From Atractiella rhizophila (taxonomy: Eukaryota), in assembly GCA_021432655.1 (NCBI GenBank), contig MU271330.1:68955-90743 (forward strand): a stretch of 21,789 bases of DNA, written 5' to 3'. This document shows positions 1 to 21,789 of this stretch, one piece after another. The position numbers were made by a program, and so were the translations under genes. The notes under the pieces are model-generated. The model was not told the DNA's origin. It was given only the letters and a program-made list of their open reading frames with translations, and did no database searches. Positions within the stretch are counted from its first letter, which is position 1; every line of letters begins with the position of its first letter.

Positions 1-2
1 GA

Positions 3-626
3 CTTTATGCTCGTGTGTTGCGAAGTCTTCCTCGTATCAACGTGAGTGTGGAAAGTCAACGACGTCCTCTGCTGCTGTGGGCACTACGACTGCGGAGACG
101 AATCAAGAACGCAAACAAAAGCAACGATGAAGATGTTAGCGTGGACGATCTCAATGCCATGCTGACTCTATTCCTTACTCCGTCAACATCGCTGCCGGTT
201 ACACCTAGGAACATGGACGTAGCGTGGCTCCTCTTCCGCGAAATTTCTCAAGGACCTTTCAGAAGTCAAGAGCAAAAGAAAGCGACGTTTGAAACTTTAC
301 TTGAAGGTCTTACCCGCCTTTCGTACCCTTCGCACCCTGGCGGTCGATATGCAGGGGAATTGGTGAAGCGCTGGGAATACGTCCGTTGGATTTTGGAGGA
401 AGGGTTCGACGTTATTTCTGGCAGTTACATCAAGTCAGCAGTGATTCGGATGGCGGCAGAGGGAGAGTTCGAGATGGCGAAAGAGACGTCGGAACGGTGG
501 TGGAAAGAAGTTATCCGGACAGAGAAGCTACTGACACCGCAGGAGGAGAGAGACATGACCCTGGTTTCCGCTGCTGTGATGGATTTGGAGCAAACTAGTC
601 TGGTCAGGAAGACGCTGGCACCGTAG
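3..626 (+). CDS. 3' part of an unidentified protein-coding gene (runs off the left edge); predicted helical, possibly PPR-like
   Basis: Frame is open from position 3 to TAG at 624-626 (>200 codons) with protein-like composition. No motif recognised with confidence; the PPR-like impression (SAVIRMAAEGEFEMAKE) is weak. Confidence 0.6.
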   Translation, partial: LYARVLRSLPRINVSVESQRRPLLLWALRLRRRIKNANKSNDEDVSVDDLNAMLTLFLTPSTSLPVTPRNMDVAWLLFREISQGPFRSQEQKKATFETLLEGLTRLSYPSHPGGRYAGELVKRWEYVRWILEEGFDVISGSYIKSAVIRMAAEGEFEMAKETSERWWKEVIRTEKLLTPQEERDMTLVSAAVMDLEQTSLVRKTLAP

Positions 627-1200
627 CTGAATTTATTTCGCTCGTGACATTATGCAATGATGCCTGCGGTCAGGCATCTCAGTCGAAGTTTCACGCGTAC
701 GCTTTTTCTCAAAATCTGCAAACGGCAATCACTCAAACCGAGGGCAGCGGCATCTTCTTCAGACACAGACTCCAGCTTATCTATCTATGGGCTAACCACA
801 TTGGACCGTTACGTCAATAAAAGTCCTGCATTGAAGATAGTTGAACGTAGTAGATTGTACAAATTTCTCATATATACCAGCAAATACGCCGTTAGCATTG
901 CATTAAACTCGATTATTTTCATCCAACTAGCAAATGAGACAAGTGAACATGTGAACGATGACGTTGAAGTTTATCGCCACCCACCCCTTTGAGCTAGTAA
1001 ACTTCCAATGCAAGGGCTTCTGGCAATGCCATTTCTATCATTGGTCTGAACAAGAACCTGATTGCTCTGATTCATTAAGATGGGGTCTGCTCTCGAATTG
1101 GTTGGAAACGAAGGTGGGACAGCGGATCAGACATCACAAGGAAGTAATGTCAGCGAGCACAGTTGAACTTTGAGGAAAATGGAGTTTAATTGAGCACAGG

Positions 1201-2363
1201 CTACTGTGCAAGGCCGATACCCAGCAGCTCATGAGGCTTCGTAACCATGACCAATTTTGTGTCAGTTGGGCCAAACATTTTCTCAAAAACCATATTTGAT
1301 TCTCCGGTCTAAACGGTCGTCAGCGATACCTTTGTCTTTGATGAAAGTCGAAGAAATCACTCACATCCGGGTGATAATGTTCTAGTGGTAGCCATTCCTC
1401 CTCTTCTAATCGCTTTTTAACCTCAAAAATGCCAGTCTGCCAATCTCTCGGGTCCTTGGCCTGCTCTGCAGCTTTGACTGAAACCTGCTCCCATTATTGG
1501 AATCAAACAACCCGCTTCTGAATGAGCGAAAGTGACATGCCTGTACTGCCTTTGCTGTTTGAGCAGCTTTTGAAGCCTTTTTCGCTTTCTTTTCTTCCTC
1601 ATCAAGCTCGACATCTGATCCACCAGACCCAGAGTCATCCTGTTCATTGGCTAGTCGTTGACGGCGCCTCTCCCTACGTTCCATAAGTGTTAATTCGTCC
1701 AAGTAGGAGAGCTCGGGCCGTAGTTGGATGGTCGTGTTCAGGGGGTTTAGGTGTAGTTCATCTGTAGGAAGGTCTATCTTCAGGGAAGCTATTGATGAAT
1801 GACTCGCTCACCGCCTCTCATTACTCCTACAAAGTAATTTGTCATCCCAGGCACAATTTCGCTAGTCATGGACATTCTCTCAAGCTTCCCGCCTTTCTTT
1901 TTTTTGTCTTCCCATCCTTCGACCCCCTTTCCCCACTCTTCTGCTTTCGAATCATTCCACCGACGGTTCATGTGTTCGAGAGGGAGGGACAGCTCCATAT
2001 GCGAGTTGATCGGCTTATAACGCGCCTTGATAGCTCCATCTGGATCGTCTCGAAGGACTGGCGGAAGGAGGGGATGATTCGTATACGGTTTTGGTGGGCG
2101 GGACGGGTACTGAAGAAGAGCCAACGAAGGCGTCCCGGAAAAGGTGGGGTTAAGGAAGACAGGCAAACGCTGCGTTCATAGTCAATACTCAGTAGCATTC
2201 ACAGAAGAACAGAGGGTTCTACCTTTATGATGGGATCGCTGGGGTCATCGTCTGCGTCCTCAAAAGGTGCATTCAGGTCTGACATTGGCACATCCTCATC
2301 AAGCGGGGCTGGATGAGCGGAAGGATCTGGAGATTCTGCACGAAAAACTCCCGTCTCTTCCAT
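1201..2363 (-). CDS. RPC37: RNA polymerase III subunit Rpc5/Rpc37 (Sin-like family), 5 exons
   Basis: Spliced product MEETGVF...DDDPSDPIIK|RLPVFLNPT...LLQYPSRP...ARYKP...NYFVGVMRG|DELHLNPLNTTIQLRPELSYLD...AKAVQ|VSVK...EEEEWLPLEHYHPD|TGES...LAQ*. The DPII..V.L, LLQYP, LHL.P....QLRP.L.YLD and EE.W motifs are characteristic of Rpc5. Introns include 2170-2222, 1762-1811 and 1485-1540; stop at 1201-1203. Confidence 0.92.
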
Positions 2364-2411
2364 TTCTTGTTATCTGTTGCGGTGCGGCGAGGTTGGGTTG
2401 AATTGCTAAAA

Positions 2412-2419
2412 TCACGTGA
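2412..2419. promoter_or_regulatory. Palindromic E-box (TCACGTGA), possible bHLH (Cbf1-type) site upstream of RPC37
   Basis: ATCACGTGAC about 50 nt upstream of the ATG at 2363. A similar GTCACGTG lies at 21483-21490 upstream of the Spp1-like gene. Motif match only. Confidence 0.3.
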
Positions 2420-2594
2420 CTCTGATCAGTGTTCCTCCTTTCAACCCTCCAACATTGTGACGTTTCGCCTCCACTTGGCACAATGCAATCTCTCTTGGTG
2501 GAGTAAACATTTTTCAATGGTAATATTCAACCGTTGTACGTACAACTCATTTTGCAAGGATCAATCAATGCTGCGGCTTTCTCACTCAGGCTCC

Positions 2595-4081
2595 TCAAAT
2601 CTCCTCAGATTTGATGGAAGGTATAACTTCCATCTGATCGCGAGGGAGATTTATGCAAACACCCTCTAGTACCTTCCATCTTTCGTTATTCTGCACAAAG
2701 CAAGCTTTGCCTTTCAGCTTCTTTTCTACATCTTCACCATAGACCTTCCTGAGAGAACTCTTCACTCGCCTATAAACGGTCAAGTTTGATTACAATAAAG
2801 TGGGAATACTCACATTTTGGTCATTAGGAAATCAACCAGCTCATCACGTGTCATCCCACACTCTTCATGCTCCAACAGAGCCATCTTCATCAAAAGCAGC
2901 CTGGGACGAAGGGTATCCCCCGGAAGCAGCACTACAGAGCCCCTTTTGAACCTAATCCTCTCCCTTGGCGGCTTTGTAGTCGAACTGTTAGTTACACCGC
3001 CTTTGACATCCTTCACAGTTTTGCTCGCCCTCGTCTTTGCTCCTCGAGGACGTGTGGGTGTTGGAATGTCTTCACTGCCTCTGAAGGTGAAAGAATTGTT
3101 GAGTTGAGCATTTGTTGTGGAAGGAGTGGGTAGGAACGGCTGGATCATTGGTTCAGGAGTCACGAGTTTTGATTGGTATCCTTCAATAGTGGGAGCTTGG
3201 AACATACGACGGAAGTCGTATTCTTCGGTGATAGGAGCATTGACCCTTTGAACTGTTTCGTCAACGATGAGGTCGACGAACGGGCGTGGCGCGCTTTCCA
3301 GTCCTTCCGTGATAGGAGTGGGCAGTTCAGGCGTTGTTCCCAATTGAAGGACAGCAGGATCATTCGATGTGTCCGAAACGGAGGATGAGGAAACGTGATA
3401 TTCGATAGCATCGATTATCGCAGTCGCTATCCCGAACAGGATGCTCACGTCGTTGCAAGAGCCTGTTGCGTTTTGAGCACTAAAGTATCATCGCGGATGG
3501 GTCCTACTTATAGCATTCTTGAGTTCGTAACTGAGAGTGTTCAAAGGCTGTTGAGCGTGAACTGGTTGAGCTGAAGATTACTGTCAACTTCGCTCGATGA
3601 GATGCAAGGAATGTTACCGTCCACTGCAACAGATGGTGTATTATCAGATATGGCAGGCTCCCAGAGTCAGTCTGGATTCATGTATACATATATCGACTTA
3701 CAGTCGTCTGGCTGACACGGAGGGGGCAGCAGCGAGTAAAAGCTATCATAACAGACATGGTAGTCTGAAGAGGGTTGTGAATCGACAGTCGATGTATCTA
3801 GATCTCATTTTCAATATCAACTTCGAAAAGAGGAAAGACGCGTACCAACAGGCGGAGCTTCATGAGAAGCAGTCCTGTATGACAGACCAAATATATAAGG
3901 CATTCTTCTTCTCGGATGGATGAAGGACTCACGGGCTTGCACTGGCAAATGTAATGCCTTCTGTCTCAGTGAAGAGTGGTCGTATGTTAGCGGTTGGACT
4001 GGAAGACGCGTCGTTGGAAGCAGGAAGCATGGGTGACGTCGTTGACAGGCTCTCAGATGGGTGCTGTGGTAACGGGTGCAT
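2595..4081 (-). CDS. Multi-exon hypothetical protein: Ser/Pro/Thr-rich N-terminal region and C-terminal divergent forkhead/winged-helix-like domain
   Basis: ORF 2810-3448 joins ORF 2595-2783 in frame through a GTGAGT...TATAG intron (2770-2813). Upstream exons (ATG at 4081, GTGAGT, GTACGC and GTAAGT donors) are plausible, but the exon path through 3450-3700 could not be resolved, so the 5' end is uncertain. Confidence 0.6.
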
Positions 4082-4371
4082 CGAGACAAATGAGGTCCTA
4101 AACCTCGAGACAAACACTATTATGTGTGAGGCAACCTGAAAAGATAGTAGAAAGAGATGGAAAGAAAGAAAAAGCAATGGGCAAAAGCGCGAGTAAACTT
4201 AAAACGCGAACGCGTCAACGTGAGTCTCGTGACGTCGCTTTCCTTATGTGTCTCGAGCTTGTCTTGCTCCTGTACCACAACTCTGCGAAAACACTTGGAG
4301 GCGGTCGTGTATTACTCGTATCGGGAGTCTAGTTCGATCGAGCGGTTGGAAAAGTTGGGGAAAAAGATGGA

Positions 4372-7142
4372 TCACCATTGCAGCTCGTCAAGCCTCCCTA
4401 CTGTCTCGGCGCTCTTCAATGTCGTCTCAGCTGCTTTCATTCCCACCTTCACCCATTCCCTCAGCGCGGCTCCATTCCCCCCTCTTCTCCCTTCAAGGTA
4501 AGCAGCTAGCAGACCAGCAAGCATCGAGTCTCCTGCTCCTACTACTGTTCCTAGTTCGGATGCATTGAGCTCTCGCTCAGGCGGGAAATAGCAAGCAACA
4601 ACAGCATGTCCGGTCCTTGCATCAACATGATACAGGAGTTCGTCCCCTGATGGGGGGAGTCGGTCATCTAAGGGAAGTCTTTGGGTGACGAGAACTCCTT
4701 TCGGTCCGAGTTTCGTAAAGACATTTCTGGAGATGGTAGTCATTTGGAGAGCCAATGGTACGATCGGTAATAGGAAATTCGGAAGGCGGAGCGAGGACAA
4801 TTCGTGCAGAAGCCCAGAGGGAGAAGGGGGGATCGCGTTGAATAGAGTGTGTACATTCATGCGCACAATTTCGTGTTCGTTCGGAGTGATGATCTCCAGA
4901 GGGGTGATGAAGGGTTCGCTGTGAGAGTTGAAGGGAAGAAGCGCATCCAAGATTTTGAGGGATTTCTGATCACTTGTCGGTTCAAACACAACTGAGGGTC
5001 CCTTAGCCTCAACTGGCGAGCTTGATGGGTGGCGTACCTTTCACGTTGTGTTTGCGGCACCAAGAAACCACTTCTGAAAGTGCTTTAACACTGAGATTCC
5101 CGTCTAAACAAACAATTTGCAGCCCTCCTAGTCGTTCCAAAAACGCAATAATATCGCGTTCATCCCAGTTTTCAACAAGGTTCATATCCGCCATTCCAGT
5201 CATCAATCCTCCCTCCTGATCAAGCACAAGCGTGCATGTCGGTGTCCTTTCCCCGTGTACCGTGACCAATCCGTCCGTTCGCATGCCATACAACCTCATC
5301 CTGTCTTTCACTATCTGGCTCCACTCATCTGTGGCAACAGGGGCGATGAGGGTTGGTGGGGTGACGCCAGAACGGCGCAAAAGTAGAGTAGCTGCGTGAG
5401 CAATGTTGCGTGCGACTCCTCCCATCTGCAATGACAGACGGCCGGGAACAAAACTGAGATTCCCGTCTAAACAAACAATTTGCAGCCCTCCTAGTCGTTC
5501 CAAAGAAGCAATGATATCGCATTCATCCCAGTTTTCAACAAGGTTCATATCCGCCATTCCAGTCATCAATCCTCCCTCCTGATCAAGCACAAGTGTGCAT
5601 GTCGGTGTCCTTCCCCCGTGTACTGTGACCAATCCGTCCGTTCGCATGTCATACAACTTCATCCTGTCTTTCACTATCTGACTCCACTCATCCGTGGCAA
5701 CAGGGGCGATGAGCGTTGGTGGGGTGACGCCAGAACGGCGCAAAAGTAGAGTAGCAGCGTGAGCAATGTTGCGTGCGACTCCTCCCATCTGCAATGACAG
5801 ACGGCCGGGAACTGTAGTGTGAAGACGTGCAGGATGAGATTGCTGTGCTGTGATGTCAACTGCTGCACACCCGACGACAGCGAGAGGTGACTGTTCTGAG
5901 GATGTGTTCAAGCTGATTCCTTTGTGAGATCGTCCATGTTTTGCATCTACCTACGAGTCAATTCATTCCTTTATCTCTGCAGCGGAAGGAGGTACATCTT
6001 CACTCTGTTGCAATTTAGAGTATTCAACAGCGATCTGAGCTCCCACCCTTGCGTTATTCTCGATGAGAGCGATGTCTTCGCACTGGCATAAGAAAACCTT
6101 GAAGGCACATCAACAGAGGACCTACTATTTTCGATACTTTCACCCTTTGTCTCTCTTGCTACGCGCTCAAGGATCCACGGTGTAACCGCTTTGCCTAATT
6201 TATGAATCCCCTCTTCCTCCGCCTTTTTCACAGTCTCCTCGACGATCTTCTGGATTCTTAATCCTCGGTCTTCAAATTTCTGAGGAATTGGATTAGCAAG
6301 AAGCATTCCAGAACCCCTGTCCGTCGAGTTAAGAATCCATAATGCTCTCGCTGCCTCTTGAAAGCTCTCAAATGAGAGTGGAGACTTGCAACCTGAATCA
6401 GAAGTGTAGAAAGCGGGGAACTTCGTGCTTCGATAAGTTGAAACTAGCACTCCAAGTGTCTCCTATTGCCGTAGGAGTTAGGACACGGTGCGGTAAACGT
6501 GAGGAATACGAACAAGGTACTCCAGCGTGAGTGGGATATCAAGGATAGACTTTGGACCTGAACAGACAACCATTCCTGGGATCCGAGCTAGAGTAGGCAG
6601 ATCTGAAGAGATGTCAAAAGCTAAATCTTCACGTCAACATATTGAAATGAGGGTAGAGAGAGGATGCACTAGACGAAGCTCCACGGTGGACCCCTCCAAT
6701 GCCGCCAGTCACAAATACACCTTGATGACCAGCAAGCCGCATAACTTCCATCGTTCCAGACACCGTCAGGCCCGCAGTTTTCCTCTATAATTCGGAAGGA
6801 ATTTAACCTCGTCCGACCCCCATACAGACCTTTGAGCAGAAAGCTCACCTGAGCAACAAAAGCTGGAATCTCTCTCACACCAGCTTTCTCCCTCCCTTCT
6901 TCATTTGCCAATCTCTCAATTTCTTGAGGGCTTAAACCGACCCTTATGACGCCATCCAAGATACCAACAGTGCTTGGAACCGCTCCATGGCCTTCAACGA
7001 TTCTTTCCAAGGAGAGAGGGACGGAAGAGTGTGAAGACGGTAGACCGTGCGTTATAATGGCTGATTCAAGAAATACTAGTGGTTGCTGGTGAACTAGCGC
7101 ATGTTTGACTCGTGGAGAGATCGAAAGGAAACGTCCTGCCAT
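4372..7142 (-). CDS. Bifunctional pseudouridine-5'-phosphate glycosidase (IndA/PsuG family) fused to PfkB-family pseudouridine kinase-like domain, about 7 exons
   Basis: Glycosidase motifs [69 protein letters not shown]. An intron ending at 5951 links in frame to PfkB motifs [47 protein letters not shown]. This fusion is an established architecture in fungi and other eukaryotes. Confidence 0.93.
5087..5812. repeat. Direct tandem duplication, 2 x 363 bp (5087-5449 and 5450-5812), in frame within the kinase domain
   Basis: Hand alignment: 14 mismatches in 363 bp (about 96% identity), no indels, about 8 synonymous and 6 non-synonymous. The 121-aa unit [11 protein letters not shown]...LDGNLS appears twice in ORF 5009-5911. 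Confidence 0.97.
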
Positions 7143-7322
7143 TAATACTCTCCTTTCTGGTAGTTGCTTCTACTCCGAAGTCGGCGATGGGAAGAAGCCA
7201 CCGCAGCGCCTGACCGGAACTGGTGAAAGGTGTGTGTCTATCATATCCGTACGTTGCGAAATTCGCTGTCTCATGATGTTCCCGGTTGCACGACAGCCTT
7301 ACGTTCCGCAGATCCGCTGAAG

Positions 7323-8310
7323 ATGCCTGTTAGCTCACCTTCACTGTTCACCAGCGAAGAGCTCGCAATATCAGCAGCTTCAGCTGCTCGACAGATCTCC
7401 TCTTCTTCTGGAGAAGTGTCGGATACCAAAGCGCTCTTAGCAACGACTTCGTCCACATCGTTTCTCGTCACATTCAGTAGCGGCGACCGTGCCTTCGTCC
7501 AATTCAGGAGAAGCGAGATCTCACTCGACGAAAACGCGTTCGCTAACTCTGTTCTTGGGGAAGAAATTGTGCCTAAGGTCTCACGGGTTCACCTTGACGG
7601 CGCCCCCGTAGCATTTGTTTCTCGATTCGTTGATGGAAGGTCTTGGGAGGACTGTGAGAAAGAGATGAATGATGAGCAACATCTCGCCGTCGCTTTTGAA
7701 TTGGGCAAGTTGATTGCCAAGTGCCGAAGGACGGAGTCATCAGAGAAGGTGCTGGATGATGTTGTTGCTCCGAAGCTGGATAGGATCCTGAAGACCGTCA
7801 TGGAGCCAAAAGCTAAAGCTGCCATTCAACATGTCCGAAATAATCTTTACTCTTTGAAGGAATTTCCCCTCGCAAGCTGTCACATGGATCTTCGAGCCAG
7901 TAATGCAAGCTACCACTCTCTCACACTCTTCTTGGCGTCCAAAATGACTGAACTCTGTGTAGATTTTTCTGGACTCAAAATACAAGCTTGTCTCTGTCGT
8001 TTCCTGGCATCACGCCGTCTCTCTTCCCATCGCCTCCAATCTCGGAGTCATTCGCTCGCTGGCCACAATGAATGACGAGATCCTTAATCGGACGTTTGAG
8101 CAGACGGTTCGCTTTGTAGACGGATTTATGGATGGTTTGGGCGATCTCTTCTCAAAGGTATTCACGAATGGGAATAACGAACGAGTTGTGGTTGCTGCCA
8201 AAGCCGGGAAGATATTGTGGCTTTGGAAAGATGAAAACGCAGAGCCACCAGAAGATGCAGTTTCGAGACTTCCCAGACTTTTCGGTTGGTATTTAAGGAT
8301 GTTGAGGTAG
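7323..8310 (+). CDS. Aminoglycoside phosphotransferase (APH)/choline kinase-like fold protein, 2 exons
   Basis: ATG 7323; VQFR...LG..VP N-lobe pattern and HMDLRASN catalytic-loop motif (HxDxxxxN). A 58-nt GC-AG intron (7905-7962) joins it in frame to IFLDSKYKLVSVVSWHHA and on into ORF 8068-8310. Confidence 0.75.
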
Positions 8311-8439
8311 GAAATTATATCCTTAATACATTACATGTGATAAGGGCATCTCTCTTGTCATTCTGAGTTAAATACAGTCTCCAGGAGTAAGAGGCATCCA
8401 TATGTTTAATCGGTCTAATACGAAAGGCAAAAGTTAAGG

Positions 8440-8443
8440 AAAA
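8440..8443 (-). terminator. Putative Pol III terminator (TTTT) immediately 3' of the tRNA-like gene
   Basis: Minus strand reads CGACTTC C C TTTT CCTTAAC TTTT; the T4 runs are short, so this is tentative. Confidence 0.5.
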
Positions 8444-8444
8444 G

Positions 8445-8538
8445 GGAAGTCGCTCAGATTCGAACTGAGATTAGGCAGCAGTTCGACAAGGTCGAGCTAT
8501 AAGCTCAAGTGCCCGGATTACCATTCTCCCACAACTTC
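8445..8538 (-). tRNA. Atypical intron-containing tRNA or tRNA-like gene; nominal anticodon GAG, isotype undetermined
   Basis: Minus strand: GAAGTTG TG GGAG AATGGTA ATCC G GGCAC TT GAG C [TTATAGCTCGACCTTGTCGAAC] T GCTGCC TAAT CTCAG TTCGAAT CTGAG CGACTTC C. It has a 7-bp acceptor stem, 3-bp D stem with GG in the loop, perfect 5-bp T stem with TTCGAAT loop, A- and B-box-like sequences and a downstream T run. Confidence 0.85.
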
Positions 8539-8919
8539 TCTAAAGTATACTAAGTTTAAACTGCAAAATATCAACCTTGAGAGTATAAGGAGCTTTTGGA
8601 AGTCAAGTTGCAATGCACACTTGTTTCTGTTTCCATAACGATCACAAACCCACAGTCCTAAACATGTTGCGTTCGTTGTTGCCGTTGTGGATAGGCAACC
8701 AGCAGGGTTCACGTGGACCGGAAGAGCGGTTGCGCATTATTGCGGCCTAAACCCGCCGTTCCCGCCGAATGTCGGAATCGGAACAGTTCATAAAATTTTT
8801 GAAGAGCTCGCAACACGCCAAGCGAGGAAGAAAAGTTATCAAGAAGTGCAGTACCGTGAGTAATTCGCCTTATTGCACGAGCAGTGCTTACTTTGGACTT
8901 TGGAAGCAGTTAAAACAAA

Positions 8920-11900
8920 ATGGCTAATGCTAATGCCCAAGTTGTGGAACTCGTCAATGAAAATGGAGGCGTAGAGGAGCTCGAAAACCAAGGAAAGGAG
9001 AGCTTGTTAGCGCAAGGTATGCCTTCTTATAACTAAGTGATAATGGGAAATTGAGTGTAGCGCCGGGTTAGAAACTTTTGACCTTACACTGTTGCTACCT
9101 GCACCGTCATATATACCGCCTAGTTTGCTCCACCCCACAACTTTCTCTACATTTCTGCCATCCCCCACTGAACCTCAAGAGCGAGTAACGATTGTTGAGC
9201 TCGATGGAAAATCCTACATGTCTTTGCACCTCGCCATTTCGCCTCTGGAAACAGTTCGAGAGTTGCGACAGTCATTGCTCGAATCCGATGAGGGGAGGTG
9301 GTTACCTGCTAGTTGTGGATTAGCGAAGGTTGGAAGTGAAAAGGAAGAATATGTTGGAGAATGGAGCGAGATTGGAAAAGTTTGGGAAGATGCTATGCCT
9401 GCGGAGGGAGAGAAGAGGATATTAAAAGTGGTCGACAGTCTGTGTCTGTTCACTTTTGCTGTTCTTGACCTAAAAGACGTGTAACAGGACCTCTTACTGA
9501 ACCAACAAGCCGAGTGCATATCCAAAAGTTCAGGGACTTCATCACTTCGACCCCGTCTAATCCTGGAGCTACAGCAAGTGGCACGGACTATGGGTTTGTT
9601 TACGACCCGAATGCCATGGCGATTGGAGAAGGCATTTCAGTGTTCCCTGGAGTTCGCGCACAAGCTCTTCCCAGGCCAGCCCCTTCTGAAGTAGAGGAGA
9701 AGCCTGAAACGAATGCTTCAGGAAAGAAGAACAACAAGGGGAAATCTAAGTCGAAACCCACAGAGTCCGGGGGTGAAGACACGTCAGCTGCCGACGCGCT
9801 CACACAGACGATGGAGAGGGTCAAGTCTTTCTGCTCCTCTGCTTCGAATATTGCCCAATCTCCTTTCGAGGTGTACACGTCAACCTTCCCTTCACCGCCT
9901 CAAGTTTCCTCACTCCCTCCTTACTTACGCTCCTTCTCCCTCTCTCAATGGAATCCCCCACCACATCCCCTTCGTCTGAGGAAGGGCCATCACTTTTACC
10001 TCCACGCTCAAATAGTCGAAGGCGACAATCTTCATATTACCAGTCACGCCGGAGGGTATACGATCAACCGCTCCGACAACCACCATTTCGATCCATCTCC
10101 TCGGGCTGGCCAGAGGTCGTACCCCACCCTTTGGGAACTTTTCTGTTCCATTTCTCCCGCCTTTAAAAGTCGACTGAACAAGACGCTTCAAATTCTTAGC
10201 GACGAAAACATTTGGCTCCTCACCGGCGGTGGAGGAGTTATTCCGGATGACCCGCCTCTTTCTTTCTTTTCCAAAGTTCAAATCCCAACTTACCCTCCCG
10301 CACACCCCTTCCTCGTCCCTCAGCCTTCCAACGTACAACCAGATGGAACTCGAATGCAGCTCCCTTTCCTCCAAGGATTCAAAGATCCCGCTGTCCGGGA
10401 CTGGAACGAAGAACTCGTCTCTTGTAGGGAAATGCCGCGGGCCAAACCTGCAGAGAGGCTGTTGCGCGAAAGGATGAAGGCGAGGGTGATGTGGGAATTG
10501 AGGGAAGAAATCGTCCGCGGTGTCGAGCGGATAGGTCGCGGTGAGATGGAGAGTTTAGTTCCATTCAGCGATCTGGACAGCGGAGAGAAGGAGAACTCAA
10601 CAGAGGAATCGAAGGAGACGCAGAAACCGGACGAACATACTTACGTTTGGAACGGCGTTCTCTACGTTAAGGCTGGAGGGGATGGCGCTCAGTTCAAAGG
10701 CTTCTTGGGAGGAGATGATGCTGCAAGGGTTGCTGCTGGTAAAGATGTACGAGGTGCAGAGACCTGCGAAGAGCTCGATATCGGTGCCGTTGGTGTTGGA
10801 GAAGGAGGAGAAACTGGGCTTGGATTACAGACTTTGGGCACTGCCGTCGTGGATTTCATGGGTGAACGTTGGGTTGGACAGTCCCTTTTGCCTGGGATAT
10901 TATGGCGAGCAAAGGAGGACGAGGAAAAGGCAAAGGATCCAGAGCGCGGCTTTTTGAGCGACGCGGACGTCCTCGAAGGGAACAAGGAACCCCCTCAAAC
11001 CAACTTCCGCATCGTCTACGGCCTTGCCGACCCCGATGATGTCGATAGCACAAAGGTCAACGCAGCGCCTTGGTTTGAGGAGAAGGCGAGGAAGGTTGGA
11101 GATCTGTTCAGAGTCGACAGGCACAACGTTGAACAGCCAGATGGTACCTCGAAGGAACTCGCTTTGAGTCGGGAGGTACATGGCTTGCTTGGAACGGATG
11201 GACGTGCATACCTCATTGACCTATGTTCGTATCCTATCCCTTTATGAACCTCTCTCATCAACTGAATAGACCGATTGTACCCGATGGATCTCGAGTTTCT
11301 TGAAAACGACCTCGAATCTGCCCCTTTCTCAGAGGTTTCGGCGGAATCGACCGCTGGTCCTTATCCTCACCGGTTAACACTTCTTCGACCAGAACTTCTT
11401 GATCGATACGTCCTACGACAGATTAGCAAGCACAGGATCGCAGAAGCGTCGTCCAAGTTGAAGGAGGGCAAAGCGACAGAAGAGAAGACGGAGGAGAAGG
11501 AAATCGACCTTGAGAACTCCATTTCGGAAGCCATGGACGCTCCAATTTCTCCTTCAGCGTCAGAGAAGGAGAAGAAGCTCGAGCCCACAGAACAGAAAGA
11601 ACCTGCTGAAGAGCAAGAGTTGCTTCCCAGGTTTAACACTGACGCTTACCTTGACCGTATATCGAAGGAGGAACACTTGAAGCCACTCACTGAAGATGAA
11701 TTGTCGAAGGAGCCTAAAGGCGTCAAAAATGTCCGCGAAGCTGCCAAATTCCTGAGAAATGAATTGCTTCGAGAATTTGTTCTGGAGACGGGATTGGCGC
11801 AGGGTCATGCTGTTCACATCGATTACGATGGGTTGGGCCTGACTCAACGGTTGCACGCCAAAGGTATTAACATGCGCTACTTAGGCAAGTTGGTTGCTGT

Positions 11901-13929
11901 TGTTGAAGACGTGAAGAAGGGCAACGAGTACGAGCAGGCTAAGTACGAAATGGACTTCACCCTTCGACTTCTAAAGGCACGTATGTTAGATTTGGAGTGC
12001 TCCGTCGCTTACACATATCCTGTAGGGCGCTCTGATTCGAGAGATGGTATTCCGGGCTTGCAAGCACCTCCTCCGCCGCTGGTTCCGCACAACCAACCGA
12101 TACGAAATCTCTAATATGCTCTCACACTTTTTCAACTGCCTTCTTACTCCCTCCTCGACTGCTGCTACGATTACCCCCGACCTCAGTGACCTTATAGACA
12201 TTCAACCCTCTGAACCTGTTTCTGAATGGCTGTCTGCCACTCGCGAATCCGTCAGAGCAGACCTGATCCACATCATTGCGACACGTTTCAGGTACTGTTT
12301 GGCTTCCGACTACTTCGAGAATGATCTCCCTCGCGCTCCTCTGCTGAGGGAGATTTGCAAGCGAATGAACATCCAGCTCGCCTTGAAAGAGTACAAGTTC
12401 GAGTGGGAGAGCGAAGAGACGGAGTCGGAGGAGCATCATTCTCCTGAGCTCGGAAAGGTTCACCTGAATGGCAATGCACACGACAACGGACCGGTCAACG
12501 GACCGGTCAACGGACAGGTTAATGGGTCATCGAAAAAGAAGAAGTCTAAGAAAGGAAAGGCGGAGGTTGAAAAACAGCGCAAGACATTAAGCGTCGTTGC
12601 CCCCGAAGATGTGATTAACATTGCTCCTGTCGTCAAGTCAGTGCTGCACAAGGTATGTGTTCTCGTTTTTGCCACACTCTCAGTTCACTGAACCACCTTA
12701 CAGTCCCGATACGCAGACTTGATGTTTGACCAAGGACGCATTGCCTTCCTTCGCGGACATCTTGAGGGCGGACAAGAATTACTGCAGGACGCCCTCACCT
12801 ATCACGAACAGATCTTTGGACCCATTCACCCAACCATGGCTGCATTCTACGGAGCACTTGCAATGCTGTACCATCAACAAGGTCGAGAGCATTTCCAACG
12901 TCTGACTCTCTTCGAAAGCGCCCAAGCTGAGCTTCAAGCGGCAAATGATGATGAGAAAGAAGCAGCCGCACGCCGATTGGAGGAACGCAGTATCGAGAAT
13001 CCAGACATTCTCAGGATGGAAGCTGAGAATTACATACACACCTCCATCAAGATGATGCGGCAGGCGGCTGTCATCTCCGAACGCGCGACCGGCATAGATT
13101 CGTTGGAAACAATCCAGATCTATCAAGAATTGGCTGCAATTGAGCTGAGCATTGGAAATATAGAAATTGGAATCCATTTGATCGCTCACACCCTGAAGCT
13201 CATCAACGCCGTCTATGGCTTAGGTCATCCTGACCAGGTCAAAGTCATTGTGAGTTCATTTTTGGCAGACATGTACCGAATTAACCAGCTAGATAGAATA
13301 CGGCATCCATCATCGTTCAACAGCTATTTGGAAATGTGGCAGCTCTGCCTATTGTCGAACTACAAACCAAAATTTCCACTGACATCTACCAACATCCATC
13401 CGCTGTTCCAACTTCCGAACATTCGTCCCTTCTTCCTCATCCTACTCATGGTTCTAATCTCTACTCTCTTGGACAACTACATACTATCAACGGCGACCTC
13501 TCAGCGTGTGTCAAGTTCTGCAATCAAGCATTGAAAATTTTCGAGGCAACTCTTGGACCCTCGTCCCCCCAATCGCTTGAGTGTCGCAACGTTCTCGAAA
13601 TAGCGATGAAGACCGAAGTTGGGAGGAAGAAATCTGAGCGTGAACGGCTCGTAAAGCGCCTTGGAATCAACGGGGAACGTATCGACGCTATCCGTGCGGC
13701 AAGGATGGAGAAAGAGAACAAGGAAGAAGAGCAAGTCATTCGACCCTTCTCGACCGCCGTGGGCGACATATCGGTCGAAGCTTTGGCATCATGGGTAAAC
13801 GGTGGAAGTTTGCCCACAGCGAGCACATCAGCCAAAACCATCAAAAGCGTTCCATCTACAAGAGCGAGGACGAGTTCCATCTCTACGCCTCCCACGCCTA
13901 AGAGGGGTAGGAGGAGAGGGAAGAAGTAA
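8920..13929 (+). CDS. CLU1: Clustered mitochondria protein Clu1/Tif31 (CLUH family): CLU_N, CLU, central and TPR regions, about 7 coding exons
   Basis: Motifs LSQWNPPPHPLRLRKGH, RDWNEEL, AARVAAGKDVRG, TAVVDFMGERWVGQSLLPGI, GLLGTDGRAYLIDL|YRLYPMD, YPHRLTLLRPEL, LHAKGINMRYLG, EMVFRACKH, EQIFGPIHP, ISERATGIDS, YGLGHPD. Consecutive ORFs are joined by short introns; ATG 8920, TAA 13927-13929. Confidence 0.96.
12484..12519 (+). repeat. Coding minisatellite, 3 x 12 bp (CAACGGACCGGT), encoding NGPV-NGPV-NGQV in a Clu1 low-complexity loop
   Basis: Directly visible: caacggaccggt caacggaccggt caacggacaggt. Confidence 0.9.
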
Positions 13930-14694
13930 TTGGCGGTACCAAAAGCTCCTTTGTGGGGAGTAAATGGTAAATGTTCGTCTTTCTGTTCATTTGTTATGTT
14001 TTGATGCCGTTTAAAACTTTCATGACCAACCCAATGAGCATACGCTTCTCTTTGATATCAGAAAAGTTCAAGTAGTCAATTCTTGGTTAATATTGTTGTC
14101 ATATCGAGACTCTTCATCGTTTGTCCATATCTTTACGAACACCTTGCACGAGCATTACGAGCATTATATTCATAGTCTGCTGGTAATCAACACCACTCAT
14201 TACTGCAAAATACACTATTCGATTTGCCAACATCCTGTGCCACGCATGTGCCTCCCCGCCTCTTGCACTAACTTCGCTTCTCATTCAACCACAATGTTAT
14301 ACTCTCATTTATTTTGGACACAATCCAACGCCAGTGCTCGTCTACTGTAATCCAAGTAAGCCGGCCCCTTCGGTTGCTATCTCCCTCCCGCTGCTCCCGC
14401 CCACCTCCTCACGCAATTCATCGTCGAATCTGTCGAATCTGGTCGAATGCGAATGGCCGATTCTAAACAATGCATTGGCAGAACTTATTTCAGCTTTAGC
14501 GCTCCGTCCACCCCGTGGAGCGCACCCCACGTAACACGCAACCGCCAAGCAATTGTCAAACAATTTTAGCAGCGACAGATTATCGCGCGGAGGGCTAACT
14601 ATACCCATTCGTGACCTCAAGACCTCAGCCATACCGTTTATCCTTTAATGAGACTGTGGGGACGAAGGAGTAGTGCCATTAGGACCAGATGCGA

Positions 14695-14700
14695 TATAAA
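14695..14700 (+). promoter_or_regulatory. Probable TATA box of the MFS transporter gene
   Basis: TATAAA about 120 nt upstream of ATG 14818, followed by a pyrimidine-rich stretch. Confidence 0.5.
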
Positions 14701-14817
14701 TCCCCTGCTTTCTGTCGCAGTCCTTTTTCCGCTAGATACTTTGTCTAGTGCGCTCAGTATCTGGGTTAACGAAGGGGACTTTCAACTTGAAGGATAAACA
14801 AACATTCAACCCTCGAA

Positions 14818-17315
14818 ATGGAGGACGAGAAAAATATACGAGTTTACGACGCCACGGAACACGAAAAGATGAGGAGAAGGGTGCTTTGGAAGGCGAGTGC
14901 CTCCAGCCTCGCTTACGACGAATTTTGACTCTGGCCTCTGTAGCTTGACATCCATGTCTTACCGCCCCTAGCTTTCTTATGGTCAGTGACTGCAGCATCC
15001 CCGACTGCTGCTCATTGATTATCCAGGTTGGCAAACTTCATCGATCGCGCCAACGCCGGAAACGCTCGCATGTGCCTCTCTTCCCACTCTGACGTTAACA
15101 TCATTAAAGAAAATGGGTAGAGCCGGTCTTGAAAAAGATCTTGGACTTAAAGGAACACAATTCAACACTTGTCTTGCAGTCTTTTATGCTGGTTACATAT
15201 GTTCAGAGTTGCCTTCCAACTTGATTCTCAAGCGCGTGGGGGCGAATTACTGGTGTGTCCTGCAGTCTGATAATGATTGCGAACTGACGAAGACGAAGGC
15301 TGCCCACCTTGGTCATGTTAGACTGAACTCTCCCGCATCCTCCGTGCTGAAATGCATTGCAGAGCCTGGGGTGTAGTCACAACACTCACTGGTCTGGTTC
15401 AGAATTTTGCCGGCTTCGCCTCTATCAGAGTCATCTTGGGAATATGCGAAGGTGGTCTCTTACCAGGGTAGGTGGTATTGTGCTAATTCAGCATAATATT
15501 TAATTTATTTCATTAGGATGATTCTGTACCTTTCAACATTGTACCGAAGACATGAGCTGCAGATCCGTGTCGGAGTATTTTACGCCTCTGCCTCGCTCTC
15601 CGGAGCTTTCGGTTCCTTTTCCTTTTTGATATTTCGAGCTGCCTTGTTTAATAATGTTTAGGCGGCCTACTGGCAACCGCGATACTCAATCTTGATGGAC
15701 GAGCTGGATTGGAAGGTTGGCGATGGTACGTAGTCGCGACATACTCTCTGTGATTGCTCAGACGAGATTACAGGATCTTCATTCTAGAAGGTAAGAATAA
15801 CACATAAAGACAATCCTTTCTAAAGCGTCTTGATGTAGGGATCGCGACATGCGTTATTGGGGTCATAACGTCTTTCATCCTTCCACAAAGTTTAGCGACC
15901 GCCAAGTTTCTGACACCAGAAGAGAGAGATTTTGCGAGTATGCCTTGGCTCCCCTTTAGTCGTCGCCATGTTAACAACAGTGCAGTACATCGATTCCATG
16001 CTGATGCAGCCTCGACATACCAAACCACAGCAGCAGCCTCACCAGCCGAAGCCAGAGGTGTGCGTTTTTGATGCACAGAGGCATGGTGTGCTGATGTTCG
16101 AAGATTCTGATGAGCACGAGAAAATCGATTCAAAGGTCGACGATGCGGAGCGGGTGGAAAGAGCCAATACACTTGATTTCGATCCTTATAAGATCAAGGA
16201 GCCTTTCGAATGGAAGGAAGTAAGGAGAGGCATATTCGATGTACAGACGTGGTTGACAGGCTTGAGTTATTTGGGGCTGTGCATGAGCTTGTACAGCTTC
16301 TCGCTGTTCCTGTGAGTTTTTCATTACCTCGTTAGAACCCCGCCTCATGCTACGTTGACAGTCCAACTATTATTGCAAACTTAGGATACTCAGGCCCTCA
16401 CGCACAGTTGATGACTGTTCCCCCTTATGTACGAATTTTCTTCCAAGTGTCCGCATTTAACAAGCTTTCTAGGTTCCAGTATGTACTATTAGTTCATTCA
16501 GATCCTCCGTGCTAAGATTTGGCAACGATGATAGGCAGTCTGTAAGCTTGTCGTTCAGAGTGATAATCGGGCAGTTACTGAGCGTACATGCAGTTCTCAC
16601 GGTGGTGGTAGCATTCCTCGCAGACAAATATAAAGCTCGTGGTCCTTTCATGATGGTTCGGCACGCTGCTCTACCTATCCTGTTTTAATTAAACTCCAGG
16701 TCTTATACCCCATCTGCGCCATAGGCTACATCATCTCATTGGCAGCGAAGACGAATACGGGCAGATACGTTGGGACTTTCTTTATAGCCGCTGGTATCTA
16801 TCCGTCAGCTCCGTGTATCCTTTCCATTTTGCCAAACAATCACAGCGGACGTGAGTTGGAGTCGATGCGCTGATGAAAAGTTGTTCATCATGTGAGATAG
16901 ATTGGAAACGAGCTTCGAGTACTGCGCTGCAGCTCATGATTGCCAACTGTGCAGGATTCGGCGGTTTGTCTCTTAACTTGACTGGCTAGTGGCTGTCTAA
17001 CTTTACGGTGGTGTAGCAACCTTCGTCTACACCAAAGATCAGATCCCAACTCACTATCGCAAAGGACACGCCATTGTGCTCTCCTGCGTCGTAGTTGCAT
17101 TCTGCCTCATCACATCAAATGTCGTGTACTGCGCAAGGGAGAACAGAAAACGAGCTGCCGGCGAAAGGGACGGGAATATCACCGCTTGGGAGAATAGGTC
17201 GCCTAAGCTGGATGGGCAAATTATTGGTATTTCTTCGCTCACGAACCTCGTTTGCACAGGCTGATTGCGTGTTCCCACAGGTGACAGAGATCCCAGCTTC
17301 AAGTTGACATTGTAA
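14818..17315 (+). CDS. MFS transporter, anion:cation symporter (Dal5/Tna1 allantoate/nicotinate permease-like) family, about 20 exons
   Basis: Spliced: RVLWK|LDIHVLPPLAFLW|LANFIDRANAGNARI|AGLEKDLGL...SELPSNLILKRVG...LGICEGGLLPG|MILYLSTLYRRHELQIR...GLEGWRW|IFILEG...FLTPEER...SLFL|PTIIANLGY...AQLMTVPPY...GDRDPSFKLTL*. These are hallmark motifs of the family; the substrate cannot be assigned. Confidence 0.93.
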
Positions 17316-17560
17316 ATAGAGAAACGGTTATGGTAGATGTTGACCGATGTGAACGGTCGTTCTGCTCATAATCTGTTCGGGACTTATTCCTTGGACCTTT
17401 CAAACGTAAAGGGGTTGAGATAGAGAGGTGTAAAAGACACGGGATCCGATACGAATGGCAATGAATTCCCCTGTTTCTACTTTGGATCTGCCTGAGATGG
17501 AATTTTATAATGTCAAGAGGGACAAGTCAACAGTTCACCTGGGAAAAGTAAGATCATCAA

Positions 17561-20500
17561 TTATGGGAGAATCACGGCTGTGCAGTCTCTCTCCTCCGGT
17601 CCCTGTCGTTTTTGCTTTAATTTTCGAATGTTCCTAATGAAATCAAGGTGCTCCTGAAACTCATCAAGACGAGACCTGGCAAGTCTCTCTTGATTTGAGA
17701 GTCGTTCAAGATTCCTCATCTACCGTTTCCGTTTCTAGTTCAGTACCTCTGGCCAAATGAAGTAGGAAAAGACAGTACCAGTATGCTCCTCTCAACTTCA
17801 AAGTCCGCCTCCCGAATCTCTTTCCATCCATCATGCCTCGTGCACTTCTTCTTTGGCAGCAGGCAGGTATAACCTTCGCCTCCCTCCCTCCCTTCCTCTG
17901 TAATTCCCTCCCTCCAAGCTAGAGCCTGCTTGCCTTCCTCACTCTCAATCCAAGCCTCGAACTCCTTGTCGCTCCACACTAGCCTGACATCGAATCCGCA
18001 AGGGGCCTCATCTTTTGCGTGCCCCTGAGCCTTCTTCGTCTTTCCCGATTTCTTACTCTTCTTACCCTTCTTCCCAACTAGCTCTACTTCTTCTTCGATG
18101 TCGGGTAACACTCCCCCAGCAGCCTTGATAGCCGCCAACGTCGTGCGCAAGAGCGAATCCCATCGTTTGATAGCAACCTGGAGAAACTGAAGGCGGGCAT
18201 TCACGAGCTCGACGTGCTTTTGAATACCACTTCGCTTTGCTTGCAACTCCGTCATCCGTCCTCTAAGAGCAACAAGGCGTTGAACATCCGCCTCTTCCTC
18301 CGTCTCCTCTTGTCGCTCCCTCGAAGCTTCGTTCCCCATCTCCTTCATCACCAGATCTTCTCTCTTCACACTTGAATTTGTACCCCGCGCTCCTTTTACA
18401 ACTTCCCACAGTCGCATTGGCTCAATACCGCTCTCGAGTAAACGCAGCGCTGCTACTTCTGTACCGCAATAATCGGAACAATATTTCGAGAGATGCTCTC
18501 GTGGTTTTGGGCAGCCGTTTCGAAGGCATTTCTGTCGGAACGTGGTGTGGAACTCCTCTACTCCCTTCCATCATTCCAATGAGATTAAGCAAAACGCAAA
18601 AACAAACAATCCAACAATCCCGACAAAAAAAAAAGGCAAACAACCCAAACCGAGCCTCCGCCAAAATGCAAAAAGCAAAGGGGAAACAACCCGCCCAACC
18701 AAGAAGCCAGTAAAAAGGCAAACCAAGAAGCATCATGATAACAAACACCGACCTATCACATTGGATCATCGAACGCGTCTCATCGTACTTGTCATGGCAA
18801 GCGAGAGAACAGCACGAGGCAGGATGTGTGAACAGCAGAACCATGGCGATTGTTCGATTAAACGGGCGAACGGTGAAATGTCAATAAGCGCAATTGATTG
18901 GACAAAGAGGAAAGCATAACGACAAACACATAAGTCAGATGCAGCATTGTTTGAAAAGGTGGAAAGCGAGCGTACCATCTCTCTACAAACGCAGTAGACC
19001 CTCCAATCCTCCTCCTTCGCATTCTCTTTCTCCTCCGGATCCATGCTCCGCATAAACTCCTCCTCTGCCTCTCTTCGCAAACGCTTTACACGCTCGCTTT
19101 CTGTCTCCCCTAGCGGTGCCGGGGTTTCGGACGGTTTGTTCGTCGCATTGGCAGTTTTTGAACGTGTTTGGCGCCGTGACTTTCCTTCCTGTATAATTTG
19201 TGAGCGACACAGCTGATGAAGAACAAAGCAACACGACCTTTGCACTTCTTGGCGTAGTAGAATCAGCGGTGGGTTTTGGCGCTGCTTTTTTCACCTGTCA
19301 GTGTGTATCAGTATTTGACTCGTGTAATGAACATGAAGGGGCATGACAACGTTGGAACTACTCGACCACAAGCACTTTGGAGCAATCATACGTAATTCGG
19401 ATCGTTGGCATCTTCCAGTCCAACCCAGATGAACAAGTTGAAGCAAATTAGCGTACCTTCGGCTTCTCCTCTTCCTTAGCCTTCCCCTTCCCTTTCCGGT
19501 CCTTCTTCTCCTTCTCCTTCTTACTCTCCTTCTCCATCTCTAACGGTGATGGCATCGACTCTTCCCGCTCCGGTGGCACATTCACCTCTACCTCCATCTT
19601 TACAATTGGTTCTTCCTCTCCATTCCCAGACTCAAGCATCAAGCGGATCATCTCCTCGTGCTCTTCATCATGCTGGACTCGCAGGAGCTTAGGTGGAACG
19701 GGAGAGATGATATCGATGTATATGGCTGGATTGGTGTATTCTTGGGTGAGCGTTATGGGTTGATCTGTGCCGCAATAATCGGAGCAATATTTCGAAAGGT
19801 GCTCTCGTGGTTTTGGGCAGCCGTTTCGAAGGCATTTCTGTCGGAACGTGGTGTGGAACTCCTCTATTCCCTTTCATCATTCCAATGAGATTACTGCAGG
19901 CTGCAGAACGAACCATTCGAGCATTCCGGGCAAACGAAAAGGTCAATCAGCTCAACCGTGTCTTCGTCCACATTGCAACAGTCAAGGTGGAACCATCCGT
20001 CGCACCTATGAGTCAGTTAGAACGTCGAGCAGGAAGGATCTTGATGCCGAATGCCAACCTATCACATTGGATCATCAAACGCGTTTCATCGTACTTGTCA
20101 TTGCAAGCGAGAGAACAGCACGAGGCAGGATGTGTGAACAGCAGAACCATGGCGATTATTCAATTAAACGGGCGAACGGTGAAATGTTAATAAGCGTAAT
20201 TGGTTGGACAAAGAGGAAAGCATAACAACAAACACAGAAGTCAGATGCGGCATTGTTTGAAAAGGTGGAAAGCGAGCGTACCATCTCTCTACAAACACAG
20301 TAGACCCTCCAATCTTCCTCCTTCGCATTCTCTTTCTCCTCCGGATCCATGCTCCGCATAAACTCCTCCTCTGCCTCTCTTCGCAAACGCTTTACACGCT
20401 CGCTTTCAGTCTCCCCTAGCGGTGCTGGGGTTTCGGACGGTTTGTTCGTCGCATTGGCCGTTTTCGAACGTGTTTGGCGCCGTGATTTTCCTTCCTGTAT

Positions 20501-21292
20501 AATTGGTGAGCGGCATAGCTGATGAGGAACAAAGCAACACGACCTTTGCACTTCTTGGCGTAATAGAATCAGCGGTGGGTTTTGATGCTGCTTTTTTCAC
20601 CTGTCAGCATGTATCAGTATTCGACTCGTGTAATGAACATGAAGGGCATGACAACGTTGGAACTACTCGAGCAGAAGCACTTTCGAGCAGTCATACGTAA
20701 TTATGATCGTAGCTCCTTCCAGCCCGACCCAAATACATAAGTTGAAGCCAATCAGCGTACCTTCGGCTTCTCCTCTTCCTTAGCCTTCCCCTTCCCTTTC
20801 CGGTCCTTCTTCTCCTTCTCCTTCTTACTCTCCTTCTCCATCTCTAACGGTGATGGCATCGACTCTTCCCGCTCCGGGGGCACATTCACCTCTACCTCCA
20901 TCTTTACAATTGGTTCTTCCTCTCCATTCCCAGACTCAAGCATCAAGCGGATCATCTCCTCGTGCTCTTCATCACGCTGGACTCGCAGGAGCTTAGGTGG
21001 AACGGGAGAGATGATATCGATGTATATGGCTGGATTGGTGTATTCTTGGGTGAGCGTTATGGGTTGAGAGGCTGAAGGAGAAGAGGCTGGAGGGGAAGGG
21101 TGGCGCATTATGTTGAAGGAGGTGCTCGGTTCTAAGGCGACAGCTGACGCTGAAGAGGACGCCAATGGTTGATTTGGTTCTACGTGCCTGCATCAGGTCA
21201 TTGAACATATCACATTCCCAAATCTCACTCAGACAATGAAAAACGCACATTGGTATACTCAAAGGTTCCTCCTCCATATTTGTGGGCTCCAT
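17561..21292 (-). CDS. SPP1: Spp1/CFP1-like COMPASS PHD-finger protein; internal region present twice in this sequence
   Basis: The upstream copy splices to VYCVCREM|YDETRLMIQCDR|CDGWFHLDCCNVDEDTVELIDLFVCPECSN|EEFHTTFRQKCLRNGCPKPREHLSKYCSDYCG (C4HC3 PHD plus SKYCS motif). The C-terminus has a coiled coil, CGFDVRL, CLLPKKKCTRHDGW and a final exon MRNLERLSNQER...LP* (17561-17719). ATG at 21292 or the next Met is inferred. Confidence 0.88.
18458..21067. repeat. Direct tandem duplication: copy A 18458-19763 (1306 bp), copy B 19764-21067 (1304 bp)
   Basis: Constant offset of 1306 up to about 19340, then two 1-nt intronic indels. Exons are nearly identical and introns more diverged. Junction ...GGGTTGA|TCTGTGCC... 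has no spacer. Confidence 0.97.
18588..18747. other. Probable consensus artefact: overlay of two sequences offset by 1 nt, resolved to the alphabetically first base
   Basis: For 18601-18700, taking the lower (A<C<G<T) of copy-B bases i+1306 and i+1307 reproduces 97 of 100 bases by hand comparison. Confidence 0.92.
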
Positions 21293-21641
21293 TCTGGATT
21301 ATATTTGAAGCCAACAACAGAATCACAGAATTTCACTACCAGTCCAGTCCTTTGTTTGTGTAATTCCTAATGCTCCAGAAAACAGAAGTGCACCTTGAGA
21401 ATACCTTTGGAGACGCAGAACGGCCCAAGGTTATATGTCAAGTTGTTTTGTGGTTTTGTGGGAGCGAAATGCGAAATGCCTGGTCACGTGCGTCAAAACT
21501 TTCGGAACCTTGATTGCCACCTTGGACATGTCAACTCGAATTCTCGAATATCAAGGAACAAACGACGACCATAAAACCCTACAACCCTGATAACAACATC
21601 CATTTGGAACATTACAATCCTAAGTGTTAGCCAATACAACG

Positions 21642-21779
21642 ATGCAACAGTACAGGAATCCGAACTATATGGAGAAGAAGCGGAAGTTACAGCCTAAGGT
21701 AGTGAATCATCAGAGTCCCAGTCGCCCACTGGCAAGACGAGGATCGAAGGCTGGGGGACACGCGAAATGGACAGGAAAG
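21642..21779 (+). CDS. Possible first exon of a divergently transcribed gene continuing beyond the window
   Basis: ATG-started 46-codon open frame ending at AAG|GTGAGT (21780). No recognisable motif; frame and start are uncertain. Confidence 0.25.
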
Positions 21780-21789
21780 GTGAGTCTCT

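Follow-up and report, generated by a model that had tools for sequence, protein, structure and literature searches.

The minus strand of the window, which is the whole stretch of 21,789 nucleotides of Atractiella rhizophila DNA that was analysed (contig MU271330.1 of assembly GCA_021432655.1), carries at positions 8445..8538 a real member of the tRNA family, beyond chance, whose anticodon does not fit its body. A GAG anticodon sits on a “class I” body with a short variable loop, together with C37, C73 and an imperfect anticodon stem, and this combination, which had been noticed in a sequence-only reading of the DNA, was confirmed both in the letters and in the Rfam alignment; the interpretation offered there is supported in part. 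We give about an even chance to the reading that the gene is an isotype-discordant, decoding-dead relic of a class-I, intron-bearing tRNA gene, present at a single locus and perhaps still transcribed. The established components of this reading are the anatomy of the gene, its membership of the tRNA family, the failure of every intron placement to rescue it and the standard reading of CUY codons in the host. The significance of the locus is chiefly one of annotation: gene finders would name it Leu, Ala or Thr according to their settings, and none of these names is trustworthy.

Detection and anatomy of the gene

The Rfam model RF00005 covers 8445-8538(-) over model positions 1-71 and scores 38.0 bits where the gathering score is 29 (E 3.2e-07), in an alignment which skips 32 nucleotides at the anticodon loop where the model has 9. 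Wider scans with the same model, of the whole window at the gathering threshold and of 301 nt at E up to 10, did not report it at the gene, because the search filters evidently discard the gene owing to its insert. ARAGORN finds one gene in the whole window, with a score of 100.3 when introns are disallowed and 109.2 when they are allowed. In 100 dinucleotide-preserving shuffles of the window (2,178,900 nt in total) the same program produced no hit without introns and one with introns, and this sole spurious call required a 2106-nt intron (score 101.2). The claim that the locus is a tRNA-like gene is supported by the Rfam and ARAGORN scores and by the shuffle controls. ARAGORN, which had been proposed as a check, detects the gene but calls its isotype as Ala or Thr and not from GAG.

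The structural elements listed in the sequence-only reading, namely the acceptor, D and T arms, the TAAT variable loop, the C discriminator and the insert of 22-23 nt, were each found in the sequence on the minus strand (Table 1). In the gene numbering used here index 1 is window position 8538, and the indices follow the minus strand down to 8445. The acceptor stem forms seven of its seven pairs, one of which is a U6.G67 wobble. The D stem has three pairs, between GGA (indices 10-12) and TCC (22-24), with G13 opposite A22 and the loop AATGGTA, and the T stem has five of five, between CTCAG (indices 70-74) and CTGAG (82-86), around TTCGAAT. The discriminator is the C at 8445 (index 94). The four stems of a cloverleaf are present, and the conserved loop nucleotides are there as GG (D loop) and TTCGA (T loop). 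The anticodon stem forms four of its five pairs, or five if a bulge is allowed. The positions that make tertiary pairs are coherent when inspected by eye (U8, A14, A15 with U48, G18 and G19, and T54, T55 and C56 with A58).

Table 1. Positions of the gene, its parts and its flanking signals in the window, listed from 5' to 3' along the minus strand after the whole gene.
Feature	Positions	Strand	Basis and remarks
Whole tRNA-like gene, 94 nt	8445..8538	(-)	G1 at 8538 to discriminator C at 8445; RF00005 38.0 bits, ARAGORN 109.2
TATTTT, TATA-like upstream element	8565..8570 (-32 to -27 from G1)	(-)	Putative; weak
Acceptor stem, 5' strand, GAAGTTG	8532..8538	(-)	Indices 1-7; partner 8446-8452
U8, G9 and D arm GGAG-AATGGTA-ATCC, overlapping A-box-like TGGGAGAATGG	8515..8531	(-)	Letters read
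G26	8514	(-)	Rfam alignment
Anticodon stem, 5' strand, GGCAC, positions 27-31	8509..8513	(-)	Rfam alignment places GGCA here
Anticodon loop, positions 32-37, TTGAGC	8503..8508 (GAG 8504-8506, C37 8503)	(-)	Rfam alignment and excision enumeration
Putative intron, 22-23 nt, at 37/38	8480..8502	(-)	ARAGORN, enumeration, letters
Anticodon stem, 3' strand, CTGCC (C31.C39 mismatch) or G+C+TGCC (bulged C)	8474..8479	(-)	Enumeration and folds
Variable loop TAAT, 4 nt, without long arm	8470..8473	(-)	Rfam alignment
T arm CTCAG-TTCGAAT-CTGAG, overlapping B-box-like AGTTCGAATCT	8453..8469	(-)	Letters, ARAGORN, Rfam
Acceptor stem, 3' strand, CGACTTC	8446..8452	(-)	Indices 87-93
Two runs of four T, possible Pol III terminator	8429..8443 (8440-8443 and 8429-8432)	(-)	Directly after the gene; putative function

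The internal promoter regions were compared by eye with the A-box and B-box consensus sequences. The A-box-like element at indices 8-18 agrees with TRGCNNAGTGG at 9 of 11 positions, and the B-box-like element at indices 73-83 agrees with GGTTCGANNCC at 9 of 11 positions. The TATA-like element upstream is weak as a signal because the region is AT-rich. Taken together, the box-like regions, the T runs and TATTTT would suit transcription by Pol III without proving it.

The 15-nt D arm occurs in exactly the same form in a bacterial-type tRNA-Cys(GCA) (L001 288-360) and a bacterial-type tRNA-Ser(GCU) (L002 286-371) on metagenome contigs, and it is therefore not isotype-specific. These lie in the only two loci returned when metagenomes were scanned with the D arm and T loop of the gene; both loci are tRNA clusters of bacterial type, one with Cys GCA and the other with Ser GCU, and have nothing but the D arm in common with the gene. 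A literature search returned no paper that joins Atractiella rhizophila with tRNA and none that contains the D-arm or 3'-end strings of the gene.

Anticodon frame, intron and identity elements

The identity of the gene depends on where its insert is placed. The Rfam frame has one nucleotide at position 26, a GGCA/UGCC anticodon stem and a UAAU variable loop, and it yields the loop TTGAGC, the anticodon GAG, C37 and an insert that starts exactly at 37/38, so that the insert lies directly 3' of position 37, as the intron of an intron-bearing pre-tRNA does. In an enumeration, every single excision between the D and T arms was generated, and a product was kept if its loop had 7 nt and its stem, drawn unbulged, made four or more of the five pairs. 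Thirty-four products were retained, and not one of the 34 is fully canonical in the sense of having one nucleotide at position 26, a variable loop of 4-5 nt, U33 and a purine at 37. Eleven are in the canonical frame (one nucleotide at 26, TAAT) and carry the anticodons GAG, GAC or AAC, none of them with a purine at 37, while the nine that combine U33 with a purine at 37 (UGA, UGU, UCU, ACU and CGA) all lack nucleotide 26 and have a variable loop of 3 or 6 nt. The suggestion that another intron placement might give a normal isotype consequently fails.

The anticodon stem had been described as carrying either a C31.C39 mismatch or a bulged C, depending on the 3' splice point, and both forms were found. 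The bulged form was drawn by hand: C31 is set against the G that precedes CTGCC and one C is bulged, which gives a 5-bp stem and the loop TTGAGCT, still with GAG and C37. The minimum-energy structure of both canonical splicing products is a cloverleaf (-19.0 and -19.1 kcal/mol).

The two names given by ARAGORN were tried and rejected. The Ala(AGC) model, obtained without introns, takes the insert as a long variable arm, places G at position 33 and has only three of five anticodon-stem pairs; the gene also has no G3.U70, which belongs to tRNA-Ala identity, position 3-70 being A-T. The Thr(TGT) model, obtained with introns, requires a 25-nt intron at 35/36, dispenses with nucleotide 26 and leaves only 3 nt for the variable loop.

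The insert contains AGCTCGA, which is complementary to the anticodon loop, and a second small hairpin, TCGAC-CTT-GTCGA. The helix between loop positions 32-37 and the intron has 6 pairs counting G.U, a length reached by 1164 of 20000 shuffles of the intron (5.8%), and 4 pairs if only Watson-Crick pairs are counted, a length reached by 4257 of 20000. The complementarity pointed out in the sequence-only reading is thus present, but the pairing is not beyond chance, because so many shuffles equal it. The two small hairpins of the insert form automatically, since self-complementary tetramers repeat within it (AGCT twice and TCGA twice). In constrained folds the 3' splice site is single-stranded, and an A 3 nt upstream of it is available to pair with U32. 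No bulge-helix-bulge could be drawn by hand at the canonical 3' splice site, and the models drawn in the same way for other intron positions, on each of the two small hairpins, all failed to close with an outer helix. Neither a spliced form nor contig joints were found in the contigs of four public runs, two of which cover the gene.

The intron also has CTTGTCGA (8484-8491, minus strand), which resembles an Asp-type anticodon loop (GTC followed by a purine) and pairs with the TCGAC just upstream. The motif TTGTCG in it, which may be like the loop of yeast tRNA-Asp, was rejected as evidence, because an intron of such a size should contain about one hexamer of the form Y-T-N-N-N-R by chance.

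A long variable arm and the discriminator A73 characterise cytosolic tRNA-Leu, and tRNAs with G36 carry a purine at position 37, which in tRNA-Leu is m1G. The gene has a 4-nt TAAT where the “class II” body of a tRNA-Leu has its long variable arm, C at 8445 in place of A73, and C at 8503 in place of a purine at 37. None of the synthetase identity sets considered is satisfied, given C37, C73, the lack of a long arm, the lack of G3.U70 and the imperfect anticodon stem. The defects are confined to 17 of about 72 nucleotides, and all stems outside the anticodon arm are perfect. The restriction of the anomalies to the anticodon arm, on which the case for a maintained gene rests in part, is true, and it is the best evidence available against plain decay. 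One local change affecting the loop and the intron could, however, have given the whole cluster of defects.

Relic, maintained element or mobile copy

The course of events that the relic reading proposes would begin with an ordinary class-I, short-variable-loop, intron-bearing tRNA gene, a descent that we assume. The gene would have retained all that is needed for TFIIIC binding, Pol III transcription, folding and end-processing, while its anticodon arm was altered to give GAG, C37 and a mismatched or bulged stem. An RNA of this kind would match the rules of no synthetase and presumably would not be charged, so that it would not decode. The net result would be a tRNA pseudogene or a dead-end anticodon shift, perhaps with a short-lived Pol III transcript. 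Such a relic would most likely be of a type that has already been catalogued in other genomes.

One candidate for comparison is the S. cerevisiae gene tX(XXX)D, a nuclear tRNA gene of undetermined isotype that is regarded as a pseudogene, and which in its isotype status is like the Atractiella gene. Further parallels are described in the tRNAscan-SE 2.0 paper (PMC8450103), where the anticodon and the best isotype model agree for more than 95% of typical tRNA predictions in the genomes studied, and where the published cases with the signature seen here are read as silenced pseudogenes or repeats, so that the relic reading has precedent. One of these cases is a gene with a Leu anticodon and a tRNA-Met origin, which is barely expressed and is read there as a silenced pseudogene or a specially regulated gene (PMC8450103). 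It shares with the Atractiella gene a class-I body without a long arm, an otherwise good cloverleaf and a single locus. As that source presents it, the tRNA-Met-derived gene has a known parent, one anticodon change, seven differences and a measured low expression, whereas the Atractiella gene has an intron and, in addition, C37, C73 and the stem defect.

The second case concerns another basidiomycete, Serpula lacrymans, in which, according to the same source (PMC8450103), most discordant predictions have UGA on a Thr-type body with a variable loop instead of an arm, and belong to repeats with identical flanks. There, as in Atractiella, the anticodon of a long-arm isotype is found on a body with only a variable loop, and the likeness extends to the shifted reading of the Atractiella gene, which also gives UGA, and to the ARAGORN call of Thr. 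The Serpula repeats are, however, high-copy with identical 50-bp flanks, whereas the window contains the Atractiella gene only once and the one variant copy sits at the same locus. A broader comparison is offered by alloacceptor shifts, of which Rogers and Griffiths-Jones 2014 (PMC3923123) report 30 in eukaryotes, with position 35 affected most often and with no case among the 11 yeasts they studied. These shifts are like the Atractiella gene in joining a body of one identity to the anticodon of another; they are defined by syntenic orthologues, whereas the Atractiella case is known from a single locus. By the logic of that work, a class-I parent would most simply be His (GUG) or Phe (GAA). 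Comparison with yeast tRNA-His, tRNA-Pro and tRNA-Asp sequences singled out none of the three as the parent.

Two public runs carry the same locus, as contigs of uncertain library type. In run X3 a 159-nt contig covers 8399-8557 with one differing letter and no gap; in run X6 a 156-nt contig covers 8394-8531 with three differing letters and no gap, which is 138 nt of gene plus trailer. Both contigs cover the anticodon arm and intron, and neither has a difference listed away from its ends. An assembly error behind the odd letters is therefore unlikely, and the concern that they might be such errors is not borne out, the same letters being present in both contigs. The X6 contig departs from the window before 8394, and 9 of its 14 loose letters match the only AGAATGACA of the window, 30 nt further along the flank. 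Its return to the same flank shows that it is this locus, and no dispersed copy, in a variant genome whose 3' flank differs by an indel of about 29 nt. Also in run X3, a 365-nt contig that covers 8200-8234 and continues leftwards has a word depth of 82.7, compared with 3.2 for the tRNA contig of that run; this high-depth stretch is the end of the upstream plus-strand reading frame, and it may be a repeat or a highly expressed or conserved piece.

Several observations count against a relic. Its defects lie in 17 of about 72 nt, unlike evenly spread decay; its intron is complementary over 6 pairs to the odd loop that is present now, though 5.8% of shuffles reach as much; and the X6 variant, in spite of its flank indel of about 29 nt, has at most 3 differences over the 138 nt of gene plus trailer. 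One alternative, the first option of the sequence-only reading, is that the gene is a maintained, non-decoding tRNA-like element, kept for a Pol III/TFIIIC role (marking a chromatin boundary or regulating locally between two Pol II genes) or as a source of a stable tRNA-like RNA or fragment. The location would be appropriate for this, since the gene stands alone in a spacer of 610 nt between two genes: a plus-strand reading frame ends at about 8310, and the first exon of CLU1 opens with its ATG at 8920, the tRNA gene being transcribed away from CLU1. The latter is the large ORF to the right (Pfam CLU, eIF3_p135, TPR), 99% identical to the annotated Atractiella rhizophila protein, with the next relatives (Rhodotorula, Mixia) at 30-34%. 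The intact A- and B-box-like regions, T runs and non-anticodon stems, the restriction of the anomalies to the anticodon arm, and the nearly unchanged gene and trailer of the X6 variant would all be expected of such an element. A young pseudogene would nevertheless look alike, and the 3' trailer is as conserved in X6 as the gene itself, so that the low divergence may only reflect close strains. We regard a maintained element as unlikely.

A copy of a tRNA-derived mobile element, whether the head of a SINE or a solo LTR from a Helenus-type TRIM, is a decidedly doubtful explanation. Helenus (TRIMp3) LTRs contain tRNA-like stretches that have A and B boxes and disagree in isotype, are abundant in Pucciniales and inflate the counts of discordant tRNAs in rust fungi, as described by Kojima 2024 (PMC10886601). 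Helenus and the Atractiella gene have in common a tRNA-like sequence, A and B boxes, isotype disagreement and an occurrence in Pucciniomycotina, and the Logan contigs that contain the gene are short and end near it. The gene differs from Helenus in that a search for LTR ends, a target duplication or a match to a described family gave nothing for it. The window holds no second copy of the gene and no convincing TG..CA ends with a 5-bp target duplication, the repeats in the flanks being at chance density, and none of four motif strings of the gene occurs in one supplementary file of PMC10886601. Kojima 2024 found no Helenus in Pucciniomycetes outside Pucciniales (PMC10886601). The X6 contig, in rejoining the same flank 30 nt on, also speaks for the same locus and against a mobile copy.

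Reading of CUC and CUU codons

If the gene did decode, its effect would fall on codons that the host uses heavily. In CLU1, 78 of 155 Leu codons are CTC (40) or CTT (38). For a test of their meaning, 1563 of 1566 annotated residues were mapped to window codons and aligned with 59 of the 119 other listed homologues (P0002-P0060), and a column was dropped if it held under 30 residues or agreed at under 70%, which leaves a small sample. The conserved residue is Leu in 10 of 16 columns for CTC and in 12 of 18 for CTT, which is no worse than at the other Leu codons (CTG 5 of 11, CTA 2 of 3, TTG 4 of 15 and TTA 5 of 8), and no sign of recoding was seen at CUC or CUU, since no alternative residue recurs more than twice in the columns of this alignment. 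As far as the codons of this protein can establish it, CUC and CUU are ordinary Leu codons in Atractiella rhizophila, and much used. Since every second Leu codon is CTC or CTT, a GAG tRNA bearing a different amino acid would compete at all of these, and a mis-sense decoder would be costly and is therefore unlikely.

These results bear on the possibility that the gene is a working decoder of unusual identity, the second option of the sequence-only reading. Its RNA would then be spliced, would receive Leu by some uncommon route or else a different amino acid, and would read CUC and CUU. S. cerevisiae has a tRNA-Leu with GAG, and GAG is a legitimate CUY anticodon in some yeasts; both canonical splicing products of the gene fold as cloverleaves. 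A class-I body that reads CUN codons is that of the yeast mitochondrial tRNA-Thr(UAG), which is derived from tRNA-His and has a dedicated synthetase and an enlarged loop. The Atractiella gene is like it in having a class-I body with an anticodon of the CUN box and unlike it in that the yeast tRNA is mitochondrial, with its own synthetase and enlarged loop. Against a working decoder stand the C37, C73, missing long arm, missing G3.U70 and imperfect stem, which leave none of the identity sets considered satisfied, as well as the use of CUY for Leu at half of the CLU1 Leu codons with no recurrent alternative residue, and we consider it very improbable.

The most consequential interpretation would be a spliced, stable, class-I GAG tRNA that either carries some amino acid in place of Leu, with recoding of CUC and CUU at a low level or under certain conditions as the result, or is kept as a conserved non-decoding mimic. 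It would explain why the departures from tRNA rules occur only at decoding and identity positions while folding and the Pol III signals are intact, but we hold it, too, to be very unlikely. An RNA from this locus that was in fact spliced, stable and charged would be an uncommon nuclear example of a class-I tRNA that reads a Leu codon box, and would bear on the way in which codon reassignments start.

That a normal tRNA has been mis-read, through wrong intron placement or assembly error, is scarcely credible and already largely refuted: ARAGORN does name Ala AGC and Thr TGT, but both models are structurally defective, the Rfam alignment supports the canonical frame, no enumerated product is canonical, and the X3 and X6 contigs cover the anticodon arm and intron with the same letters.

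Elsewhere in the window, 5087-5449 and 5450-5812 form a 363-bp tandem duplication (96% identical) in the region of a minus-strand ORF for a PfkB-family carbohydrate kinase, possibly an internal repeat or an assembly duplication. A second tandem arrangement, overlapping minus-strand ORFs without a Pfam match, consists of the 1.3-kb units 18458-19763 and 19764-21067, which lie head to tail and are 91% identical.
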